From contig CAYSHL010000001.1 in NCBI GenBank assembly GCA_964430865.1, positions 3,946 to 67,945 on the forward strand: DNA of 64,000 bases. The letters are read 5' to 3'. The notes beneath the pieces were generated by a model that saw only the letters and a list, made by a program, of their open reading frames with translations, was not told the origin of the DNA and ran no database searches. The DNA is from an uncultured Sphingomonas sp. Its GTDB lineage: Bacteria; Pseudomonadota; Alphaproteobacteria; Sphingomonadales; Sphingomonadaceae. A program made the position numbers and the translations under genes. Below are positions 1 to 64,000 of the stretch, piece after piece. Numbering within the stretch: the first letter of the stretch is position 1; each line of letters begins with the position of its first letter.

Positions 1-212
1 TGCAGGTTGAGCGGCTCGAGCCCCCGGTCCGGATTGCGGTAGACGGTGACCGCGACCCGGTCGGGCGCCGGCGAGGTGACGATCGCCTGTGCGTCAAGCG
101 CAGCGGCCTGTGACATCAGGAAAAGCAGGGCAGGGACCCTCACCCCAACCCTCTCCAGCGCGCGGGAGAGGGAGGGACCCGCGTGAGCGGGAGGGTGAGG
201 GTTTTTCCTCAT
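1..212 (-). CDS. DUF4139-like protein, 5' part (runs off the window edge); N-terminus overlaps a palindromic repeat
   Basis: Open frame from ATG 212: MRKNPHPPAHAGPSLSRALERVGVRVPALLFLMSQAAALDAQAIVTSPAPDRVAVTVYRNPDRG. VAVTVY resembles VSVTIY of the adjacent DUF4139 gene. Alternative GTG start at 143. Not in the ORF track. Confidence 0.65.
   Translation of the reverse strand, partial: MRKNPHPPAHAGPSLSRALERVGVRVPALLFLMSQAAALDAQAIVTSPAPDRVAVTVYRNPDRGLEPLNL
136..202. repeat. Family A palindromic repeat (short variant)
   Basis: accctcaccc...gggtgagggt termini with an internal ccctctcc...ggagaggg hairpin. Confidence 0.75.
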
Positions 213-221
213 GTCGAAGTC

Positions 222-1661
222 TTAGTGGCGGGTGTCGAAGGTCGCGGTGACGGTGGCCTGGCCGTTGGCCGGAACGGTTACCCGCCAGCGCGCGTCGTCG
301 GCGCTCAGGCGCTCCGACGGCATGCTCTGGTCGACGATCCGAGTGTCGCCCCACAAGCCCGACTGGACGAGGTCGACGGTCACCGGTTTCGGGCTGGCAT
401 TGGTCAGCTCGTAGCGCATCCGGGTACGCCAGCGGCTGCTGCTCAGCTTGGTCCGCTCCTCGACGATCGGGCGCACCTTGACGTCGAACGCCTGGCCGGT
501 TGCGAGGCCGATGTCGGATCCCATCGGCGTGTGGCCGATGCGGTGCTCGCCGACGAACTGCGGATTGCCGCGGGCGTCGCGCTGGTAGACGCGCATGATG
601 CCGGCGGGGAGCGCGTCGCCGAGGCCCGCCTGACGCGAGCTCGAGAAGCGCAGCACGCTGTTGGCGCTCAGCGCCTGGTCGGCGGTCGACAGCCAGCCGT
701 TGCGGAATTCGTAGCCGCGCGCGGCGGGCGTGTTCTGGACGTCGAGGAAGCTGACCTGCTTGGTCTGCTTGTCGGCGATCGTCGTCCGCTCGGGCAGCGG
801 ATAGAGATAGAAATCGCCGAGGCGCTCGCGCGGAGCGGTCTCGGTGCCGGGCCGGTACATGCCATCCCGGGGCGGCGGCGGCGGCGGTGGCGGATAGCCG
901 CCGCCGTAGCGGTCGTAGCTGCCGCCGGCATTGCCGACGGCGCCCGCGACCAGCAAGGTCGAAGCATTGACGTACGGAGTGCCGCTGTTGTTGGTCAGCG
1001 TGATCCAGCCCTGGACGTCCATGCGTCCATTGGCCTCGTCGAACAGAGCGACATAGTCGGCCGCCCAGCCGAGACCCGGAGTCAGATAGGTCAGAGTCAC
1101 CGGCCGCCGGCCGCCGCCGTCGGCGTTGATCGTCACCGACAGGGTCGGGCGCGGACGCAATGTTTCGGGCACCTTGTCGAAGATCACGCGCGCTGGAATG
1201 CCGTCGTCGCGAAGCACCTCGATGCGGTCGCCGATCTGCATCACGACGCCGCCGTTGACGGCCAGGATGCGGGCGCGCTCGCGGGTCTCGGCGCCGGTCG
1301 CCGGATTGGTCCGGACGAGCGTGACCGTCTGGCCGACGGCCTTCTGCATCAGCGCCGCGGGCGACAGCAGGTCGAAATCGAAATTCTGCTCGACGATGCC
1401 AATCCCGCGCCCGTTCAGGGTGACGGTCGCCGGCTCGATTTGCGCGGAGACGTCGCGGAACTCCTGGCGGCTTCGGCCGGCCGGCAGGTCGAGCACACGC
1501 TTGTCCTCAACCAGCGCCCGGTTGTTGTTGTAGATGGTCACCGAAACGTCGCCCTGCGCGGTCTGCGAGGGTGACGGGATGATCGGTTGAACGGAAGGCG
1601 CCTGAGCCACGACGGGCGCGGCCACGACGGCGGCCGAGCACAACAGAATCAATATTCGCAT
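222..1661 (-). CDS. DUF4139/DUF4140 domain secreted protein
   Basis: Signal peptide MRILILLCSAAVVAAP, VSVTIYNNNRALV, YLTPGLGWAADY, LPAG..RVY motifs; GGAGG RBS before ATG 1661. Confidence 0.85.
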   Translation of the reverse strand: MRILILLCSAAVVAAPVVAQAPSVQPIIPSPSQTAQGDVSVTIYNNNRALVEDKRVLDLPAGRSRQEFRDVSAQIEPATVTLNGRGIGIVEQNFDFDLLSPAALMQKAVGQTVTLVRTNPATGAETRERARILAVNGGVVMQIGDRIEVLRDDGIPARVIFDKVPETLRPRPTLSVTINADGGGRRPVTLTYLTPGLGWAADYVALFDEANGRMDVQGWITLTNNSGTPYVNASTLLVAGAVGNAGGSYDRYGGGYPPPPPPPPRDGMYRPGTETAPRERLGDFYLYPLPERTTIADKQTKQVSFLDVQNTPAARGYEFRNGWLSTADQALSANSVLRFSSSRQAGLGDALPAGIMRVYQRDARGNPQFVGEHRIGHTPMGSDIGLATGQAFDVKVRPIVEERTKLSSSRWRTRMRYELTNASPKPVTVDLVQSGLWGDTRIVDQSMPSERLSADDARWRVTVPANGQATVTATFDTRH

Positions 1662-1729
1662 ACACCCTCCCAGCGGATGCATGTTACATTGTTACAGCAA
1701 TCCTGAACGGAAACTTGCTGGCCGCAAAA

Positions 1730-2416
1730 TCAGGCGGCTGGAGCGATATCGCCTTCGTCGTCGGCCGCGCGCGGCTTGCGGGCGCGGCGCTTGGGGCGCG
1801 GTGCATCCTCGTCCGCTTCCGGCTCGTCGGCGCTGGTGTCGCGGCCGATCGCGGGCGGCAGAGCGTCGAACGGAATGCTTTCGAGATTGGCGCTCGGCCC
1901 GTCGACCGGAGCGACGACGCTGCGCGGCGTGTCGCGGTTTTGCCGATTGCCGTCGCCATCGCCATCGGTGCGGTCGTTTCGGTCACGCGAATAACGCGGG
2001 GCGCGATCGTTGCGCTCGAAGCGCTCGCCGCGATCCGGGCGCTCGTCGTCGCGCTGATTGTCGCGCTGATTCTGCTGGCGCGGCTCGTCGCCGCCGTCAG
2101 CCATTTCCTCGTCGCCGTCATATTCGTCGCCGTCGTCGCCGCCGTCGCCGCGCTGCCGGCGCTGCTCCTCGAAGCGGGCGCGGCTTTCGCCGAGCACCCG
2201 GTAATAATGGTCGGCGTATTGCAGGTAATATTCGGTCTGCACGCGATCGCCGCCGAGCTGCGCGTCGCGCGCCATGCTCTTGTATTTTTCCAGCAGCTGC
2301 GCCGCATTGCCGCGCTGGCGGTTGTCCTGGCGATTGCCGTCCGGCCGACCGCCGAGATTCTGGGGTCGCTGCCCGCCACGGCCGCGACGGCGGCCACCCT
2401 GTCGATTATTGATCAA
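1730..2416 (-). CDS. DUF4167 domain protein
   Basis: RGNAAQLLEKYKSMARDAQLGGDRVQTEYYLQYADHYYRV core with low-complexity R/D/E tail; conserved position downstream of prmC. Confidence 0.85.
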   Translation of the reverse strand: MINNRQGGRRRGRGGQRPQNLGGRPDGNRQDNRQRGNAAQLLEKYKSMARDAQLGGDRVQTEYYLQYADHYYRVLGESRARFEEQRRQRGDGGDDGDEYDGDEEMADGGDEPRQQNQRDNQRDDERPDRGERFERNDRAPRYSRDRNDRTDGDGDGNRQNRDTPRSVVAPVDGPSANLESIPFDALPPAIGRDTSADEPEADEDAPRPKRRARKPRAADDEGDIAPAA

Positions 2417-2654
2417 ATTGGCTTTCCCTCAAAAAGCAGAAGCTTCCCCTTTTCGCCGCGGTCAAAGCGGCGCGCCCTTTTCAATGAAGGCGGCGCTGCT
2501 CTGACCCTTTCGTTCCGGTCTGCGCTTCGTGCGCTTGGCGAACGGCCGATTGCGTCGGGGGTGGAGGCGGGATGCGCTCAGCTTTTGTGGTGATGCGAGC
2601 CCGACCCTCGATATGGATGTAGTGCCGTAACGGCGGGATGCCAAGCGATTTTGT

Positions 2655-3467
2655 TCAAACCCAAGTTAGCAGCAAAGCGCGCGGCCGGCCGGCTAAGTCG
2701 CGGGCAAGACTTGCAGAAAGCCCGTTGCGGGCGACCAAAGAGGTGGCGCTCGCGGCCTGGTCGAAGCCAATCTCGACCGCGGCGAGCCCGCCCTTTGCAA
2801 GCAGCCGCGGGAATATCGGTGCGAGGACACGCAGCGCATCGAGCCCGTCGTCGCCGGCGAACAAGGCTTCGTGCGGTTCGTGCTCGGCAACGCCCTGCCC
2901 GAGCTCGCCCGACAGGGCGACATAGGGCGGGTTGCACAGGATGAGGTCGAAGCGCTCGTCCAGGCCTTCGGCCCAATCGCCGACGCGCATCTCGGCGCGA
3001 TCGGCGAAGCCTAGCCGATCCGCGTTGCGCTGCGCAATCGCGATTGCTTCGGACGATCGGTCGACACCGATACCGCTCGATTGCGGCCACTGGTCGAGCG
3101 CCGCGAGCAGCAATGCGCCGGAACCGGTGCCGAGATCGACAACGCGCCTGGGACCAGCTGAGCTGTGGAAATGCGCGACCGCCGCGTCCAGCAAGGTTTC
3201 GCTGTCCGGGCGCGGGATCAGCACGCCGGGAGCGACCTCGAGCTCGATCGTCCAGAACGCGCGCTTGCCGACAATGTAAGCGACCGGCTCACCCCGTTCG
3301 CGACGGGCGATCAGGGTTTCAAAAGCTTCGGGAATCTGCTCGGGCGGATTGAGCAGCAACTGCTCGCGATCGACACCAAGCGCATGAGCAAGCAACAACT
3401 CCGCATCGAGCCGCGGCGTGTCCGAAACCTGCGCGAGACGCTGCGCCGCCTCCGCGATTGCGCTCAC
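2655..3467 (-). CDS. prmC: Release factor glutamine methyltransferase
   Basis: [21 protein letters not shown] motifs; follows prfA. Confidence 0.95.
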
Positions 3468-4543
3468 GCCTCGTCGAGGCCGGCCAGCCGCTCGGCTTCG
3501 TCCTCGGCGATCAGCGCGTCGACCAGTTCGCCGAGGCCGGGGCCTTCGAGGATCGCGTCGAGCTTGTGCAGCGTCAGGTTGATCCGGTGGTCGGTGACTC
3601 GGCCTTGCGGGAAATTGTAGGTGCGGATTCGCTCCGAGCGGTCGCCCGATCCGACCATCGATTTTCGAGCGCCCGCGCGTTCGTCGGCGAGGCGGTTGCG
3701 CTCCAGTTCGTACAGCCGGGTGCGCAGGACCTTGAGCGCTTTCGCCTTGTTCTTGTGCTGCGATTTCTCGTCCTGCTGGATGACGACGAGGCCGGTCGGA
3801 AGGTGCGTGATGCGGACCGCGCTGTCGGTCGTGTTGACCGACTGGCCGCCGGGACCGGACGAGCGATAGACGTCGATCCGCAGGTCGTTGTCGTTGATCA
3901 CGACGTCGACGTCCTCGGCCTCAGGAAGCACCGCGACGGTCGCCGCCGAAGTGTGGATCCGGCCGCCGCTTTCGGTCGCCGGCACGCGCTGGACGCGGTG
4001 GACTCCGCTTTCGAATTTCAGCTTGGCGAACACGCCGCTGCCGCTGATCGAGGCGATCGCTTCCTTGTAGCCGCCGACGTCGGACGGGCTCGCGGAAATG
4101 AGCTCGAAGCGCCAGCCCTGCTCCTCGGCGAAGCGCTGGTACATGCGCAGCAGGTCGCCGGCGAACAAAGCCGCCTCATCGCCGCCGGTACCGGCGCGCA
4201 GCTCGAGCATCGCCGCGCGCTCGTCGGCCGCGTCGCGGGGCAGCAACTTCAGCGCCAACGCGCGTTCGGCCTCCGGCAAGCGCGCTTCGATCTCGATCAA
4301 TTCCTCCGAGGCGATCTGCCGCAGCTCCTGGTCGGCGTCGCGGGTCATCTCCATCAGGCTCTCGCGCTCGGCCCGCAGCCGGCGCACCTCGCGAGCCGCC
4401 GCGGCGACCGGCTCGATCGCCGAATATTCCTTGGACAAACGGACGAGCTCGTCGCGCGGCAAGTCCGGCGCGTTCATCGCTTCGGCAAGCTCATGCTTCC
4501 TCGCCTCGATCGAGGCGATCCGTTCCGGTGAGATCGAGGTCAT
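3464..4543 (-). CDS. prfA: Peptide chain release factor 1
   Basis: GGQ motif, [30 protein letters not shown]. Confidence 0.97.
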
Positions 4544-5778
4544 GCTTGCAGCGCCTCGGTCAATCCCTGGAGCGGCACCGAACGCTGCTCGCCGCTGGCG
4601 AGGTCCTTGAGCTGCGCTTCGTTGCGCGCGAGCTCGTCGTCGCCGATGATCAGCGCCCGCGCCGCACCCGAAGCGCTGGCCCGGCTCATCCGCTTTTTCA
4701 TGTTGCCGCGGTAGCTCATGTCGGCCGCGATTCCGGCGCGCCGGAGGACCGACAGGATGCGTTGCGCTTCAGCCTCGGCGCGCTCGCCGATCGGGACCAG
4801 CACGACGTCGGGAGCGTCGCGCGCGGGCGCGTCGATCATCATCGCCAGCCGCTCGATCCCGGCCGCCCAGCCGACCGCTGGAGTGGGTGGGCCGCCGAGC
4901 GCTTCGATCAAGCCGTCGTAGCGGCCGCCGGCGATCAATGCGCCCTGCGAACCGAGGCGGTCGGTGACGAATTCGAACGCGGTGTGGCGGTAATAATCGA
5001 GGCCTCGCACGAGGCGGGGACTGCGCGTCCACTCCACTCCGGCGGCGTCGAGCCCGGCGGTGACCTGCGCGAAGAAGTCGGCGGCTTCGGGGGTCAGATA
5101 ATCGTCGATCGGCGGTGCGGTCGCGGCGATCACGCGGTCCCTGGAATCCTTGCTGTCGAGGATTCGCAGCGGGTTGCGCTCGAGCCGCGCGACGCTGTCC
5201 TCCGACAGCTCGCCGCGGTGCGCTCCGAAATGCTCGACCAGCGCCGAGCGCCATGCGTCGCGAGTGTCCGGATCGCCGAGCGTGTTCAACTCGAGCGTCA
5301 CTCCGTCGGCGATGCCAAGCTCGCGCAGCAGCTGGTCGCCCAAACACAGAATCTCGACATCCGCCGCCGCTTCGCCAGCGCCAATGACTTCGGCGTCGAG
5401 CTGGTGGAACTGGCGGAAGCGGCCTTTCTGCGGGCGCTCGTAGCGGAACGCCGGGCCGTGGGTCGCGAGCTTCAGCGGCGCGTGCTGCTGCCAGCCTTCG
5501 GAAATGTAGGCGCGGGCGATCCCGGCGGTGAACTCGGGCCGCAGAGTGATCGAATCCCCGCCGCGGTCCTCGAACGAGTACATTTCCTTGGAGACGATGT
5601 CGGTCGTCTCGCCGATCGAGCGGGCGAACACATCGGTCGGCTCGATTACCGGGACTTCGACGCGCTGGAAGCCGAACAGGCGGCGCACGCGTTCGAACGC
5701 CGCGACCACCGTGGCGAGGCGGTCGGCGTCTTCACCCAACAGGCTTTGAGTCCCCCGGACCGGCTGAAGCGTGGTCAT
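4540..5778 (-). CDS. hisS: Histidine--tRNA ligase
   Basis: [36 protein letters not shown]. Confidence 0.97.
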
Positions 5779-5819
5779 CGCAAGCGGCTAAAGCACATTT
5801 CTTCGGCGGGCGGAAAGGC

Positions 5820-8336
5820 TTAGCTTCGGGGCTCCCGGTTGCCCTGGCGGCGGAAGAAGCTCGGCGGCGGGCTGAACAGCTTGCGGATCGAGATGCCGAC
5901 GGTGCGCCCGAGCGGGTCGAGCAAATCGGGCTGGTAGCTGAACGGCACCTCGCCGGCCGCGTCGCGGACCTTTGGCTTGGAGTCGAACAAATTGCGGAGT
6001 TCGAACCGGACCTGAGTCCCGCGCAGCCAAGGATGCTTGGCGACGAGCTCGAAGCGCTCGCCGAGGTTGGCGAACAGCCGCAAGTCGAAGGTGGCCAGCG
6101 GCGAAAAGCGCAGGCTGCCGGCCTCGGCGCTGTCGACCCTCGTGCCGCTTCGCCAATCGGCCGACAGCCGCGCGCCGAGGCCGTTGTTCGACCAGCCGGC
6201 CTGGGCTTCGACCTCGTGGCGCGGGCGGCCGCCCGACGATCCGAACGCGTCGCCGTGGAGGTAATCGAGCTCCGGCACTCCGGGCCGGATGATGACTTCG
6301 TCCCTGAGGTTCAGAGTGTGGGTCAGCGAGAATTGCAGCCGGCCGCCCTGCCGCCCGCCGCCGCCGCCGAAGCGCCCGCCGCCGAAACCGCCGCCACCGA
6401 AGCCGCCGCCGCCAAAGCCACCGCGCTCGCCGCGGCCTTCCATTGGCCGTCCGTCGGGCGGCGGACCCTCGGGCGCACCTCCGCCTCCGGCACCACGGAA
6501 TCGCGCGCGCATCTGGTCGATCATCGCCTGCGGCGGGCGCGCCGAGCGCAGCGGCTTGGTGAAGTCCAAGCCCCAGCGGACAGTGTCCCGCCGAGCCTCG
6601 TCAAAATTGACCGGGCGCAGGTCGGCGCTGACCAGCTGGCCGGTACCGTCGCGGACGAAGCGCTCGGGGAAGGCGGCTTCCAGGGCCGCGCTCGGTCCGG
6701 GGAAGCTGGATACTGGCCGGTCGAGCCGCGAGCGGACATATTCGGCGCGCAGCCGCAAATCGGTCTCGGTGAACGGCTTCCAATTGCCGCCCAGCTTGAG
6801 GACGTTGCGGCGGTCGGCATCGAGGTCCGGATTGCCGCCGGTCAGCGCGTTGACCTCGACTGTCTCGCCGCGAGTGAAGTCGAATATGCGCATTCCGGGA
6901 GTCTCGAGGAGCGGGTCGCCCAATTGCTGGACCGAGGGCGCCCCCTCCTCGCGGGTCCAGCTGGCGATCAGGTTGAGGCGCTCGACGGGCGACCAGTTGA
7001 GGCCCGCGCCGATGGTGGTCAACGTGCCGAAGTCGGACAATTGCTCGACCTCGCCATTGGCGTTCAACGTCAAATTGCCGAGCGAGTCGAAGCCGCGGTT
7101 GCGGCGCGAGATCGGCAGGTCGAAATTGACCGCCGCGTTGCCCTGGGTGCGGCCGAGCGAGCTGGAGCTGCTGATGCCTTCGCGGCGGCGGCGGCTGTCG
7201 AGGTCGAGCGCGCGGGCGCCGACTCGGAAAGTGGCGCTGGCGTCGCCGGCCGGGAGCTTGAACAACGGCCCGTTGGCGGTCGCGTCGAGCTCGCCCGATC
7301 TGCGGATCGAGCTAGAGCTTTCGCGGCTCGCGTCGCCGTCGTCCGGGTCGCTCAAATTGATGTCGCGGACCCAGTCGGTGTTGCCGGTCAGCGACCAGCG
7401 CCAGCGCGCCTTGTCGCCGTTGAGCGCGACGCCCGCATGCGCACTGTCGGCGGACGTGTCGCGGACACGCGGGTCGAGCTCGCCGATGCTCGGCAAGCCG
7501 ATCAGCGAGCGGCCGTGGCTATGCTCGACCTCGCCGTTGAAGGTCGCCGAAACGTCGCCGAACATCGTCCGGTTGTGAGTTGCTCCGCCGCGCAGCAGGC
7601 GCCGCGAGCCGGTGAGCGTGCGGGCGTCGCGGTCGTCCAGGCCGGGATTGTCCGAATCCGGATCCAGCCCAATGTCCCGCTCGGATTCGGTCAACGCGCC
7701 ATTGCCCTCGGCGCGCAGATTGAGCGTCGTTCGGCTGTCGCGCCCGATCATCAGCCGGGTGACGTCGCCGAGCCCGCCGAGGTAGCCCCCTTCGGTCGCC
7801 GTTCGGGCCTCGGCTCGGACCGCGGTCGAGCGGAAGCGCCGGCGCAGGATGATATTCACGACCCGCTGGTCGGCGCGGTAGCCGTATTTGAGCGCGACCT
7901 CCTCGGGCAAAATCTCGACCCGCTGGATGGCCTCGGTCGGCAGGTCGCGAAGCTCGCGGAAGCTCGAGATGCGCTGGCCGTTCAGCAGTAGCACGGGCCG
8001 CTCGCCGCCGCGGCCGCGGGCGCTGCCGATCTGCGGGGCGAGGGCTTCCAGAAGCTCGTTGATGTCGGTCGCGCCGGTCGCCCGGACGTCGCGGGAATCG
8101 AGCGTGTTCTCCGGCGGGATGTCGCCGATCACCGACCCGCGCGGCCGCTGGCCGGTGACGACGATCGCCTCGCCATCCTCCTCATCGGCATAGTCGTCGG
8201 ACGCTTGCGAAGTGGCGCTTGGCGTTGCTGCTGCCTGGGGCAGATCCTCAGCCGGCGGTGGCGTTACCTGGGCCTGCGCGGCAGCGGCGAAAGAGGCGCC
8301 CGCAAGCAGCGCGCCGAGTGAAATCCATCGGGTCAT
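5820..8336 (-). CDS. TonB-dependent receptor-like outer membrane protein
   Basis: Signal peptide from MTRWISLGALL, IVVTG TonB box, IQRVEILP plug motif, GGNPDL and NLFD barrel motifs. Confidence 0.8.
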   Translation of the reverse strand: MTRWISLGALLAGASFAAAAQAQVTPPPAEDLPQAAATPSATSQASDDYADEEDGEAIVVTGQRPRGSVIGDIPPENTLDSRDVRATGATDINELLEALAPQIGSARGRGGERPVLLLNGQRISSFRELRDLPTEAIQRVEILPEEVALKYGYRADQRVVNIILRRRFRSTAVRAEARTATEGGYLGGLGDVTRLMIGRDSRTTLNLRAEGNGALTESERDIGLDPDSDNPGLDDRDARTLTGSRRLLRGGATHNRTMFGDVSATFNGEVEHSHGRSLIGLPSIGELDPRVRDTSADSAHAGVALNGDKARWRWSLTGNTDWVRDINLSDPDDGDASRESSSSIRRSGELDATANGPLFKLPAGDASATFRVGARALDLDSRRRREGISSSSSLGRTQGNAAVNFDLPISRRNRGFDSLGNLTLNANGEVEQLSDFGTLTTIGAGLNWSPVERLNLIASWTREEGAPSVQQLGDPLLETPGMRIFDFTRGETVEVNALTGGNPDLDADRRNVLKLGGNWKPFTETDLRLRAEYVRSRLDRPVSSFPGPSAALEAAFPERFVRDGTGQLVSADLRPVNFDEARRDTVRWGLDFTKPLRSARPPQAMIDQMRARFRGAGGGGAPEGPPPDGRPMEGRGERGGFGGGGFGGGGFGGGRFGGGGGRQGGRLQFSLTHTLNLRDEVIIRPGVPELDYLHGDAFGSSGGRPRHEVEAQAGWSNNGLGARLSADWRSGTRVDSAEAGSLRFSPLATFDLRLFANLGERFELVAKHPWLRGTQVRFELRNLFDSKPKVRDAAGEVPFSYQPDLLDPLGRTVGISIRKLFSPPPSFFRRQGNREPRS

Positions 8337-8481
8337 TTGCCGCGCGGTGGCCAGTGCGACGTGAACCCTCCCTGACACCGGCATTCGGTTCGACGAACGG
8401 TCATTCGGGCCCGACGAGCGGGTGCCTCTGGCGGCGGGGCTGGAAAATTGCCATCGTCCGGCGTTACATGAGGACGCGCCG

Positions 8482-10077
8482 ATGACCAGCAAGTGCATCG
8501 CAATTCTCGCCCCAATTCTCGCCGCCGTCGCGCTCGGCGGCTGCGCGACGGGATCAGCCGAGGATCCCCGGATGGGCGGGGTTCCGATCACCAATGTCGT
8601 CGAGCCGGCCGCCTACGACGTCGGCCCGGTAGCCGCGGTCCGGGCCGCGATTGCGCGGATCGAGCGGATCGACCCGCAGCTGGGCTCGGTGATCGCCATC
8701 GACCCGACCGCCGTCGACCAGGCGAGGCTCATCGAAGCTCGGGGGTTGCAACTCCCGCTGCTCGGGGTCCCGGTGCTGATCAAGGACAATATCGAGGTCG
8801 CCGGGCCGCTGCCGACGACGGCGGGCAGCCTGGCGCTGGCGGCCAACGTCACCAACCGCGACGCGACGCTCGTTGCGCGCCTTCGCGGCTCCGGAGCGAT
8901 CATTCTCGGCAAGACCAACCTTAGCGAATGGGCGAACATCCGCTCGTCCAATTCGATTTCCGGCTGGAGCGCGGTCGGCGGCCAGACCCGCAACCCCTAT
9001 GCGCTCGACCGCAACCCGTGCGGATCGTCGAGCGGCAGCGGCGCGGCGGTCGCGGCGGGGCTGGTGACGATGGCGGTCGGAACCGAGACCGACGGGTCGA
9101 TCACCTGCCCGGCGGCGATCAACGGCATCGTCGGGATGAAGCCGACGGTCGGGCTGGTCAGCCGAACGCACGTCATCCCGATCAGCGCCAGCCAGGACAC
9201 TCCCGGGCCGATGGCCGCGAGCGTTCGCGACGCGGCGCTGCTGCTGGCCGCGATCGCCGGCAGCGACCCAGCCGACCCCGCGACGAAAGACGCCGATGAG
9301 CACAAGGAGGATTACGCCGCGGCTCTCAACGCGGGCGCTCTCAAGGGGGCGCGCCTCGGAGTGATGCGCTTCGCTTCGGGCTTCGGCACCGATGAGCCGT
9401 TCGAGCGCGCTCTCGCGACCTTGCGCGCGCAGGGCGCGGTGCTGGTCGAGATCGAGGAATTCCACGACCACGACATCGGCGACAATGAATTCACCGTCCT
9501 GCTGACGGAGTTGAAGGCGGGCCTGAACGAGTATCTGCGCTCGAGCCCGGCGCCGATTCCGGTCCGCAGCCTCGCCGACGTGATCGCTTTCAACAAGCGC
9601 AACATGGCGGTCGAGATGGCGCTGTTCGGCCAGGACATTTTCGAGAAAGCCCAGGCGACCAAGGGCCTCGCCGACCCGGCCTACAAGAGGGCGCGCGAGA
9701 GCAGCTTCCGCGCCGCCGGGCCCAACGGCATCGACCGCCTGCTGAAGCAGCACCGGCTCGACGCGCTGGTCGGGCCGACGATGCCGCCGGCGTGGAAGAT
9801 CGACGCGGTCAACGGCGACCAGATTTCGGGTGGCGGAGCGGGCGAGCTGGCCGCGGTCGCCGGCTACCCGCATTTGACCGTGCCGATGGGCCTGGTCAAA
9901 GGGCTGCCGGTCGGCCTCAGCTTCATCGGGCCCAAGTGGAGCGACGCGCTGATGCTTCGGCTCGGCTACGCGTTCGAGCAGGCGCGCGGCGGCTTTCCGG
10001 CGCCCAAATTCCTGCGCTCGATCGAAGACAGCCCGCCGATCGCGCCGCACTTGAAGCCGGCGCCCGCGCGCAACTAG
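8482..10077 (+). CDS. Amidase signature family enzyme (lipoprotein)
   Basis: LGGC lipobox, IKDNI, GKTNLSEW, GSSSGS, GTETDGSI. Confidence 0.92.
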   Translation: MTSKCIAILAPILAAVALGGCATGSAEDPRMGGVPITNVVEPAAYDVGPVAAVRAAIARIERIDPQLGSVIAIDPTAVDQARLIEARGLQLPLLGVPVLIKDNIEVAGPLPTTAGSLALAANVTNRDATLVARLRGSGAIILGKTNLSEWANIRSSNSISGWSAVGGQTRNPYALDRNPCGSSSGSGAAVAAGLVTMAVGTETDGSITCPAAINGIVGMKPTVGLVSRTHVIPISASQDTPGPMAASVRDAALLLAAIAGSDPADPATKDADEHKEDYAAALNAGALKGARLGVMRFASGFGTDEPFERALATLRAQGAVLVEIEEFHDHDIGDNEFTVLLTELKAGLNEYLRSSPAPIPVRSLADVIAFNKRNMAVEMALFGQDIFEKAQATKGLADPAYKRARESSFRAAGPNGIDRLLKQHRLDALVGPTMPPAWKIDAVNGDQISGGGAGELAAVAGYPHLTVPMGLVKGLPVGLSFIGPKWSDALMLRLGYAFEQARGGFPAPKFLRSIEDSPPIAPHLKPAPARN

Positions 10078-10159
10078 CGCACTCCGGTGGCATTTATCGA
10101 ATTCTTTAACCCGATGAAGGCATCATTGATCGGCGCATTTTTGGAGCCAGGGGAATCTC

Positions 10160-10504
10160 ATGCCCGTCGCTGTCGCTAAGCTCGCTTTGCTCGCCGCTTT
10201 GGCGTGCACGGAGATCACCTGGTGGGAGGGCCGCTGGGCCGATCGCGGCGTGGCCTGCGGTGCGGCGTCGGGCGATCGTCCAATGCAATTGTCCTCGACT
10301 TCGCTGGACCTCGGCGAAGCCAATTGCGTCGCCATCAAGGAGCAGGCGTCCGGGCATGGACGCCTGCGCCTGACTGCGAGCTGCCGCGATCATGGCGATC
10401 GGACCCCGCGCTCGCGCAGCTTCCTCCTCGAGCCATCGGACGGCGGCAGAGCGATGACGATGAGCGACGGAAGCGCGGTCTGGCACCTTCGCAAGTGCCG
10501 CTAG
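10160..10504 (+). CDS. Small exported hypothetical protein (possible lipoprotein)
   Basis: Hydrophobic N-terminus ending LAC, EGRWA..AC, C-terminal LRKC; GGGGAA RBS. Confidence 0.55.
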   Translation: MPVAVAKLALLAALACTEITWWEGRWADRGVACGAASGDRPMQLSSTSLDLGEANCVAIKEQASGHGRLRLTASCRDHGDRTPRSRSFLLEPSDGGRAMTMSDGSAVWHLRKCR

Positions 10505-10583
10505 GAAGCCAAATCGGCGTTCACTAAGGCGTCGATCGATGATAGCCTGTCGCTGCGGTCAAGCATCGACGGGGGAGATCGCT

Positions 10584-11408
10584 ATGGCGACTGTCGCGGG
10601 AAGTTCTTTCCAACCCGAAGTCCGGTCGGATTACCTATCGGGAACGCCGCGGGCGCATTCGATCGATCGATGGATCTTCGTCTTTATGGCGGTGTGGTAC
10701 ATCGCGATCGTGCTGGCCGGGTTCATCCCGAGTTCGCTGGCGAAAATCGCCGCCGTCCAGGCCGGCGAGCGGCCACCGTTCCCACTCGTCATGCATATGC
10801 ACGCGGCCCTCATGGGCTCGTTCCTTTTGCTTCTGCTGGCCCAGACGTGGCTGATGGCGATGGGTCGGAACGAATACCACATGCGCCTCGGCATCGTCTC
10901 GATGCTGCTCGTTCCGGCGATCGTCATTGTCGGCTTCATCCTCGCGCCGACAACGTATCAGCAGATGGCCGACAGCTTGCAGACCGCGCCGCCGGAAATG
11001 CGCGAAGCCATCCACAAGCGCATGTTGCATTCGGAGAACATCAAGCTGATCCAGATTCGGGTGGGAATCCTGTTTCCGCTGTTTTTCGCGATTGCGCTCA
11101 AGGCGCGCGGGCGAAACGCCGGACTTCATAAGCGGATGATGATCCTGGCGACGGCGATTCCGCTTCCGGCCGGGATCGACCGCGTTCCCTGGCTTCCCGC
11201 GACGCTGCCCCAAAGCCCGATGTCACCCGACCTCTACACCTTGCTGGCGGTGACGCCGCTGTTCGCCTGGGACGTGATTCGCAACCGGAGCGTTCACCCG
11301 GCTTACATCATCTGGCTTGGCATCAGCCTGCCGTTCACCATTGTCTTGCATAGCCTTTGGGACACGCCGTGGTGGCATCAAACGGCGCGGACGATGATGG
11401 GCTTTTAG
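10584..11408 (+). CDS. Multi-pass membrane protein with conserved histidines
   Basis: About 6-7 TM segments, HMHAA, HMRLG, HKRMM motifs; GGGGAG RBS. Confidence 0.75.
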   Translation: MATVAGSSFQPEVRSDYLSGTPRAHSIDRWIFVFMAVWYIAIVLAGFIPSSLAKIAAVQAGERPPFPLVMHMHAALMGSFLLLLLAQTWLMAMGRNEYHMRLGIVSMLLVPAIVIVGFILAPTTYQQMADSLQTAPPEMREAIHKRMLHSENIKLIQIRVGILFPLFFAIALKARGRNAGLHKRMMILATAIPLPAGIDRVPWLPATLPQSPMSPDLYTLLAVTPLFAWDVIRNRSVHPAYIIWLGISLPFTIVLHSLWDTPWWHQTARTMMGF

Positions 11409-11420
11409 TCCGCCGCCAGC

Positions 11421-11735
11421 CTAAGCGGTAAGCCTCAGCCCGGCGATCGCGGCGACGATGGTCAGGATCAGCAGCGCCCGGATCAGGGTCGCGGGCTCGT
11501 CGAACCAGAGGATCCCGACGACGACGGTGCCGAGCGCTCCGATGCCGCCCCAGACCGCGTAAGCGGTGCCCATCGGGATGGTCCGCGCGGCGAGCTCGAG
11601 CAGCGCCATGCTGATCGCCACCGAGACCAGGAAGGCGATTGTCCAGGGCAGGCTCCTGAACCCGTCGACGAACCGCAAAGCGGTCGTGAAGCCGACCTCG
11701 AACAGGCCGCCGAGGACGAGATAGAACCAGGCCAT
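11421..11735 (-). CDS. SMR family efflux transporter (SugE/Gdx-like)
   Basis: MAWFYLVLGGLFEVG, IPMGTAYAVWGGIG; 104 aa; C-terminal part of ORF 11421..12674. Confidence 0.9.
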   Translation of the reverse strand: MAWFYLVLGGLFEVGFTTALRFVDGFRSLPWTIAFLVSVAISMALLELAARTIPMGTAYAVWGGIGALGTVVVGILWFDEPATLIRALLILTIVAAIAGLRLTA

Positions 11736-12640
11736 CAGGTCGCTGCCTCGAGACGCGGGCTGGCGTCGCCCGGCTTGCTGGCGGCGAGGATGCAGCCGGC
11801 AACGATCATCGCCGCCCCGGCCAGCGTGTAGGGCGACAGCGCTTCGCGGAACACCAGCCAGCCGAACAAGGCCGCCCACAGGAACGAGGTATATTCGGTT
11901 GCGGCGAGATAGTTCGCCTCGGCCCGCGCATAGGCCCAGGACAGCAGCATGTGCGACGCGATCGCCAGCGACGCGGCGAACACCAGCCACGGCCAGTGGA
12001 CCGCGGCGGGCAGCTCGATGCCGACCATCGGGATCAAGGCGCCGACCATGAGGGTGACCATGAGGCTCTGGAAAAAGGCGATCTCGACCGGGCCGGCGAC
12101 CTGCGCCTGCTGCCGCATCAGGATGATGTTGAGCGCGTAGCACACCGCAGAGGCGAGGATCGCGAGGCTGCCGATGGTCGCTTCGCGGCCGAGGTCGGCC
12201 TGGGCCTGGCCGACGAAGATCACCAGGACCCCGGCAAAGGCGATGAGCGAGGCGCCGACGGTGCGGCCGCCGACCGTTTCCTTCAACAGCACCGCGGCAA
12301 GATAGATGGCGATCAAAGGGGCGATGAACGCCAGCGCGATCGCCTGCGCGAGCGGCACCCGCGCCAGGCCCCAGAAGAACAGAAAGCCCATCACGGTGGA
12401 CAGCGCGCCGCGGCCGACGTGCAGCCGCATCGTCGCTTGCGAAGGCCAGGGAGACGGCTGGACGAGATAGAGCGCGCCCGCCATTCCGACCCCGACCAAA
12501 TTGCGCCAGAAGATGGTCGTGAAGGTGCCGATGGCGATCACCAGCCCTTTCATCACCGCGTCCATGCCCGAGAACATGGCGATGCCGAGAACCCCGACCA
12601 GGAAAGCGGTCAGCGGCGGATGCTGGCGCGCGGATGTCAT
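11735..12640 (-). CDS. DMT/EamA family transporter
   Basis: About 10 TM segments in two EamA repeats; start MTSARQHPP. Confidence 0.88.
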   Translation of the reverse strand: MTSARQHPPLTAFLVGVLGIAMFSGMDAVMKGLVIAIGTFTTIFWRNLVGVGMAGALYLVQPSPWPSQATMRLHVGRGALSTVMGFLFFWGLARVPLAQAIALAFIAPLIAIYLAAVLLKETVGGRTVGASLIAFAGVLVIFVGQAQADLGREATIGSLAILASAVCYALNIILMRQQAQVAGPVEIAFFQSLMVTLMVGALIPMVGIELPAAVHWPWLVFAASLAIASHMLLSWAYARAEANYLAATEYTSFLWAALFGWLVFREALSPYTLAGAAMIVAGCILAASKPGDASPRLEAAT

Positions 12641-13365
12641 TGCGGATCTGGGCGGGCGAACGCCGCGTAGCCAAGGTAGAAAGCCGTTCCGGTCAAACCC
12701 GCGAGCAAGCCGACAAGCAGCGAGTCGAAGATCATCAGCGCCCAGACGGCGGCCGGATCGGCGCCCATCGCCCAGCGATGGTTCATCTGGTGCAGCCAGG
12801 ACGCCGGAGCGAAGGCGGCTATCAGCAGCACGACGGTCAGCAGCAGCCACGGCCAGGCGCGGCGCCACATCGCCGACACGGGCGTGTCGCGGTCGCCGAA
12901 CAATCCGGCGAGCATCAGGAACGCCATCGGCATCAGGACGAGCGACGCGCCCCAGGTCAGATAATCGGCGAGCGCGGGCACGGTCTGCCTGGCGGCGAAC
13001 TTGACCAGTTCTGGACCGCCCACGAACACCAATGCGCCGACGAGTAATCGTCCCCAGGCAATCCCCCGCAGGTCGGCCCAGTGCCGCTTGCCGCCGCGAG
13101 TCCACCAGAATCGCGCCGAAGCGAGGATCGCCGCCAGCAGGCCGGCGATCTTGACGTAGCCGAACGCCATCCGGGTCGGGCTGGGCGCGACCGCCCTCGC
13201 CTGCTCGCGTCCCTCGAACATGCCAAGCTCGATCTCGGCGACATGCTGGGCGAACTCAGGGAGGACGACCAAAGCGAGCACCGCCGGCGCGACCCAGAAC
13301 AGGCTGACCCCGCGCGGGTAGAGTTCGGCGGCCGCCCGGCCGGCGCGCTTCCATGCCCGCGTCAC
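12637..13365 (-). CDS. Membrane hypothetical protein
   Basis: Multiple TM segments; 4-nt overlap with the downstream gene; AGGAG RBS. Confidence 0.75.
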   Translation of the reverse strand: MTRAWKRAGRAAAELYPRGVSLFWVAPAVLALVVLPEFAQHVAEIELGMFEGREQARAVAPSPTRMAFGYVKIAGLLAAILASARFWWTRGGKRHWADLRGIAWGRLLVGALVFVGGPELVKFAARQTVPALADYLTWGASLVLMPMAFLMLAGLFGDRDTPVSAMWRRAWPWLLLTVVLLIAAFAPASWLHQMNHRWAMGADPAAVWALMIFDSLLVGLLAGLTGTAFYLGYAAFARPDPQ

Positions 13366-13393
13366 GCCATGTCTCCTCGAGCGCGCCGCCGGG

Positions 13394-14524
13394 TCAGGCG
13401 GCGGCTTCCTCTGCGTGTCCGGGCCCCGCGGCCTCGATCTCCGCGGCCTTGGCTTCGACCAGGCGGACGATGTGGTCGATCATCTCGGCGTCCTGGATGT
13501 GGTGGTCGGTGACGCCCGACAGATAGACCATGTGGGTGCCGTTGCCGCCGCCGGTGATGCCGATGTCGGTCTCGCGCGCCTCGCCGGGTCCGTTGACGAC
13601 GCAGCCGAGCACCGACAGCGACATCGGGGTGCGGATATGTTGCAGCCGCTCCTCCAATGCCTCGACGGTGCGGATGACGTCGAAGCCCTGGCGGGCGCAG
13701 CTCGGGCAGGAAACGACGCGCACCCCGCGGTTGCGGATGCCAAGGCTCTTGAGCAGCTCGTAGCCGACCCGGACTTCCTCCTCGGGCTCGGCGGAGAGCG
13801 AGACTCGGATGGTGTCGCCGATCCCGGCCCACAGCAAGGCGCCCATGCCGATCGCCGATTTGACCGTACCGCCGATGAGGCCGCCGGCTTCGGTGATTCC
13901 GAGGTGGAACGGACAATCGACCTGTTCGGCGAGCTGCTGGTAGGCGGCGACCGCCAGGAACAGGTCCGACGCCTTCACCGCGACCTTATAGTCGCGAAAG
14001 CCGTGGTCCTCGAGAATCCGGATATGGTCCATCGCGCTTTCGACCAAGGCCTCGGGGCAGGGCTCGGCGTACTTCTCGAGCAGGTCTTTCTCGAGGCTGC
14101 CGGCGTTGACCCCGATGCGGATCGCGCAGCCGTTATAGCGGGCGGCGGCGATGACCTCGCGCACGCGCTCTTCCGAGCCGATGTTGCCGGGGTTGATGCG
14201 CAGGCAGGCGGCGCCGGCGTCCGCCGCCTCGAGCGCGCGCTTGTAGTGGAAGTGGATGTCGGCGACGATCGGCACCTTGGCCTCGCGGACGATGGTGCGC
14301 AGCGCCGCGGTGCTGGAGACGTCGGGGCACGACACCCGGATGATGTCGACGCCGGCCTCCTCGCAACGGCGGATCTGGTCGATGGTCGCCCTGGCGTCGC
14401 TGGTCGGAGTGTTGGTCATCGTCTGGACGGTGACCGGCGCGTCGCCACCGACGGCGACATTGCCGACCATGATCTGACGCGACTTGCGCCGCTCGATGGT
14501 GCGCCAGGGACGAAGGGAGGACAT
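13394..14524 (-). CDS. ispG: HMBPP synthase (MEP pathway)
   Basis: [36 protein letters not shown]. Confidence 0.97.
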
Positions 14525-14562
14525 AGCCGCCATATAGGCGCGCCCGCCCGCAGCCGCAAAGT

Positions 14563-14862
14563 TCAGCGGCGGTGGCGCTCTTTCCATCGTTTGAACTCGG
14601 CATAGTCGCGGCCGATCTCGTCGACATCGATGACCTGCGAGCGCCCTTTGGCCCAGCGCGTGAACAGCAGGATAAAGAGCAGGATCAGCGCGAAATGAGG
14701 CACCAGCAGCCACGGGCTGATCGCCATCAGCCACGGCATGGCGAAGGCCGGAGCTGTGATCGCGACGATGAAGACGGCTGTGGCGGCCCAGCCCTTGGCG
14801 TTGCGCGGCGTGATGTGCAGCCGGCCGCGGCCGCGGAAATAGCTGAACCAGGGATCATCCAT
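14563..14862 (-). CDS. Small membrane protein
   Basis: PWF..., TPRNAKGW followed by two TM helices; overlaps the Arc-like gene. Confidence 0.65.
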
Positions 14863-15064
14863 CTTGCGAATCCTTCCTTGGCCGCCCGCGCTTGCGCGGC
14901 GCCGACGGCTTGAGCTTGACGCCGCGCGCCTTCAGCGCCTCGCGAAGCAGGCACTCGACCTGGCTGTTGACGCTTCGCAGGTCGGCCGCCGCGCAGCGCT
15001 CGACCGCGGCCCACAAAGCCGGATCGACCCTCAGCGGGTAGGCCTTGCGGTCGGCGCCGGCCAC
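14855..15064 (-). CDS. Arc-like ribbon-helix-helix DNA-binding protein
   Basis: RKAYPLRVDPALWAAVERCAAADLRSVNSQVECLL; lies downstream of the SPFH gene. Confidence 0.85.
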   Translation of the reverse strand: MAGADRKAYPLRVDPALWAAVERCAAADLRSVNSQVECLLREALKARGVKLKPSAPRKRGRPRKDSQDG

Positions 15065-15068
15065 GTGA

Positions 15069-15989
15069 CTAAGTGTACAGCGAGCCGGTGTTGACGATCG
15101 GCTGGGTGTCGCGCTCGCCGCACAGCACGACCATCAGGTTCGAGACCATCGCCGCGCGGCGCTCGTCGTCGAGCTCGACGACATTCTTCTCGCTGAGCAT
15201 GGCGAGCGCCATCTCGACCATCCCGACCGCGCCTTCGACCAGGGTCTTGCGCGCCGCGACCACCGCCTGCGCCTGCTGGCGGCGAAGCATCGCCCCCGCG
15301 ATCTCCTGCGCATAAGCGAGGTGGGTGAAGCCGCACTCGTCGACCGTGATGCCGGCGACCAGGAGGCGATCCTGAAGCTCCTTGCGAAGCTCGGCGCCGA
15401 CCTCGTCATGGTTGCCGCGCAGGGTGACCTCGAGATGCTCGAAATCGTCGTACGGGTAGCGCGAGCCAATGGTCCGGATGGCCGCTTCGACCTGGACCCG
15501 GACGAACGCGTGATAATCGTCGACGTCGAACAAGGCCTGGGCGCTGTCGACGACGCGCCAGACGATCTGCGCGGCCATCTCGATCGGGTTGCCGCGCAGA
15601 TCGTTGACCTTGATCCGCTCGGAAATGAAATTGTTGGCCCGGACCGAAACCTTCTTCTTGATCATCCACGGCCAGGTCCAGCGCAGGCCGGTGGTGCGGT
15701 CGGTGCCGCGATAATCGCCGAACAAAGTGATCGCGACCGCCTGGTTGGGCTGCAGCATGTAGAAGCCGCTGGCGACCAGGACCGCTAGCAAGGATCCGCC
15801 GAAGATTGCGAACAAAGTGAACAGGCCGAACTCGTCACGGACCAGCCGGGCCGCGCCCCACACCGCCAGCGCAATCGTCAGCAGCAACACGAGCAGCATC
15901 ACATAGCCGTTGGCCGCGTTCGCCGCGCGCTCTCGGCTCGACGTCAGCGCGATCACGTCGCCCTTTGCCCCTTTTATACTCTTTGCCAC
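15069..15989 (-). CDS. SPFH/Band 7 domain membrane protein
   Basis: [38 protein letters not shown]. Confidence 0.92.
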
Positions 15990-16006
15990 ATCGTCCTCCC
16001 TTAATT

Positions 16007-16025
16007 TGATATCATAATAATATCA
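16007..16025. promoter_or_regulatory. Palindromic operator TGATAT-N7-ATATCA upstream of the SPFH-Arc operon
   Basis: Perfect 6-bp inverted repeat in an AT-rich intergenic region, 17 bp upstream of the SPFH start. Confidence 0.6.
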
Positions 16026-16095
16026 TTCGTAAACGGCCGTCAACTGGAATCGGATTGGCGGGCCCGCTAAGGCGGCGGCGGCCAGGGAGACCCCC

Positions 16096-17100
16096 ATGCG
16101 TTTGCTGATGATCCTCGGAGTGCTGCTGATGACGACCCCCGCTGCTCCAGCCCAGTCGCAAAAGCCCCAGCCGCAACGCGACTGGAAGCTCGTCATCCAC
16201 GGCGGGGCCGGGACCATCGAGCGCTCGAGGATGACCCCGGACAGGGACCAGGCGATCCGCGCCGCCCTCGACCGGGCGCTGGAGGAGGGATCGCGCATCC
16301 TGTCGTCGGGCGGGGAAGCGCTCGATGCGGTGGAAGCGACGGTCAAGCTGCTCGAGGACGACCCCAATTTCAACGCCGGGCGCGGCTCGGTTTTCACCTA
16401 TGATGGGACTCACGAGCTCGACGCGTCGATCATGGACGGGCGGACGCGCTCGGCCGGAGCGGTCGCCGCCGTCACCGCGACCAAAAACCCCATCGGGCTG
16501 GCGCGCGCGGTGATGGAAAAGAGCCCCCACGTATTCCTCGCCGGCGAGGGAGCCGACCGGTTCTCGAAGGAGCAGGGGCTCGAGCAGGTCCCCAACGACT
16601 ATTTCTCGACTCCCGACCGGCGGCGGCAGCTCGAGGAGTTCAAGTCCAGCAAAGTCAGCGCCATCGACATCGAGTATAAATATGGCACCGTCGGAGCGGT
16701 CGCGCTCGACGGGCGGGGCCATGTCGCGGCCGCGACCTCGACCGGCGGCACCACCGGCAAGCGCTGGGGCAGGGTCGGCGATTCGCCGATCATCGGCGCG
16801 GGCACTTACGCCGACGACCGCGGCTGCGCGGTGTCGGCGACCGGTACCGGCGAATATTTCATCCGGGTCGGCGCCGCCCACGAAATCTGCGCTCGGATCC
16901 GAATCAAGGGCGAGGCGGCGCAAGCGGCGGCCGACTCGGTTATCGAGGAGATCGGCGGGCTCGGCGGCACCGGCGGCGTCATCGTCGTGACGCCCAAGGG
17001 CGAACGGGTCTATTCTTTCAACACCGCCGGAATGTACCGCGGAATGGCCGACCGGACGGGCCGCAGCGTCGCGATCTATGGCGACGAGGGCAAACGGTAG
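16096..17100 (+). CDS. Isoaspartyl peptidase/L-asparaginase (Ntn hydrolase), exported
   Basis: IHGGAG, FNAGRG, GTVGAV, STGG, GRVGDSP. Confidence 0.93.
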   Translation: MRLLMILGVLLMTTPAAPAQSQKPQPQRDWKLVIHGGAGTIERSRMTPDRDQAIRAALDRALEEGSRILSSGGEALDAVEATVKLLEDDPNFNAGRGSVFTYDGTHELDASIMDGRTRSAGAVAAVTATKNPIGLARAVMEKSPHVFLAGEGADRFSKEQGLEQVPNDYFSTPDRRRQLEEFKSSKVSAIDIEYKYGTVGAVALDGRGHVAAATSTGGTTGKRWGRVGDSPIIGAGTYADDRGCAVSATGTGEYFIRVGAAHEICARIRIKGEAAQAAADSVIEEIGGLGGTGGVIVVTPKGERVYSFNTAGMYRGMADRTGRSVAIYGDEGKR

Positions 17101-18215
17101 GGCAAAGCGGCGCGCTCCCATTGAGCTTCGGCGGCGATCGCCCGCCGCTCCTCTTCGACAAAGGCCGCGACCGCCTGGCGAAAGCCCGGGTCAGCGATGA
17201 AATGGGCGGAGCGCGAGATCACCGGCTCGTAGCCGCGGGCCAGCTTGTGCTCGCCTTGCGCGCCGGCCTGGACCGAAGACAGGCCGTTCGCAATCGCCCA
17301 CTCGATCGCCTGGTAATAGCAAAGCTCGAAATGCAGGAACGGCACCTCGTCGATGGTCCCCCAGTAGCGGCCGTACAGCGTGTCGGGGCCGATGAAGTTG
17401 AGCGCCCCGGCGATCGGCCGGCCGCCACGATAAGCGAGCAGCAACAATAGCTTGTCGCCCATCGTCTCGCCGATCCGGTCGAAGAACGAGCGGGTCAGAT
17501 ACGGCCGGCCCCATTTGCGGCCGCCGGTGTCCTGGTAGAAGGCCCACATCGCGTCCCACTCGGCCGCGCCGATCGCGCTCCCCGTCAGCGCCGCGAACTC
17601 GATGCCGTCCCGGGCGGCGGCGCGCTCCTTGCGGATCGCCTTGCGCTTGCGACTGGTCAGGGCGCCAAGGAAATCGTCGAAGTCGCGGTAGCCGCGGTTC
17701 AGCCAATGGTATTGGATGCCGTGGCGGATCAGCCAGCCGCGCCGCTCGCACTCCGCCGCTCCGGCCTCGTCGATAAAGGTGACGTGCGCGGAGGACAGGT
17801 CGTTCTGGACCGTCACCGCCTCCGCCGCGGCGAGCAGTTGCTGCGGCCAGGCGCCGAGCAGCCGCGGACCGGGTACTGGAGTGAACGGCACGGCAATCTG
17901 CAGTTTGGGGTAGTAGCGGCCGCCGGCGCGCTCGAATGCGTCCGCCCAGCCGTGGTCGAAAACATATTCGCCCTGGCTGTGGCTCTTAAGGTAGGCCGGC
18001 GCTGAAGCAGACACTGCACCGGTTTCGTTGGCGATGGTGATCGGCGCCGGGGACCAGCCGGTGCCGGGGCCGACGCTGCCCGATTCCTCGAGCGCCGCGA
18101 GGAACGCGTGGCTGAGGAATGGATCGCCGCCGGCGAGGCGGTCCCAGGCGGCCGAGTCGAGGTGGCAGACGCCGGGCGCGAGGCGCGCGATCAGCTCGGT
18201 TTCACGGTCGGCCAT
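17076..18215 (-). CDS. FemAB-like GNAT family protein (DUF482)
   Basis: HSQGEYVFDHGWA, PFTPVPG, LYGRYWG, LHFELCYY, GAQGEHK. Confidence 0.92.
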   Translation of the reverse strand: MADRETELIARLAPGVCHLDSAAWDRLAGGDPFLSHAFLAALEESGSVGPGTGWSPAPITIANETGAVSASAPAYLKSHSQGEYVFDHGWADAFERAGGRYYPKLQIAVPFTPVPGPRLLGAWPQQLLAAAEAVTVQNDLSSAHVTFIDEAGAAECERRGWLIRHGIQYHWLNRGYRDFDDFLGALTSRKRKAIRKERAAARDGIEFAALTGSAIGAAEWDAMWAFYQDTGGRKWGRPYLTRSFFDRIGETMGDKLLLLLAYRGGRPIAGALNFIGPDTLYGRYWGTIDEVPFLHFELCYYQAIEWAIANGLSSVQAGAQGEHKLARGYEPVISRSAHFIADPGFRQAVAAFVEEERRAIAAEAQWERAALPYRLPSSP

Positions 18216-18912
18216 CGGCTTCCCAAATGAGCGCGTCGGCGTGAACCCGCGCTTGCTCGCGCTCGGCGGGGGTGCGGATCGTCCAGCTGTAAACCGGCAT
18301 CCGTTCGCGGGCGGCCGCGACCCAGCGGCGGCCGAGCGCGGCGCGGTCGACGGCGAGGAAATCGGGCGCGGCGAGCCACATCGCCACCGAGCGCTTCAGC
18401 GGCGAAGTGCGGCCGCGCACCACCAGCCCGCGCCGGACGGCGGGCAAATTGGTCTTGAGCAGGCGCGGCAGCCGGGCGTCGAAGCTCATTATTCCAAGCC
18501 GCCCCGAGTAGCCGGCGAGCGCGCCGCGAAGGGCCGGGACCCAGCGCCAGATGTCGCCGTCAACCTTGACCTCGAGCAGCAACGGGACCCGCCCGGCGAC
18601 CAGCGCGAACAGGCTCGCAAGCGTTGGGATCGGCGCGTCGCCGAGCCGCAGCCGGCCGAGCTCGGCGTGGGTCGAGCGGCCGATCCGCAGCGGGCTCGCG
18701 CACAGCCGCCACGCGTCGGCGTCGTGGAACACGAGGATCTGGTTGTCGGCGGTGAGCCGGAGGTCGCATTCGATCCCGGCACCCAATTCCAACGCGGCGG
18801 CGAAGGCGATCAGGCTGTTTTCGGGAAACTGGGCGCCATAGTGCAGGCCGCGGTGAGCGAAGCCCTTGGGTCCGGGATCGAGGGGATCAGCGACGGATCG
18901 CGACGACCGCAT
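18202..18912 (-). CDS. Glycerophosphodiester phosphodiesterase family
   Basis: FAHRGLH, PENS, IECD, VFHD, LLEVK, YSWTI; start codon uncertain. Confidence 0.88.
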   Translation of the reverse strand: MRSSRSVADPLDPGPKGFAHRGLHYGAQFPENSLIAFAAALELGAGIECDLRLTADNQILVFHDADAWRLCASPLRIGRSTHAELGRLRLGDAPIPTLASLFALVAGRVPLLLEVKVDGDIWRWVPALRGALAGYSGRLGIMSFDARLPRLLKTNLPAVRRGLVVRGRTSPLKRSVAMWLAAPDFLAVDRAALGRRWVAAARERMPVYSWTIRTPAEREQARVHADALIWEADGRP

Positions 18913-19348
18913 CGACTTCGACGGCGACGCCCATCGGCAGCGCCGGCGCTCCGACCGCCGCCCGCGCATGGCGGCCGGCCTCGCCGAACACGTCCTGCAT
19001 CAGCTCGCTGGCGCCGTTGCCGACCTTGGGCTGGTCCTTGAAGTCGGGGGTGCAGTTGACGAACACCCCGAGCTTGACGACCCGCTCGACCCGGTCGAGC
19101 GAGCCGAGCGCCGCCTTCAATTGCGCGAGGATCATTAGCCCGCACGCCCGCGCCGCTTTCTGGCCAAGCGCGATGTCGGCGTCGTCGCCGAGCCGGCCGA
19201 CGATCATCTGGCCGTTCTCGTCGAGGCACACCTGTCCGGAGACGAAGGCGAGCCCGTCGGCGATGACTACGGGCACGTAGGCGGCGACGGGCGCCGCGGG
19301 TTCGGGGAGGGTGATGCCGAGCTCGGCAAGGCGCTGATCGATGCTCAT
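18887..19348 (-). CDS. RidA/YjgF family protein
   Basis: PVAAYVP, VSGQ, GRHARAAVG..LP..VAVEVD. Confidence 0.92.
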   Translation of the reverse strand: MSIDQRLAELGITLPEPAAPVAAYVPVVIADGLAFVSGQVCLDENGQMIVGRLGDDADIALGQKAARACGLMILAQLKAALGSLDRVERVVKLGVFVNCTPDFKDQPKVGNGASELMQDVFGEAGRHARAAVGAPALPMGVAVEVDAVVAIRR

Positions 19349-19392
19349 GGTTGCGCTCAACACCGCTCGCCCGGTTGGGTCAAGCCCTGGAG

Positions 19393-19497
19393 CCCTCCCC
19401 CTTGATGGGGGAGGGTTGGGTGGGGGTGGCGGTGGAGCTGCTTGAGCTCTTCCGGAGACTCCACCCCACCCCTGCCCCTCCCCATCGAGGGGAGGGG
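19393..19497. repeat. Family A palindromic repeat (intergenic)
   Basis: ccctcccccttgatgggggaggg ... cccctccccatcgaggggagggg double hairpin. Confidence 0.9.
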
Positions 19498-19499
19498 TT

Positions 19500-20240
19500 C
19501 TAGCTCCGGCTCACCGTGAAGCCGGCGAAGCTCTGGCTGGTCGGCATCAGCTCGATCGCGTTGATGTTGAGGTGCGGCGGCAGATTGGCGATCCACCAGA
19601 TGGTCTCGGCGAGGTCGTCGGCGGTCATCGGGTTCATGTTCGCGTAGAGCTGGTCGGACGCCTGCTGGTCGCCGCCGGTCCGGACGATGGTGAACTCCGT
19701 CTCGGCCATCCCCGGTTCGATCGAGGTCACCCGGACCCCGGTCCCGGCGAGGTCGCATCTGAGGTCGAGCGAGAACTGGCGGACGAACGCCTTGCTGGCG
19801 CCGTACACCGCGCCGCCGCGATAGGGATAGGTCGCCGCGACCGACGACAAATTGATCACCGCGCCCTTCCGCTCGATCAGCCTGGGGAGCAGCGCTCGGG
19901 TCAAGGCGACGAGGCCGGTGATATTGGTCTGGATGACGTTGTCGAGGGGCTCCTGCTCGGCGTCCTGGAGCGGGTCCATCGGCGGCGCCAGCCCGGCGTT
20001 GTTGAGCAGCAGGTCGATGTCGCCCCACGGCGGCGAGAGCTGGGCGAGCTGCTCGGCCGAGGCGAGGTCGCGCACGTCGAGCTCGAGCGGCAGGCACGCG
20101 TCGCCGAGCTCTTCGGCAAGCGCCCGCAGCCGGTCGCCGCGGCGGCCGGTCGCGATCACCCGCCAGCCGCCGGCAGCGAACCGCCGAGCCGACGCCGCGC
20201 CGATGCCGGCGGTGGCGCCGGTGACCAGGATGGTCTTCAT
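19500..20240 (-). CDS. SDR oxidoreductase (YdfG-like)
   Basis: TGATAGIG, NNAG, YGASK, IEPGMAETEF. Confidence 0.92.
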   Translation of the reverse strand: MKTILVTGATAGIGAASARRFAAGGWRVIATGRRGDRLRALAEELGDACLPLELDVRDLASAEQLAQLSPPWGDIDLLLNNAGLAPPMDPLQDAEQEPLDNVIQTNITGLVALTRALLPRLIERKGAVINLSSVAATYPYRGGAVYGASKAFVRQFSLDLRCDLAGTGVRVTSIEPGMAETEFTIVRTGGDQQASDQLYANMNPMTADDLAETIWWIANLPPHLNINAIELMPTSQSFAGFTVSRS

Positions 20241-20851
20241 TGCTTCCCCTGGAGCTTGTCGAGAATCCACTCGCACGCGGCCGGCCAGTCGTCGATTCGC
20301 GCGTGCGCGTCCTCGGCTGGCGGAACCGCCGCCGCAAGCCGCGGCTCGGCGACCATATGCAGCCGCCAGACATCGGGCGCGTACGTGGCGACCGAGCCGT
20401 GATGGACGGCGAGGTCGTCGACGAACACCGCGCTCGCCGCGCCGCGGCGCTCGACAATGTCCCTGACCGGCCGGCCCTTGCCGCCCTGGTTGCAGACGAC
20501 CTCATGGCGGATGCCGTGGCCGGCGAGCTGCTCGACCCGCCACGGGTGCGCCTCATCGCCGAGGTTGGTGAGGACGACGATGTCGGCGACCTCGCCGATC
20601 CGGGTCAGCGCCTCGAGCGCTCCGGGGACCAGCGTCTGGCGGTGCATGTGGTTGCGAAAGAAGCCGTCGAGCAGCGGCCACATCGCGTCGGCGGGCACGG
20701 TCTCGCCGGTGCGGCGGTCGGTCATCGCGTCGAACCGGCCGCTCTCGACGTCGAAATGGACGCCGTGCTCCTCGTCGAGCCAGTCGGCGAAATGCGCGAC
20801 CATGTGCAGCAACACCTCGTCGCAATCGGTGATCAGCAGCGGGCGAGTCAT
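20237..20851 (-). CDS. HAD-like hydrolase
   Basis: ITDCDEVL, VLTN, FVDD motifs. Confidence 0.85.
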   Translation of the reverse strand: MTRPLLITDCDEVLLHMVAHFADWLDEEHGVHFDVESGRFDAMTDRRTGETVPADAMWPLLDGFFRNHMHRQTLVPGALEALTRIGEVADIVVLTNLGDEAHPWRVEQLAGHGIRHEVVCNQGGKGRPVRDIVERRGAASAVFVDDLAVHHGSVATYAPDVWRLHMVAEPRLAAAVPPAEDAHARIDDWPAACEWILDKLQGKQ

Positions 20852-21114
20852 TGCTCGAGCTCGCGGCGCGCGGCGACCAGGGCCGCGGGCTTGACACCGA
20901 GCTCCCCGGCGATCGCCAGCAGGTCCGGCTCATGCGCTTCGAGGAAGCGGAGCAAGGCGACCAGCACATCGGGATCGGAGGCTCTTTGTCTCAATTCGGG
21001 AGGTTCGATTCCGCTCAAGGATAGAAAGCGCTCGGCAAGCCGTTGTTCAGCCAGAGTGGCGGCCAATGCGCGCAGCGCAATTGCTGTCGGGTCATTTGTC
21101 GCCGCGGCGCTCAT
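20848..21114 (-). CDS. DUF3572 family protein
   Basis: ALRALA, ERFLSLSG..P..LR; divergent from a response regulator. Confidence 0.8.
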   Translation of the reverse strand: MSAAATNDPTAIALRALAATLAEQRLAERFLSLSGIEPPELRQRASDPDVLVALLRFLEAHEPDLLAIAGELGVKPAALVAARRELEQ

Positions 21115-21147
21115 GGCTTACCATATAAGGGGGCTTGGGGAGGAAAT

Positions 21148-21573
21148 TTGGCCAAGATCCTGATCGTCGAGGACAACGCCCTCAACATCAAGCTGTTCTG
21201 CGACCTGCTTGCGGCCCACGGCCACGAGCCGCAGGCGGTGACCGACAGCCGGCTGGCGCTGGATTCGGCGCGGACCTTCGATCCCGATCTGGTGATCACC
21301 GACATCCAGCTGCCGCACGTCAGCGGCCTCGAGCTGATCCGGATGCTGAGGGCCGACGCCCAGCTCGGCCAGGTGCCGATCATGGCGGTGACCGCTTATT
21401 CGGCGCAGGGCGACGAGGAGCGGATTCGCGCCGCCGGAGCGCAATCCTATGTCTCGAAGCCAATCTCGGTGGTGAAGTTCGTCGCCGCGGTGCAGGAATT
21501 GCTGCCGCCGGAGCCCGGGAACGACAACGGCCACACGCCCGGTGAAAGCGCGGGCGAGCAAAGCTCTATTTGA
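21148..21573 (+). CDS. Single-domain response regulator (DivK-like)
   Basis: [45 protein letters not shown] start. Confidence 0.88.
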
Positions 21574-21733
21574 TTTTGGCTTCTTTAAACTCGACGTGCT
21601 TGCGCGCGACGGGGTCGTACTTCTTGAAGACCATCTTCTCGGTCTGGTTGCGCGGGTTCTTCCTGGTCACGTAGAAAAAGCCCGTATCAGCCGAGCTGAC
21701 GAGCTTGATCTTGACGGTTGCCGGCTTGGCCAT
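21566..21733 (-). CDS. rpmG: 50S ribosomal protein L33
   Basis: Translated by hand: [55 protein letters not shown] (55 aa, below the ORF-track cutoff). Confidence 0.97.
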
Positions 21734-21840
21734 CGCGAATTCCCACTAGCTTGAAACAATAAAAGCGGCCCGCGCGCGGTGCCGCTCGATCGGCGCGCTC
21801 ATTGGCCGCAGCCTGCGTTTTTGTCAACCGTCGGGCGACT

Positions 21841-21856
21841 GTAACAGGGTGTTAAC
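21841..21856 (+). promoter_or_regulatory. CtrA-like box GTAA-N7-TTAAC
   Basis: One mismatch to TTAA-N7-TTAAC; extra TTAAC half-site at 21877. Confidence 0.45.
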
Positions 21857-21900
21857 ATTGCTGTGTCAGCCTCCTGTTAACGACAAGGAAGGCTAGGCCG

Positions 21901-22209
21901 ATGGCAAGTGATCCGCTGGCGCTCGTCCGAGGACAGATCGGGCTGCGCATCGCCGAGATCCAGGATCGCGGCCCGCGCCTGTCGCCCCTCGACCTTTACG
22001 CCCGGATGGACGCGATCCGCGAGATGGCCGCCGAGCACGGCATGACCGCGCTGGAAGGCCTTGCCCGCTGCACGGCTCAGCGCGCGCTGCTGCCCGGTTG
22101 CCGGGTGGCGATGCAGTCTTGCCTCGAGCATGTCGACGAGGCGCTCGACAGCCATTCGCCCGGCGACTGCACGGCGATCCTCGCGGCGCTCGCGGTGCGG
22201 TTGCACTAG
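21901..22209 (+). CDS. Small helical hypothetical protein
   Basis: 102 aa with host-like codon usage; AAGGAAGG upstream. Confidence 0.75.
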   Translation: MASDPLALVRGQIGLRIAEIQDRGPRLSPLDLYARMDAIREMAAEHGMTALEGLARCTAQRALLPGCRVAMQSCLEHVDEALDSHSPGDCTAILAALAVRLH

Positions 22210-22211
22210 TT

Positions 22212-22354
22212 CCCCCTCCCCTTGATGGGGAGGGGTAGGGGTGGGGTGGAGTCTCCGGAGAGTCGGGGCAGCGCCATCGCCAACCCCACCCAACCCTCCC
22301 CCATCACTCGGCCCCACGAAAGTAGTACTTTCGTGGGTACCCTCAGGGGGAGGG
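22212..22354. repeat. Family A palindromic repeat carrying a nested 38-bp element
   Basis: Collinear with the reverse complement of the 19393-19497 copy, plus an insert at 22307-22344. Confidence 0.88.
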
Positions 22355-22396
22355 CTTTGAAGGCACCGCCGTCTCGCTCGCGCATTATCCACCGCG

Positions 22397-23992
22397 ATGC
22401 GCGCTTTTTCCCAGCTGCTCGACGACCTCGTCTACACCCGCTCGCGCAACACCAAATTGAAGCTGATCGGCGATTATCTCAAGGAGACGCCGGACCCCGA
22501 CCGCGGCATCGCGCTCGCGGCGCTGACCGGCGGGCTCGACATTCCGCACGTCAAGCCGGCCGCGATCCGCGGGCTGATCGAAGAGCGGGTCGACCCGGTG
22601 CTGTTCCACATGAGCCGCGATTATGTCGGCGACACCGCCGAGACGGTGGCCCTGCTGTGGCCGGTGCCGGAAGGTGAGCCGGAGGTGGACGACGCGACGG
22701 TCGGCATCGCCGACGCGGTCGAGCGGCTTCGCGGGGCGAGCCGGATGGACGCGCCCAAAGTATTGGCGGGGATGCTCGATCATCTCGACGCGTCGGGGCG
22801 GTATGCCTTGCTCAAGCTGGCGACCGGCGAGCTCCGGGTCGGGATCAACGCGCGGCTCGCCAAGCAGGCGCTGGCCAATGCGTTCGGGCTCGACGTCGAT
22901 GCGGTCGAGGAGGTGTGGCACGGGATTGCGCCGCCTTATTCGGAGCTGTTCGACTGGGCCGAGGGGCGCGGCGCGCAGCCGGTTGCGAGCGACCTGCCGG
23001 TGTTCCGCCCGTTCATGCTCGCCCACCCGCTCGAGGACGCCAAGCTGTCGATCGAGGAGTTCGCCGCCGAGTGGAAGTGGGACGGTATCCGGGTCCAGCT
23101 GGTCCATGCCGGCGGAGCGACGCGGCTCTACAGCCGGACCGGCGACGACATTTCCGGCAGCTTTCCCGATGTCGCCGCGGCGTTCGGCGTTCGCGGAGTG
23201 CTCGACGGCGAGCTGCTGGTGCGGGGGGCTGAGCAAGGCGCGGACCAACATGGCGGAGCGGCGGCGACCTTCAACGCGCTCCAGCAAAGGCTCGGCCGCA
23301 AGAACGTCAGCGCCAAGATTCAGGGCGAGTATCCGGCGTTCGTCCGGCTCTACGACATCTTGTTCGACGGCGAGGAGGATTTGCGCGCGCTGCCGTGGAC
23401 CGAGCGCCGCGCCCGGCTCGAGCCGTTCGTCACCAGGCTCGACCCCCAGCGGTTCGACCTGTCGCAGCTGATCGAGGCGAAGAGTTTCGACGAGCTCGAG
23501 GAGCTTCGCGCCGGCGCCCGCGATGCGGCGATCGAGGGGATGATGCTCAAGCGCCGCGACAGCCCTTACGTCGCGGGGCGGCGGACCGGCCTGTGGTACA
23601 AGTGGAAGCGCGACCCGCTGACCGCCGATTGCGTGCTGATGTACGCGCAGCGTGGGTCGGGGAAACGGTCGAGCTATTATTCGGACTACACGTTCGGCTG
23701 CTGGACCGAGGACGGGGAGCTGCTGCCGGTCGGCAAGGCCTATTTCGGCTTCACCGACGAGGAGCTGAAATGGCTCGACAATTTCGTCCGGCGCAACACC
23801 GTCGAGCGCTTCGGGCCGGTCCGCGAGGTCGCCAAGACGCTGGTGCTGGAGGTCGCGTTCGATTCGATCCATCTGAGCAAGCGCCACAAGTCCGGGCTGG
23901 CGATGCGCTTTCCGAGGATCAGCCGAATTCGCACCGACAAGCCGGCCGACGAGGCCGACCGAATCGCGACGCTGGCGGCGATGGTGACTTGA
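22397..23992 (+). CDS. ATP-dependent DNA ligase (DNA damage response type)
   Basis: EWKWDGIRVQ, LDGELL, EGMMLKR, WYKWK, MRFPRI. Confidence 0.93.
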   Translation: MRAFSQLLDDLVYTRSRNTKLKLIGDYLKETPDPDRGIALAALTGGLDIPHVKPAAIRGLIEERVDPVLFHMSRDYVGDTAETVALLWPVPEGEPEVDDATVGIADAVERLRGASRMDAPKVLAGMLDHLDASGRYALLKLATGELRVGINARLAKQALANAFGLDVDAVEEVWHGIAPPYSELFDWAEGRGAQPVASDLPVFRPFMLAHPLEDAKLSIEEFAAEWKWDGIRVQLVHAGGATRLYSRTGDDISGSFPDVAAAFGVRGVLDGELLVRGAEQGADQHGGAAATFNALQQRLGRKNVSAKIQGEYPAFVRLYDILFDGEEDLRALPWTERRARLEPFVTRLDPQRFDLSQLIEAKSFDELEELRAGARDAAIEGMMLKRRDSPYVAGRRTGLWYKWKRDPLTADCVLMYAQRGSGKRSSYYSDYTFGCWTEDGELLPVGKAYFGFTDEELKWLDNFVRRNTVERFGPVREVAKTLVLEVAFDSIHLSKRHKSGLAMRFPRISRIRTDKPADEADRIATLAAMVT

Positions 23993-24036
23993 AGGCTTGA
24001 GCGCCCGCGCTAGGGTCGAGTGACGGGGGGGCAATC

Positions 24037-25308
24037 ATGAAAAAACTCATTCTCGCGGGCATTGCGTTGCTGTCGGCATCGGCGGCTTCAGCCGAGACGT
24101 ACGCGGTGCAAGCCGGCCGGCTGATCGTCGACGCTGGCAAGCCGGCGCTCGGGCCGTCGACGGTGATCGTCGAGAACGGCCGCATCAGCCGCATCGAGCC
24201 GGGCGCGACGGCGCCGGCCGAAGCGACCGTCGTCGACATGCGCGGCCGCACCGTGATGCCGGGGCTGATCGACGCGCACGTCCATCTGACCGGCGATCCC
24301 GGCACTCCGTTCTGGCGCGAGGCGATCGATTCGAACGAGCAGGCGGCGATCACCGGGGTCAAGAATGCGCTGCTGACCGCGCGCGCCGGCTTCACCACCG
24401 TGCGCGACCTCGGCGCCCCCGGCGACTCCAGTTTTGCACTGCGCGACGCGATCCGCGATGGCATCGTCCCGGGCCCGCGGATCGTCGCGTCGGGCGGAGC
24501 GCTGTCGATCGTCGGCGGCCACGGCGACGTCAGCGGCTTCCGGCCCGAGGTCAACGCGGCGCTCGACCCCGGCGGCACCTGCACCGGCCCCGACCAATGC
24601 GCGCTGCGGGTCCGCGAATGGGCCAAGCGCGGCTCCGACGTGATCAAGATCACCTCGACCGGCGGGGTGCTCAGCCAGCAGGGCCGCGGGCTCGAGGGCC
24701 ATTTCGACCCGGCCGAAATCCGCGCCATCACCACCACCGCTCACCGGCTCGGCCTCAAGGTCGCCGCCCATGCCCACGGAGCGCGGGGAATCGAGGACGC
24801 GGCGCGCGCCGGAGTCGATTCGATCGATCACGGCACGTTCGCCGATGCGACCGCGCTTCGGGAGATGAAGGCCAAGGGGACGTGGCTGGTGCCAACGCTG
24901 ATGGCGTTCACCGGGCTCCGCGACCGGATCGGCAAGAACATCTACACGCCGGTCGTAGAGGGAAAGGCGCGCCAGGCGCTGGGCTTGTGGGGCACCGCTC
25001 TGAGCGCCGCGCACCGGGCCGGGGTCAAGATCGCCTTTGGCACCGATTCGGGAGTGTTCGAGCACGGCCGCAACGGCGAGGAGGCGGAGCTGATGGTGCG
25101 GCTCGGCGGAATGTCCCCGCGCGCGGTGATGGTCTCGGCGACCACCGGCGCGGCCGAGCTGCTCGGGCTGTCGAACGAGGTCGGAACGCTCGATCCCGGC
25201 AAGTCCGCCGACCTGATCGCGGTCGACGGCGACCCGCTGACCGACCCCAGGGCGGTCACCCGAGTCGGTTATGTGATGGTGATGGGCAAGCCGGTGCCGA
25301 TGCGCTGA
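24037..25308 (+). CDS. Metal-dependent amidohydrolase (Xaa-Pro dipeptidase-like), exported
   Basis: PGLIDAHVH, GFTTVRD, AAHAHG, SIDHG, AFGTD. Confidence 0.9.
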   Translation: MKKLILAGIALLSASAASAETYAVQAGRLIVDAGKPALGPSTVIVENGRISRIEPGATAPAEATVVDMRGRTVMPGLIDAHVHLTGDPGTPFWREAIDSNEQAAITGVKNALLTARAGFTTVRDLGAPGDSSFALRDAIRDGIVPGPRIVASGGALSIVGGHGDVSGFRPEVNAALDPGGTCTGPDQCALRVREWAKRGSDVIKITSTGGVLSQQGRGLEGHFDPAEIRAITTTAHRLGLKVAAHAHGARGIEDAARAGVDSIDHGTFADATALREMKAKGTWLVPTLMAFTGLRDRIGKNIYTPVVEGKARQALGLWGTALSAAHRAGVKIAFGTDSGVFEHGRNGEEAELMVRLGGMSPRAVMVSATTGAAELLGLSNEVGTLDPGKSADLIAVDGDPLTDPRAVTRVGYVMVMGKPVPMR

Positions 25309-25323
25309 GGGCATAAAGGAAAA

Positions 25324-25352
25324 CGCCCGCCCGGCGCTTTGCCGGACGGGCG
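25324..25352. terminator. Hairpin terminator between convergent genes
   Basis: cgcccgcccggc-gcttt-gccggacgggcg preceded by an A-run (U-tract on the minus strand). Confidence 0.7.
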
Positions 25353-25374
25353 CCTTGCCCCACACTTATTGCAA

Positions 25375-26226
<852 letters not shown>

Positions 26227-26457
26227 GCCCGTCCAAACTTCCTTGTGCCCGTACCAATCAAAACCAACGCGCTGGGCCCATAAGGCGCAACCGGTCGCGG
26301 CGCGATCTGCTCACGCACCGTTCACGGCCTTACAGGAAAAACAGAGCCTTCTCTAGTGACTCAATGGGTCTAGGGGTGGCAACCGCTGCGCAACAGCGAC
26401 TAGAGTGCCGATGTGGAGTGCGCGTGGCGGCGGCGGCGAACGGTTAAGGACGATTGA

Positions 26458-27081
26458 ATGACCATCCATCTGCACCAGGAGGACCTGCCCGCCGACGTCG
26501 CTTTCGCCGACGGGCCGATCGCCGTCGACACCGAGGCGATGGGCCTGGTGCCGGGCCGCGACCGACTGTGCCTGGTCCAGCTCGCCGACGGCAAGGGCGA
26601 CGAGCATCTCGTCCGCTTCGCCCAGGGCAGCGATTATTCGGCGCCCAATCTGAAGGCGCTGCTGAGCGACCGCAACCGGCTCAAGCTCTACCATTTCGCG
26701 CGCTTCGACGTCGCCGCCATGCGCGCCTACTTGGGGATCATCGCCGCACCGCTTTATTGCACCCGCACCGCGTCGCGGCTGGTGCGCACCTACACCGACC
26801 GCCACGGGCTCAAGGATCTGGTCAAGGAGCTGCTGTGCATCGAGATTTCCAAGCAGCAGCAGACCAGCGACTGGGGCGCCGACGAGCTCAGCGACGCGCA
26901 GCGCGAATATGCGGCCAGCGATGTGCGCTTCCTTCACCAGCTGAAGGAGAAGCTCGACGAGCGGCTGGCGCGCGAGAACCGGATGGAGCTCGCCCAGGCG
27001 TGCTTCGATTTCCTCCCCCACCGGGCGCTGCTCGACCTCGCCGGCTGGGCCGAGCAGGACGTGTTCGCGCATGACGGCTGA
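26458..27081 (+). CDS. rnd: Ribonuclease D-like 3'-5' exonuclease
   Basis: AVDTE, RLCLVQ, HFARFD, SDWG, YAASDV. Confidence 0.88.
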   Translation: MTIHLHQEDLPADVAFADGPIAVDTEAMGLVPGRDRLCLVQLADGKGDEHLVRFAQGSDYSAPNLKALLSDRNRLKLYHFARFDVAAMRAYLGIIAAPLYCTRTASRLVRTYTDRHGLKDLVKELLCIEISKQQQTSDWGADELSDAQREYAASDVRFLHQLKEKLDERLARENRMELAQACFDFLPHRALLDLAGWAEQDVFAHDG

Positions 27082-27089
27082 GGCGCCAT

Positions 27090-27725
27090 ATGTCTGAAGC
27101 CGCAACCCGCGAGCGGCTGTTCCGCCAGCATTGGGCGGTGCCGGGCAGCAGCCACGACCGGCTGGTGCGCTTCGCCAAGATCGCGCTGCCGAGCGCGGTC
27201 GGGGCGCTGATCGCGATCCTCGCCTTCGCCCCGCTCGACAAGGAAGGCGACGCCAGCTTCATCCTCGACAAGAACCAGGTCGACAATGCGCCCGAGCGGA
27301 TGCGGGTCGAGGCGGCGCGCTACGTCGGCGCGGACAATCGCGGCCAGCGATTCTCGATCGAGGCGGCGTCCGCGATCCAGCGCCGCTCCGACGTGCCGGT
27401 CGTCGACATCAACGGAATGACCGCGCGGCTCGGGCTGGCGCAGGGGCCGCTGGTGATCCTCGCCAACCACGCGCGCTACGACCTCGACGAGCAGAAGGTT
27501 GCGGTCAGCGGGCCGGTGCGGGTCGTCGGGCCCGACGGCTACCGGCTCGAAACGCGCGACGTATCGGTCGATTTGAAGCAGCGGCGGCTGACCAACACCG
27601 GGCCGGTGTTTGGAGCGATGCGGCTCGGCCAGTTCCGGGCGAACAGCATCAGCGCCGACCTCGGCGAGCGCACGGTGGTGCTCCACGGGGCTCGCTTGAA
27701 AATCGTCCAGGGCGGGGTCAGATGA
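27090..27725 (+). CDS. lptC: LPS export periplasmic protein LptC
   Basis: Single N-terminal TM plus beta-rich domain; upstream of lptA-lptB. Confidence 0.82.
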   Translation: MSEAATRERLFRQHWAVPGSSHDRLVRFAKIALPSAVGALIAILAFAPLDKEGDASFILDKNQVDNAPERMRVEAARYVGADNRGQRFSIEAASAIQRRSDVPVVDINGMTARLGLAQGPLVILANHARYDLDEQKVAVSGPVRVVGPDGYRLETRDVSVDLKQRRLTNTGPVFGAMRLGQFRANSISADLGERTVVLHGARLKIVQGGVR

Positions 27726-28258
27726 TCCCGATGCGCCGGCACGCCCTTTTGTTCTGCGTCGCAGCGGCGCTCGCCGGCGCCGCCGGATTCGCTCAGGGCA
27801 AGGACCCCGTGTCGGCGCTTCGCGGCCACGACAGCAACGCTCCGATCGACGTCGACGCCGACCGCATCGAAGTCCAGGACCGCGCCGACCGCGCGATCTT
27901 CGCCGGCAACGTCAAGGTCCGCCAGGCGAGCCTGTCGCTCGACACCGAGCGGCTGACGGTCGCTTATTCGAGCAGCGGCGGGATCCAGATCCGCCGCCTC
28001 GACGCCGCCGGCGGAGTCGTCGTCCGGAGCCCGTCCGAAACCGCGCGCGGCAATTTCGGCATCTACGACCTCGACAAGAGATTGATCACCCTGGTCGGCG
28101 ACGTGCAGCTGCGCCGCGCCGGATCGCAGGTGATGGGATCGCGGCTGGTCATCGACCTGCAGTCGGGCCGGGCGGTGATCGACGGCGGAGCGCCCGGGGT
28201 CGGCCAGCGCGGCGGGCGGGTGACCGGCCGGTTCACGGTTCCGCAGCGGGACCGCTGA
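27722..28258 (+). CDS. lptA: LptA/OstA family protein
   Basis: PIDVDADRIE, AIFAGNVKVRQ, GRVTGRF. Confidence 0.88.
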   Translation: MIPMRRHALLFCVAAALAGAAGFAQGKDPVSALRGHDSNAPIDVDADRIEVQDRADRAIFAGNVKVRQASLSLDTERLTVAYSSSGGIQIRRLDAAGGVVVRSPSETARGNFGIYDLDKRLITLVGDVQLRRAGSQVMGSRLVIDLQSGRAVIDGGAPGVGQRGGRVTGRFTVPQRDR

Positions 28259-28266
28259 GGCCCGCG

Positions 28267-29052
28267 ATGAACGAGGCGGCGACCTTCGCCCAGACGGCGA
28301 GCGAGCCCACGCTTGCGCCTGAAAATATTGTCGCCGGGCTCGATGTCCGCTCGATCGCCAAGGCCTACGACCGGCGAGCGGTGCTCCACGACGTCTCGCT
28401 GTCGGTGTCGCGCGGCGAGGTCGTCGGGCTGCTCGGCCCGAACGGCGCCGGCAAGACGACCTGTTTTTATTCGATCATGGGGCTGGTGAAGCCCGACAGC
28501 GGCCGGATTTTCCTCGACGGTCAGGAGATCACCGACCTGCCGATGTACCGCCGGGCGATTCTCGGCATCGGCTATCTGCCGCAGGAGACCTCGATCTTCC
28601 GCGGCCTCACGGTCGAGCAGAACATCCGCGCGGTGCTCGAGGTCTCAGAGCCGGACAAAGGCGCGCGCATGGCCCGCTTGGAAAAGCTGCTCGGCGAGTT
28701 CGGGCTGAGCGGCTTGCGCGATTCGCCCGCATTGGCGCTGTCGGGGGGCGAGCGGCGGCGCTGCGAGATTGCCCGGTCGCTGGCCGCCGACCCGTCAATC
28801 ATGCTGCTCGACGAGCCGTTTGCCGGAATCGACCCGATCTCGATCTCCGACATCCGCGACCTGGTGCGCGAGTTGAAGCAGCGCGACATCGGCGTCCTGA
28901 TCACCGATCACAACGTCCGCGAGACGCTCGACATCGTCGACCGCGCCTGCATCATCTACGATGGCCAGGTGCTGTTCCAGGGCACGCCGCAGGCATTGGT
29001 CGCCGACCAGGAGGTCCGCCGGCTCTACCTCGGCGAGAGCTTCGCGCTCTAG
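28267..29052 (+). CDS. lptB: LPS export ABC ATPase
   Basis: GPNGAGKTT, YLPQE.SIF, LSGGERRR, LLDEPFAG, ITDHNVRETL. Confidence 0.96.
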   Translation: MNEAATFAQTASEPTLAPENIVAGLDVRSIAKAYDRRAVLHDVSLSVSRGEVVGLLGPNGAGKTTCFYSIMGLVKPDSGRIFLDGQEITDLPMYRRAILGIGYLPQETSIFRGLTVEQNIRAVLEVSEPDKGARMARLEKLLGEFGLSGLRDSPALALSGGERRRCEIARSLAADPSIMLLDEPFAGIDPISISDIRDLVRELKQRDIGVLITDHNVRETLDIVDRACIIYDGQVLFQGTPQALVADQEVRRLYLGESFAL

Positions 29053-29064
29053 CGGGGCGCGGAC

Positions 29065-30543
29065 GTGGGTCTCGGTCCAAGCCTAGGAATTCGGCAAAGC
29101 CAGTCGCTGGTGCTGACGCCCCAGCTGACCCAGGCGATCAAGCTGCTGCAGTTGAGCAACCTCGAGCTCGAAGCCTTCATCGCCGAGGAGATGTCGAAGA
29201 ACCCGCTGATCGAGTCGCTTGGCGGCGAGGAGGAAGGCGAGGGACCCGTCGCCGCGCCGGTTGCCGTTGCGGCCGATGCCGGGAGCGATGAACCGCCGGC
29301 CGATCCCGGCGCGGACGAGCTGATCGCCTCTCTCGCCGGAAGCGACGACCAGCCGCTCGACATCGACTGGAACGAGCAGGCGCTGGAAGTCGACAGCTTC
29401 GCCGATGTCGGAGGATCGAGCGGCGGCGGTGACGAGGGCTTCGATTTCGACCGGCTCGAGGCCGGCGGGACATCGCTCGGCGAGCATCTCCTCGCCCAGC
29501 TGCACGGGCTCGGCGGGCCGGAAGGCGAGCTGGCGCGGGCAATCGCCGAGCTGCTCGAGGAGACCGGTTATCTGACCGTTCCGCTGGCCGACATCGCCGG
29601 CGACCATGGCGTCACCCGGGCCGAGGCCGAGCGCGCGCTGGCCATCGTCCAGGACCTCGACCCGCCCGGCATCGGCGCGCGCAACCTTGCCGAATGCCTG
29701 GCGCTGCAGGCCAAGGCGGCCGACCGCTACGACCCGGCGATGGCGCGACTGATCGACAATCTCGAGTTGCTGTCGCGCGGCCAGATGGCGGCCTTGAAGC
29801 GGATCTGCGGAGTCGACGACGAGGACTTGACCGACATGGTCCGCGAGCTGCGCGCCTACGACCCCAAGCCGGGCTGCCGATTTTCCAACGAGGGCAGCGA
29901 CAGCGTCACTCCCGACGTGTTCGTGCGGCGAACCGCGCAAGGCTATGCGGTCGAATTGAACGGCGCGACCTTGCCGCGGCTGCTGGTCAACCGGCGCTAT
30001 TATCAGGAGCTTCGGAGCGGTCCGCAGGACAAGGCGTCGAAGGCCTGGCTGAGCGAGTGCCTGATGACCGCCAACTGGCTGGTCAAGGCGCTCGACCAGC
30101 GCGCCCGGACGATCGTCAAGGTGGTGTCGGAAATCGTCAAGCGGCAGCAGGGATTCTTCGAAAAGGGCGTCAGCGGGTTGAAGCCGCTCACCCTGCGCGA
30201 GGTCGGCGAGGCGATCGAGATGCACGAATCGACGATCAGCCGGGTAACCTCGAACAAATATATGCTGTGCGACCGCGGGCTGTACGAGCTCAAATATTTC
30301 TTCTCGTCGGGGGTCGCGTCGAGCGACGAGGGCGGCGAGGGCGCCGCGGCGGGAGCGGTCAAGGCGGCGATCGGCGAGCTGATCGCGGCGGAGACCGAGA
30401 TCCTCAGCGACGACATTCTGGTCGATTTGCTCAAGGAGCGCGGCTTCGACGTCGCCCGGCGAACGGTCGCCAAATACCGCGAGGCGATGGGTATCGGCTC
30501 GTCGATCCAGCGGCGGCGGGAGCGGAAGATCAGCGGCAAATAG
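29065..30543 (+). CDS. rpoN: RNA polymerase sigma-54
   Basis: TPQLTQAIKLLQL, HESTISR, RpoN box ARRTVAKYRE. Confidence 0.97.
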   Translation: MGLGPSLGIRQSQSLVLTPQLTQAIKLLQLSNLELEAFIAEEMSKNPLIESLGGEEEGEGPVAAPVAVAADAGSDEPPADPGADELIASLAGSDDQPLDIDWNEQALEVDSFADVGGSSGGGDEGFDFDRLEAGGTSLGEHLLAQLHGLGGPEGELARAIAELLEETGYLTVPLADIAGDHGVTRAEAERALAIVQDLDPPGIGARNLAECLALQAKAADRYDPAMARLIDNLELLSRGQMAALKRICGVDDEDLTDMVRELRAYDPKPGCRFSNEGSDSVTPDVFVRRTAQGYAVELNGATLPRLLVNRRYYQELRSGPQDKASKAWLSECLMTANWLVKALDQRARTIVKVVSEIVKRQQGFFEKGVSGLKPLTLREVGEAIEMHESTISRVTSNKYMLCDRGLYELKYFFSSGVASSDEGGEGAAAGAVKAAIGELIAAETEILSDDILVDLLKERGFDVARRTVAKYREAMGIGSSIQRRRERKISGK

Positions 30544-30544
30544 T

Positions 30545-30607
30545 TTCCCGGCGAAGGCCGGGATCCAGCGAACAAATAAATCCTGGGCCCCGGCCTTCGC
30601 CGGGGAA
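30545..30607. repeat. Family D palindromic repeat between convergent genes
   Basis: cccggcgaaggccggg ... cccggccttcgccggg. Confidence 0.8.
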
Positions 30608-30616
30608 CAGTCCGGC

Positions 30617-31402
30617 TCAAACCGAAATCCGCGCCCACACCGGCAAATGATCCGACGCCCGCTTCGACGCGGCGCTCAGGTGCACTCCGGCGGCCTCGAT
30701 CCTGAGGTCGGTGTGGACGATGATCCGGTCGAGACAGGCGACCGGCGCGCGCGAATGGAAGCTCGGGCCGGTCGGTGCGACCTGGAACTGCGGGCCGATT
30801 TCCTTGAGGCAGCCGTTGACCTCGCGCCAGTCGTTGGTGTCGCCCATCAGCACCGTCGGCATCTTGTGCACCCGAGCGGCGATCGCGTGGAGGATGGCGC
30901 GCATCTGCCGCCGCCGCCACAGCCCGCTCAAGTCGAGGTGCATGCCGATCACCCGCAATGGCTTGTCGCCGATCAGCAGCTCGGCCAGCACCGCTCCGCG
31001 CGGCTCCAGTGTCGGCAGGTCGATCGCCGAGACGTCGAGCACCCCGATATCGCGCTTCACCAGCAGCGCATTGCCGTGCCAGCCGATGTTGCGGGTGCGC
31101 AGCTTGATCAGTTTCTCGGCCTTGTCGCCGAGCCCGCCGGGGATGCGCTCGAGGGTGCGGCGGTGGCGCAGGCCGAACTGCACCGGCTTGTAGAGGCCGT
31201 GCTCGTCGATCAGCTCGTGGGGGACCGCCGAGGCGCGCCCGCCGAAGCGCTTGTCGGCTTCCTGCAGCGCGACGACGTCGGCGCCGATCTCGCGCAGAAC
31301 GTCGAGCACCCGATGCGGATCGCGCCGCCGGTCGGTGCCGATCGCTTTGCGCATATTGTAGCTGGCGACGGTGATGGTCGGCGGAGTGGGCGGTGTCGGC
31401 AT
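30617..31402 (-). CDS. Endonuclease/exonuclease/phosphatase (EEP) family protein, intact copy
   Basis: VASYN, VALQE, HLDL, MGDTN, LDRI, ASDHLPV. Confidence 0.92.
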   Translation of the reverse strand: MPTPPTPPTITVASYNMRKAIGTDRRRDPHRVLDVLREIGADVVALQEADKRFGGRASAVPHELIDEHGLYKPVQFGLRHRRTLERIPGGLGDKAEKLIKLRTRNIGWHGNALLVKRDIGVLDVSAIDLPTLEPRGAVLAELLIGDKPLRVIGMHLDLSGLWRRRQMRAILHAIAARVHKMPTVLMGDTNDWREVNGCLKEIGPQFQVAPTGPSFHSRAPVACLDRIIVHTDLRIEAAGVHLSAASKRASDHLPVWARISV

Positions 31403-31446
31403 TGCCGGCTCAATGGCGCGAACCGCCCGGCTTTCCAAGCTCCGCG

Positions 31447-32334
31447 CTAGGGGACGACGACCTCGGCGAGCACGCGCGCCCGGCCGTCCTGGGCAATCCG
31501 GCGGACGCGCATCCGGATCGGCTGGCCGCGGCGATAATCGCTCGCCTCGAGCACATAGACGGCGTCGCGGCTGGCGGTGACTCCGGTCGGGCCCCATCCC
31601 GCGGGGCTCGTCGCAACCACGCTGCGGCGCCCGCCGGCAAACCTCAGCACTCGCCGGTTGCGGTTCTCCGAGATGAGCACGCCGCCGGCCGGATCGACCG
31701 CGATCCCGAAGTTCTCGCGAGCGATGTTCTGCGCGAGGACACGCACTCGGCCCGCCGAATCGATTGCGCGGACGGCGTTGCCGTGCCGAAAAACGAAGCT
31801 GCCGTCGCGGGCCAAGGCGACGCCCGCGATGTCGTTGACCAGAGCGGGACGGAACAGCGCGTCGTCGCGTGCGCTCCCGAACAACCGCTGCGGCGCCCGG
31901 CCCGCACACAGGCGATGGACAAGGCTCGCCCCGCCGCGGCCGGCCTGGTCGGAGTGTAAGGTGCAGCCGTTGCGGTCACGGATGATGCCGACACCGCGCG
32001 TCAGGCGGGCGGCGGGCCCGAACCGGCGCGACAAGCGGTTTCCCGACAATTGCCAGACCGTCTCGACGTAGGATTCATCGGCCGAATTGTAGCGCGATTC
32101 ATCCCAGACGATGTTGCCGGAGGAATCGATGGCCATTGCATGGGTGTGGGTCCCGGGGTTGCTCCGAACCAGCCGCAGCCGATTGCCGTCGATGCGCCAG
32201 ACGCGGACGAGGTCGCTGAAATAGACCGTCCCGCCCCGGTCGATGACGATGCCGCGGGACGGGTGCGCGGCGGCGGTGGTTGCGGCGGGCAGGAGCATGA
32301 GCGCGGCGAGGACGGCCGTTCTGCGGCGAAGCAC
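31447..32334 (-). CDS. Secreted NHL-like beta-propeller protein
   Basis: Signal peptide (V)LRRRTAVLAALMLLPAATTAAA-HP; repeated GIxxDxxG blades; reading frame is continuous with the upstream EEP fragment to 32424. Confidence 0.75.
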   Translation of the reverse strand: MLRRRTAVLAALMLLPAATTAAAHPSRGIVIDRGGTVYFSDLVRVWRIDGNRLRLVRSNPGTHTHAMAIDSSGNIVWDESRYNSADESYVETVWQLSGNRLSRRFGPAARLTRGVGIIRDRNGCTLHSDQAGRGGASLVHRLCAGRAPQRLFGSARDDALFRPALVNDIAGVALARDGSFVFRHGNAVRAIDSAGRVRVLAQNIARENFGIAVDPAGGVLISENRNRRVLRFAGGRRSVVATSPAGWGPTGVTASRDAVYVLEASDYRRGQPIRMRVRRIAQDGRARVLAEVVVP

Positions 32335-32424
32335 GCCGAGTACCCGATGCGGAACGCGCCGCCGGTCGGTGCCGATCGCTTTCCGCATATTACAACTGGC
32401 GACGGTGATGGTGGGCGACGACAT
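32326..32424 (-). pseudogene. 5' fragment of the EEP gene (33 codons)
   Basis: MSSPTITVASCNMRKAIGTDRRRVPHRVLGVLR versus intact PTITVASYNMRKAIGTDRRRDPHRVLDVLR. Confidence 0.9.
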
Positions 32425-32480
32425 CGGTGCCGCTCATAGCGGGCGACGGGCAAGGTTTCGATAGGCGGTTGAAATGGCTA

Positions 32481-32494
32481 TTAGAGTATTCTAA
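32481..32494. promoter_or_regulatory. Putative ArsR/BigR operator TTAGA-N4-TCTAA
   Basis: Inverted repeat in an AT-rich patch 25 bp upstream of the ArsR gene. Confidence 0.55.
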
Positions 32495-32519
32495 ATTAGC
32501 TTTGCGTAATGGAGAGAGC

Positions 32520-32858
32520 ATGCACGACGTCCCGCTATCAAGGTTCCGCGAGCAAGCCGGGGAAGCCGTCGGGCTGATGAAGGCGATGGCGAGCGAGCCG
32601 CGATTGTTGGTCCTGTGCTTCCTCGCCGAGCGCGGCGAGATGTCGGTCGGCGAGATCGCCGATGAGATCGCGATCAGTCAATCGGCATTGTCGCAACATC
32701 TGGCCAAGCTTCGCGAGCAACGGCTGGTCGCCACGCGCAAGCAGGCCCAGACGGTCCTCTACCGCGTCAGCGACCCCAAAGCGGAACAGTTGCTGGTGCT
32801 GCTCCATAACCTTTTCTGTCCCGAACTGGGCAAGGATCCAGCCGGAGAAGCGCGATGA
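32520..32858 (+). CDS. ArsR family persulfide-sensing repressor (BigR/SqrR-like)
   Basis: RLLVLCFL, SQSALSQHLAKLR, LFCP (two cysteines). Confidence 0.9.
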   Translation: MHDVPLSRFREQAGEAVGLMKAMASEPRLLVLCFLAERGEMSVGEIADEIAISQSALSQHLAKLREQRLVATRKQAQTVLYRVSDPKAEQLLVLLHNLFCPELGKDPAGEAR

Positions 32859-33784
32859 CCCCGGACAGGCCACTCGAGAGAGCGATCACCCAGGTCGCCG
32901 CCGTGCGGCAAGGCGAGGCCCGCGCGCCGGCGGTCCGCAGTTTCTTCGATGAAGCGACCTTTACCGCCAGCTATGTCGTCAGCGATCCGTCGAGCGGCGC
33001 CGCGGCGATCATCGACAGCGTGCTCGACTTCGACCATGCGGCCGGCCGAACCAGCACTGTCGCGGCCGACGCGATGATTGCTTTCGTGGAGGAGCAGGGA
33101 CTCAGGGTCGACTGGATCCTTGAGACCCACGCCCATGCCGACCACCTGTCCGCGGCGCCTTATCTGCAAGGCAAGGTCGGCGGGAGACTGGCGATTGGCG
33201 CGGACATCGTCGCCGTCCAGCATGTGTTCGGCACGCTGTTTAACGAGGGCGGCGATTTCCCCCGCGACGGGTCGCAGTTCGACCGCTTGCTGGCCGACGG
33301 CGACACGCTGGCCATTGGGGACATCCCGCTGATCGCCCTGCACGTGCCGGGTCATACGCCGGCAGACATGGCCTATGTGATCGGCGATGCGCTGTTCACC
33401 GGCGACACTATGTTCATGCCCGACTACGGCTCGGCGCGCTGCGATTTCCCGGGCGGAGACGCGCGGCAGCTTTACCGGTCGGTACGCCGGCTGATGCGCC
33501 TGCCCGACGCCACGCGCGTCTTCCTGTGCCACGATTACAAGGCGCCGGGGCGCGATGCCTTTGCATTCGAGACGACCATGATCGCCGAGCGCACCGCCAA
33601 CGTCCATCTTCACGAGGGCGTTAGCGAGGATGATTTCGTCGCCATGCGAACCCAGCGCGACGCGACCTTGCCAATGCCCAGGCTGATCCTGCCGTCGCTA
33701 CAGGTGAATATGCGCGGGGGTCGCCTGCCCGAGCCGGAGGACAATGGCGTGCGCTATCTGAAGCTGCCGCTGGACAAGCTGTGA
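32855..33784 (+). CDS. Persulfide dioxygenase (ETHE1/Blh-like MBL fold)
   Basis: [39 protein letters not shown]. Confidence 0.93.
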
Positions 33785-34218
33785 TGCTGGCCGCCTTCCC
33801 GCACGCCCAGCCCATCGCGGGACTGACTGGCGGCCTGCTGATCGGCTTGGCCGGCGCGCTGATGCTGCTCGGCGCGGGGCGCATCGCGGGCGTCTCTGGC
33901 ATCGCCGCCCGGGCCACCGGGCTGAGCGGCGGCGACATGGCGCGCGGCAGCGCCCTGGCGTTCCTCGCCGGGCTGCCCCTCGGCGCGCTGCTGGCCGCGA
34001 CAGGCAGCGACTGGCGCCCGGCGAGCTTCGCGTCATGGCCGCTGCTCGTCGCCGCCGGCTTGCTGGTCGGGTTTGGCACGCGGCTCGGCAGCGGTTGCAC
34101 CAGCGGGCACGGCGTCTGCGGCGTCAGCCGCCTGTCGCAACGGTCATTGGTCGCCACGGCGGTGTTCATCGCCGCGGGCGTCGCGACGGTATTCGTCCTG
34201 TCGCAGGTCGGCCGATGA
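33784..34218 (+). CDS. YeeE/YedE sulfur transporter subunit
   Basis: [20 protein letters not shown]. Confidence 0.9.
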
Positions 34219-34640
34219 ACGCCGTCCGCCGCTTCCTGCCGCCGCTGGTTTCCGGCACGCTGTTCGGCGCGGGACTGACTGTGTCGGGGATGACCGACCC
34301 GGCGCGCGTGCGCGGCTTCCTCGACCTGTTCGGCGCCTGGGACCCGACGCTCGCCTTCGTCATGGCCGGGGCGATCGCCGTGATGGCACTTGCGTGGCGG
34401 CTCCGCGCGGGGATGGCCAGGCCCTGGTTCGGCGACAAATTCTCGCTGCCCGACCGCCGCGACCTCGAGCCTCGGCTGATCATTGGCGCGACGCTGTTCG
34501 GCGTTGGCTGGGGTCTTGCGGGTCTGTGCCCCGGACCGGCCATCGCCACGCTCGCCCTGTCGCCCGTCGCGGTCCTGCCGTTCGTCGTCGCGATGTTCGC
34601 CGGAATGGCCCTCAGCACCCGCTTTCGAGAACAGGAATAA
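34215..34640 (+). CDS. YeeE/YedE sulfur transporter subunit 2
   Basis: SGMTDP..V.GFLD, WDPTL, GLCPGPA. Confidence 0.9.
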
Positions 34641-34975
34641 TGGAATTCACCTGGATCACCCCAAGGTTCGCGGCCGGCCCGCAATTGACGACGGACGATA
34701 TTGCCGCGGCGCGGCCCGCCGGCTTCACCGCGATCATCAACGACCGACCTGACGGCGAGGAACCAGGCCAGCCGCTGTCGCGGGACATTGCCGAGGCCGC
34801 GCGCGCCTGCGGGCTCGCCTATTTCCACATCCCGGTCGTTCCCGGGCAAATCTCCGACGAGGCCGTAGCCGCGTTCGCCGCGGCGCTCGAAGCCGCGGAC
34901 GGCCCAGTGCTCGGCTTCTGCCGGACGGGCAAGCGCGCATCGGCGTTGTTCGAGCGCGCCGCGAAACGCGGCTGA
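34640..34975 (+). CDS. DUF442 sulfurtransferase
   Basis: INDRPDGEEPGQP, FCRTGKR; ATG overlaps the upstream TAA. Confidence 0.88.
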   Translation: MEFTWITPRFAAGPQLTTDDIAAARPAGFTAIINDRPDGEEPGQPLSRDIAEAARACGLAYFHIPVVPGQISDEAVAAFAAALEAADGPVLGFCRTGKRASALFERAAKRG

Positions 34976-34981
34976 ACAAGA

Positions 34982-35767
34982 ATGCTCGAACCGATCCAAT
35001 ATCTGCTCGGCGCGGCGTCCGGTTTGCTGGTCGGCTTCATCCTCGCTTTGGTCGGCGGGGGGGGATCGATTCTCGCGGTCCCGCTGATGGTCTATGTCGT
35101 CGGCGTCGGTAACCCGCATGTCGCCATCGGCACCAGTGCGCTTGCGGTGGCGGCCAATGCCGCGACCGGGCTCACCAACCATGCGCGCGCGGGGACGGTC
35201 AAATGGCGCTGCGCGTTCATGTACTCCGCTGCGGGGATCGCCGGGGCCTTTGCCGGATCGACCGTGGGCAAGTCGTTCGATGGGCAGCGGCTGCTCTTCC
35301 TGTTCGCCATCGTCATGATCGTCGTTGGCGCCTTGATGCTGCGCAGGCGCCACGAATCCGGCGACCCCGACGCAAGCTGTGGGCCGGAGAACGCGCCTAA
35401 AGTCGTCGCCTACGGGTTGGGCACGGGCGTCTTCTCGGGGTTCTTCGGGATCGGCGGCGGGTTTCTCATCGTCCCGGGGCTAATCGCATCCACCGGCATG
35501 CCGATGATCAACGCCGTCGGCTCATCGCTGGTCGCGGTCGCCGCGTTCGGCCTAACCACGGCAGCCAATTATGCCTGGTCGGGGCTGATCGACTGGCCGC
35601 TGGCGGGCGCGTTCATCGCCGGCGGGATCCTCGGCGGCCTTGGCGGGGCCGGGGCGGCACGGCGCCTCGCCGCTGCGAAAGGCCGGCTGACGACGGTGTT
35701 TGCCAGCCTCATCTTCCTGGTGGCCGCCTATATGCTGTGGCAGAGCGCGGCGGCGCTCGGCATCTAG
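34982..35767 (+). CDS. TauE/SafE sulfite exporter
   Basis: [29 protein letters not shown]. Confidence 0.92.
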
Positions 35768-35982
35768 ACGTCCAAATTGGCGACGCTGAGGGCGTTCTCC
35801 TGGATGAACTCGCGGCGGGGTTCGACGACGTCGCCCATCAGCCGGGTGAAGATTTCGTCGGCGACGTCGGCCTGCGCGACTTCGACCCGCAGCAGCGAGC
35901 GGTTGGCGGGATCGAGCGTCGTTTCCCACAATTGCTCGGGGTTCATTTCGCCCAGGCCCTTGTAGCGCGAGATCGCCAGGCC
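35764..35982 (-). pseudogene. Duplicated 3' end of gyrB
   Basis: Encodes [22 protein letters not shown]...SVANLDV*; 35771-35970 is identical to 37226-37425. Confidence 0.95.
35771..35970. repeat. 200-bp perfect direct repeat, copy 1 (copy 2 at 37226-37425)
   Basis: Base-by-base comparison by eye found no mismatch. Confidence 0.92.
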
Positions 35983-36394
35983 GCTCGCCGATCAGCAGTT
36001 CGGCCATCACCGCGCCGCGCGGCTCGAGGGTGGGCAAATCGATTGCTGAAACATCCAGCACGCCGATGTGGCGCTTCACTAGCAATGCAATGTCGTGCCA
36101 GCCGATGTTGCGGGTCCGAAGCTTGATCATTTTCTCGGCCTTGTCGCCGAGGCCGCCCGGAATGCGCTCGAGCGTCCGACGATGGCGCAGGCCGAAATAC
36201 ACCGGCTTGTAGAGACCGTGCTCGTCGATCAGCTCGTGCGGCACGGCGGACGCGCGCCCGCCAAAGCGCTTGTCGGCCTCCAGCAGCGCGACGACATCGG
36301 TATCGATCTCGCGCAGCACGTCGAGCACGCGCTGCGGATCGCGCCGCCGGTCGGTGCCGATCGCTTTGCGCATATTGTAGTTGGCGACGGTGAT
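35979..36394 (-). pseudogene. 5' half of the EEP gene (about 138 codons), diverged
   Basis: ITVANYNMRKAIG...ELLIGERP; substitutions at conserved motifs (LQE to LLE, GNA to DIA); truncated at the gyrB fragment. Confidence 0.92.
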
Positions 36395-36404
36395 CGGCTG
36401 TCCG

Positions 36405-39879
<3,475 letters not shown>

Positions 39880-40564
39880 TCAAAGGAAGCGTCTTTCCTT
39901 ATGCTCGCCTGACTCAACCACACCAGCTTCGACGAAAGTGCTACTCAGCTGTTTGCCGAGGTATGCTTCGAGTAGATCGCGCATTTGTGTGAAGTCCGGT
40001 TCGCCGGCAGCAGCCGTTTGGTCTGCCGCCTCGAGGGCAGCGTAGTATGGCTCCCGATCCGCGGCTATTTGCTCCGGAATCGTGAGTCTCCCAGGAAGTC
40101 GATCACCGAGACGCGCGCAGAGCACAAGGTATGAAACTGCTCGGGAGGTCCGCCCATTTCCATCCAAAAAGGGGTGAATCCAGTTGAGCCGCCACATTAC
40201 GTAAGAGCATAGTTCTAGCGCGCTTTCGGTCCTTCCAATGGTCGTTTACCCAATCACACATCTTTTCAATGAGCTCGGGCACTTGGCTCTCATGGGGAGG
40301 AGCGTGTTTACTCTTCCCGATAGTGACCGGTGACGGCCGCCACGTGCCAGCATATCGGGAGAGGCCCTCAAGAGCCTCTTTGTGAAGCGCAAGGATCGTC
40401 GATGGCCTGAGTTTAAAAGGTCGGCCGTCACGCGCAACTTGATCGATTAGGTCAAGAACTGCGTCAAACTGTCTGACTGCGTTCTCGGCCTCCCTCTGCG
40501 CAATCACAGTTGGATCCGTCAGGAGTTCGGGTTCGCTACCAATGCTCTCGCGATCCCCGCCCAT
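39880..40564 (-). pseudogene. Fic family toxin, frameshifted (or sequencing error)
   Basis: HPFLDGNGRTSR motif; removing one base of ttt at 40224-40226 joins the two ORFs as HWKDRSALELCSYVMWRLNWIHPF. Confidence 0.85.
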
Positions 40565-40734
40565 TAGGCCTTCTTGATCCGGTCAGCAGCCTCATCCACC
40601 ATGTGCCTGGTCACACGCTCATTTTCGATATGCGCATTACCGTATGCAAAACTTCGGCGCTGAGCTTCTCGGTCTTCCTTGCTCATGGGCGCTCGCTTCG
40701 CGGCACTGAGCATTTTTTCAAGATCATCTTCCAT
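40564..40734 (-). CDS. Putative Fic antitoxin (56 aa)
   Basis: Translated by hand: MEDDLEKMLSAAKRAPMSKEDREAQRRSFAYGNAHIENERVTRHMVDEAADRIKKA; GGGAGG RBS; TAATG overlap with fic; not in the ORF track. Confidence 0.75.
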   Translation of the reverse strand: MEDDLEKMLSAAKRAPMSKEDREAQRRSFAYGNAHIENERVTRHMVDEAADRIKKA

Positions 40735-40809
40735 GGCGTGCCTCCCTACCCAATGTGTTCTTCTGTTGGAGTCGCGTCAACGCCTGCGCGCAGATATTTG
40801 CTTCAAAAC

Positions 40810-42141
40810 CTACCCCTGCGCCCTCCGCTGGCCGCTGGGGCGGCCGCGGTTGCCGCCGGGGCGGCCGCCGGGCCGGGCTCCGCCGCCGCGATGGGCGGGG
40901 TGGCGGTTGGGGCGGTGGTCGCCGCTGGGGCGTGAGGGGCCTTGGCGGTAGTTGCGCTGCTCGCGGACGGCCGGGGCCGGCTTGAGCGCCCGGGTCGAGC
41001 GCACCGCGTCGGCGAAATTGCCGGGCAGCGGGTCGATACCGAGCTTCTGGCGGGTCAGGCGCTCGATGTCGCGCAGCAGAGGCCGCTCTTCATCCGAGCA
41101 GAACGCAATCGCGATGCCCGAGGCTCCGGCGCGAGCGGTGCGGCCGATGCGATGGACATACTGATCGGGCACGTGCGGCAAATCGTAGTTGAAGACGTGG
41201 CTGACGCCCGGGATGTCGATGCCGCGCGCGGCGATGTCGGTCGCCACCAGCACCTTGATCTCGCCCGAGCGGAACAGAGCGATCGCCCGCTCGCGTTGCG
41301 GCTGGCTCTTGTTGCCGTGGATCGCATTGACGTGGATCCCGGCCGCGCTGAGCATCCGGACGATCTTGTCGGCGCCGTGCTTGGTGCGGCTGAACACCAG
41401 CGCCCGCTCGACCGGAGCGGTCTTGAGCAGATGGATCAGCAGCGCCTGCTTCTCCGCCTGGTTGACGAAGGTGACGCGCTGCTCGACCCGCTCGACCGTG
41501 GTCGCGACCGGGGCGACCGAAACTTCGGCCGGGTTGGTCAGATAGCGGTCGGCGAGCTCCTTGATCGCCCGCGGCATGGTCGCCGAGAAGAACAGGGTCT
41601 GGCGCTTCGGCGGGACCAAGGCGACGATGCGCTTCAACGCGTGGATGAAGCCCAGGTCGAGCATCTGGTCGGCCTCGTCGAGGACGAGGATTTCGAGCTC
41701 GCGAAGGTTGATGGCGCGCTGGTCGACGAGGTCGAGCAGGCGGCCGGGCGTTGCGACGAGGACGTCGAGCCCGCGCGACACTTCGCGAACGCTCTTGCCG
41801 TTGGGGACGCCGCCGAAGACGACTCCGACCGACAGCTTCATGAACTTGCCGTAGGCGCGTGCCGAAGCGGCGATCTGCGCGGCGAGCTCACGCGTCGGCG
41901 CGAGCACCAGCATGCGGATCTGGCCGGGCTTCAGATAAGCGCGGTTGGCCGCCAGCCGGTCGAGCGACGGAAGCACGAAGGCGGCCGTCTTGCCGGTCCC
42001 GGTCTGGGCGATGCCCAACAGGTCGCGGCCGGTGAGAACGGTCGGGATCGCCTGGCGCTGGATCGGTGTCGGGACATTGTAATTGGCGTGCGCGAGCGCA
42101 TCGAGAACGGGCTTCGAGAGCCCGAGAGTCTGAAAAGTCAC
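40810..42141 (-). CDS. DEAD-box RNA helicase (RhlE-like)
   Basis: AQTGTGKT, PTRELA, DEAD, SAT, HRIGRTARAG. Confidence 0.95.
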   Translation of the reverse strand: MTFQTLGLSKPVLDALAHANYNVPTPIQRQAIPTVLTGRDLLGIAQTGTGKTAAFVLPSLDRLAANRAYLKPGQIRMLVLAPTRELAAQIAASARAYGKFMKLSVGVVFGGVPNGKSVREVSRGLDVLVATPGRLLDLVDQRAINLRELEILVLDEADQMLDLGFIHALKRIVALVPPKRQTLFFSATMPRAIKELADRYLTNPAEVSVAPVATTVERVEQRVTFVNQAEKQALLIHLLKTAPVERALVFSRTKHGADKIVRMLSAAGIHVNAIHGNKSQPQRERAIALFRSGEIKVLVATDIAARGIDIPGVSHVFNYDLPHVPDQYVHRIGRTARAGASGIAIAFCSDEERPLLRDIERLTRQKLGIDPLPGNFADAVRSTRALKPAPAVREQRNYRQGPSRPSGDHRPNRHPAHRGGGARPGGRPGGNRGRPSGQRRAQG

Positions 42142-42342
42142 TGTGTATTACCTTGAATCATTTGGCCGGCAGCGACCGCGCAAAGTGCGGGCGCCAGCGG
42201 CGGGGAGTTGAGCACCCCGCGTGATATGGGAGAGCAGTTGGTCGAGACGCGGGCCGGTCGTTGAAAACCGATCACGCCGCTTGATGGCGTCTCGTGCTGC
42301 AGTGCAACATAGGGGCTAAACGTTAAAAGTCCACCCCGCTGC

Positions 42343-42422
42343 CGTCTTTGCGAGCGGAGCGCGGCAAGCCAGCTTCTTTGTTGTGGCTGGATTGCCGCGT
42401 CGCTGCGCTCCTCGCAATGACG
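42343..42422. repeat. Family B palindromic repeat (CGTC...GACG ends)
   Basis: cgtctttgcgag...ctcgcaatgacg; sister copy at 43592. Confidence 0.85.
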
Positions 42423-43586
42423 CTAAAGGGAGTGGGTTTGCCCGCCCTCGACATGGAAGCGCGAGGCCGCGGCGATGCCGTCGAACAGCGCCGCTTCGGT
42501 CGCCGTCATCCACACCTGGCCGCGGCCTTCGAGGCGGTCGAACAGAGCGGCGCGGCGGCGCGGGTCGAGGTGCGCGGCGACCTCGTCGAGCAGCAGGATC
42601 GGCGGCGCCCCGCGGCGCGCGGCGACCAGCTCGGCATGCGACAGCACCAGGCCCAGCAGCAGCGCCTTTTGCTCGCCGGTCGAGCTTTGCGCCGCCGGCA
42701 TGGCCTTGGCGCGGTGGGTGACGATGAGGTCGTGGCGATGCGGGCCGACGGTCGTCCGGCCGGCGGCGGCGTCGCGGCCGCGGCTGGACCTGAGCTCGGC
42801 CGCGAGATCGCCGTCTCCCCAGCCTTCGAGGGCCAGCTTGGCAACCGCGAAGTCGGCTTCGGGCGTAGCGCTCAGGCGTTCGTCGAGCGCGGCGACGGTT
42901 CGGGTCCGAGCACCGGCGACGGCGGCGCCATGTTCGGCCATCCCCGCTTCCAGCGCCGCCAGCCAGGCGGGGTCGGCGCCGTCGGGGTCGGCGAGCAATT
43001 TGTTGCGGGCGCGCATCGCGGCTTCGTAGCGTGCCGAATGGTGGGCGTGGGCGGGCTCGAGCGCCAGCACCAGCCGGTCGAGGAAGCGCCGCCGGGCGCC
43101 GGCGCTGTCGGCGAACAGCCGGTCCATCGCCGGGGTCAGCCACAGCACCGACAGCCATTCGGACAGCGAGTTGACCGCGGCGGGCGCGCCGTTGATGCGG
43201 ACCTGGCGGCGCTCGGGCGCGGTGGCGAGGGTGCCGGTGCCGATGGAAACACTCCCCCTCCCGTCATCGGGAGGGGGCTGGGGGGAGGGCCTGTCGTCGT
43301 CAGCGCCGGATCCGGACAGGCCCTCCCCTCGGTCCCCTCCCGATGACGGGAGGGGAGGAAGGAGAGCCGCCGCGACCGCGAATCCGCCGGGACCGTTGTT
43401 GCGGGCCATCTCGGCGAGCGGGGCTCCGCGCAGCCCGCGCCCCGGCGTCAGCAGCGACACCGCCTCGAGCATGTTGGTCTTGCCGGCGCCATTGTCGCCC
43501 GACAGCAGCACGAAGCCCGGCCCCGGCGCGATCGTCGCTGCGGCGTAGGAGCGGAAATCGGTGAGTGTCAGTCGAGTGAGATGCAC
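42423..43586 (-). CDS. recF: DNA replication/repair protein RecF with an in-frame repeat insertion
   Basis: [37 protein letters not shown]; follows dnaN. Confidence 0.95.
43253..43356. repeat. Family A palindromic repeat inside recF
   Basis: cccctcccgtcatcgggagggg ... cccctcccgatgacgggagggg; translated in frame. Confidence 0.9.
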
Positions 43587-43591
43587 GCCGT

Positions 43592-43671
43592 CGTCCTTGC
43601 GAGGAGCGCAGCGACGAAGCAATCCAGCGCAAACAAAGAAACTGGATTGCTTCGCTACGCTCGCAACGACG
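43592..43671. repeat. Family B palindromic repeat between dnaN and recF
   Basis: cgtccttgcgag..gaagcaatccag...ctggattgcttc..ctcgcaacgacg. Confidence 0.85.
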
Positions 43672-43687
43672 AATTATCGCGGATCGC

Positions 43688-44791
43688 TCACACCCGCATC
43701 GGCATCAGCACATAGAGCGCGTTGGACTTGTCGTTTTCGCGCAGGAGCGTGGGGGCCGCCGCGTCGGCGAGGTGGACTTCGACGCTGTCGCCCTCGATCT
43801 CGTGGAGGATGTCCATCAGATAGCGGGCGTTGAAGCCGATCTCGAGCCCGTCGGAGGCGTAGTCGGCGGGCAGCTCCTCGGTCGCGAGGCCGTTCTCCGG
43901 GCTGGTCACCGACAGCGTCACCTTGTCGCGGTCGACGCTCATCTTGACCGCGCGGGTTTTCTCGCTGGCGATGGTCGAGACCCGGTCGACGCCCTGCATG
44001 AAGCTCTTCGGGTCGAGCTTGAGCAGCTTGTCGTTGGCGGTCGGGATCACCCGGTTGTAGTCGGGGAAAGTGCCGTCGATCAGCTTGCTGGTCAGGACCG
44101 CGCTGCCGAGGCCGAAACGGACTTTCGTGGGCGACAGCGAGACTTCGACCGTGCCTTCGACCTCGTCGAGGAGCTTGCGCAGCTCGGCGACGCATTTGCG
44201 CGGGATGATCACGTCCGGCATGCCGTCGGCGCCGTCGGGCTTGGGCACCGTGACCCGCGCCAGCCGGTGGCCGTCGGTCGCCGCGGCCTTGAGCAGATCG
44301 TCGGCGACGTGGAGGAAGATGCCCATCAGATAGTAGCGCGTCTCCTCGGTCGAGATCGCGAACTTGGTCTTGTCGATCACCTGGCGCAGCGTCGCCGCCG
44401 GAAGCTCGAAGCGGGTCGGCAAATCGCCCTCGGCAATGACCGGGAAATCGTCGCGCGGAAGCGTCGACAGATTGAACCGCGAGCGGCCCGAATTGACCTG
44501 CATCTTGCCCTCGGCCGCGGTCAGCTCGACCTGGCTTCCCTCGGGCAGCTTGCGGATGATGTCAAACAAGGTGTGGGCCGAAACCGTCGTCGCCCCGGCC
44601 TGGCCGACGTTGGCGGCAACGCTCTCGTCGACCTGCAGGTCGAGGTCGGTCGCCATCAGCCGGATCGAGCCGTCGTCATTGGCTTCGACCAGCACGTTCG
44701 ACAGGATCGGGATGGTGTTGCGGCGCTCGACCACCGACTGGACGTGACTCAAGCTCTTGAGCAAAGTCGCCCGTTCGATCGTCGCCTTCAT
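43688..44791 (-). CDS. dnaN: DNA polymerase III beta clamp
   Basis: RNTIPILSNV, ATDGHRL, SKLIDGTFPDY, GFNARYL, VLMPMRV. Confidence 0.98.
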   Translation of the reverse strand: MKATIERATLLKSLSHVQSVVERRNTIPILSNVLVEANDDGSIRLMATDLDLQVDESVAANVGQAGATTVSAHTLFDIIRKLPEGSQVELTAAEGKMQVNSGRSRFNLSTLPRDDFPVIAEGDLPTRFELPAATLRQVIDKTKFAISTEETRYYLMGIFLHVADDLLKAAATDGHRLARVTVPKPDGADGMPDVIIPRKCVAELRKLLDEVEGTVEVSLSPTKVRFGLGSAVLTSKLIDGTFPDYNRVIPTANDKLLKLDPKSFMQGVDRVSTIASEKTRAVKMSVDRDKVTLSVTSPENGLATEELPADYASDGLEIGFNARYLMDILHEIEGDSVEVHLADAAAPTLLRENDKSNALYVLMPMRV

Positions 44792-44868
44792 TGTCCGTCC
44801 CTAGCCCCGTTCAGCGCGTGCCGCTGCTTTATAGCGACCGCTGCCGCGCGTGCCAGTGGGAAAGGGCG

Positions 44869-45438
44869 TTAGCCTTCGCCCTGCTGCGAGGGCACCAGCA
44901 CCGTGTCGATGTGGTGGACGACGCCGTTCGAATGCTTGTCGTCGGCCTTCGATACGGTCGCCTTGGCGCCGGCCGCGTCGGTCAGCACGACCTTGCCGCC
45001 CTCGCGCGTCGCGGTCAGCGTTCCGCCGCCCATGGTGGCGAGGACCGCCTTGCCCTTGCCGTTGTCGATCGCCTTGCCGATGTCGTCGGCGAGGATCGTG
45101 CCCGGCAGGATGTGGTTGGTCAGGACGCCGGTCAGCTGGGCGCGCGATTCGGGCTTCAGCCAGGTATCGGTCGTGCCCGCCGGAAGCTTGCCGAACGCGG
45201 CGTCGTCGGGGACCAGCACCGTGTACGGGCCCGGCCCGGCCAGGGTCGCGTCGAGCCCGGCGGCCTTGGCGGCGGCGAAGAAGCGGCTGTTCTGGTCGAC
45301 CCCGGCGGCGATCGTCTTGGCGCCGGCCGAATCCTTGGCCTCGCCGGCCGGTGCGCCGCCCGGCTGGTCGGCTTTGTCGCAGGCGTTGAGCGCGAGAGCC
45401 GCGGCTGCAACCCCGAACGCGAGCGCGGTTCTGGTCAT
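44869..45438 (-). CDS. Fasciclin (FAS1) domain lipoprotein
   Basis: LNAC lipobox, GPYTVLVP.D.AF, SNGVVHHIDTVL. Confidence 0.9.
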   Translation of the reverse strand: MTRTALAFGVAAAALALNACDKADQPGGAPAGEAKDSAGAKTIAAGVDQNSRFFAAAKAAGLDATLAGPGPYTVLVPDDAAFGKLPAGTTDTWLKPESRAQLTGVLTNHILPGTILADDIGKAIDNGKGKAVLATMGGGTLTATREGGKVVLTDAAGAKATVSKADDKHSNGVVHHIDTVLVPSQQGEG

Positions 45439-45471
45439 GCCAAATTCCTCCTGTTGTTCTGTCTGCGAAAC

Positions 45472-45495
45472 GGCCCGGCAACGCATTGCCGGGCC
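45472..45495. terminator. Hairpin downstream of the Tyr-rich repeat gene
   Basis: ggcccggcaa-cgca-ttgccgggcc perfect 10-bp stem; weak U-tract. Confidence 0.55.
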
Positions 45496-45519
45496 ATCCC
45501 GATCCATCACCCGATAGAT

Positions 45520-46680
45520 TTAGATGATCGCGCGAATCAGCGCCGTCACCAGCTGGGTCTTCGGGTCGACCTGGTAGATGTTGCCGTTGTTGTAGCGGTA
45601 CCAGGCATCCGGAGTGTCGTAATATTCGTCGCGGTAGGCGAGCGGCACATTGTACGTGCTGTAGCCCATCGGCAGCGCCTGGCCGACGCTGAGCCCGTTG
45701 CCGGTCAGCAAGGACGCGACCGCGGTGATCATCCGGGTCGTCGGATCGACCTGGTAGATCGCGCCGGGAGCGTAGCGGTACATGTAATCGTCGCTGTCGG
45801 CGTACAGGTCGCGATACTGGTACGGCACATTATAGGCCGAATAGGTCGGCGGCAGCATCTGGCCCATGCCGTATCCACCGGCCATCAGCGGGACCATGTT
45901 TTCGATCATCCCGCTGTCGCGGTCGATCTCGTACACATAGCCGTTGGCGAACCGGTAATAATCGTCCGAATTGTCGCGGTAGAAAGCCTGGTAGGGCTGC
46001 GGCACGTAATAATTGCCGTAGGACGACGGGAACATCTGCCCCGGCATCAGCCCCGCTCCGAGCAGCGGCAGGAGCGACGCGACCAAATTGCTTCGGCGAT
46101 CGACCTGGTAGAGGTAACCGCCGTCGCCCAGCCGGTAATAGTAATCGTCGTTGTCGCGATAATAGTCGCGCAGCGCCAGCGGCACCATCCGGTCGCGGTA
46201 GGCGAGCGGGATCGAGCGGCCCAGCACCTGCTTCTTGTATTGGCCCGGAGGCATGCAGCCGGCCTTGGCGTGGCCCGGCGGGCACCAGCTGTTCTCTTCC
46301 CAGTAAGCGGTGCGCCCGCGGCGGTCGAAGCGATCGTCGTCCACGTCGCGGTAGCGGACAACCTGGCGGTCCTTGCGGTCGAACTTGGCGAAGTTGCGAT
46401 CGTCGTCGCGGCCCTTCGACTTGTACGCGTGCTTGAATTCGCGGTCCTGGCCCTTCGACTTGTACGCGGGCTTGAATTCGCGGTCGTGGCGCTTGTCTTT
46501 GAACTGGGCCTTGACTTCACGATCCGAACCCTTGGCCTTGAAGCCGACATGGCCGCCGCCGCGCTCAGCTTTGGCGGAGTGGCCCTTGTGATCGCCGCCG
46601 CCGCCCTTGTCGGGCTTGGCGGAAACGGGGGCTGCAATCGCCAGCGCGGCAACGCCGGCGGCGAGGAATAGCTTGGTCAT
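45520..46680 (-). CDS. Secreted Tyr-rich repeat protein (RcnB-like repeats)
   Basis: Signal peptide, K/D/R-rich arm, CPPG..K..CMPPGQ, four VPxxYRxxYxD..YRx..G..YxxD repeats. Confidence 0.82.
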   Translation of the reverse strand: MTKLFLAAGVAALAIAAPVSAKPDKGGGGDHKGHSAKAERGGGHVGFKAKGSDREVKAQFKDKRHDREFKPAYKSKGQDREFKHAYKSKGRDDDRNFAKFDRKDRQVVRYRDVDDDRFDRRGRTAYWEENSWCPPGHAKAGCMPPGQYKKQVLGRSIPLAYRDRMVPLALRDYYRDNDDYYYRLGDGGYLYQVDRRSNLVASLLPLLGAGLMPGQMFPSSYGNYYVPQPYQAFYRDNSDDYYRFANGYVYEIDRDSGMIENMVPLMAGGYGMGQMLPPTYSAYNVPYQYRDLYADSDDYMYRYAPGAIYQVDPTTRMITAVASLLTGNGLSVGQALPMGYSTYNVPLAYRDEYYDTPDAWYRYNNGNIYQVDPKTQLVTALIRAII

Positions 46681-46704
46681 GGTCTGACTCCTTTGAACGG
46701 GTAG

Positions 46705-46729
46705 AACGGCTGTCGAGCACCGCTGTTCC
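46705..46729 (-). promoter_or_regulatory. EcfG (sigmaT) general stress promoter GGAAC-N16-CGTT
   Basis: Minus strand GGAAC-agcggtgctcgacagc-CGTT, 24 nt upstream of ATG 46680. Confidence 0.75.
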
Positions 46730-46792
46730 ACCGTCCGCCGGGCTGCCAAAACTGCCGGCCGAGCTTCAATGAACCCCGGATTACTAGTAAAT

Positions 46793-48070
46793 TCAGGGAG
46801 TTAGACTGGGTTCGGGATCGTCGACCCAGTCGGAGCGCAGGCGCTTGATCGCGAAGGCCATCAGCAGCGCCGCAAGCAGATAGAAGCCGAGCACGCTCAC
46901 CGCCGCGTAGCGCAGCGCCTCGGTGCCGAACCGTTCCTTGAACAGCTCGGACAACGCCCCGATCAGGGTCGGGCCAACGCCGAGCCCGACGAGATTGTTG
47001 ATCAGCAGGAAGCTGGCCGAGGCGGTCGCCCGCAGCGGCCGCGGAACGAGGTGTTGAACCGCGGTCACGACCGGACCCAGCCACAATATGTTGAGGGCGT
47101 TGGGGATCAGCAGCAGCAGCCACGCCAGCCGCAGGTCCTGGACCATGAGGCCGGCGGCAAATAGCGGCGCGGTGATCAGCCAGGCGATCGCCGGCAGGCG
47201 GGCGTACCAGGCGCGGTCGGTTCGCCCGAGCCGGTCGGCGAGCCAGCCGCCGGCGAGCACGCCCGCGGTGCCGCCGATCAGGAAGATCGCGGCGAGGAAC
47301 TGGCCGCGGGCGACGATGTCGAGGCCGAAGCTGCGTTCGAGCACCGTCGGGGTCCACAAAGCGAGGCCATAGCCGGCCAGCGAGCTGCACGATGCGGCGG
47401 AGGCCATCAGCCAGAAGCTCGGCTTGCGGGCGACCATCGGGAAGGTCGAGAGCAGGCGCGGCGCCGGGGCCGCCGGCCCGGCCTCGCGCGGCTTGTCGCG
47501 GACGACGAGCAGCATGATCGGCGCGAGCGCGATGCCGGCGACGCCCATCACCAGGAAGGCCGCGCGCCAGTCGATCCACGACGCGAGATAAGCGCCGATC
47601 AGGGTTCCGGCGGCAAGGCCGAGCGGAACCCCGAGCGAGAAAATCGCCAGCGCCCTGGCGCGCTTGTGCGGCGGGAAATAGTCGGCGATCAGCGCATAGG
47701 AAGGCGCGACGCCACCGGCCTCCCCGACCCCGACGCCGAGCCGGAACAGGAACAATTGGAGGAAGCTGGTCGCGGTCCCGCATAGCGCCGTGAAGCCGCT
47801 CCACACGACCAGCGCCCCGGCGATCACCCGGCTCCGGCTGGTGCGGTCGGCGATCATCGCCAGCGGCACCGCGAGCACCGAATAGAGGATCGCGAAGGCA
47901 AGGCCGGCGATCGCCCCGAACTCGGCGTCGGTGAGCTTGAGATCGGCGATGATCGGGCCGGCGAGGATGCCGAGGATCTGCCGGTCGAGGAAATTGAAAA
48001 TGTAGGCGAGCAGCAGCAGCGCGAGCACGAGGTTGGGGCTGCGCAGCCCGCGGGCGGTGGTGCTCGTCAA
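46793..48070 (-). CDS. MFS transporter (spinster-like)
   Basis: FNFLDRQIL, GVGVGEAG, LIADYFP, about 12 TM segments. Confidence 0.92.
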   Translation of the reverse strand: MTSTTARGLRSPNLVLALLLLAYIFNFLDRQILGILAGPIIADLKLTDAEFGAIAGLAFAILYSVLAVPLAMIADRTSRSRVIAGALVVWSGFTALCGTATSFLQLFLFRLGVGVGEAGGVAPSYALIADYFPPHKRARALAIFSLGVPLGLAAGTLIGAYLASWIDWRAAFLVMGVAGIALAPIMLLVVRDKPREAGPAAPAPRLLSTFPMVARKPSFWLMASAASCSSLAGYGLALWTPTVLERSFGLDIVARGQFLAAIFLIGGTAGVLAGGWLADRLGRTDRAWYARLPAIAWLITAPLFAAGLMVQDLRLAWLLLLIPNALNILWLGPVVTAVQHLVPRPLRATASASFLLINNLVGLGVGPTLIGALSELFKERFGTEALRYAAVSVLGFYLLAALLMAFAIKRLRSDWVDDPEPSLTP

Positions 48071-49308
48071 GTCAATGTCTCCAGCAATCCGGCGAGCCGG
48101 CCGATGTCGTCCTCGTCGTGATAGAGGCCCAGCCCGATGCGGAGCACGTCGCCGCGAACGTCGGTGATGCAGTTTTTCGCGTCAAGCTCATTGTGCCAGC
48201 GCGTGGCTTCGGGGCTGCGGAAGGCGAGGAAGCGCGCGTGCGGGCGGCCATCGAGGGGATTGAGCAGCTCGGCGTCCGCCAAAGCCGTGCCGACGATGGA
48301 GTCGAGCAGAATGCGCTGCAGGCCGTCGACATGGGCGGAAATAAGCGCCGTAGTCAGCGCGTTGCCGGCCAGCATCCGGCGGACGGCGTTGAACCGGTAC
48401 AGCGCCGACGGGTCGAAGGTCGCGCCCATGAAGCGCCTCGCGTCGGCCGCGTAGCCGACGCTGCCCGGCGGCAGTGTCAAATCCTCGAACTCGGCGAACC
48501 AGCCGGTGATCGGCGGCCGCGGGCCGAAGCCCGGCGGCGCGTGAAGGAACGCGCAGCCCTCGCCCGCCATCGCATATTTGTAGCCCCCGCCGAGGTAGAA
48601 GATTCTGCTCCCCCTCCCGCCAGCGGGAGGGGGCTGGGGGGAGGGCGTGTCGGGCGAGGACAAGCCCGCCCCTTCGGCGCTACGCGCCTCTTCCCCTCCC
48701 GCGAGCGGGCGGGGGATCGCCATGAAGGCGTGGTAGCCGTCGATGACGATCCACGGGCCTTCGGGATTGGCGAGCGTGGCGAGCTCGTCGACTCCATCAA
48801 AACGCCGGCCGGTGCCGAACAGGATCTGGCTGACGAGGATGAGGTCGTGGCTGCCGCTCCGCCCCGCGGCCAGGAAGCGGCCGGTGAAATCGTCGAACGG
48901 CTCGGCGGCGACGGTCTCGAGCTCGAGCCAGCCGTCCTCGGCCCAGCGCGCGAGCTGGCGCCGGGCGCTGTGGAACTCACCGTCGCTGGCCAGCACCCGC
49001 AGCCGGCGCGGGTCCGAGCGCGGCGCCGCGGCGGCGAGGCGGACGAGGAAATCGTGGGTGTTCGAAGCAAACACCAGCGCATCGGGAGCATCGGTGCCGA
49101 GCTCGGCGGCGACATGGCGCTGTGCCTCGGGCCACACCTCGCCCATCACCTTGTCCCACTTGCGGTCGGCGAGGCGCGCGGCGTCCTGCCAGCATTCGAC
49201 CTGGCCCTCGAAGCTCGCGTCGGGCCACAGATGATGGCTGTGCGCGGCCATGTGCAGCCGCTCGGGATCGGCGCCGAGGCTGCGCGAAAACAGCCCTTTG
49301 AAATTCAA
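48067..49308 (-). CDS. Kynureninase-like PLP enzyme (class V) with an in-frame repeat insertion
   Basis: AAHSHH, IDGYH, GGYKY, P..TGWFA; TTG start overlaps the kynA stop. Confidence 0.85.
   Translation of the reverse strand: MNFKGLFSRSLGADPERLHMAAHSHHLWPDASFEGQVECWQDAARLADRKWDKVMGEVWPEAQRHVAAELGTDAPDALVFASNTHDFLVRLAAAAPRSDPRRLRVLASDGEFHSARRQLARWAEDGWLELETVAAEPFDDFTGRFLAAGRSGSHDLILVSQILFGTGRRFDGVDELATLANPEGPWIVIDGYHAFMAIPRPLAGGEEARSAEGAGLSSPDTPSPQPPPAGGRGSRIFYLGGGYKYAMAGEGCAFLHAPPGFGPRPPITGWFAEFEDLTLPPGSVGYAADARRFMGATFDPSALYRFNAVRRMLAGNALTTALISAHVDGLQRILLDSIVGTALADAELLNPLDGRPHARFLAFRSPEATRWHNELDAKNCITDVRGDVLRIGLGLYHDEDDIGRLAGLLETLT
48609..48716. repeat. Family A palindromic repeat inside the kynureninase-like gene
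   Basis: cccctcccgccagcgggagggggctggggggaggg ... cccctcccgcgagcgggcgggg. Confidence 0.88.
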
Positions 49309-50072
49309 AGGCCGGTCCTCATCGACCACAGTTCGGGGAACGCGCGCTTGTCGAGCGTCGAGCGGAGGTAAGCCGCGCCGGCCGAGCCGCCGGTGCCGCG
49401 CTTGTTGCCGATGATCCGCTCGACGGTCAGCACATGCTTGTGCCGCCACAGCGCCAGCGCGTCGTCGATGTCGACCAGCTTCTCGGCCAGCTGGTAGAGG
49501 TCGAACCAGCGGTCGGAATCGCGGTAGACGGTGAGCCACGCCTCGCCGATCGCCGCCTCCGAGCGGTCGCCGAGGTCGAAGCCCGCCCGCTCCAGCGCCG
49601 CGTGCGAGGCATCGCGCAGGCTCGGCTCGTCGAACGCCGCTTGCAGCCGCGCGCGGTCCGCGCCGCCGGCTTCATATTGCTCGAGGTATCCGGGCTCCTT
49701 GATCCCGAGGCGGTATTCGAGCTCGCGGAACTGCACCGACTGGAAGCCCGACGCGGTCCCAAGCACGCTTCGGAAGGCGGTGTAATCGACCGGGGTCAGA
49801 GTCGACAGCACGTCCCACGACAAGGTCATCACCGACTGGATCCGGCCGATCCGGGCCATCGCCTTGTACGAGGCGGCGAAATGGTCCTGGTCGAGCAGCG
49901 AGATCGCCAAAGCGAGCTCGTGGAGCATCTGCTTGAGCCACAGTTCCTTGGTCTGGTGGATGACGATGAACAGCATCTCGTCGTGGAGGCCCGACAGCGG
50001 CTGCTGGGCGCCGAGCACCCGATCGAGCGCGAGATAGTCGGCATAAGTGATGCCGGCGGGAGTGGCGGTCAT
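49305..50072 (-). CDS. kynA: Tryptophan 2,3-dioxygenase
   Basis: HDEMLFIVIHQ..ELW, SGFQS, WRHKH, GTGGS.G..YL, FPELW. Confidence 0.94.
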   Translation of the reverse strand: MTATPAGITYADYLALDRVLGAQQPLSGLHDEMLFIVIHQTKELWLKQMLHELALAISLLDQDHFAASYKAMARIGRIQSVMTLSWDVLSTLTPVDYTAFRSVLGTASGFQSVQFRELEYRLGIKEPGYLEQYEAGGADRARLQAAFDEPSLRDASHAALERAGFDLGDRSEAAIGEAWLTVYRDSDRWFDLYQLAEKLVDIDDALALWRHKHVLTVERIIGNKRGTGGSAGAAYLRSTLDKRAFPELWSMRTGL

Positions 50073-50117
50073 GGATGAAGCGCTTAGGCCAAAGCCGCGC
50101 TTCGAGAAAGCAGCCGC

Positions 50118-50582
50118 TTATTGGCCCCGGCTGGCACCCGGCAGGCCGGGCTGGCTGATCGAGCCGATGTTGCCGAACAGCTCGTCGAAGAAGCTGCGCT
50201 TGCGGCCGAGCGTCGGAGTCCGGGCGTCGTCGGGGTTGATCGAGGCGATCAGCTCCTTGCCGCTGCGGTTGACGGCGACGACGTTGCCGGCGGGATCGAA
50301 GCGGACGTGGAGCACGGTCTGGTCGACGACCCCGACGCCGCGCAAGGCGACGGTCTTGGTGTCGCGCGACACATAGTACCAGTCGTTGGGGTTGAACTGG
50401 CCGGTGAAGCTCGGCCGGCCGAGCGTCTTGGCGACCGACTCCTTGTTGTCGACCCCGACCTGGATCGCCGAGGCGAGCTCCCGGTCGATGACCGCGCCGC
50501 GATGCTCGTGAATCCCGGCGCAGCCCGCCAACAGCGCCGCGCCGGCGATCGCCAGGGCTCCCTTGACCAACGCAGCTTTCAT
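50118..50582 (-). CDS. bamE: Outer membrane assembly lipoprotein BamE
   Basis: LAGC lipobox, V..TLGRPS, WYYVS, TPTLG. Confidence 0.88.
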   Translation of the reverse strand: MKAALVKGALAIAGAALLAGCAGIHEHRGAVIDRELASAIQVGVDNKESVAKTLGRPSFTGQFNPNDWYYVSRDTKTVALRGVGVVDQTVLHVRFDPAGNVVAVNRSGKELIASINPDDARTPTLGRKRSFFDELFGNIGSISQPGLPGASRGQ

Positions 50583-50727
50583 TGTCGTGAACCTCTCCTC
50601 GCCCGCGACGGGCGTAAATGACGCGTGACGCTTGCGCCGCGGCCGGGTGGGCTCAATATGCGCCGGACATGCGGAGGCGCAAGCCTTGTGCCGCCCCTGA
50701 TCACACGACCACGGACCAATGGACCTT

Positions 50728-51234
50728 ATGTTGAGCTTCCTGTTCCCGCGATTAACGCCCGCCGAGGCAAGCCGCGGAAACGCCTTGTTCGCGGCTCTGG
50801 TCGGCGAGGCGCGGCAACCGCATTGGTATGTCGAAGGCCAGGTCCCGGACACGCTCGACGGGCGGTTCGCGGTGCTGGCGACGATGGCCGCGCTAGCCAC
50901 CGTTCGGCTCGAGCGCGGCGGCGAGGCGGCGCGGATCGAGGCGGTAGCGCTCGCCGAACGCTTCGTCGAGGCGATGGACTCCGAGCACCGCGAGCTCGGG
51001 CTCGGCGACCCGACGCTCGGCAGGAAAGTCCGCAAGCTGGTCAGCGCGCTCGCCCGCCGGGTCGAGCTGTGGCGCGATGCGATCGATGGCGGTGGTTGGC
51101 AGGCGGCGGTGACCGCGAGTCTGAATGTCGGGGACGCGGACGCGCTGGCGCAATGCGAAGCGGCATTGCGAAAGCTCTGGGCCAGGCTCGAAGCGGCGGG
51201 CGACGAGGCGCTCGCGGACGGGAGGATCGGATGA
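50728..51234 (+). CDS. Ubiquinol-cytochrome c chaperone (Cbp3-like)
   Basis: ARQPHWY..GQVPDTLDGRF, RELGLGD. Confidence 0.85.
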   Translation: MLSFLFPRLTPAEASRGNALFAALVGEARQPHWYVEGQVPDTLDGRFAVLATMAALATVRLERGGEAARIEAVALAERFVEAMDSEHRELGLGDPTLGRKVRKLVSALARRVELWRDAIDGGGWQAAVTASLNVGDADALAQCEAALRKLWARLEAAGDEALADGRIG

Positions 51235-51752
51235 TCGAGGACTTCGCCCACCGTCTGACCCTCGACCGGATCCGCGACGGCGAGCGCGTCGACCTGGTCG
51301 CCGACGACCAGGAGCGGCGGGCGATTGCGGAACGGCTCGATTTGCCGTCGCTCGACCGGCTCGAGGCGCACGCGAGCCTGGGACGCGACGGCGACACGGT
51401 GCGCGCGACCGGCCGGGTCGCCGCGGCGCTCGAGCAGCGCTGCGTCGTCACCGGCGATCCGGTCGCCGCGCATCTCGACGAGCCGTTCGACATCGCCTTC
51501 GTGCCCGAGCCGCGCGCCGGCGAAGTCCCCGAGGAGGTCGAGCTGCGGCCCGAGGATTGCGACGTGGTGTTCCACGACGGCACTGCGATCGACCTCGGCA
51601 CCGCGATCGCCGACACGCTGGCGCTCAGCCTCGACCCCTATCCGCGGAGCGCGTCCGCGGAAGCGGCGCTGCGCGAAGCCGGAGTCCTCAGCGAAGAGGA
51701 AGCCGGGCCGTTCGCGGCGCTGGCGAAATTGCGGCGCGGGCTGAGTGAATAA
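51231..51752 (+). CDS. DUF177/YceD family protein
   Basis: QRCVVTG.P, IDLG..I.D.L.LSLDPYPR, GPFAALAKL. Confidence 0.88.
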   Translation: MIEDFAHRLTLDRIRDGERVDLVADDQERRAIAERLDLPSLDRLEAHASLGRDGDTVRATGRVAAALEQRCVVTGDPVAAHLDEPFDIAFVPEPRAGEVPEEVELRPEDCDVVFHDGTAIDLGTAIADTLALSLDPYPRSASAEAALREAGVLSEEEAGPFAALAKLRRGLSE

Positions 51753-51761
51753 GCAGCGTCG

Positions 51762-52175
51762 ATGACGGCCGCAGCCGGCACAAGTCAGGCTGTAATCGTG
51801 TTCGATGCGCAATGCGTGCTCTGCTCCGCGAACGCCCGGCTAATCATGCGCCGTGATCGCCGGAAACACTTCCAGCTCGCGTCAATGCAAGGTGAGGCGG
51901 GAGCAGCCTTGCTTCGCGCCAACGGACTCGATCCGAACGACCCGGACACGATCATTGTCGTCGATGGCGAGCGCGTGCCGCGAAATTCCGATGCGGTGCT
52001 GCACATATACAAGTGGCTGGGATGGCCCTGGCGCGCACTGGGTGCGGCGGCGATCGTCCCGAGAGGATTGCGTGACCCGGTGTACCGACTGGTGGCTCGA
52101 AACCGCTACCGTTGGTTCGGCAAGCTCGACCAATGCTGGGTGCCGGATGCGGCCGATCGCGAGCGCCTGCTGTGA
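51762..52175 (+). CDS. DCC1-like thiol-disulfide oxidoreductase (DUF393)
   Basis: FDAQCVLC, RD..Y..VARNRYRWFG...C. Confidence 0.9.
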   Translation: MTAAAGTSQAVIVFDAQCVLCSANARLIMRRDRRKHFQLASMQGEAGAALLRANGLDPNDPDTIIVVDGERVPRNSDAVLHIYKWLGWPWRALGAAAIVPRGLRDPVYRLVARNRYRWFGKLDQCWVPDAADRERLL

Positions 52176-53803
52176 CCCGGGTGCTGGTCATCGGCGGTTA
52201 TGGGGGCTTCGGCGGTCGTTTGTCGCGGCGGCTCAGAGAACGCGGCGTGGAGGTTATCGTGGCCGGGCGAAGCCTGGCGAAAGCGGAGCGCTTTTGTCGA
52301 GGCAATCCGGGCTGCCGGCCGGTGCGCGCCGACCGCGACGAGGGCATCGCCGACTTGCTGGAGGCCGAACGTCCACACGTCGTGGTCGACGCGTCGGGCC
52401 CGTTCCAGTCGAGCGATTACCGGATCGTCGAACAATGCATTCAGGCCGGCACATCCTATCTCGACCTCGCCGATGCACGCGATTTCGTCTCCGGCATCGG
52501 CCGATTCGACGGCGCCGCGCGGGAATCGAGGGTCGCTGTGATCAGTGGAGCATCGAGCGTGCCAGCACTGTCGGGCGCAGTCGTCCGCGAGCTCGCTAAG
52601 GGCATTGAGTCAGTAAACTCGGTCGAGATTGCAATTAGCGCGTCGAGCCGCGCATCCGCCGGGTCGGCGGTGGCCGCGGCGATCCTTGGAGGAGTCGGGG
52701 AGCCGTTAAAATTGTGGCGCGGCGGGCGGTGGATCGCCCGCTACGGTTGGCAGGAAATGCGCCGCGAGCGGCTGGAGATTGCCGATGGGCCAGATCTTGG
52801 CTCGCGTTGGGTGGCGCTGGCCGACGTGCCTGATCTGGTGCTGCTGCCAGATCGCTTGCCGGGCCGTCCCACGGTGACCTTTCGAGCCGGCACCGAATCC
52901 GCGCTCGGCAATTGGGCGCTATGGCTCGCCAGCTGGCCAGTCCGCTGGGGCTGGATGAAATCGCTGCGGCCGCTGTCCTGGCTGCTGCTGCCTGCGCATC
53001 GGCTGACGGCGCTGTGGGGCGGGAACCGATCGGGCATGGTCGTGCGCCTGTTCGGGCTCAGCGCGGGGCGGCGAATCGAGCGGCGCTGGAGCCTCATTGC
53101 AGAAGCTGGGGACGGCCCTCAGATCCCGACGCTCGCGGCGGCGATACTCGCTGAGCGGATCGCCGGGGGCACCGTTGAGCCGGGCGCGCGAGATGCCGGC
53201 ATGGAGCTCGACCTCGGCGCGTTCGAACCACTGTTCGCGACGCTCAAGGTGCGCCAGGGGATCGCTGAAATCCCCCAGCCAGAGCCGCTGTACCGGCGGG
53301 TAATGGGTGATACTTTCAACCGCCTCGCGCCGGCTCTCCAGGCGATGCACGGCGTGCTTAGCGATCAGGGCTCCCACGGCCGTGGACTGGTCGAGAGGGG
53401 ACGTAATCCACTGGCCCGGCTGATCGCCACCGTTATGCGTTTCCCGAAAGCCGGCGACCATCCGCTGCACGTCCATTTCGCGGTGCGCGACGGAGTCGAG
53501 CGCTGGACACGCGACTTTGGCGGCCAGTGCTTCAGCAGCACTTCGAGCGCGTTTGGCGACCAGGTTATCGAACGCCACGGGCCGATGGGATTCCGGTTCA
53601 AGCTTCAGGAGGCCGCCGGCGGCATCAACATGCTGATGACCGGCTGGTCGATGTTCGGCGTTCCGCTCCCGCTCGCGCTTGCGCCGCGATCACCGGCCCG
53701 CGAGTGGGAGGAGGACGGGCGGTTTCATTTCGACGTACCGATCGACCTGCCGCTAATCGGCCGGGTGATCCACTACCGAGGCTGGCTGGAGCCTGCTTCC
53801 TAG
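52172..53803 (+). CDS. Saccharopine-dehydrogenase-like oxidoreductase fused to DUF4166
   Basis: [24 protein letters not shown]-terminal ERWTRDFG ... Y.GWL. Confidence 0.85.
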
Positions 53804-54291
53804 AACGGGACGTCGTCGTCGAGGTCGGTGTCGAACGCCGCCGGTTGCGGCCGCGACTGGGTGCGGGTTCCGCCGCCCGAGCCGCCGCCGAAATCGTCGG
53901 CGTAATCGCCGCCGCCGCCGCCGCGCGATCCCCCGCCGCCGCCTTCACGGCTGTCGAGCAGCACCAGCTCGCCGCGGAAATTCTGCAGCACGACCTCGGT
54001 CGAGAATTTCTCGACGCCCGCCTGGTCGGTCCATTTGCGCGTCTGCAGCTGACCTTCGAGATAGACCTTGGAACCCTTGCGCAGATAGTTCTTGGCGACG
54101 CGGCCGAGATTCTCGTTGAAGATCGTCACCCGGTGCCACTCGGTGCGCTCCTGGCGGTTGCCCTCCTTGTCCTTCCAATTCTCCGACGTCGCGACGCGCA
54201 AGTTGACGACCTCGCTTCCGCTGGGCAGCGAGCGCGCCTCCGGGTCCGCTCCCAGATTGCCGACCAGGATCACCTTGTTGACGCCCGCCAT
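53800..54291 (-). CDS. ssb: Single-stranded DNA-binding protein
   Basis: [23 protein letters not shown] tail. Confidence 0.97.
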
Positions 54292-54342
54292 TGCCGCTTC
54301 CTTCCGTGAATTTCGCGCTGTGATGCTTCGATAGAACCGCCC

Positions 54343-56274
54343 TCAAGCGACGGCAAGGCGGCGGCTTTCGCGGCGGTTCCAGGCGAAGCCGAGCAGCAGG
54401 ATGACGAGCGTCGCGGCCTGCGCGGCGAGGCCTTCGAGGGTCGGGTACAAGCCGAGGATTTCGATGCGCGGCGCGGCCGCGACCGGGGTCACTCCGAGCA
54501 GCCCCGCCTCCTGCAACGCCGCGACGCCCTTGCCGGCCAGGACCACCGCCAGCACCGCGATCAGCGCCGAGCTGTAGGCGAAGAATTTGGCGACCGGCAG
54601 CCGCGCACTGAAGCGGAACATGGCGATGGCGACGGCGGCGAGGATCACCAGCCCGGCGGTGCCGCCGGCGATCAGCGCGCCGACATTCCCCTCGGCCGAC
54701 ATGGCGGCGAAGAACAGGATCGTCTCGAACACCTCGCGGTAAACGGCGATGAAGGCGAGCAGGAACAGGAACCAGGCCGAGCGCTTCGACAGCGCCGCCC
54801 CGAGCTTGTCCTTGATGTAGCGCTGCCATTCGCCGGCCTGCGCCTTGCCGTGCATCCAGATGCCGACGAACAGCAGGATCGCCGCGGCGAGCAATGAGCC
54901 GAAGCCTTCGGTCAGCTCGCGGCTGGCGCCGCTGATCGTCAGCAGATGCGTCGCCGCCCACCAGGTGCCGAGACCGGCAACGAGCGCCGCGGCCCAGCCG
55001 TAGTGCACGGTGCGGACCATCTCCGGCCGCTCGGCCTTGCGCAGGAAAGTCAGCATGGCGACGATGATCAGCAGCGCCTCGAGGCCCTCGCGGACCAGGA
55101 TGGTCAGGGCTCCGACGAACGCGGAAGCGGCGCCGGCCTGGCTCGGGGCGAGCGCCCGATCGGCGTCGGCGAACAGAGCGTCGAGCGCTTCGACGCGGAC
55201 GCGGACCTCGTCCACCGGGCGGCCGCCGGCGATCGCCGCGCGAAGTTGCGCCATCGCCTGCTCGACGCGGGCCATCAGGGCGGAGTCGCGCGCGGCGAGT
55301 ATCGGCTCGATCGGCTCGAACCCGTCGAGATAGGCGGACAAGGCCAGTTCGCGGGCGCGGGCGCGGTCGCCGGATTCGTAGGCCGCGAGGCTTTGCTTGA
55401 GCCGCTCGCGAGCCAGCTGCAACGTGCTGCCGCCGGCTGGCGCGACGGCGGCGGCCGGGTTGGAGCGCAGGTACGCCATCACCGCGGCCGCCCGGGCGTC
55501 GCCGATGTCGCGGGCGAGCGCCGCCGGAGTCAGGCTGGCCAGCGCGGCGAGGTCGGGGATGCGCTGGCGGAGCGCCGGGTCGGACTCCCACAGCCGCTTG
55601 CCTTCGCCGGCGAGGCCGGACGGGTAGGCGAAGCGGGAAGAGTGGAAGGCGAGCGCCCATTTGTCCGCCTCGGGCAAGTGGCGGAAGCTGGACATCATCG
55701 TGCCTTCGAGGCCCTGGTCGATCACCTGGTAGAGAGCGAACGGGCTGCGCTCGCCGGCGCGGGCGCGATCGGTGAAGGCGATCGGCGGCGGGTCCATCGC
55801 CTTCGCGACCGGCACGTTGGCGTCACCCTTTGCTCCGTGACAGGACGCGCAATTCTGGGCGTAAAGCGCTGCCCCGCGGGCGAGGTCGGGCGCTTCCGAA
55901 GGCGCCAGCGGCACCGGGTAGGCGGCGAGCAGGGCCGAGGCGAGCGACCGCGCCTGACGGTCGATGGCCTCGGGCGGGGCCTTGCGCGCGATCGACCGCT
56001 GCAACTCGGCGGCGCCCAGCATCAGCCGCGCCTTGGCCGGCCTGGCCGGAAGCGCCTTTAGCCGTTCGCCGACCGAGCCCGAGAATTCGACCATCTCGTC
56101 ATACTCGAGCTGGTTGACGACGCGGCCGCCCTCGACCGCTTCGCGATAATCGACCGCGATGTAGTCGAGCAGCCGCCACGCGGTCTGGGCGTCCTGGGAC
56201 TGGGCGGCCGCCGGCGCCGGGAGCAGGAGCGCCCCAATGGCAAGCAGCAGCAACAAACGTTTGAGCACAGCCAT
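54343..56274 (-). CDS. Cytochrome c-FTR1 iron permease fusion (PbrT-like)
   Basis: CASCH heme motif, REGLE and REVFE motifs. Confidence 0.92.
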   Translation of the reverse strand: MAVLKRLLLLLAIGALLLPAPAAAQSQDAQTAWRLLDYIAVDYREAVEGGRVVNQLEYDEMVEFSGSVGERLKALPARPAKARLMLGAAELQRSIARKAPPEAIDRQARSLASALLAAYPVPLAPSEAPDLARGAALYAQNCASCHGAKGDANVPVAKAMDPPPIAFTDRARAGERSPFALYQVIDQGLEGTMMSSFRHLPEADKWALAFHSSRFAYPSGLAGEGKRLWESDPALRQRIPDLAALASLTPAALARDIGDARAAAVMAYLRSNPAAAVAPAGGSTLQLARERLKQSLAAYESGDRARARELALSAYLDGFEPIEPILAARDSALMARVEQAMAQLRAAIAGGRPVDEVRVRVEALDALFADADRALAPSQAGAASAFVGALTILVREGLEALLIIVAMLTFLRKAERPEMVRTVHYGWAAALVAGLGTWWAATHLLTISGASRELTEGFGSLLAAAILLFVGIWMHGKAQAGEWQRYIKDKLGAALSKRSAWFLFLLAFIAVYREVFETILFFAAMSAEGNVGALIAGGTAGLVILAAVAIAMFRFSARLPVAKFFAYSSALIAVLAVVLAGKGVAALQEAGLLGVTPVAAAPRIEILGLYPTLEGLAAQAATLVILLLGFAWNRRESRRLAVA

Positions 56275-56297
56275 GAGCGGCTGCGGCTAATCTAGTT

Positions 56298-56316
56298 GCA
56301 ACTGATTATCAATAAC
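56298..56316 (-). promoter_or_regulatory. Fur-like box
   Basis: Minus strand GTTATTGATAATCAGTTGC matches GATAATGATAATCATTATC at 14 of 19 positions; upstream of the iron permease. Confidence 0.65.
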
Positions 56317-56329
56317 GATTGACGCGCGC

Positions 56330-56989
56330 TCAGCGCGGTGGATAGCGCAACCGGCCGAGGAACCTCGAGACGCTCAATTGCCGGTCCGAGCCGCGCCATT
56401 GCGCCTTCCATTTCTCGATCTGCATGACGTCGTCGATTCGCCGGTCGAGGAAGCCGGCGGTCTCGGTCCATCCCTCGCTATTGTCGTCGAGCCAGGCCAA
56501 CAGCGTCGACGCGTAGACGCCGCCGAGCATCATCCGCTTGGTATAATGGTTGAAGTCGGTGCTGGTGTCGCCGGCGATGCGCCACATCAAATCGGCGGTT
56601 CGCCAGCCGATGCGCAGTCCGAGCGGCAGATTCTGCGGCATGGCGAGGATGGCGACCCCGCTGCGCACCGCCTCGCGCGCCGGGGCCATGATCTCGAGCC
56701 GCTTCCAGACCAAAGAGCGGATCTTCTCGCGGACCTTCATCGCGGCCAGCCGCTCGGGCGTGAAATGCTCCTCGAGCGCGCGGTCGACCGCCTGGATGTA
56801 GACGTCGACCATGCCCGCCTGGGTCTTGGGCATCGCCAGCCGCGCCTGGTCGCGGTCGATGCCCTGGCTGTCGGCGGCGGTGTCGACCGCGGCTCGGGTC
56901 CAGCCGTCGAACACCGCATTCTCGCCGACCGCGAGCGCGAGCCGGCGGCGCAGCTGCTCGAGCGGAGTCGGATCGTCGGTCGAATCCAT
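56330..56989 (-). CDS. COQ9 family protein
   Basis: FDGWT, D..W..AGDTSTDFNHYTKR, FLDRRIDDVM. Confidence 0.9.
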   Translation of the reverse strand: MDSTDDPTPLEQLRRRLALAVGENAVFDGWTRAAVDTAADSQGIDRDQARLAMPKTQAGMVDVYIQAVDRALEEHFTPERLAAMKVREKIRSLVWKRLEIMAPAREAVRSGVAILAMPQNLPLGLRIGWRTADLMWRIAGDTSTDFNHYTKRMMLGGVYASTLLAWLDDNSEGWTETAGFLDRRIDDVMQIEKWKAQWRGSDRQLSVSRFLGRLRYPPR

Positions 56990-56995
56990 GGCCGG

Positions 56996-57895
56996 CTAGG
57001 TGGGCCGCCGATCCGGCTCGCGCAAGCCCCGCTCGGGGAGCCGCACCAGCACCAGCGCAACCGCGATCGCCCCCGCTCCGAGCCAGTCGAGCGGCGACAG
57101 GGTCTCGCGATAGGCGACCCAGCCGATGAACGCCGAGATCGCCGGCTGGGTGAGCAAGGCGAGGCCGACGACCAGCGGCGGTAGCGCGCCGATCGCATAG
57201 ACCAGCAGCCCCTGCCCCAGCACCTGGCTGCCGAGCGCCAGCAGCAGCACTGGAGTCCAGTCGGCGGGCATCACCTGCTCGCCCAGGGCCAGCGACAGCG
57301 GCAGCAGCATGACCGCTCCGAACGCGCTCGCCAGGAACAGCAAGGGCAGCGCGTCGAGCTGGCCGCGCGCGCGTTCGACCGAGATCAGATAGCCGGTGTA
57401 GAGCAGGCCGGCGGCGAGCGCCCACAAGTCGCCGCGCAGGTGGCGCGCGGACAGCTCGGCACTGCCGCCCATCAGCAGCGCGGCCCCGAGCGCGGCGAGG
57501 ACCAAAGCGGTCGCCTGGATCGGCGACGGCAGCCGGCGCGCCAGCCACAGCCCCCAGGCGGCGAAGGCGAAGCTCGAGATGTTGCCGAACAGCGTCGCGT
57601 TGCCGAGCTTGGTCATGTGGATGCCGGTGTGCCAGGCGGCGAGGTCGGCGGCGAAGAAGAAGGCGGCGAGCAGCGTCAGAGTAACCAGGGCGCGCTTCGG
57701 CCAATGGACCGGCGGGCCGATCACCCGCGCCATCAAGAACAGGAACGGCAGCGCCAGCGCCAGGCGCCAGAACCCCGCGGCGACGGGCCCGACCTCGGCC
57801 AGGCGCACCAGCCACGGCCCGAACGCCAGCGAGCAGCTGCCGATCAGCAGCGCGGCGAACGCGAACGGCTGGGGTTTGGAGTGAGTTGTTTCCAC
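56996..57895 (-). CDS. DMT/EamA family transporter
   Basis: About 10 TM segments, GFWRL, GQGL; GTG start inferred. Confidence 0.88.
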   Translation of the reverse strand: METTHSKPQPFAFAALLIGSCSLAFGPWLVRLAEVGPVAAGFWRLALALPFLFLMARVIGPPVHWPKRALVTLTLLAAFFFAADLAAWHTGIHMTKLGNATLFGNISSFAFAAWGLWLARRLPSPIQATALVLAALGAALLMGGSAELSARHLRGDLWALAAGLLYTGYLISVERARGQLDALPLLFLASAFGAVMLLPLSLALGEQVMPADWTPVLLLALGSQVLGQGLLVYAIGALPPLVVGLALLTQPAISAFIGWVAYRETLSPLDWLGAGAIAVALVLVRLPERGLREPDRRPT

Positions 57896-57900
57896 TATTC

Positions 57901-57985
57901 CGTCATGCTGAACTCGGTTCAGCATCCATGCTGGGGCGCCGCTGCCCTTCCCGAAAATGGACCCTGAAACAAGTTCAGGGTGACG
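57901..57985. repeat. Family C palindromic repeat (CGTC...GACG ends)
   Basis: cgtcatgctgaac-tcg-gttcagcatcca...tggaccctgaaacaagttcagggtgacg. Confidence 0.82.
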
Positions 57986-57987
57986 GC

Positions 57988-58410
57988 TTATGAGGACAAT
58001 CGCCGCTTCAGTTCCAGCAACGCCAGCGCCGCGCGCGCCGCGCCGCCGCCCTTGTCGCCCTGCTTGGGATCGGCGCGGACGATCGCCTGGGCTTCGTCCT
58101 CGACGGTCAGGATGCCGTTGCCGACCGCGAGCCCGTCGAGGGTCAGCGCCATGATCCCGCGCGCGCTTTCGCCGGCGACGATCTCGAAATGAAAGGTCTC
58201 GCCGCGGATCACGACGCCCAGCGCCACATAAGCGTCGAACCGACCGCTCTCGGCCGCCAGCGCGATCGCCGCCGGAAGCTCGAGCGCGCCCGGGACGGTG
58301 ACGGTCTCGTGGTCGTGGCCCGCCGCTTCGATCGCGGCGCGGGCGCCAGCGAGCAGCATATCGTTGAGGTGCGGATAGAAGCGCGCCTCGGCGATCAGGA
58401 CACGCGCCAT
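57988..58410 (-). CDS. ribH: Lumazine synthase
   Basis: [29 protein letters not shown]. Confidence 0.95.
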
Positions 58411-58414
58411 GTTC

Positions 58415-59725
58415 TCAGGCGTCTTCGTCAGGTTCGGGCGGCTTGATCGGGCGTTCTTCGACGATCGCCAGGCCGTAGCCGGACAAAGCGACCGGCGACT
58501 GATGAGTGTTGGTCAGCAGCACCATCTCGTGAATGCCGAGCGCGGCGAGGATCTGGGCGCCAATACCGTAATTGCGAAGCGCGTCGCCGCCCGCTTCGCT
58601 GCTTGCCGGCGGTTTGCCGGAGCGCAGGTCGGTGGCCCGCGACAGCGAGCCGGGCGACGCGGCATGAAGCGCGACGACGACTCCCGCGCCCTCGGCCTCG
58701 ATCATTGCCATCGCTCCGGGCAGCAGGCCCGAGCGCTCGCTGGCCTCGCCGAGCACGTCGGCGAACAGATCGAGGCTGTGCATCCGCACCAGCACCGGCT
58801 TGTCGGGGTCGATGGCGCCGTGGACCATCGCCAGCTGCTCGGCCCCGTTGGCCTTGTCGCGGAAAATCTGCGCCTGCCACTCGGCGCCGCTGCGCGAGGT
58901 GAAGCCGGTCGCCGCGACCGGCTCGACCATATGATCCTTCTTCAGGCGGTAGGCGATGAGGTCGCGGATCGTGCCGATTTTCAAGCCGTGAGCGGCGGCG
59001 AACTGCATCAGATCGTCGAGGCGGGCCATGCCACCGTCCTCGCGCATGATCTCGCAGATCACTCCCGAGGGGTTGAGGCCGGCCAGTCGGGCGACGTCGA
59101 CCGCCGCCTCGGTATGGCCGGCGCGAACCAGCACTCCGCCCGGCTGGGCGACCAGCGGGAAGACGTGGCCGGGCGAGACCAAAGCGTCGGGGCCGTGGCT
59201 GGCGTCGATCGCCACCGCGACGGTGCGGGCGCGGTCGGCGGCGCTGATCCCGGTGGAAATGCCTTCACGCGCCTCGATCGAGACGGTGAAGGCGGTGTTG
59301 TTGCGGCTTCGGTTGTTGCTTGCCATCGGCTGCAGGCCGAGCGCCTCGACGCGCTCCGCGGTCAAGGCGAGGCAGATCAGGCCGCGGCCGTGGCGGGCCA
59401 TGAAGTTGATCGCGTCCGGGGTCGCCATCTGCGCAGGAATCACCAGGTCGCCCTCATTCTCGCGGTCGTCGTCGTCGACCAGGATGAACATCCGGCCGTT
59501 GCGCGCTTCGTCGATGATCGTCTCGGCGCCGACCAGCACATTGGTGTTGCCGCGTTTGAGGAGCTTTTCGAGCCGCCCCAGCGTGTCGGCGGTCGGGTTC
59601 CAGTCGGGCGAGCCCAGCTTGCGCAGCGAATTGGGGTGGAGTCCGGCGGCCCGTGCGAGGCCGGCGCGGCTGACTTCGCCGGTCGCGATGACCGCGCTCA
59701 GCTGCTCGATCAAGGTGGTGCTCAT
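58415..59725 (-). CDS. ribB: DHBP synthase with an N-terminal HTH and a C-terminal degenerate RibA-like domain
   Basis: [39 protein letters not shown]-terminal [23 protein letters not shown]-terminal [14 protein letters not shown] has no cysteines. Confidence 0.93.
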
Positions 59726-59737
59726 TTTTGTCAAAAT

Positions 59738-59755
59738 ATCACATTACAATGTGAT
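59738..59755. promoter_or_regulatory. Perfect palindrome ATCACATT-ac-AATGTGAT in the ribB promoter spacer
   Basis: Minus strand TTGCCA-16 nt-TATTTT-7 nt-ATG, with the palindrome between the -35 and -10. Confidence 0.8.
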
Positions 59756-59768
59756 GGCAAGGAAAAGT

Positions 59769-60386
59769 TTATGCCGTGGAATGTGCGCGGCCGGCAATCA
59801 TCCGCTCAAGGTAGCGGGCGATGACGTCGATCTCGACATTCAACTGTCGCCCCGCGGCAACATTGTCGAACGTCGTGATCCGGGCGGTGTGGGGAATGAT
59901 GTTGACCGAGAAATGGGTCGATCCATCCTCGGCCTCGCGGACGTCGTTGACGGTCAGCGACACTCCATCGAGCGCGATCGAGCCTTTGGGGGCGATATAT
60001 TGCGCCAGGCCGTCGGGCGCTCGCACTCCAATCCGCGACGAGCCACCCTCGGGGCAGATTCCGATCACCTCGGCAACGCCGTCGACATGGCCGGCGACGA
60101 TGTGGCCGCCGAGCTCGTCACCGACGCGCAGCGAGCGCTCGAGGTTGAGGCGGCTGCCCTCGCTCCACAGGCCGGCGGCGGTGCGCGAGCGGGTTTCGCC
60201 CGACACGTCGACCGCGAACCAGTCGTCGCCCTTGTCGACGATCGTCAGGCAAACCCCCGAGCAGGCGATCGACGCGCCGAGGTCGACGGTGGCCATGTCG
60301 TAGCCGCAGGCGATCGTCACACGCAGGTCGCCGCGCTGCTCGGCGGTTCGGACGGTGCCGATGTCGGTAGTGATGCCGGTGAACAT
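59769..60386 (-). CDS. ribE: Riboflavin synthase (alpha)
   Basis: MFTGI, GASIACSGVCLT, NLER, GGHIV.GHVD, IIPHT. Confidence 0.95.
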   Translation of the reverse strand: MFTGITTDIGTVRTAEQRGDLRVTIACGYDMATVDLGASIACSGVCLTIVDKGDDWFAVDVSGETRSRTAAGLWSEGSRLNLERSLRVGDELGGHIVAGHVDGVAEVIGICPEGGSSRIGVRAPDGLAQYIAPKGSIALDGVSLTVNDVREAEDGSTHFSVNIIPHTARITTFDNVAAGRQLNVEIDVIARYLERMIAGRAHSTA

Positions 60387-60395
60387 GGCCGCGCC

Positions 60396-61382
60396 TTACG
60401 AGTCCCGCACCCGCTCGTAAACTTCGAGCCGGTCGACTCCGAGGGCTCGGCCGTCGCCGGCCCGCCAGCGGCCGTGCGCGCTCGCGATCCCGTCGAGCCC
60501 GACATAGCCGAACGACGACTTGCCCTCGCCGACGATGATCGGCGCCCGGTAGATCAGGATCCGGTCGACGAGATCCTCGGCGAGGAACGCCGTCGCGGTC
60601 GCCGAACCGCCTTCGACCAGCAGGTCGTTGACGTCATGAAGTCGATGGACATCGCCCGGAGAACGCAGGATTTCCCAGCCGTCGACAGCTTCTCCGCGAG
60701 TCAGCAAGGCTCGCCTCGGGGAGCGGTCCTCGAGGCCCGGCAGCCGCACGTCGAGGCGCGGCGTGTCGGCCATGTAGGTGCCGCGGCCGACCAGGATCAT
60801 GTCGGCATGCGCGCGCTCGAGATGGACGTGGGCGCGCGCGTCCTCGCCGGTGATCCATTTGCTCTCGCCCGACGGCATCGCGATCTTGCCGTCGATCGAC
60901 AGCGCCAGCTTCAGAGTCACCCGCGGCCGCCCGAGGCGCAGCCGGGTCAGATAGCCGGCGAGCGACGCCTCTGCCGCCTTGCGCCCTACGCCGAGCTTCA
61001 CCTCGATGCCCGCATCGCGCAGCCGCTTGATGCCCTTGCCGGCCGTGCGCGGGTCGGGGTCCCTGAGCGCGATCGTCACCCGGGCGGGTTTCGCAGCGAC
61101 GAGCAGGTCGACACAGGCCGGGCCGCGCGGGCTGTCGTGAGCGCAGGGTTCGAGGGTCACATAGACATCCGCACCCGCCGCTTGGCGCCCCGCCTGACCG
61201 AGCGCGACGGCCTCGGCATGCGGCCGCCCGCCCGGCTGCGTCGCTCCGCCGCCGACGATTTCACCGCTCGTGACGATTAAGCAGCCGACGTTGGGGTTGG
61301 GCGCCGTCCGCCCGCGCATCGCGTCGCCGAGCGCCACCGCTTCGGCCATGAAGCGCGCCCCATTACCCCGCGCCTTGCTCAC
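60396..61382 (-). CDS. ribD: Riboflavin deaminase/reductase
   Basis: PNPNVGC, PHAE, TLEPCAH...C, KLALSIDG, SKWIT, VEGG. Confidence 0.95.
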   Translation of the reverse strand: MSKARGNGARFMAEAVALGDAMRGRTAPNPNVGCLIVTSGEIVGGGATQPGGRPHAEAVALGQAGRQAAGADVYVTLEPCAHDSPRGPACVDLLVAAKPARVTIALRDPDPRTAGKGIKRLRDAGIEVKLGVGRKAAEASLAGYLTRLRLGRPRVTLKLALSIDGKIAMPSGESKWITGEDARAHVHLERAHADMILVGRGTYMADTPRLDVRLPGLEDRSPRRALLTRGEAVDGWEILRSPGDVHRLHDVNDLLVEGGSATATAFLAEDLVDRILIYRAPIIVGEGKSSFGYVGLDGIASAHGRWRAGDGRALGVDRLEVYERVRDS

Positions 61383-61699
61383 ATCCCGAGCTGTTTCTCG
61401 AGCTTCTGGAACTGCCTCTGGCGCTCCTTCGCCGCCGCCTCTTTCTCGGCCTGGTGCTTCTTCTGCGCGGCGATGATCTCGGCATCGGTGCGGCTCGCCT
61501 TCCACTGCTCGACGTAGATGATCTGGGCCGGCGGCGCGGTGTTGATCTGCGAATCGACGAAGAATTCGATGACGATGATGATCGTCACCAGCACGGCGAG
61601 GGCAGCGCCGATCCAATGCTCGCGCTCGCGGTGGCGGATGAACGCCCGCAAGTCGGCGAACGCGGCGCGCGGGCTGACCGGACTGGGGAACCAGGACAT
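61379..61699 (-). CDS. Small single-TM protein coupled to ribD
   Basis: MSWFPSPVSPRAAFADL, one TM, W...RTDAEI, coiled tail; stop overlaps the ribD GTG. Confidence 0.8.
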   Translation of the reverse strand: MSWFPSPVSPRAAFADLRAFIRHREREHWIGAALAVLVTIIIVIEFFVDSQINTAPPAQIIYVEQWKASRTDAEIIAAQKKHQAEKEAAAKERQRQFQKLEKQLGM

Positions 61700-61744
61700 T
61701 GGTCGAAGATAGGACTGGCGGCCGGGGACCGCTAGTCCGTCATG

Positions 61745-61849
61745 CCCCTCCCCTTGATGGCGAGGGGTTGGGGTGGGGTGGAGTTTCCGGAAAAGCCTGG
61801 GCGGCTTCACCCTCACCCCCACCCTGCCATCCCCCATCGAGGGGGAGGG
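61745..61849. repeat. Family A palindromic repeat (intergenic)
   Basis: cccctccccttgatggcgagggg ... tcccccatcgagggggaggg; collinear with the 22212 copy. Confidence 0.88.
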
Positions 61850-61853
61850 TTTC

Positions 61854-62504
61854 TCAATCGAGCTCGAAGCGCAGCGTGATCACCGTCGCCGAGGCGATCG
61901 TTCGGCCGTCCTCGGTCGCCGGTTTGTAGCGCCAGTGGGCGAGGAGATGGCGGCGGGCGGCGGTCAGGAACGCGGGATCGGCGCGCCCGACCGGCTCGAC
62001 CGCGACCACCCGGCCGCGCGGATCGATCGACAGCCTGAGCCTCAGCACCGCTTCCTCGTCGCTGGCGATCTTCGACGCCGGATAGGGCGGGCGAACGGCG
62101 TGGGGTGGAGTCGCGAAGCGCGGGCCGACGCGCACCGGAGCCGGCGCGGGGGCGATGCGCGGCTCCGGATTGGGCGTCGGACGAATGTCCGGGAGGCTCG
62201 GAATCGGGACAGGCGTCGGGTCGAGCTGGTCGATCGGCGGCTGCGGTACCGGCACGATCGCCTGGGTGCGGGTCACCGTTGATTCCGACGGCTTCGGCTT
62301 GGGCGGCTGCCGGTCCGGCGGCGGCGGTGGCGGCAGTGGGACGAACTTGATCTCGGTCGCATCGCGGATGCGGTCGGGCAGGTCCATTCTCGCGCTCATC
62401 ACCACGGCGATCAGGGCGACGTGGCCGACGATGACGGCGAGCATCAGATGCGGTGCCGCACGGCGCTGGGCGATGGTTCGCCGGTGAGCTGCGTAAGCCA
62501 GCAT
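61854..62504 (-). CDS. Energy transducer TonB family protein
   Basis: TM helix with His, Pro-rich linker, PPYP...V.LRL.ID..G.V ... WRYKPA TonB_C domain. Confidence 0.88.
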   Translation of the reverse strand: MLAYAAHRRTIAQRRAAPHLMLAVIVGHVALIAVVMSARMDLPDRIRDATEIKFVPLPPPPPPDRQPPKPKPSESTVTRTQAIVPVPQPPIDQLDPTPVPIPSLPDIRPTPNPEPRIAPAPAPVRVGPRFATPPHAVRPPYPASKIASDEEAVLRLRLSIDPRGRVVAVEPVGRADPAFLTAARRHLLAHWRYKPATEDGRTIASATVITLRFELD

Positions 62505-62573
62505 GTCGATCTCCTCCAACGCGAGTCGATAACCGGATGTTACATCATATCATGCAACGTCGCAAAGGGTTTT

Positions 62574-62642
62574 CGTCGCCCCAGCGAAAGCTGGGGTCCC
62601 GGGTCAGTTCTCGCTGAGGTGCCCGCTTGCGCTGGCATGACG
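62574..62642. repeat. Family D palindromic repeat (CGTC...GACG ends)
   Basis: cgtcgccccagcgaaagctgggg...cccgcttgcgctggcatgacg. Confidence 0.78.
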
Positions 62643-62646
62643 GGGT

Positions 62647-63966
62647 TTAGCCGTTGGCGGCCGCGGCGAGCCGGGCGATCGCGCGCTCCTTGCCGATGCG
62701 CTTGAGCAGGCCGGCCATCTCCGGCCCGCTGTCGCGGCCGGTCAGGGCGAGGCGCAGCGGGTGGAACAGCGCCTTGCCCTTGAGCCCGGTGCTGGCCTTG
62801 AGCGCCTCGGCGAGCGCGGGCCACGGGTCGGCGGCCCAATCGAGGTCCGCGGCTGTCTCGGCAGCCTTGGCGGCGAGGGCGCGCTCGTTGTCGCCGAGAG
62901 CGGGTGGAGCGATATCGCCGGCGATCACCTGGTGCCATTCGGAAAAGTCCGAAATTCGCTCAAGGTTGCCGCGCAGCAGCTGCCAGTCCTCTTCGCTAGC
63001 GCCGTCCGGGAGCCGGCCGGCGACATCGGCGAATTCGAGCCGGTGGAGTAGCCGGGCGTTGAGCAGCTCGACGTCGTGCAGGTCGAAATGCGCCGGGGCT
63101 CGGCCGAAGTGGCCGAAATCGAAATCCGCGGCGAGCTCGTCGAGGCCGGCGAGCGCCTCGACCGGCCGCGAGGTTCCGAGCCGCGCGAGCAGCGACAGCA
63201 AGGCCATCGGCTCGAGGCCCGCGCCGCGGATCTCCTCGACCCCGATCGAGCCGAGCCGCTTGGACAGCTTGCCTTCGGCGGCAACCAGCAGCGCCTCGTG
63301 CGCGAGCTCGGGCGGCTTGGCTCCAAGCGCGGCGAACATCTGCAGCTGCGCGGCGCTGTTCGACACATGGTCCTCGCCGCGAACGACGTGGGTGATGCCG
63401 AGGTCGATATCGTCGATGACGGAAGGGAGCAAATACAGCCAGCTGCCGTCCTCGCGGCGGACCACCGGATCGGACAGCAGCTTCGGATCGAACCGCTGCG
63501 GCCCGCGGACCAGGTCGGTCCACTCGATCGGCGCGTCATGGTCGAGCCGGAAGCGCCAGTGCGGCGGCCGCCCGTCCGGCGCCAGCGCGTCGGCGGGCTT
63601 GCGCTCGTAGACTGGCGGCAACCCGCGGCCGAGCAGCACCTTGCGGCGAAGCTCGAGCTCCTCGGGCGTTTCGTAGCAGGCATAGACCCGGCCGGCGTCG
63701 CGCAGCCGCCCGAACTCGCGTTCGTACAGGTCGAACCGCTCCGACTGGCGCACGACCTGGTCCGGAGACAGCCCGAGCCAGTCGAGGTCGTCGCGGATGG
63801 CCCGGTCGAACTCCGCGGTCGAGCGCTCGCGGTCGGTGTCGTCGATCCTCAGCACGAACGTCCCGCCGTGCCGCCGCGCGAACAGCGCATTGTGCAGCGC
63901 GGTGCGGATATTGCCGACGTGCAGCCGCCCGGTCGGCGACGGCGCGAAGCGGGTGACGACGGTCAT
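62647..63966 (-). CDS. gltX: Glutamate--tRNA ligase
   Basis: RFAPSPTG.LHVGN, LRIDDTD, THVVRGEDH, KLSKR. Confidence 0.95.
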   Translation of the reverse strand: MTVVTRFAPSPTGRLHVGNIRTALHNALFARRHGGTFVLRIDDTDRERSTAEFDRAIRDDLDWLGLSPDQVVRQSERFDLYEREFGRLRDAGRVYACYETPEELELRRKVLLGRGLPPVYERKPADALAPDGRPPHWRFRLDHDAPIEWTDLVRGPQRFDPKLLSDPVVRREDGSWLYLLPSVIDDIDLGITHVVRGEDHVSNSAAQLQMFAALGAKPPELAHEALLVAAEGKLSKRLGSIGVEEIRGAGLEPMALLSLLARLGTSRPVEALAGLDELAADFDFGHFGRAPAHFDLHDVELLNARLLHRLEFADVAGRLPDGASEEDWQLLRGNLERISDFSEWHQVIAGDIAPPALGDNERALAAKAAETAADLDWAADPWPALAEALKASTGLKGKALFHPLRLALTGRDSGPEMAGLLKRIGKERAIARLAAAANG

Positions 63967-64000
63967 TTGGGGCCAGTGTGAAAGAAGTTGGTGATCGGGT

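Follow-up and report, generated by a model that had tools for sequence, protein, structure and literature searches.

An in-frame hairpin-repeat doublet in recF of an uncultured Sphingomonas, at a recurrently filled turn of the protein

The recF gene of an uncultured Sphingomonas sp. carries a palindromic repeat inserted in frame, and the insertion is real. Several unrelated repeat families have landed repeatedly in the RecF turn that holds it, and the ends of the repeat match those of a DUF559 nuclease cassette; an earlier note on this DNA had missed both points. With a probability of about 0.68, we read the insert as a gene-less doublet of a dispersed GC-rich repeat, probably originating from and spread by a DUF559 nuclease cassette (a family which we take to have the Vsr-like PD-(D/E)xK fold), landed in the turn of a RecF β-hairpin and tolerated there as a disordered loop. 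A single in-frame insert is ordinary of its kind; the novelty lies in the class of repeat, in its candidate nuclease and in how often a single RecF turn has been filled.

The recF insert and its repeat

Within the window, by which we mean the whole 64,000-nt stretch of DNA analysed, recF occupies positions 42423 to 43586 on the minus strand, with dnaN upstream. It starts with GTG at 43586 and its frame runs uninterrupted for 387 aa. The translation scores 223 bits on the RecF profile TIGR00611 (equivalog cut-off 172) and contains the Walker A, signature, Walker B and D-loop motifs. Both the open frame through the repeat and the intact RecF motifs, as the earlier note had described them, are therefore confirmed. 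The insert region spans 43245 to 43361 on the minus strand (117 nt, residues 76-114), against 12 nt encoding a G-E-T-D type turn in the nearest insert-free relatives, a net gain of 105 nt or 35 aa. A lineage-specific insert of 30-35 aa had been anticipated, and the gain of 35 aa over the short ‘LGxxxIGTG’ turn seen in 70 of 129 congener RecFs agrees with this. No target-site duplication was found when the window allele was compared with the nearest insert-free relatives.

Conservation of the segment among orthologs, the test set by the earlier note, is ruled out by the short turn of 88 of the 129 congeners, and a true start downstream of the insert by the Walker A motif that precedes it. An assembly artefact is unlikely: a contig from a probable source run matches positions 42423-43334 with zero mismatches, spanning one junction and most of the insert, a match that is not independent evidence; a near-identical insert in a second genome (G012) also counters it. 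Six RNA runs contained small shares only, 0.06-0.11 of words.

In reading direction, the first arm of the repeat (43315 to 43355, minus strand, 41 nt) comprises a pyrimidine tract and a purine tract, which form a 22-nt hairpin, and a second purine tract. It is followed by a variable spacer of 19 nt (43296 to 43314), at the position where the full cassette has its DUF559 gene, and by the inverted second arm (43255 to 43295, plus strand, 41 nt). The arms are 93% complementary. The repeat folds with z = -7.6 as DNA and -7.0 as RNA, and 0 of 200 shuffles fold equally well. Its lowest-energy fold is a single long hairpin of arm against arm; the ‘double hairpin’ of the earlier note is another possible fold, with a separate 22-nt stem formed within each arm. 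Both arms share a rare loop variant that occurs nowhere else in the genome, and in G012 on one arm only. More generally, 12 of 36 doublets have the same loop variant on both arms, where 5.4 would be expected (p = 0.002), and this sharing above chance shows that copying between arms occurs locally.

Within the window, the recF repeat has its closest relative at 48609-48715 (minus strand), where another member of its repeat group lies in frame in a kynureninase-like aminotransferase ORF (48067-49539). This copy was absent from the copies listed earlier; those at 19393, 22212 and 61745, assigned there to the same family, are indeed related repeats but of a sister subtype, with another loop and tail. 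The 41-nt arms give the element the terminal inverted repeats of a classical MITE; the target-site duplication of a classical MITE is absent, and about 12 native nucleotides are replaced instead. Copies across the genome have no fixed flanking motif, only a G-poor run of about 6 nt. In Rfam no matching family was found: 16 matches were returned, all below the gathering score and mostly to generic hairpin models.

The family is abundant. A blastn search with five seeds found 114 loci in the 2.4-Mb genome (GC 67%), and a de novo scan gave 231 hairpins forming 158 elements; contigs C1-C3 yielded 27 hairpins/elements, against 0 in an equal-length Markov control. Exact hairpins of this arm type number 75, the highest count among 151 congeners, the next being 37. 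Over named genomes the exact arm pattern matched at least 120 stretches, and nearly all of the 80 listed belong to Sphingomonadales.

Other repeats are present nearby. An unrelated, intergenic CGTC/SRM-type doublet lies upstream of recF (43592 to 43671) and a matching one downstream (42343 to 42422), the two bracketing the gene in inverted orientation; the same family flanks an Ssn-like GIY-YIG gene on contig C9 (G000 C9:15700-15909, L208). The window also holds two long direct-repeat pairs (30966-31398/35985-36417 and 35768-35984/37223-37439; 300 nt at 86% and 217 nt at 98%), the latter overlapping the gyrB 3' end and suggesting a local duplication or integration scar, and an ORF (45520-46680) encoding a Lys/Asp/Arg-rich 13-residue triple repeat and several Tyr-rich repeated modules.

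Recurrent filling of the RecF turn and other host genes

We modelled the protein with AlphaFold (118 sequences; mean pLDDT 92.7), and the ten best Foldseek matches of the model are all RecF structures. The insert is modelled as coil with pLDDT 51-58, against values mostly >90 elsewhere, and occupies residues 77-112, at a β-hairpin turn flanked by strands 69-76 and 113-120. It is thus predicted to be a disordered surface loop that leaves the fold intact, and the ‘new peptide loops’ proposed earlier hold as a structural prediction. The available text of a review (PMC12192639) gives no residue-level map of this turn relative to DNA or RecR.

An N-terminal RecF query matched 249 of 271 congener genomes, and the loop was read in 129 alleles and in the partial allele of G012, a set chosen by score and hence enriched for inserts. 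The short turn is found in 88 of the 129; ten have 2-8 extra residues and 31 have 17-49. With G012 as the 32nd case, the turn is filled in at least 32 of the 249 congeners (13%). A recF tree of 125 rows was built without the loop (30 filled and 89 empty alleles, with 6 short ones uncounted) and requires 23 changes, against a shuffled mean of 26.8, with 3% of shuffles at or below the observed value; these counts do not distinguish gains from losses. At many well-supported places in the tree a filled allele has an empty one as its sister, and close sister species without the insert are found. Grouping the 10 carriers of the present repeat group into a single clade is rejected (p-AU 6e-46; the group was named after the tree had been seen). 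By sequence the 30 inserts form six types, with one left unclassified; one type is known from the unpublished genome G124 alone, and inserts of one type are read in differing frames. Nine belong to a family that flanks GIY-YIG genes in G106 and G026. A single ancestral insertion is thereby rejected by the tree changes, the AU test and the several types and frames; with repeat types and frames scattered over the tree, the inserts arose repeatedly. Across the order, a search of 301 genomes at a strict cut-off found the turn filled also in four genomes of two other genera.

A site in valyl-tRNA synthetase behaves alike: among the 29 congener loci read there, the highest-scoring of 133 matches, 12 have long inserts, and these are of several types. 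At this site, filled alleles often have G-E-L before the insert and empty ones G-A-F/W, which echoes the flank change in recF (G000 and congeners, L213-L226).

The sequence flanking the RecF turn differs between filled and empty alleles. The strongest synonymous difference among 194 conserved columns is the Gly codon right after the site (filled 29/29 vs empty 51/80, p = 4e-5, the empty alleles being a non-random sample), and four of the top five differing columns are no more than 4 codons away from it. In the rest of the gene, filled and empty alleles use Gly codons alike (0.60 and 0.58). The three-codon string after the site is shared by 24 of 30 filled alleles and 31 of 89 empty ones, and excess synonymous identity near the site fades beyond 8 codons. 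At the protein level, a basic residue (R/K) precedes the turn in 75 of 89 empty and 4 of 30 filled alleles, and an acidic residue follows it in 76 of 89 and 4 of 30, respectively. These shifts fit a target preference, short co-conversion or selection beside the hairpin.

One alternative is that the RecF turn is actively targeted, its local sequence or structure attracting several repeat-nuclease systems, or that filled alleles spread between species by short-tract conversion, with the cargo later swapped. We consider it doubtful, while acknowledging the codon bias confined to the site, the inserts found in genomes with few exact genomic copies (five in G185, none in G007) and the nine inserts of GIY-YIG-associated type, all of which speak for it. 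Against it stand the missing fixed motif beside genomic copies and the loss of excess identity past 8 codons. The codon bias itself could stem from selection on mRNA folding or translation beside the hairpin, and it was measured against empty alleles that were not randomly sampled.

Insertion into coding sequence extends well beyond recF. By a codon model, 25 of the 158 elements, including 18 of the 67 multi-hairpin ones, lie inside open frames with coding flanks; one of them, at position 4760 of contig C2, is probably a native hairpin and was set aside. The annotated host genes number 24, recF and 23 further genes with the same kind of insert. Eight are DNA-repair genes and four encode tRNA-ligase subunits. 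The hosts are RecF, Mfd, ImuB-like, DnaE2, UvrD, MutL, UvrA, a ligase-associated DEXH helicase, Uup, the ligase subunits IleRS, ValRS, GlyS and GlyQ, RNase R, RimO, Der, CarA, GcvPB, PtrB, MetH, CFA synthase, biotin carboxylase, the aminotransferase and one unknown. Absence of the insert in orthologs was established for valS as well as recF. Two neighbouring genes, imuB-like and dnaE2, each hold an in-frame copy, of differing subtypes (L154, G000 C16:37210-40443), and both glycyl-tRNA synthetase subunits carry one (L160, G000 C30:18579-21600). Across 43 non-coding doublets, 67% of frames are open, which makes the repeat prone to being read. Few in-ORF matches came from six other repeat patterns, for example 1/45 and 0/28.

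DNA-repair genes make up about 5% of coding DNA by our own rough estimate, and their share among the hosts (8 of 24) raises the idea that the inserts are useful, the mRNA hairpin or the loop tuning RecF and other repair proteins, for example by lowering repair or recombination activity. The same bias was noted, with similar speculation, in the consulted text of Di Nocera 2013 (PMC3733652), and the loss in filled alleles of the two charged residues flanking the turn could be taken in the same sense. We nevertheless find usefulness unlikely. The inserted peptides have no common sequence across types or frames, eroded remnants of 2-8 residues persist in 10 of 129 alleles, close sister species do without the insert, and the one tested case of a Rickettsia palindromic element (RPE) was neutral or slightly harmful, as summarised in PMC2229807. 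On the reading of a tolerated doublet, the translated peptide is most likely near-neutral.

DUF559 genes and the proposed route of insertion

The genome holds 10 DUF559 genes, and inverted hairpin repeats are seen by eye at the ends of all of them. A strict detector finds flanks on both sides of 8 of the 10, against 4 of 970 called short genes, and the flanks of the other two are degenerate by eye. The recF arms align with the left and right ends of the DUF559 gene on contig C22 (the C22 gene), so that the recF element equals the two ends of that cassette, separated by a short spacer instead of the gene. Of the 30 best matches to the C22 protein, this arm type accompanies those that lie at the yqeY-dnaG locus or are like those that do; other DUF559 clades in congeners carry other repeat types, 10 of the 20 loci in that comparison coming from the unpublished G124. 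The only solved relative, 3HRL, is described as an ‘endonuclease-like protein’.

Among 151 congeners, a DUF559 match is present in 28 of the 33 genomes with at least 5 exact hairpins and in 55 of the 118 with fewer (p = 1e-4, the congeners being related and kin counted as independent). The association is imperfect in both directions. The query used found no DUF559 match in 5 of the 33 hairpin-rich genomes, G185 (98% complete) has a recF insert of this type and no DUF559 match, and the 55 DUF559-bearing genomes just mentioned are poor in hairpins of this one subtype. The C22-type gene stands at one locus in many congeners, and may be resident or domesticated rather than moving.

A RAYT partner is unsupported: the repeat has no GTAG end, and neither of the two Y1 transposase genes (Y1_Tnp) of the genome is flanked by such hairpins. 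These two genes are near-identical and have inverted ends with short tandem units unrelated to the hairpin family (L401, L402; G000 C3:12270 and 91435). Six single-domain GIY-YIG genes (L197, L201, L203, L205, L208, L209; G000) are flanked by several different abundant repeat families and are likely Ssn homologs with distinct specificities. DUF559 matches also occur in long open frames of up to 761 aa (L188 in the unpublished G124, L251 in G238, L257 in G109, L269 in G105), which may be in-frame fusions of whole cassettes with host genes. The DUF559 subtype found upstream of a dihydrolipoamide-dehydrogenase-like gene differs by species (L172 in G282 vs L171 in G124 and L033 in G000), which suggests cassette replacement at one locus.

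We infer that the repeat is both translated and mobilised. In the mechanism we propose, the DUF559 nuclease would recognise the hairpin and tail at its own ends, with single-stranded DNA the probable substrate, as for Ssn and RAYT enzymes, and would promote insertion through host repair, about 12 native bases being replaced without duplication. Landings that are out of frame or break the fold would be purged, and only in-frame ones in tolerant loops would persist. The RecF turn would be one such loop, perhaps aided by a preferred local sequence; tolerance alone may be insufficient to account for 13% occupancy of one site. Spread of the repeats without an enzyme of their own, through slippage during replication or through template switching at hairpin or triplex structures with DUF559 genes merely among them, is improbable in our estimate: the loop variants shared between arms (12 of 36) and the partial text of Holder 2015 (PMC4666352), which reports no mobility genes beside TM motifs and a link to instability, would suit it, yet it leaves unexplained both the inverted bracketing of DUF559 genes (8/10 vs 4/970) and the pairing of nuclease clade with repeat subtype.

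Several uses follow. The natural series of at least 32 RecF variants, with different loops of 17-49 residues at one turn, marks out a tolerant tagging site and allows a direct test of the neutrality of repeat inserts in repair genes, a question raised in 2013. The orphan BoxC/TM repeat gains a candidate enzyme that exists in E. coli K-12 (ycjD), making its origin and spread testable. If the nuclease shares with Ssn the recognition of structured single-stranded DNA, these enzymes would form a second family of that kind, rich in natural specificities.

Comparison with known repeat systems

The recF element resembles the RPEs, which occur in frame in 19 genes (Ogata 2000, as cited in the consulted parts of PMC2229807 and PMC3733652). 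It is a multi-copy palindromic repeat of about 105 nt, within the RPE-like range of about 100-150 nt, with intergenic copies and copies in frame in conserved housekeeping genes (24 here), and the predicted structure places it in a surface loop with the fold intact. It differs in its host, a free-living sphingomonad of 67% GC, in its GC-rich three-arm unit arranged as an inverted doublet, in its Pro/Gly-rich peptide predicted to be disordered, in its candidate partner nuclease and in the repeated filling of the same site across species. The RPE comparison drawn in the earlier note thus stands as an analogy, of a multi-copy palindrome found between genes and in frame, and not as membership. In-frame palindromes are also described in the available parts of two Geobacter papers (PMC2700814, PMC2996986), whose supplements could bear on the link between DUF559 and repeats; in the accessible literature, judged by titles and abstract openings and with subscription journals mostly outside its scope, we found no report tying DUF559 to such repeats.

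Intragenic GTAG/CGTC REP dimers offer another comparison. As described in the consulted text of Di Nocera 2013 (PMC3733652), they add 20-30 aa in frame, including in Sphingopyxis and Erythrobacter, show a bias to DNA-repair genes and tRNA synthetases, and in one instance different REPs occupy about the same recB site in two Xanthomonas species. The name recF has 0 occurrences in the four supplements consulted for that paper. The present element has neither a GTAG nor a CGTC tag, and its site is filled in at least 32 genomes, by two nuclease-linked superfamilies.

In architecture, the likeness is to the BoxC/PIT/TM-ECO repeats: both recF arms run from a pyrimidine tract through a loop to a purine tract, a short loop and a second purine tract, and stand as a tandem inverted pair. 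Caulobacter CIR and rhizobial RIME repeats may also be related. Relative to the E. coli TM (BoxC) consensus, the second recF arm has 2 substitutions and the first has 5, so that neither is an exact TM-ECO. A sister subtype accounts for 17 exact TM-consensus matches in the genome, one of them at a DUF559 gene (the C62 gene) whose flanks match that consensus. In E. coli K-12 the gene ycjD is annotated as DUF559, and its product shares 55% identity with the C62 protein. A remnant of the TM/BoxC motif forms the end of ycjD (L392:2706-2920), and Holder's motif 9, a full TM, follows some 170 nt further on. In the consulted text of Holder 2015 (PMC4666352), the TM motif is always intergenic in E. coli, adjoins no mobility gene and is linked to instability, and neither ycjD nor any nuclease is mentioned.

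Nuclease genes bracketed by repeats are known for RAYT and Ssn from the parts consulted of PMC3733652 and Chenal 2025 (PMC11893778), and the DUF559 cassettes share with Ssn/SRM and RAYT/REP(IN) a small nuclease gene bracketed by cognate scattered hairpin repeats and a paired diversification of enzyme and repeat. The partner here is a candidate of DUF559/Vsr-like fold, whereas Ssn is GIY-YIG and RAYT is HUH; ‘Vsr’ has 0 occurrences in the available text of the Ssn paper (PMC11893778). The CGTC-type hairpin flanking a single-domain GIY-YIG gene, which characterises Ssn/SRM, is not a feature of this repeat, and the GIY-YIG genes of the genome are flanked by other families. We tentatively put forward, below even odds, a broader picture in which DUF559/YcjD proteins would be the mobilisers of BoxC/triplex repeats and make up a third nuclease-repeat system, whose doublets insert without duplication, and in which the RecF β-turn would serve as a sequence-favoured pad for two unrelated systems within a systematic invasion of repair proteins.

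Follow-up and report, generated by a model that had tools for sequence, protein, structure and literature searches.

Can an enzyme of riboflavin synthesis also be the repressor of its own gene? The question is raised by a locus in a 64,000-nucleotide stretch of DNA from an uncultured Sphingomonas sp. (assembly GCA_964430865.1, contig CAYSHL010000001.1; the whole stretch is hereafter called the window). A preliminary description of this DNA had reported a DHBP synthase (RibB) with an N-terminal helix-turn-helix (HTH) extension and a palindrome within the promoter of the same gene, and had proposed ligand-tuned autorepression in place of a riboswitch. Our best explanation, which we hold with a probability of about 85%, is that a captured Cro-type head lets the enzyme bind the palindrome between the predicted -35 and -10 elements and repress ribBX-ribH. 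We infer DNA binding, repression by blocking of the polymerase, and a leaderless transcript.

The protein is a RibBX with an additional N-terminal head

According to open reading frames and Pfam matches, the rib genes of the window follow each other on the minus strand in the order ribD, riboflavin synthase, a 43-nt gap, HTH-ribBX and ribH (Table 1). The 436-aa frame was found to hold an HTH, a DHBP synthase and a RibX domain, in agreement with the extension of about 60 residues reported earlier. Orthologs begin at the equivalent codon. An alternative TTG start at 59734 was rejected; it falls within the predicted -10, and ATG is assigned in 108 of 110 orthologs. The RibB motifs DRENEGD, C118, RAGHTE and CE are invariant among aligned family members, and we take their residues to have the catalytic roles. 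The sole cysteines of the protein are C118 and C224, so the C-terminal RibA-like domain has none; consistently, the mycobacterial RibBA 4i14 motif VHSECLTGDVFGSRRCDC aligns to an 18-residue cysteine-free stretch of this domain, and the loss of the zinc-binding cysteines described earlier is thereby upheld. An intact separate ribA is present elsewhere in the genome (G000:C1:117128-117655; TIGR00505 221 bits, above the cut-off). Given this ribA, the RibB domain and the cysteine-less RibA-like domain, the protein is therefore a RibBX that is extended at its N-terminus by about 60 residues. The RibBX proteins of Acinetobacter (6mnz), Shewanella, Aeromonas and R. palustris have the same RibB and Cys-less RibA-like domain beside a separate ribA, and 6mnz is the best PDB match of our protein (E 1e-82), beginning at residue 67. 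In 81 of 108 fused loci ribH is the next gene after the fused one. The source annotation names that we encountered for fused proteins were DHBP synthase or RibBA only. Two kilobases downstream of the rib genes lies a 643-aa ORF (window 54343-56274, minus strand) that combines a CxxCH motif with a multi-pass membrane region and that we take to resemble cytochrome c-FTR1 iron permease fusions.

Table 1. Features of the HTH-ribBX locus, in positions of the window.
Feature	Position	Strand	Basis
HTH-ribBX gene, 436 aa, ATG at 59725, N-terminus MSTTLIEQ	58415..59725	-	ORF, Pfam/TIGR, ortholog starts
Cro-like HTH head, residues 1-60	59546..59725	-	AlphaFold, structural neighbours, ortholog Pfam/PHROG matches
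Predicted recognition helix GLHPNSLR, residues 28-35	59621..59644	-	Invariance in alignment; role predicted from fold
DHBP synthase (RibB) domain, residues 68-259	58949..59524	-	Pfam PF00926 E 5e-83; TIGR00506 above cut-off
RibX domain (RibA-like, cysteine-free), residues 276-426	58448..58900	-	Pfam GTP_cyclohydro2; TIGR00505 far below cut-off
ribH, lumazine synthase, 4 nt downstream of HTH-ribBX; likely co-transcribed target	57988..58410	-	Pfam DMRL_synthase
Riboflavin synthase (ribE/ribC), upstream neighbour	59769..60386	-	Pfam Lum_binding
ribD, start codon uncertain	60396..61382	-	Pfam RibD_C, dCMP_cyt_deam_1
Operator O1, ATCACA-N6-TGTGAT palindrome ATCACATTACAATGTGAT	59738..59755	.	Sequence, genome scan, ortholog co-occurrence
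Predicted -35 TTGCCA	59755..59760	-	Sigma-70-like scan; TTG there in 61/97 ortholog promoters
Predicted extended -10 TATTTT (predicted leaderless start)	59733..59738	-	Sigma-70-like scan; TA after site in 57/97
Possible remnant half-site GCACAT at O2 position, within last ribE codons	59781..59786	-	Sequence; predicted

The head is predicted to have a lambda-repressor-like fold

AlphaFold modelled the head as an all-helical, strandless domain with a pLDDT of 86.7. Its structural neighbours are mostly lambda-repressor-like. The best is the MuB N-domain (Z 8.4, rmsd 1.7, 61 aligned residues; this Z is modest for a small helical domain), and further ones are the AcrIIA15 HTH (Z 7.0), the restriction-modification (RM) controller C.Kpn2I (6.3) and P22 c2 (5.8). 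A Foldseek search with the head model returned the same families, none at E<=0.001, and when the head profile was searched against PDB sequences, no match fell below E 0.09. Pfam matched residues 1-62 alone only with HTH_26 at E 0.11, below the cut-off. Among 84 orthologous heads, HTH_3 was matched by 24 at E<=0.01 and phrog_8 by 33; the source genome's own head matched neither at E<=0.01. From the model and its neighbours, a lambda-repressor-like fold is predicted for residues 1-60, as the preliminary description had expected. Ten residues (G28, L29, H30, N32, L34, R35, W42, N43, P44 and T48) are invariant in all 84 aligned heads.

The full-length protein model is poor in the RibB loops. The linker that joins head and enzyme is nearly fixed in length: the landmarks on its two sides are 32-33 residues apart in 103 of 107 fused proteins. 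Two fused genes with intact head and operator are frameshifted, one just past the linker (L424, genome G860) and one late in RibX (L425, genome G277); these may be assembly errors or natural variants.

A palindrome fills the spacer of the predicted promoter

We next turn to the sequence before the start codon. The palindrome at O1 has a single match in the window at up to three mismatches (0.05 expected). A scan of the 2.4-Mb genome, which the preliminary description had proposed, found ATCACA-N6-TGTGAT once only, at HTH-ribBX. Twelve nucleotides separate it from the ATG. The promoter TTGCCA-N16-TATTTT with its TG (59760-59733) is the only sigma-70-like match in 57800-62000 (0.2 expected), its -10 is 7 nt (GACAAAA) from the ATG, and the sequence before the ATG contains no Shine-Dalgarno (SD) motif. 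This geometry, including the filling of the spacer by the palindrome, had been described correctly; we add that the palindrome overlaps the last base of the predicted -35 and the first base of the predicted -10.

The layout recurs among the orthologs. A proximal site is present in 97 fused loci, and in 84 of these it starts 27-29 nt before the ATG. An SD-like motif was seen in 9 of the 97. It was more frequent in the unfused loci (45 of 69) and in the remaining 13 fused loci (7), most of which have the site at a greater distance upstream. The scarcity of SD motifs in proximal-site loci fits a leaderless start, as predicted from the sequence. Six loci (L055, L065, L087, L090, L124, L125) combine a distant operator with an SD-like motif, as if a leader had been added. 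In N. aromaticivorans, according to supplement 2 of PMC8407463, ribB has its own start site, listed at NC_007794.1:1639614 on the minus strand with 'caatgt' as the predicted -10, which supports a dedicated ribB promoter. If 'caatgt' is the right arm of the operator, the start lies several bases before the ATG, and the transcript would not be leaderless in the strict sense; the published start may therefore give a short leader rather than none.

Upstream of O1 by about 31 bp, a second site (O2) peaks at -57 to -62 in both the orthologs and the phage Cro loci described below. The O2 half-site was found in 58 of 109 loci, compared with 9 in a control interval. Many loci of one genus (L006, L007, L008, L011, L012, L013 and others) have a hairpin followed by pyrimidines where ribE ends, 28-68 nt before ribB. 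It overlies the O2 position, reads GAAC..GTTCC in 9 of 30 and is absent from the window; it may be a terminator that insulates the ribB promoter.

The palindrome accompanies the head across relatives

To relate site and head we used 179 ribB loci, a non-random set chosen by score and for genus coverage, with 110 fused and 69 unfused genes (51 of the latter within the sphingomonad family and 18 outside). One fused locus (L004, genome G020) is unpublished, as is one genome (G878) of the genus count given further below, and no conclusion rests on either. Within 150 nt upstream, TCACA-N6-TGTGA was present in 91, 106 and 110 of the 110 fused loci at zero, one and two mismatches respectively, and in 0, 0 and 1 of the 69 unfused loci. 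The ortholog comparison that had been suggested, whether the palindrome occurs only with the HTH form, thus came out in favour (110/110 versus 1/69 with two mismatches allowed). The arms of the operator are nearly invariant in the fused loci and its centre is variable. The matches from metagenomes were all fused; 77 of the 78 counted had an upstream matrix score above 10, and two more were cut by contig ends. Three genomes (G245, G262, G012) carry both a fused and an unfused ribBX, and their unfused copies have no site.

In 55 of the 57 unfused loci that adjoin ribE, the two genes overlap or are separated by at most 23 nt, which leaves no room for a site, and its absence there is therefore partly trivial. 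For this reason we searched whole genomes. TCACAY-N4-RTGTGA occurred in 30 of 40 HTH-bearing genomes, in 29 cases at ribB, and in 2 of 40 genomes without the HTH; a reversed control pattern occurred in 1 of 80. The search answers the no-room objection only in part. One of the two HTH-less genomes has its exact site 2.8 kb from a prophage Cro, and only 3 of the 40 HTH-bearing genomes have an exact site away from ribB. In the source genome, weaker matrix matches score 15-19 compared with 35 at ribB. The five next-best of them lie in or near unrelated genes and thus indicate no wider regulon there. The second-best (G000:C8:54497, score 19) is near an ORF that looks terminase-like by eye, possibly in a prophage or gene transfer agent region.

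Relatedness was taken into account with a tree of the enzyme part only (156 rows; most rows from the same genus were omitted, as were short rows and a distant paralog). In an unrooted count the fusion label changes 13 times on this tree, and at least 5 of the changes are forced by starred branches. Over five independent pairs the site tracks the head 4.7 times on average and never the opposite (p 0.0625; five pairs cannot reach p<0.05).

The head and its operators were probably captured from a phage Cro locus

The closest stand-alone relatives of the head are Cro genes of 60-120 aa in prophages and viral contigs, facing HTH-S24 (CI) repressors: nine of nine divergent neighbours tested match Peptidase_S24, eight above the cut-off. 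The Cro scans used a tight alignment. Annotated phage records gave two matches. Eight distinct stand-alone Cros carry a GLHPN[TS]L helix. In six of them CACA-N6-TGTG stands at -28 to -30, as a rule preceded by CTTG and accompanied by another site near -61; a seventh has the motif with one mismatch, and in the eighth (L275, helix GLHPNTL) CATA-N6-TATG takes its place. Of four stand-alone Cros with a D-T-T-L-R helix, three have CGCA-N6-TGCG and one has it with one mismatch. Four more stand-alone loci differ in their helices, and their sites are different or not evident. Since helix, operator and distance to the ATG agree with the prophage Cros, the arrangement before ribB is that of the promoter on the Cro side in these phages. 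A phage Cro with its promoter and two operators was thus likely captured by ribB as a unit, to judge from the sequences compared, an origin that the preliminary description had missed. We infer the direction from phage to host, because the stand-alone genes are more widespread and more diverse. A tree of the heads (58 columns) separates fused from stand-alone rows with 2 changes compared with 29 when shuffled; the separation is weakly supported, and five stand-alone rows are nested among the fused ones.

As in the lambdoid Cro/PR-OR region, where a small HTH gene faces an HTH-S24 repressor, two operators are about 31 bp apart and a TTG precedes the proximal one, and helix and operator core are the same. 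By contrast, HTH-RibBX has no CI partner, its O2 is often a half-site only, and its head is fused in frame to a host enzyme. The fused head would therefore work like Cro without being a Cro gene, and its binding to the operator is predicted.

In lambdoid phages CI binds the same operators as Cro, and the match between helix and operator may therefore be driven by CI. This also invites the reading that a separate trans-acting regulator occupies the palindrome at ribB, with the fused head doing something else or nothing; the weaker matrix matches in the source genome (15-19 versus 35) would be in line with it. We consider it very improbable. Hardly any HTH-less genome has the site, which in HTH-bearing genomes is mostly single; tblastn with 11 CI heads found no CI-head homolog in the source genome, the helix of the head is invariant, and the next-best sites are at unrelated genes.

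Some XRE proteins of lambda-repressor-like fold activate transcription, such as RM controller proteins and CI at PRM. Potential activators of the former kind are among the structural neighbours of the head, which could accordingly bind the site and activate, or tether the enzyme near its own locus. The site, however, extends over all of the predicted spacer and reaches into both hexamers, which is the geometry of a repressor, and the layout matches the phage Cro promoter; there is little chance that activation or tethering is the right account.

The phage relatives suggest one more role. The operator core is found in viral contigs and prophages too, and the head may be kept partly for binding the operators of incoming related phages, biasing or blocking their lysis-lysogeny switch. 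One host with an HTH-less ribB (G178) contains a prophage Cro with the same helix type and matching operators (G178:C1:215372 and L366), and in the same host another exact site lies 2.8 kb from this Cro, like a left operator. Such an operator-matched prophage in an HTH-less host, together with a CATA-variant prophage in an HTH-bearing one (G088), is what interference would lead one to see, but the evidence is anecdotal with only two informative hosts, and the conservation of the host's own site already accounts for selection on the head. We regard this additional role as unlikely. Autorepression by the fused head at its own promoter remains our preferred explanation.

Probable autorepression and its possible ligand

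RibBX is predicted to dimerise through RibB. The dimer would bind O1 within the predicted promoter, bound RibBX would block RNA polymerase, and the expression of ribBX-ribH would thereby be limited. RibB is described as a homodimer in the accessible text of PMC13151069. Our dimer model of residues 1-265 scored 0.58, compared with 0.00 for the best of three controls, with contacts agreeing at 96% or more between runs and pLDDT of at least 87. Of the solved homodimers, 20 of 30 reach the mark for such models, as does 1 of 23 monomers; since RibB dimers have already been solved, the pass may reflect structures known to the predictor. All of the confident interface belongs to RibB and no HTH residue is named in it. 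Of the earlier statement that the dimer presents two HTHs, the usual RibB dimer was therefore recovered in the model, but a confident contact between the HTHs was not. Autorepression through the palindrome, as far as sequences and models reach, is supported by the fold, the co-occurrence, the genome scan and the RibB dimer model; the presentation of two HTHs by the dimer and the replacement of a riboswitch are not supported.

Does the loop respond to a metabolite? Acinetobacter RibBX is reportedly inhibited by FMN. In the accessible text of PMC10012899 and 10.1101/2025.05.05.652280, the activity of RibB is described as restrained by RibX in Shewanella, and probably also in R. palustris. We give about even odds to the proposal that a ligand (FMN, riboflavin, ribulose 5-phosphate or GTP, through RibB or RibX) alters the affinity for DNA. 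Without ligand control, the loop would merely cap the enzyme's own level. This sub-case of our explanation, in which plain Cro autoregulation blind to metabolites sets the level of RibBX and RibH, we hold at somewhat less than an even chance. It is favoured by the short, nearly fixed linker and the dimer model without HTH contact across the dimer, and by L425, where RibX is frameshifted yet head and site are kept; furthermore, no position of the enzyme or of RibX was seen to divide fused from unfused proteins clearly. On the other hand, RibX reportedly restrains RibB elsewhere, and a regulatory module is therefore already present in the protein. That the fusion has persisted over about 80 genera would also be less puzzling if the enzyme passed information to the head.

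The fusion is widespread in a family without a detectable FMN riboswitch

In many bacteria, according to the accessible text of PMC5397151 and PMC13151069, the FMN riboswitch exerts negative feedback on ribB or rib operons. The proposed loop would exert the same negative feedback on rib genes; the riboswitch differs in being an RNA element. No Rfam match was found in 54000-64000, which agrees with the earlier remark that the rib cluster has no FMN riboswitch, and RF00050 was not found in the source genome. Nor was it found in any of 80 relatives (40 HTH-bearing, 40 HTH-less), searched with stricter filters and 35 candidates scored per genome; as a control, the search detected the element in 7 of 14 reference genomes. 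Because HTH-bearing and HTH-less relatives alike have no such element (0/80), the idea that the circuit stands in place of a riboswitch fails, and the fusion represents a gain of control rather than a swap.

The profile of the stand-alone relatives matched 246 of 300 genomes of the sphingomonad family, nine of them weakly or at stand-alone genes; likely about 237 of the 300 hold the fusion, as judged from these profile matches. Across 400 class-wide genomes, strong matches of the head profile in long frames occurred only in the sphingomonad family, and three weaker matches elsewhere in the class were two stand-alone Cro-like genes and one marginal case. The head was not found in the best 18 ribB loci from other families of the order. 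It is present in 183 of 185 genomes of a genus with a member named Novosphingobium, so that tractable hosts are available.

Of 40 ribB loci selected across the class for long open frames, 2 were found to have a different Cro-type head, which neither profile matches. The loci with this second head, all from other Alphaproteobacteria, are L454 (G381:C56), L456 and L466-L472 (family f53). The second head matches HTH_3 or HTH_31, and phrog_35, and aligns to the first head with an hhalign probability of only 49.5. Genes carrying it have a palindrome of their own about 40 nt upstream (TTTAAG-N5-CTTAAA-like), with TCACA-N6-TGTGA upstream in 0 of 8, and their full-length enzyme parts share only about 40% identity with those of the sphingomonads. 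Seven f53 loci have a -10-like TA-N3-T 6-7 nt before the ATG. The ESM Atlas contains a 469-aa HTH_3, RibB and RibA cluster of 52 members, 88% with HTH_3 and most commonly from Vulcanimicrobiota, which is possibly a third fusion.

Tentatively, and at a little under even odds, we suggest that RibB has acquired domesticated phage Cro switches, each with gene, promoter and operator, in at least two independent events, that the enzyme which opens one arm of the riboflavin pathway has thereby become a repressor of its own operon that senses a flavin or a substrate and provides the main transcriptional flavin feedback in most sphingomonads, and that the head may also read phage operators.

Discussion

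BirA, NadR and PutA are likewise single polypeptides that act both as metabolic enzymes and as repressors of the pathways to which they belong; they differ from HTH-RibBX in their enzymes and in their DNA-binding domains. We know of no enzyme-repressor fusion with a traceable phage promoter-operator captured beside the head. Enzyme-repressor fusions as such are thus already known, and it is the traceable phage module and the repeated capture that make HTH-RibBX notable. As far as the accessible literature goes, including recent riboflavin reviews (PMC12542839, PMC13151069), we found no description of an HTH-RibB regulator; papers behind subscription were under-covered, so that absence is not proven. 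In the accessible literature on RibBX from elsewhere, a DNA-binding head, present in HTH-RibBX, goes unmentioned.

The nearest described system, by the accessible text of Rodionova et al. (2017; PMC5397151), is RbkR of Archaea, a CTP-dependent riboflavin kinase with a MarR-like winged HTH, a multi-gene regulon and effects of CTP and FMN. Both systems join a flavin enzyme to an N-terminal DNA-binding domain, have a palindrome upstream of riboflavin genes including ribB, and occur in hosts without FMN riboswitches. Unlike the archaeal riboflavin kinase with its winged HTH and its regulon, however, HTH-RibBX is a bacterial DHBP synthase-RibX with a Cro-like head and mostly a single site at its own promoter. 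We found no riboflavin kinase domain in HTH-RibBX, and its head, modelled as all-helical, has no winged HTH.

The finding offers a candidate answer to how riboflavin synthesis is controlled in a large bacterial family without a detectable FMN riboswitch, and HTH-RibBX would be the bacterial protein counterpart of archaeal RbkR. The second, unrelated capture on the same enzyme suggests that RibB favours such fusions. The sphingomonad fusion is also an unusually legible birth of a regulatory circuit, in which the phage donor module is still visible with its operator spacing intact.
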